Source: Octopus bimaculoides (lineage: Eukaryota). Taken from it: a stretch of 48,110 bases of DNA. The notes below the pieces were generated by a model. The model was not told the origin of the DNA. It saw only the letters and a program-made list of their open reading frames with translations, and did no database searches. Of the stretch, positions 1-48,110 are shown in pieces. The number at the start of each line of letters is the position of its first letter. The stretch's first letter is position 1. The position numbers and the translations under genes are program-made. The DNA is taken from contig NC_069006.1 of assembly GCF_001194135.2 (NCBI RefSeq), positions 15,484,273 through 15,532,382 of the forward strand, given 5' to 3'.

Positions 1-35050: not shown

Positions 35051-35254
35051 CTTTTCCTCCCCCAACTCCTACTGTTACTGCTACTTATCTTTCTTGTTGC
35101 TTTTCTTTCTTTTCTTTGTCAAATATCATCATCATCATAATCTTCAGTTCTTCGCCGCCTTCATCATCAACTTCCTTTATGATCCTCATATTATTATTAC
35201 TGAGGTAGTTGTACTTGGTTATTTTCATTATTAATACTATTGCTATTATTTTCT

Positions 35255-35841
35255 GTTATTCCAGTTGAGTACTTGGAGTCGATGTAAGCGACTATCGCCC
35301 TCCCCGCAATTTCAGGCCTATCGTACAAAGGACTATTTTCTATGTTATTATGGCTTCCACCATTATTATTATTATTAAGGCGGCGAGCTGGCAGAATCGT
35401 TAGCACGCAAGGTGAAATGCTTAGCGGTATTTCGTCCGTCTTTTACGTTCCGAGTTCAAATTCCGCCGAAGTCGACTTTGTCTTTCATCATTTCGAGGTC
35501 GATTAAATAAGTACCAGTAATGTACTGGGTCGATGTAGCTGACTTAATCCCCCTCCTCAAAGCTGCTCTTGTGGCAAGAAATTTGATATCAATATTATTA
35601 TCATTATTATTAAGGCGGCGAGATGGCAGAATCGTTAGCACACCGGGCGAAATGCTTAGCGGTATTTCGTCCGCCTTTTACGTTCTGAGTTCAAATTCCA
35701 CCGATGTCGACTTTGCTTTTCATCCTTTCGGGGTCGATAAATTAAGTACCTGTCTAGCACTGGGGTCGATGTAATCGACTTAATCCCTTTCCCCAAATAT
35801 GAGGCCTTGAACTTATAATAGAAAGGATTATTATTATTATT
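35255..35841 (+). mobile_element. Chain of three family A SINEs (3' fragment, full copy from 35379, full copy from 35614)
   Basis: Each full copy begins TT-AA-GGCGGCGAG immediately after the (TTA)n tail of the previous one. The tails are A2-like, A3-like and A2-like. Confidence 0.9.
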
Positions 35842-36470
35842 ACTAGCAAATCTACCCTTCCACGATGAAGGCATAAAATGAGGGAGGGAAGACATAACAG
35901 CAGTATGTAATGAGAAATGTGTAAATGGACTTGATAGATTACTGGGTGATGTCTTAGAGAAATATTGTTGGTGATACAGCATTCTATTGCATCTATTATG
36001 ACGTGTTTGCAACTAAGTGAGGTGTGATGACGATACACACCCGAACTAAAATAGACTCCCAGCCTCTGCACCATGAATGGTTACGTGGACCACTCCTAAC
36101 GAAAGCTAGGAGCCATCACTAAATATAACTGGTCTACCTACCTTAGACAATAGGTCGATTGACTGAAATGCTTACTAGTAGTAAGTGAAAAATTATATTA
36201 AAACGATAAGCAATTTACTATGATAAATACTATTACTTAGTACTATAAACATAATTATTACTACTAACAGCTTATTGTATTTTTACATCTCTTTTGACTT
36301 ATCCTATTTGCGTAAATAGCTACTATTTTTCTAACCTATACATAGGAATATCCCATCAAATACCCCTTTCATTTTAAATTTTGGTCATTTACTTATCGTC
36401 TAATGACTCTCACAATATTCAACCTTCCTCCTTCTTTTCTTGTCTCTTCTTTTTAATTTATCTATTTATT

Positions 36471-36591
36471 TTCCACTCTGATGAAGCTCCATCATTCAAA
36501 TTGGTTTTATTACCAACTACGATAAATATTCTCTTAGCATCATACTGGTAATTCCAAAGAACATTGGCAGCAGAAACAGCTGTTAGAGGAG
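36471..36591 (+). ncRNA. Hammerhead ribozyme motif with long stem-II insertion and palindromic stem III
   Basis: UUCCACU CUGAUGA A GCUCC [~75 nt] GG(C)AGC A GAAACAGCUGUU AGAGGAG. Stem I pairs 6/7, and AACAGCUGUU (36575-36584) is a perfect palindrome. Confidence 0.6.
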
Positions 36592-36847
36592 ATGCAGTCT
36601 TTTTGTAAATCAATAACAATTGATGTGAATCAATTGTTGTTCAGCAATGTTATCCCCATTTTCTGTTTTCTTTAAATTTTGATTCCTGATAAACTCTTGT
36701 TTATTTTTGTCTTTACCTATAATTTATGAGCATAACAGATTTTCCATGTTTAAATATAGATAATATACCGGTAGTATAATGGATACTTTTATCCTTTAGA
36801 CGGTTATTTTGACCTCTAACTCAACTAACCTTCTATACCTATATATA

Positions 36848-36883
<36 letters not shown>

Positions 36884-37004
36884 TGTNNNNNNNNNNNNNN
36901 NNNNNNNNNNNNNNNNNNNNNNNNNNNNNNNNNNNNNNNNNNNNNNNNNNNNNNNNNNNNNNNNNNNNNNNNNNNNNNNNNNNNNNATATATATATATAT
37001 ATAC

Positions 37005-40000
37005 AACTAACGGACAAAAGAATGATGGAACGAACGTACGTACGAACGAGCGAATGAACGAACGAACTTACGCACGAACAATTGAATGAACGAACGTACG
37101 AACGAATGAACATACGTACGTACGTATGTACAAACGAACGATAGTAATGAAGGAACGAACGAACGTACGAACGAATAAACGTACATACTTACGTATGTAC
37201 GAACGAACGATAGTACTTACGTACGTACGAACGAAGGAACGTAATGAGCGTACGAACATACGTACGAACATACATACGAATAAACGAACGTACGAAGATG
37301 CGTTCGAACGAACGCACATTTGTACGTACGTGCGTTCGTTCGTACGCACGTACGTTCGTACGCACATACGTTCGTTCCTTCGTTTGTTCGTACGTTCGCT
37401 CATACGTCCGTTCGTACGTACGTTTGTTCGTTCGTACGTAAGTTCGTAATTACGTTCGTTCGTACGTACGTTCTTTCGTTCGTACATACGTACGTACGTA
37501 AGTTTATTCGTTCGTTCAATTGTTCATTTTCTCGTTCGTTCTTTCATACGTACGTTTGTTCATTCCTTTGTTCGTTTGTAATTTCGTACGTTCGTTCGTT
37601 CCATCGTTCTTTTGTCCGTTAGTTCGTCTGTATATTCGTACGTTCGTGCGTTGCTACGTTCGTTCGTACGTACGTTCGTTTCTTCGTTCGTTCTTTCGTT
37701 CGTTAGTTCGTACGTACGTTTGTCCGTTCGTACGTTTGTTCGTTCTTTCGTACGTACATTCGTACGTACGTAAGTTCTTTCGTTCGTTCGTACGTATGTT
37801 CGTACGTTCGTTTGTACGTACGTTCGTTCGAACGTACGTACGTTCTTTCGTACGTACGTTCGTTCGTTCGTACGTTCATACGTACGTTCGTTCGTTTGTT
37901 TCTACATTTGTTCGTTCGTTCGTTTCTTCGTTTGTTTGTTCGTTCGAACGTACGTTCGTTTGTTTGTACATACGTACGTACGATCGTTCGTACGTACTTT
38001 CGTTCGTATGTTCGTACGTTCGATCCTTCGTACGTACATTCTATCATTCGTTCGTATATACGTACGTACGTAAGTTTATTCGTACGTACGTTCGTTCCTT
38101 CATACGTACATTCGTTCTTTTGTTCGTTCGTTTGTGCGTATGTACATTTGTTCGTTCGTTCGTACGTACGTTCGTTCGTACGTTCGTTCGTAAGTTTGGT
38201 CGTACGTACGTTCGTTCGTATGTACGTACTATCGTTCGTTAGTTTGTACGTTCGTTCCTATGTACGTGCGTTCGTTTGCACGTACGTACGTTTGTTCGTT
38301 CGCAGGTTCGTTAGTTCATTCCTTCATTACGTTCGTTCTTACGTACGTACTATCGCTCGTTCGCAAATACGTACGTACCTAAGTTTATTCGTACGTACGT
38401 TAGTTCGTTCCTTCATTACGTATGTTCTTTCGTGTGTTCGATCGTACGTACGTAGGTTTATTCGTACGTACGTTCGTTCAATTGTTCATTCGTTCGTTCA
38501 TACGTACGTTCCTTCGTTCTTTTGTCCGTTCGTTCGTTCGTTCGTCTGTACGTACGTACTTTCGTGCGTACATTCGATCGTTTGTTCGTTCGTTCGTTCG
38601 TATGTTCGTTCGTACTTACGTTCGTTCGTTTGTACGTTCGTTCGTACGTTCATTCGTTTGTACGTTCGTTCGTACGTACGTTCGTTCGTATGTAGGTATG
38701 TACGTTCGTTCGTTCGTACTTTCGTACGTACGTAAGTTTATTCTTTCTTACGTAAGTTCGTTTGTTCAATTGTTCACTTGTTCGTTCGTACATAAGTTCG
38801 TTCGTTCGTACGTTCTCTCATTCGTTTGTTCGTACGTTCGCTCATACGTTCGTTCGTACGTACGTTTGTTCGTTCGTACGTACGTTCTTTCCTTCGTTCG
38901 TACGTACGTTCGTTCGTTCGTTCGTACTTACGTACGTTCGGTGTTTCGCTCGTTCGTACGTACGTGCGTTCGTTTGTTTGTTCTTTCGTACGTACGTTCG
39001 TTCGTAAGTACGTTTGTTCCTTCATTACGTTCGTTCGTTCGTACGTACGTACGTTCGTTCGATTGTTCGTTCGTACGTTCGTTCGTTCGTACGTACATTC
39101 ATTCGTTCGTTCGCACGTTCGTTCGTTCGTTCCTTCATTACGTTCGTTTATACGTACGTACTATCGTTCGTTCGTTCGTTCCTTCATTACATTCGTTCTT
39201 ACGTACGTACTATCGTTCGTTCGCAAATACGTACGTACCTAAGTTCGTTCGTTCGTACTTACATTTGTTCGTTCGTTCGTTCGTACGTACGTTTGTTCGT
39301 TCGTTCGCTTCTTAGTTCGTTCGATTGTTCGTTTGTACGTTTGTTCGTACGTTTGTTCGTAGGTACGTTCGTTCGTTCGTACATTCGTTCGTTCGTTCGA
39401 ACGTTCGTTCCTTCCTTCCTTCATTACGTTCGTTCTTACGTACGTACTATCGTTCGTTCGCAAATACTACGTACCTAAGTTTATTCGTATGTACGTTAGT
39501 TCGTTCATGCTTTCGATTGTACGAACGTTCGTACTTACTTACGTACGTTCGTTCGTACGTACGTAAGTTTATTCGTACGTACGTTCGTTCAATTTTTCAT
39601 TCGTTCGTTCATACGTACGTTCCTTCGTTCTTTTGTCCGTTCGTTCGTTCGTCTTTACGTACGTATGTTCGTGCGTTCTTCGTTCGTTTGTTCGTTCGTT
39701 CGTATGTTCGTTCGTTTGTACGTTCGTTCGTTTGTACGTTCGTTCTTTCGTACGTACGTTCGTTTGTATGTAGGTACGTACGTTCGTTCGTTCGTTCGTA
39801 CGTACGCACTTACGTACGTTCGTACATACGTACGTTCTTTTGTTCGTTCGTTCCTTCATTTCGTACGTACTATCGTTCGTTCGTACATACGTACGTACGC
39901 AAGTTTATTCTTTTTTACGTAAGTTCGTTCGTTCAATTGTTCACTTGCTCGTTCGTTCTTTTGTTCGTTCGTACATACGTTCGTTCGTTCGTACGTTCTC

Positions 40001-43000
40001 TCATACGTTCGTTCGTACGTACGTTTGTTTGTGCTTTCATTCGTACTTACGTACGTTCGTTCGTTCGTTCGTANNNNNNNNNNNNNNNNNNNNNNNNNNN
40101 NNNNNNNNNNNNNNNNNNNNNNNNNNNNNNNNNNNNNNNNNNNNNNNNNNNNNNNNNNNNNNNNNNNNNNNNNNNNNNNNNNNNNNNNNNNNNNNNNNNN
40201 NNNNNNNNNNNNNNNNNNNNNNNNNNNNNNNNNNNNNNNNNNNNNNNNNNNNNNNNNNNNNNNNNNNNNNNNNNNNNNNNNNNNNNNNNNNNNNNNNNNN
40301 NNNNNNNNNNNNNNNNNNNNNNNNNNNNNNNNNNNNNNNNNNNNNNNNNNNNNNNNNNNNNNNNNNNNNNNNNNNNNNNNNNNNNNNNNNNNNNNNNNNN
40401 NNNNNNNNNNNNNNNNNNNNNNNNNNNNNNNNNNNNNNNNNNNNNNNNNNNNNNNNNNNNNNNNNNNNNNNNNNNNNNNNNNNNNNNNNNNNNNNNNNNN
40501 NNNNNNNNNNNNNNNNNNNNNNNNNTTACGTACGTTCGTTGTTTCGTTCGTTCTTACGTACGTGCGTTCGTTTGTTTGTTTGTTCGTTCGTACGTACGTT
40601 CGTTCGTACGTTTGTTCCTTCATTACGTTCGTTCTTTAGTACGTACGTTTGTTCGTTCGTACGTACATACATTCGTTCGTTCGTACGTACATACATTCGT
40701 TCGTTCGTACGTACGTTTGTTTGTGCTTTCATTCGTACTTACGTACGTTCGTTCGTTCGTTCGTACTTCGTTCGTTCGTACGTATGTTCGTGCGTACGTT
40801 CGTACGTTCGTACGTTTGTTCATTCATTACGCTCGTTCGTTCATACGTACGTACGTTCTTTCGTTCGTACGTATGTTCGTGCGTACGTTTGTTCGTTCCT
40901 TCACTACGTTCCTTCGTTCGTTCGTACGTACAATCCTTCCTTCGTTCGTGCGTACGTACTTAAGTTTGTTCAATTGTTCATTTGTTCGTTCATACGTACG
41001 TTCCCTCGTTCTTTTGTCCGTTCCTTCGTTCGTGCGTACGTTCGTTCGTACCTTCTTTTGTTCGTTCGTACATAATTTCGTTTGTACGTTTGTTTGTTCG
41101 TACGTACGTTCATTCGTTCGTACGTACGTTTGTTCGTTTGCTCGTACGTACATTCGTTCGTTCGTTCGTTCGTACGTCCTTTCGTTCGTACTTACGTACG
41201 TACCTTCGTTCTTTCGTTCGTACGTTCGTTTGCTCGTACGTATGTTCGTTCGTACATACGTTCGTTTGTTCGTACGTACGTCCCTTCGTACGTATATACG
41301 TATGTTCGTTCGTTCGTTTGTTTGTTCATACGTACGTATGTGCGTACGTACGTTCGTTCCTACGTGGGTACGTACGTTTTTTCGTTCGTACGTACATTCG
41401 TTCGTACGTACGTTCGTTGTTTCGTTCGTTCGTTCGTTCGTTCGTATGTACGTTTCTTCGTACGTTCCTTCGTACGTACATTCGTTCGTACGTACGTATA
41501 TACGTTCGTTCGTTCGTATGTACGTTCGTTCGTTCGTACGTTCGTTCGTTTCTACGTTCGTACGTACGTTCGTTTTTACGTACGTACTATCGTTCGTTCG
41601 TACATAAGTACGTACGTAAGTTTATTCGTTCGTACGTATGTTCGTTCGTTCCTTCATTACGTTCCTTGGTTCGTACGTACGTAAGTACTATCGTTTGTTT
41701 GTACATACGTACGTACGTATGTTTATTCGTTCGTACGTTCGTTCGTTCGTTCAATTGTTAGTTCGTTCGTTGATACGTACGTTCGTTCGTTCCTTCGTTC
41801 TTTAGTTCGTCTGTATGTTTTTACGTACGTTCGTTCCTGCGTTCGTACGTACGTACGTTCGTTTCTTCGTTCCTTCCTTCGTGCGTTCGTACGTACGTTC
41901 GTTTGTTCGTTCGTACGTACGTTCCTTCCTTCGTTCGTTCGTTCACACGAACGTTCGTTCTTTCGATCTTTCGTTCGTTTGTACGTTCGTACGTACATTC
42001 GTTCGTTCGTTCGTACTTTCGTACGTTCGTTCTTTCGTTCGTTCCTTCGTTTGTACGTTCGTACGTACATTCGTTCGTACGTTTATTCGTACGTAGCACT
42101 TACGTACGTTCGTACGTACGTACGTTCCTTTGTTCGTTCGTTCCTTCATTACGTTCGTTCGTACATACGTACGTACGTAAGTTCGTTNNNNNNNNNNTTC
42201 GTTCGTACGTTTATTCGTACGTAGCACTTACGTACGTTCGTACGTACGTACGTTCCTTTGTTCGTTCGTTCCTTCATTACGTTCGTTCGTACATACGTAC
42301 GTACGTAAGTTCGTTCGTTCAATTGTTCACTTGCTCGTTCGTTCTTTTGTTCGTTCGTACATTCTCTCATTGGTTTGTTCGTACGTTCTCTCATACGTTT
42401 GTTCGTTCGTACGTACGTTCTTTCCTTCGTTCGTTCTTTCGTTCGTATTTACGTACGTTCGTTGTTTCGTTCGTTCTTACGTACATGCGTTCGTTTGTTT
42501 GTTTGTTCGTTCGTACCTACGTTTGTTCCTTCATTACGTTCGTTCTTTCGTACGTACGTTTGTTCGTTCGTTCGTACGTACGTTTGTTTGTGCTTTCATT
42601 CGTACTTACGTACGTTCGTTCGTTCGTTCGTTCGTTCGTTCGTTCGTACGTATGTTCGTGCGTACGTTCGTACGTTTGTTCATTCATTACGGTCGTTCGT
42701 TCATACGTACGTACGTTCTTTCGTTCGTACGTTCGTTCGTACGTATGTTCGTGCGTACGTTTGTTCGTTCCTTCACTACGTTCCTTCCTTCGTTCGTACG
42801 TACAATCCTTCCTTCGTTCGTACGTACGTACTTAAGTTTATTCGAACGTACGTTTGTTCAATTGTTCATTTGTTCGTACATTCGTTCGTAAGTACGTTCG
42901 CTCGTTCAATTGTTCGTTCGTTCGTTCATACCTACGTTGTTTCATTCTTTTGTTCTTTCCTTTGTATGTTCGTTCGTATGTTTGTTCCTTCTTTCGTTTG

Positions 43001-46000
43001 TTCGTTCGTACGTTCGTTCGTTCGTACGTACATTCGTTCGCACATTCGTTCGTTCGTTCCTTCATTACGTTCGTTCGTACGTACATACTATCGTACGTTC
43101 GTACATACGTACGTACCTAAGTTTATTCTTACGTTCGTTCGTTCACACGTACGTTCGTTCTTTTGTTCGTGCGTTCGTACGTACGTTCGTTCCTTAGTTC
43201 GTTCGTACGTACATTCATTCGTTCGTACATACGTTCGTTCGTTAGTTCGTACGTACGTTTGTCCGTTCGTACGTATGTTCATTCGTTCCTTCATTACGTT
43301 CCTTCCTTCGTTCGTACGTACTATCGTTCGTTCGTTCGTTCATACGTACGTTCGTTCGTTCGTCTGTATGTGCGTACGTTCGTTCGTACCTTCGTTAGTT
43401 CGTTCGTACGTTTGTTCGTTTGCTCGTACGTACATTCGTTCGTTCGTACGTCCTTTCGTTCGTACTTACGTTCGTTTGTTCGTACGTATATTTGTTCGTA
43501 CGTACGTTCCTTCGTACGTTAGTACGTACGTTTGTTCGTTTTCTCGTACGTATATTCGTTCGTTCGTACGATCCTTCGTACGTACGTTCGTTCGTTCGTA
43601 CGTATATACAGTTCGTTCGTTCGAATGTACGTTCGTTCGTACGTACGTTCGCTCGTTCGTTCTTTCATTCGTTCGTACGAAATTTCGTTCGTTCGTACGT
43701 TCATACGTACGTTCGTTCGTTTGTTTGTACATTCATTCGTTCGTTTCTTCGTTTGTTTGTTCATTCGTTCGTTTGAACATACGTTCGTTTGTTTGTACAT
43801 ACGTACGTACGCTCGTTCGTACGTACTTTCGTACGTTCGTTCCTTCATTACGTTCCTTCGTACGTATGTACTATCGTTCGTTCGTACATACGTACGTACG
43901 TAAGTTTATTCGTACGTACGTTTGTTCCTTCATACGTCGTTCGTTCTTTTGTTCGTTCGTTTGTGCGTATGTACATTTGTTCGTTCGTACGTTCGTTCGT
44001 ACGTTTGGCCGTACTTACGTTCGTTCGGTAGTATGTACGTACTATCGTTCGTTCCTTTGTACGTTCGTTCGTACGTACGTGCGTTCGTTTGTACGTACGT
44101 ACGTTTGTTCGTTCTGTAGTTCGTACTTACGTTCGGTTGTACGTAAGTTCATTCTTTCGTACGGACCTTCGTTTGTTCATACATACGTACGTACGTAAGT
44201 TTATTCGTTCGTACGTACGTTCGTTCGTTAAATTGTTCGTTTGTTCATACGTACGTTCGTTCTTTTGTTCGTTCGTTCGTACGTACGTTTGTTCGTTCGT
44301 ACGTTTGTTCGTTCGTACGTTCGTTAGTTCGTAATTTCGTTCGTTCGTTCGTGCGTACGTACGTTTGTTCCTTCATTACCTTCGTTCGTTCGTTCGTACG
44401 TACGTACTATCTTTCGTTCGTACATACTTACGTACGTAAGTTTATTCGTTTGTATGTATGTTCGTACGTTCGTTCGTTCCTTCATTACGTTCCTTCGTTC
44501 GTACGTACGTAAGTACTATCGTTCGTTTGTACATACGTACGTACGTATGTTTATTCCTTCGTACGTTCGTTCGTTCAATTGCTTGTTCGTTCGTAGAAAA
44601 GTACGTTTGTTTGTACCTTCGTTCTTTTGTCCGTTCGTACGTTCGTTCGTTTCTTCGTTCGTACGTTCCTTCGTTTGTTTGTTCGTTTGAAAGTACGTAC
44701 GTTCTTTCGTACGTACGTTCGTTCATTCGTTCGTATGTTCGTACGTACGTACTATCGTTCGTTCGTACATACTTACGTATGTCAGTTCATTCTTTCGTAA
44801 GTGCGTTCGTTCATTTGTTCGTTCGTTCGTTCATACGTACGTAGTTTCGTTCTTTTGTTCTTTCGTTTGTATGTTCGTTCGTATGTTCGTTCGTTTGTTC
44901 GTTCGTACGTACTTCGTTCGTTCGTTCGTACGTACATTCGTTCGTTCGTTCGGTCCTTCATTACGTTCGTTCGTACGTACATACTATCGTTCGTTCGTAC
45001 ATACATACGTACCTAAGTTTATTCTTACGTTCGTTCGTTCAATTGTCGTTCGTTCATACGTACGTTCGTACGTACGTGCGTGCGTTCGTACATACGTTCG
45101 TTCCTTCGGTCGTTCGTACGTACATTCATTCCTTCGTACACACGTACGTTCGTTAGTTCGTATGTACGTTTGTCCGTTCGTACGTTTGTTCGTTCTCTCG
45201 TACGTACATTCGTACGTACGTAAGTTCTTTCGTTCGTTCATTCGTATGCTCGTACGTACGTTCGTTCGTACGTACTATCGTTCGTTCGTACATACGTACG
45301 TACATAAGTTTGTTCGTACGTACGTTCGTTCGTTCGTTCATACGTCCGTAGGTTTGTTCTTTTGCTCGTTCGTTTGTACGTTCGTTCGTACGTTTGTGCG
45401 TTCGTTCGTACGTACGTTCGTTCGTTTCTTCGTTCATACGTTCGTTCTTTCGTTCGTTCGTACGATTGTTCGTTCGTACGTTGGTTCGTTCGTACGTACA
45501 TTCGTCCGCACGTTCGTTCGTTCCTTCATTACGTTCGTTCCTACGTACGTACTTTCGTTCGTTCGCACATACGTACGTACCTAAGTTTATTCGTACGTAC
45601 ATTAGTTCGTTCCTTCATTACGTATGTTCGTTCGTGCGATCGATCTTACGTACGTTCGTTCGTACGTACGTAAGTTTATTCGTACCTACGTTCGGTCAAT
45701 TGTTCATTCGTTCGTTCATACGAACGTTCCTTCGTCCTTTTGTCCGTTCTTTCGTTCGTTCGTTCGTCTGTACGTACATTCGTTCATTTGTTCGTTCGTT
45801 CATATGTTCGTTCGTGCATACGTTCGTTCGTTTGTACGTTCGTTCGTTCGTTCGTACCTTCGTTCGTTCGTACGTTCGTTCGTATCTACGTACGTACGTT
45901 CGTTCGTTCGTACGTACGTTAGCTCGTTCGTTCGTTCTTTCGTTCGTTCTTTCGGTCGTTCGTTCGTACGTACATTTGTTCGTACATTCATTCGTACGTA

Positions 46001-48110
46001 CGCACTTACGTACGTTCGTACGTACGTTCTTTTGTTCGTTCGTTCCTTCATTACGTTCGTTCGTTCGTACGTACATACTATCGTTCGTTCGTACATAGGT
46101 TCGTTTGTATGTTCGTTCGTACGTACATTCAGTCGTTCGTACGTTGGTACGTACGTCTGTTCGTTTGCACGTACGTACATTCGTTCGTTCGTACGTCCTT
46201 TCGTTCGTACTTACGTACGTACGTTCGTTCGTACGTATGTTCGTTCGTACATACGTTCGTCTGTTCGTACGTACGTTCCTTCGTACGTATATACGTATGT
46301 TCGTTCGTGCGTACGTTCGTTCATACCTACGTTCGCTCGTTTGTTCGTACGTAAATACGATCGTTCGTGCGTACGTACGTACGTTCGGTCGTTCGATCTT
46401 TCATTCGTTCGTACATAAGTTCGTTCGTTCATACGTACCTTCGTTCGTTTGTTTGTACATTCGTTCGTTCGTTCGTTTCTTCGTTTGTTTGTTCGTTCGT
46501 ACGTACGTATGTTCGTTCGTACGTAGGTTTGTTCCTTCATTACGTTCGTTCGTTCGAACGTACGTTTGTTCGTTCGTACGTACATACATTCGTTCGTTCG
46601 TACTTACGTACGTTCGTTCGTACGTATGTTCGTGCGTACGTTCGTTCGTTCCTTCATTACGTTCCTTCCTTCGTTCGTACGTACTATCGTTCGTTCGTAC
46701 GTACGTAAGTTTAATCGTACTACGTTCGATCAATTGTTCATTCGCTCGTTCATACGTACGTTCCCGCGTTCTTTTGTGCGTTCGTTCGTCTGTACGTACG
46801 TTCGTGCGAACGTTCGTTCGTACCTTCGTTTGTTCGTTCGTTCTTTCGTTTGTTAGTTCGTTCTTTCTTTCGTTCGTACGTTCGTTCGTACATACGTTCG
46901 TTCGTACATACATTCGTTTGTACGTTCGTTCGTACGTTGGTAAGTACGTTTGTTCGTTTGCTCGTACGTACATTCGTTCGTTCGTTCGTACGTCCTTTCG
47001 TTCGTACTTACGTACGTACGTTCGTTCGTTCGTTCGTTCTTTCGTTCGTTTGTTCGTACGTATGTTCGTTCGTACATACGTTCGTTTGTTTGTATGTATG
47101 TTCGTTCGTACATACCTTCGTTCGTACATACGTTCGTTCGTACATACGTTCGTTTGTATGTTCGTTCGTACGTACATTCATTCGTTCGTACGTACATTTG
47201 TTCGTTCGTACGTATATACGTATGTTCGTTCGTGCGTACGTTCGTTCATACGTACGTTCGCTCGTTTGTTCGTACGTAAATACGATCGTTCGTGCGTACG
47301 TACGTACGTTCGGTCGTTCGTTCTTTCATTCGTTCGAACGTACGTAAGTTCGATCGTTCGTACGTTCATACGTACGTACGTTCGTTCGTTTGTTTGTACA
47401 TTCGTTTGTTTGTTCGTTCGTTCGTTCGTACGTACGTTCGTTTGTTTGTACATACGTACGTACGTTCGTACGTACTTTCGTTCGTATGTTCGTACGTTCG
47501 TTCCTTCATTACGTTCCTTCGGACGTACGTACTATCGTTCGTTCGTACATACGTACCTTCGTAAGTTTATTCGTACGTACTTTCGTTCCTTCATACGTAC
47601 GTTCGTCCTTTTGTTCGTTCCTACCTTCTTTCGTACGTACGTTCGTTCGTATGTACGTACTATCGTTCGTTCGTACGTACGTGCGTTCGTTTGTACGTAC
47701 GTCCGTTTGTTCGTTCTGTGGTTCGTACGTACGTTCGTTCGTACGTACATTCGTTTGCTCATACATACGTATGTTCGTACGTACGTAAGTTTATTCGTTC
47801 GTACGTAGGTTCAATTGTTCATTCGTTCGTTCATACGTACGTTCCTTCTTTCTTTTGTCCGTACGTTCGTTCGTACGTACGGTCGTTCGTATGTTCGTTC
47901 GTATATACGTTATTTCCTTCGTACGTTACTTCGTTCGTACGTACGTACTATCGTTCGTACGTACGTACTATCGTTCGTTCGTACGTACGTTTGTTCGTTC
48001 GTACGTACATACATTCGTTCGTTCGTACTTACGTGCGTTCGTTTTTTTGTTCGTTCGCACGTACGTTCGTTCGTACGTACGTTTGTACCTTCATTACGTT
48101 CGTTCGTTCA
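37005..48110. repeat. ~11 kb CpG-rich complex tetranucleotide satellite (CGTT/CGTA words) with higher-order structure; continues past the window end
   Basis: Continuous 4-nt periodic sequence. 37005-37317 is in the opposite orientation (GAAC words). Gaps at 40074-40525 and 42188-42197. Confidence 0.97.

What the first reader, a model, noticed from the sequence alone, without database searches (positions are those of the whole stretch)
37005..48110. An 11 kb CpG-saturated satellite written in 4-nt words
Seen: nearly every fourth position starts a CG (CGTT, CGTA), whereas the rest of the window is AT-rich and its simple repeats are TA/CA/GA/TTA. Rarer words (CTAT, AGTT-TATT, CAAT-TGTT, CTTT-TGTC, CTTA) mostly keep the 4-nt register; the recurrent CCTT-CATTA is a 5-nt exception. 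The array is dense in palindromes (ACGT, GTAC, CGTACG, TACGTA). Tiny seeds of the same motif occur at ~11137-11148 and ~22709-22722. Inference: a microsatellite that evolved into a complex satellite. It could act as a methyl-CpG/CXXC protein sink or a heterochromatic, centromeric or subtelomeric block, and I do not recognise it as a described family.
Basis: partly seen in the sequence, partly recalled or inferred. Interest (0 to 1): 0.75.

Follow-up and report, generated by a model that had tools for sequence, protein, structure and literature searches.

The report
Tetranucleotide-derived CpG-rich satellite array
The last 11 kb of the window is a real, non-coding block of degenerate 4-letter repeats (CGTT and CGTA) that grew from a microsatellite into a patchwork satellite. 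It is striking to look at but of an ordinary kind, and part of its assembled length is an assembly artefact.

Summary
From 37005 to the window end the sequence is a period-4 array. In register, 35.5% of words are CGTT, 26% are CGTA and 66% start with CG. CG-to-CG spacings are multiples of 4 in 97.5% of cases, and CpG o/e is 3.46 against 0.90 in the flank.

- The first ~300 nt are the array in inverted orientation (head-to-head switch near 37300-37335).
- The words follow a grammar of about (CGTT)2-3(CGTA)2.
- A landmark module recurs about 13 times at irregular 0.5-1.1 kb spacing.
- 94.5% of the array lies in blocks ≥80% identical to another place in it, mostly 80-92%, with one pair at 93-98%.
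- The 10-N gap is an unmerged overlap: 118 nt are duplicated exactly. The 452-N gap and a 100-N gap at the left edge are unresolved.

The long ORFs on both strands are by-products of the words; there is no Pfam or Rfam match.

A control on SINE copies in the same window shows no CpG-specific decay, so CpG persistence needs no special explanation and nothing supports methylation.

Best reading: a neutral satellite derived from a microsatellite, built by slippage plus block duplication. Any centromeric, subtelomeric or methyl-CpG-sink role is untested. Novelty: a new member of a known kind.

The parts
36842..36886 (.). (TATG)11 microsatellite abutting the array region. TATG is the C>T derivative of the array word TACG/CGTA.
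   Evidence: TRF; sequence
36887..36986 (.). 100-N assembly gap between the unique flank and the array. The array is attached to this flank by scaffolding only.
   Evidence: no end overlap
37005..37305 (-). Inverted head of the array (GAAC/GTAC words). It carries the landmark module in minus orientation and is 90-92% identical to the reverse complement of 41628-41753 and 44452-44576.
37300..37335 (.). Head-to-head strand-switch junction (…GCGTTCGAACGAACGCACATTTGTACGTACGTGCGTTCGTT…). It lies inside a contig, with no N. 36995-37640 folds as a ~640-nt imperfect hairpin.
   Evidence: -219 kcal/mol, z -17.6; interior control -105 kcal/mol, z -5
37306..40073 (+). Array, forward orientation (CGTT/CGTA words), first contig.
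38321..38545 (+). Example of the recurrent landmark module, in the order CCTTCATTAC – GTACTATCG – AAGTTTATTC – CAATTGTTCA – CTTTTGTCCGT. About 13 copies occur at irregular 0.5-1.1 kb spacing.
   Evidence: paralogous blocks
40074..40525 (.). 452-N gap. Its flanks map to overlapping positions of the paralog at 42449-42474. The true size is unknown.
40526..42187 (+). Array, second contig.
42188..42315 (.). 10-N pseudo-gap plus an artefactual 118-nt exact duplicate of 42070-42187 (unmerged contig overlap).
   Evidence: Three of the four other 10-N gaps (8934-8943, 246 nt exact; 27600-27609, 22 nt; 7611-7620, offset) behave the same way; 22829-22838 shows only a 1-nt match.
42316..48110 (+). Array, third contig. 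It runs off the end of the window, so the total length is a minimum.
   Evidence: no 60-nt stretch loses the period-4 signal; no inserted element
22709..22726 (.). The other seed is AACGTACGTACG at 11177-11188.

Best explanation
This is a non-coding satellite array that began as a tetranucleotide microsatellite, (CGTT)n/(CGTA)n, which is (AACG)n/(ACGT)n on the other strand.

It grew in two ways. The first was replication slippage in 4-nt steps. This was probably helped by the self-complementary CGTA runs, which form short hairpins. The second was repeated duplication or unequal exchange of 0.1-0.6 kb blocks that already carried point-mutated words. At least one fold-back or inversion then gave the inverted head.

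It has since drifted to about 70% word purity. Its CpG richness persists because CpGs in this genomic neighbourhood are not hypermutable, which is consistent with sparse germline methylation of intergenic DNA.

I think it has no sequence-specific function. Any effect would be structural, as a repeat block that may be packaged as heterochromatin.

Shown: the anatomy, the mutational pattern, the absence of coding or RNA signal, and the assembly artefacts. Inferred: the slippage and unequal-exchange mechanism, neutrality, and chromatin state.
For: - Period-4 statistics and word table.
- Word grammar: runs of two words are over-represented (T-class run-2 161 against run-1 75; A-class 191 against 149), and autocorrelation bumps at 16-20 nt.
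- Landmark modules recur in a fixed order.
- 94.5% of the array lies in ≥100-nt blocks ≥80% identical to another location, 77.6% at ≥85% and 26.7% at ≥90%. Random in-register pairs average 57% with a maximum of 78.5%.
- Block offsets are irregular, with only a weak mode at 1.0-1.2 kb.
- Indels between paralogs are mostly multiples of 4.
- There are 74 hairpin-like sites against 25.7±4.6 in shuffles.
- SINE control: CpG transitions 8.9% per site, non-CpG C/G 8.5%, A/T 4.3%. Flank CpG o/e is 0.90.
- No Pfam hit for array ORFs on either strand; no Rfam family and no tRNA.
- Similar short arrays with the same vocabulary exist elsewhere: L017, ~450 nt in an intron next to a CHD1L-like exon, and translated CGTT-type microsatellites in other eukaryotes.
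Against: - Within the array, transitions at CpG positions (7.0% per site) exceed those at other, mostly T/A, positions (2.0%) by 3.5-fold. The C/G against A/T ratio in the SINE control is about 2-fold. A modest methylation contribution therefore cannot be excluded.
- A paper on what I believe is the source genus reports relatively higher methylation on 'satellite' repeats than on transposons (PMC9476566).
- Genome-wide copy number and chromosomal position are unknown, so a positional role is not excluded.
- No interspersed element has inserted in 10.5 kb, although the flank holds at least 12 SINE copies in 37 kb. That could mean ongoing turnover rather than passive decay.
- Short-read assembly can only resolve diverged copies, so the lack of near-identical units may be an ascertainment effect.
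Confidence: 0.75

Rival explanations
1. The array is one locus of a chromosome-position-specific satellite (centromeric, pericentromeric or subtelomeric) with a structural role in chromosome biology.
For: - The array is ≥10.5 kb, runs off the window end and is strongly strand-asymmetric.
- It contains no transposon insertion.
- It has a strand switch like those seen in large satellites.
- The window may end where the scaffold ends, as happens at large repeat blocks.
Against: - There is no regular higher-order repeat. Apart from one pair at 93-98%, blocks are 80-92% identical, so there is no recent homogenisation.
- The window has no telomere repeat.
- The left neighbour is ordinary SINE- and microsatellite-rich DNA.
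- The paper library describes no such satellite.
- Position and abundance cannot be tested here.
Confidence: 0.12
2. The array acts as a methyl-CpG / CXXC-protein sink, or is a specifically methylated CpG-dense block.
For: - It has 1,711 CpGs in 10.6 kb and o/e 3.46.
- Transitions are 3.5-fold higher at CpG positions than at other positions within the array.
- Satellites are reported as relatively more methylated than TEs in Octopus bimaculoides (PMC9476566). This applies only if the window is from that genus, which I could not verify.
Against: - The SINE control in the same window shows no CpG-specific decay (8.9% against 8.5%), and a general C/G over A/T bias of about 2-fold explains most of the 3.5-fold excess.
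- Two thirds of the words still carry CG despite 6% divergence even at the most stable position.
- Flank CpG o/e is 0.90.
- The same paper reports that fewer than 10% of CpGs are methylated and that intergenic DNA is depleted of methylation.
- A single 11 kb locus is a small sink.
Confidence: 0.08
3. The array is largely an assembly artefact: a much shorter repeat inflated by, or chimerically joined in, short-read assembly and scaffolding.
For: - A 118-nt exact duplicate lies across the 10-N gap, and three of the four other 10-N gaps in the window show the same behaviour (246 nt, 22 nt, offset overlap).
- The 452-N gap's flanks map to overlapping positions of a paralog.
- A 100-N gap separates the array from the unique flank.
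- The youngest copies (39781-40967 against 42200-42839, 93-98%) sit at contig ends.
Against: - Three contigs of 3.1, 1.7 and 5.9 kb carry distinct, non-identical sequence.
- Outside the 118-nt duplicate, no ≥100-nt BLAST block reaches 95% identity. One gapped alignment reaches 98.2% over 219 columns.
- The substitution and 4n-indel pattern looks like evolution, not sequencing error.
- Artefact accounts for 128 positions for certain, and at most for the gap estimate.
Confidence: 0.05

Closest known systems
Human satellites II/III (HSat2/3), degenerate derivatives of the (CATTC)n pentamer (from established knowledge; not tested here)
   Same: A very short simple repeat diverged into a complex satellite. 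Mutated words mark longer, irregular blocks, the strands differ strongly in composition, and arrays contain strand switches or inversions.
   Different: The unit is 4 nt, not 5, and the words are unrelated. HSat2/3 form megabase pericentromeric arrays with well-defined subfamilies. Here only one ≥10.5 kb locus is seen, and abundance and position are unknown.
Bkm-type satellites, arrays of interspersed GATA and GACA tetranucleotides (from established knowledge; not tested here)
   Same: A long array is written with two alternating tetranucleotide words that differ at one position (GATA/GACA there, CGTT/CGTA here).
   Different: The words differ. Bkm has no CpG and is known for accumulating on sex chromosomes and for conservation across taxa. 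Neither property is testable here.
Ordinary (AACG)n / (ACGT)n microsatellites, the 'Simple_repeat' class of repeat maskers
   Same: The unit is the same. The window's own (TACG)4.5 at 22709-22726, the ~100-450-nt arrays in L003, L004 and L017, and translated CGTT-type runs in other eukaryotes all use this vocabulary.
   Different: This array is 20-100 times longer, only ~70% pure, and has block-level paralogy and an inverted segment. Microsatellites are typically under 1 kb and purer.
CpG islands
   Same: CpG o/e is far above 0.6 over many kb.
   Different: G+C is 43%, below the usual 50% criterion. The region is a tandem repeat, and no gene, promoter or Pfam-bearing ORF is nearby. It is not a CpG island in the regulatory sense.
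CpG-containing, methylated mollusc satellites such as SSUsat of Spisula subtruncata (PMC5537241, listed; abstract only read)
   Same: A tandem repeat in a mollusc for which methylation is the question of interest.
   Different: That satellite is described as making up G+C-rich intercalary heterochromatin and at least 1.3% of the genome. This array is made of 4-nt words, and its abundance and methylation are unknown.

Membership tests
Microsatellite / simple sequence repeat | Tandem unit of 1-6 nt | tested here: met
   Period 4; lag-4 identity 0.70
Microsatellite / simple sequence repeat | Short (tens to hundreds of bp) and fairly pure tract | tested here: not met
   At least 10.5 kb of sequenced array at ~70% match; only 61.5% of words are CGTT or CGTA
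Satellite DNA | Long head-to-tail tandem array, non-coding | tested here: met
   Array of ≥10.5 kb with no interruption; no Pfam, Rfam or tRNA
Satellite DNA | High genomic copy number and location in heterochromatin | not testable with these tools
   No eukaryotic genome, read set or chromatin data could be reached. The metagenome and prokaryote scans returned only short tracts.
Satellite DNA | Concerted evolution: recently homogenised units or a regular higher-order repeat | tested here: not met
   Offsets are irregular with a weak 1.0-1.2 kb mode. No ≥100-nt BLAST block reaches 95% apart from the artefact. The best pair is 93-98% once 4n-nt indels are allowed. Short-read assembly bias could hide younger copies.
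Centromeric satellite | CENP-A association and one array per chromosome at the primary constriction | not testable with these tools
   Needs ChIP or CUT&Tag, FISH or a chromosome-scale assembly
Subtelomeric repeat | Adjacency to telomere repeats | tested here: inconclusive
   No (TTAGGG)2 in the window, but the array runs off the window end
CpG island | Over 200 bp, G+C ≥ 50%, CpG o/e ≥ 0.6, usually at a promoter | tested here: not met
   o/e 3.46 but G+C 43.2%; no gene signal nearby
Repeat-protein gene (FVRS/YVRT repeats) | One reading frame under coding constraint, with homologues or domains | tested here: not met
   ORFs of up to 760 aa appear on both strands and in several frames, because CGTT/CGTA words and their complements contain no stop codon in any frame. 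There is no Pfam hit. The homology hits are translated microsatellites inside unrelated predicted proteins.

The most novel reading that the evidence does not exclude
The locus is one sample of a lineage-specific, genome-wide CpG-dense satellite that marks a defined chromosomal compartment (for example pericentromeres). On this reading it would be the sequence behind the reported exception that 'satellites' are methylated in an otherwise repeat-unmethylated cephalopod genome. Methylation of its alternating CGTACG blocks could also change DNA structure there. The Z-DNA propensity of methylated d(CGTACG) is known from crystallography; I cite it from memory and did not test it.
Probability: 0.08. 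Interest if true: 0.6.

Novelty: new member of a known kind. Interest (0 to 1): 0.3.

Why it matters
If the best reading is right, the value is mainly practical.

It is a clean, assemblable example of how a tetranucleotide microsatellite turns into a patchwork satellite. The slippage step (4n indels), the block-duplication step (landmark modules) and a strand switch are all visible in one locus.

It shows that a CpG-dense repeat can persist where CpGs are not hypermutable.

It flags concrete assembly problems. In this assembly most 10-N gaps (four of the five in this window) are unmerged overlaps that create false tandem duplicates. Here these are 118 nt in the array and 246 nt in a SINE 'tandem' at 8934-8943. 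Repeat statistics from this assembly are inflated accordingly.

Only if the motif proved abundant and position-specific would it bear on the open question of what cephalopod centromeres and heterochromatin are made of.

Tried and rejected
- Coding gene: rejected. ORFs lie on both strands and in several frames, there is no Pfam hit, and the words contain no stop codon.
- Known RNA family or tRNA-derived array: none found.
- Regular higher-order repeat: rejected. TRF finds only period 4 plus a weak 109-nt row, and the offset histogram has only a weak 1.0-1.2 kb mode.
- Simple local palindrome for the inverted head: only partly right. The head is collinear with 37303-37635, but at roughly the array's background identity, and it is closer (90-92%) to distant copies.
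- Satellite ORF used as protein bait to find other assemblies carrying the satellite: this found only short translated microsatellites in unrelated eukaryotes.
- 20-mer scans of metagenome and prokaryotic genome contigs: 27 loci, all isolated motifs or tracts ≤450 nt. L017 matches many places in the array at 76-82%, which is vocabulary-level similarity rather than orthology, and it shares no flank.
- Organism identification: failed.
  - The ZnF-like ORF had no homologues.
  - The SINE translation had no hits.
  - Sequence strings were found in no paper or supplement.
  - I recognise the window's dispersed ~220-nt SINE (consensus) from memory as the abundant octopus SINE, so the octopus context is a lead, not a result.
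- Methylation-driven CpG decay: not supported once the SINE control was run.
- Literature searches for an AACG/ACGT satellite in cephalopods or molluscs: nothing found.
- Bacterial-type promoter and terminator scan: it only re-describes the hairpin-prone CGTA blocks and is not applicable to a eukaryote.
Full report

Yes. From about 37005 to the last base of the window the sequence is a tandem array with a 4-nt period.
- TRF reports period 4 for 37028-37296 (unit GAAC), 37322-37500, 37507-40072 and 40529-48109 (units GTAC, TTCG, CGTT). That is about 2,600 units at 69-73% match.
- Self-identity is 0.70 at lag 4 and 0.63-0.66 at lags 8-24, but only 0.12-0.21 at lags that are not multiples of 4.
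- Of 1,665 successive CG-to-CG spacings, 97.5% are multiples of 4.
- The array has 1,711 CpGs in 10,644 read bases. CpG o/e is 3.46 and GpC o/e 0.18, against CpG o/e 0.90 in bases 1-36800.
- The + strand is T 43%, A 14%, and AT skew is about -0.53 throughout.

Read in register, the words are CGTT 35.5%, CGTA 26.0%, TGTT 6.9%, CATA 3.3%, CTTT 3.3%, CATT 3.2%, CCTT 2.5%, TGTA 2.4% and AGTT 2.1%. 66% of words start with CG. 'CpG-saturated' is therefore an overstatement, since density is 64% of the period-4 maximum.

- The 5-nt exception CCTTCATTA is real. It accounts for 17 of the roughly 30 +1 register shifts.
- The palindromes are real, with CGTACG occurring 419 times and TACGTA 319 times. They follow automatically from repeating the self-complementary word CGTA.
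- The seed at 22709-22726 is (TACG)4.5. The other seed is at 11177-11188, not 11137-11148.

**2. The gaps (tested first, as asked)**

*42188-42197 (10 N).* The 118 nt before the gap (42070-42187) are exactly repeated after it (42198-42315). This is an unmerged contig overlap. The sequence is continuous, 128 positions are redundant, and the 4-nt register is kept because the offset is 128. Three of the four other 10-N gaps in the window behave the same way: 246 nt of exact overlap at 8934-8943, 22 nt at 27600-27609 and an offset overlap at 7611-7620. Only 22829-22838 shows no meaningful overlap (1 nt).

*40074-40525 (452 N).* The ends do not overlap exactly. Both sides are the same array in the same orientation. 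The left end (39781-40072) aligns to a paralogous copy at 42200-42474 with 93% identity. The right end (40526-40800) aligns to 42449-42668 with 98% identity. The two contig ends therefore map to overlapping positions of that copy. The gap is either spurious or hides one or more whole units, and continuity and register across it cannot be established.

*36887-36986 (100 N, not flagged).* This gap lies between (TATG)11 and (TA)n plus the array. The array is therefore attached to this flank by scaffolding alone. The sequenced, non-redundant array is about 10.5 kb, and it runs off the window end.

**3.

(a) *Inverted head.* 37005-37305 is the array on the opposite strand (GAAC/GTAC words). It carries the landmark motifs in minus orientation. 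It is 90-92% identical to the reverse complement of 41628-41753 and 44452-44576. The head-to-head switch lies at about 37300-37335, inside a contig. 36995-37640 folds as a ~640-nt imperfect hairpin (-219 kcal/mol, z -17.6), against -105 kcal/mol (z -5) for an interior control.

(b) *Word grammar.* Runs of exactly two words of the same class are over-represented (T-class 161 against 75 singletons; A-class 191 against 149). Autocorrelation bumps at 16-20 nt. The commonest 16-mer is GTTCGTTCGTACGTAC, with 49 copies. Together these point to a cryptic unit of about (CGTT)2-3(CGTA)2.

(c) *Landmark module.* The string CCTTCATTAC – GTACTATCG – AAGTTTATTC – CAATTGTTCA – CTTTTGTCCGT recurs in that order about 13 times, at irregular 0.5-1.1 kb spacing.

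(d) *Block paralogy.*
- 94.5% of the array lies in ≥100-nt blocks that are ≥80% identical to another place in it. 77.6% lies in blocks at ≥85%, 26.7% at ≥90%, and none at ≥95% apart from the artefact.
- Random in-register 200-nt pairs average 57% identity, with a maximum of 78.5%.
- Offsets are irregular, with only a weak mode at 1.0-1.2 kb.

(e) *No interruption.* No 60-nt window loses the period-4 signal, so there is no inserted element. The flank, by contrast, carries at least 12 copies of one SINE in 37 kb.

**4. Mutational pattern**

Relative to the consensus word CGT(T/A), position 1 (C) is changed in 17% of words, mostly to T (13%). Position 2 (G) is changed in 20%, including to A in 9.2%. 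Position 3 (T) is changed in only 6%.

Across 12 paralogous block pairs, transitions occur at 7.0% of CpG sites and 2.0% of other sites. Indels are mostly 4, 8, 12 or 16 nt (28 of 47) or 1 nt (14).

This looked like methylation-driven CpG decay, so I ran a control on 11 dispersed SINE copies from the same window. Transitions there are 8.9% per site at CpG, 8.5% at non-CpG C/G and 4.3% at A/T. CpGs in this neighbourhood are therefore no more mutable than other C/G. A general C/G-to-T/A bias of about 2-fold explains most of the 3.5-fold figure, because almost every C or G in the array sits in a CpG. With flank CpG o/e at 0.90, a CpG-dense repeat can simply persist here. Its CpG richness needs no special explanation and gives no evidence of methylation.

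**5. Not a gene, not a known RNA**

ORFs of up to 760 aa appear on both strands and in several frames. CGTT/CGTA words and their complements read as RSFV, RTYV, NERT and so on, and contain no stop codon in any frame. There is no Pfam hit for array ORFs on either strand or for eight flank ORFs. There is no Rfam family and no tRNA.

A 567-aa array ORF used as bait retrieved only 100-150-aa translated CGTT/CATT/TACG microsatellites embedded in unrelated predicted proteins of other eukaryotes.

**6. Relatives elsewhere**

The commonest 20-mer, CGTTCGTTCGTACGTACGTT, was scanned against metagenome contigs (26 loci) and prokaryotic genomes (1 locus). Nearly all hits are isolated motifs or tracts ≤160 nt.

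The exception is L017, a 1.7 kb eukaryotic contig. It has a ~450-nt array with the same vocabulary directly after an exon that matches CHD1L (E 9e-8). It aligns at 76-82% to hundreds of places in the window's array and shares no flank. That is vocabulary-level similarity, not demonstrable orthology.

So short CGTT/CGTA tracts arise in other eukaryotes, but nothing comparable in length was reachable. Copy number, chromosomal position and species distribution could therefore not be tested.

**7. Source organism**

I could not establish the source with the tools. From memory, the window's SINE (consensus) is the abundant octopus SINE. The composition (about 37% G+C, dense di- and tetranucleotide microsatellites, CpG o/e about 0.9) fits an octopod. 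I treat this as a lead only.

If it is correct, two papers give context.
- PMC9476566 reports that fewer than 10% of CpGs are methylated in O. bimaculoides, and that intergenic DNA and TEs are depleted of methylation while 'satellites' are relatively higher.
- PMC6279123 reports that simple repeats make up 14.7% of the O. minor genome.

**8. Most likely mechanism**

A (CGTT)n/(CGTA)n microsatellite expanded by slippage in 4-nt steps. CGTA blocks separated by one or two CGTT words form short hairpins, with 74 sites against 25.7±4.6 in shuffles. That is a plausible promoter of slippage, though this link is an inference.

Point mutations then created marker words. Blocks of 0.1-0.6 kb carrying those markers were duplicated by unequal exchange or replication template switching, and one event inverted the head. 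The copies have since diverged to 80-92%, with one pair at 93-98%. I rate this neutral-satellite reading at about 0.75.

Rivals:
- a position-specific (centromeric, pericentromeric or subtelomeric) satellite, 0.12;
- a methyl-CpG/CXXC sink, 0.08;
- largely an assembly artefact, 0.05.

**9. Comparison with what is known**

In kind, the array resembles human satellites II/III, where a pentamer diverged into a complex satellite with strand switches. It also resembles Bkm GATA/GACA arrays, which are two-word tetranucleotide satellites. Both comparisons come from established knowledge, not from tests here.

- It is not a CpG island: G+C is 43% and there is no gene nearby.
- It is too long and too impure to be an ordinary microsatellite.
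- It meets the structural definition of satellite DNA. The abundance and heterochromatin criteria could not be tested. The homogenisation criterion is not met in the assembled sequence.

I found no published description of this motif as a satellite. That is an absence in one library, not proof of novelty.

**10. Verdict**

I rate the array a new member of a known kind, with interest 0.3. The most useful by-product is the demonstration that most 10-N gaps in this assembly (four of the five in this window) are unmerged overlaps that create false duplications.

Noticed in passing
window 8563-9285 (gap 8934-8943): The apparent 2.9-copy tandem of a ~256-nt SINE-containing unit is inflated. The 246 nt left of the 10-N gap are repeated exactly on its right, which marks an unmerged contig overlap.
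   Followed up: yes
window 7611-7620, 27600-27609, 22829-22838: The other 10-N gaps: 7611-7620 has an offset overlap of its flanks and 27600-27609 a 22-nt overlap within (TA)n. 22829-22838 shows only 1 nt. Most 10-N gaps in this assembly appear to stand for zero or negative gap size.
   Followed up: partly
window 2132-2529, 14534-15305, 21920-21995, 29452-29618, 32963-33088, 35380-35785: At least 12 dispersed copies (77-89% identical to the copy at 9062-9285) of a ~220-nt SINE-like element. I recall it as the abundant octopus SINE, but no tool could confirm the organism. The copies show equal transition rates at CpG and non-CpG C/G sites.
   Followed up: partly
window 36842-36886: (TATG)11 lies directly next to the array, across a 100-N gap. 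TATG is the C>T derivative of the array word TACG. Several other TGTA/TACA-type tracts occur in the flank (3411-3447, 27661-27718, 28457-28482).
   Followed up: no
window 10790-10854: (CGCA/CACA)n, 16 units, is the only other CpG-bearing period-4 repeat in the flank.
   Followed up: no
window 31061-31363: A G+C-rich 31-nt minisatellite of about 9.8 copies at 70% match, also read by TRF as a 91-nt period.
   Followed up: no
window 16001-17900: A strongly purine-skewed stretch (GC skew 0.72, AT skew 0.44 in 16001-17000) with GA-rich 16-34-nt repeats and an (AG)25 tract.
   Followed up: no
window 26375-26797 (-): A 140-aa ORF with two C-x2-C…H-x3-H-like spacings suggesting degenerate zinc fingers. 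It has no homologue in the 5.8-billion-protein search and no Pfam hit, so it is probably not a gene.
   Followed up: yes
L017 283-740 (OFHQ01036762.1, metagenome contig): An unidentified eukaryote carries a ~450-nt CGTT/CGTA/TGTT/CATT array immediately after an exon matching CHD1L (PDB 7otq_K, E 9e-8). The same word vocabulary therefore arises as an intronic tract elsewhere.
   Followed up: partly
window 34955-35050: A perfect 48-nt x 2 direct repeat in a CT-rich stretch (100% match).
   Followed up: no
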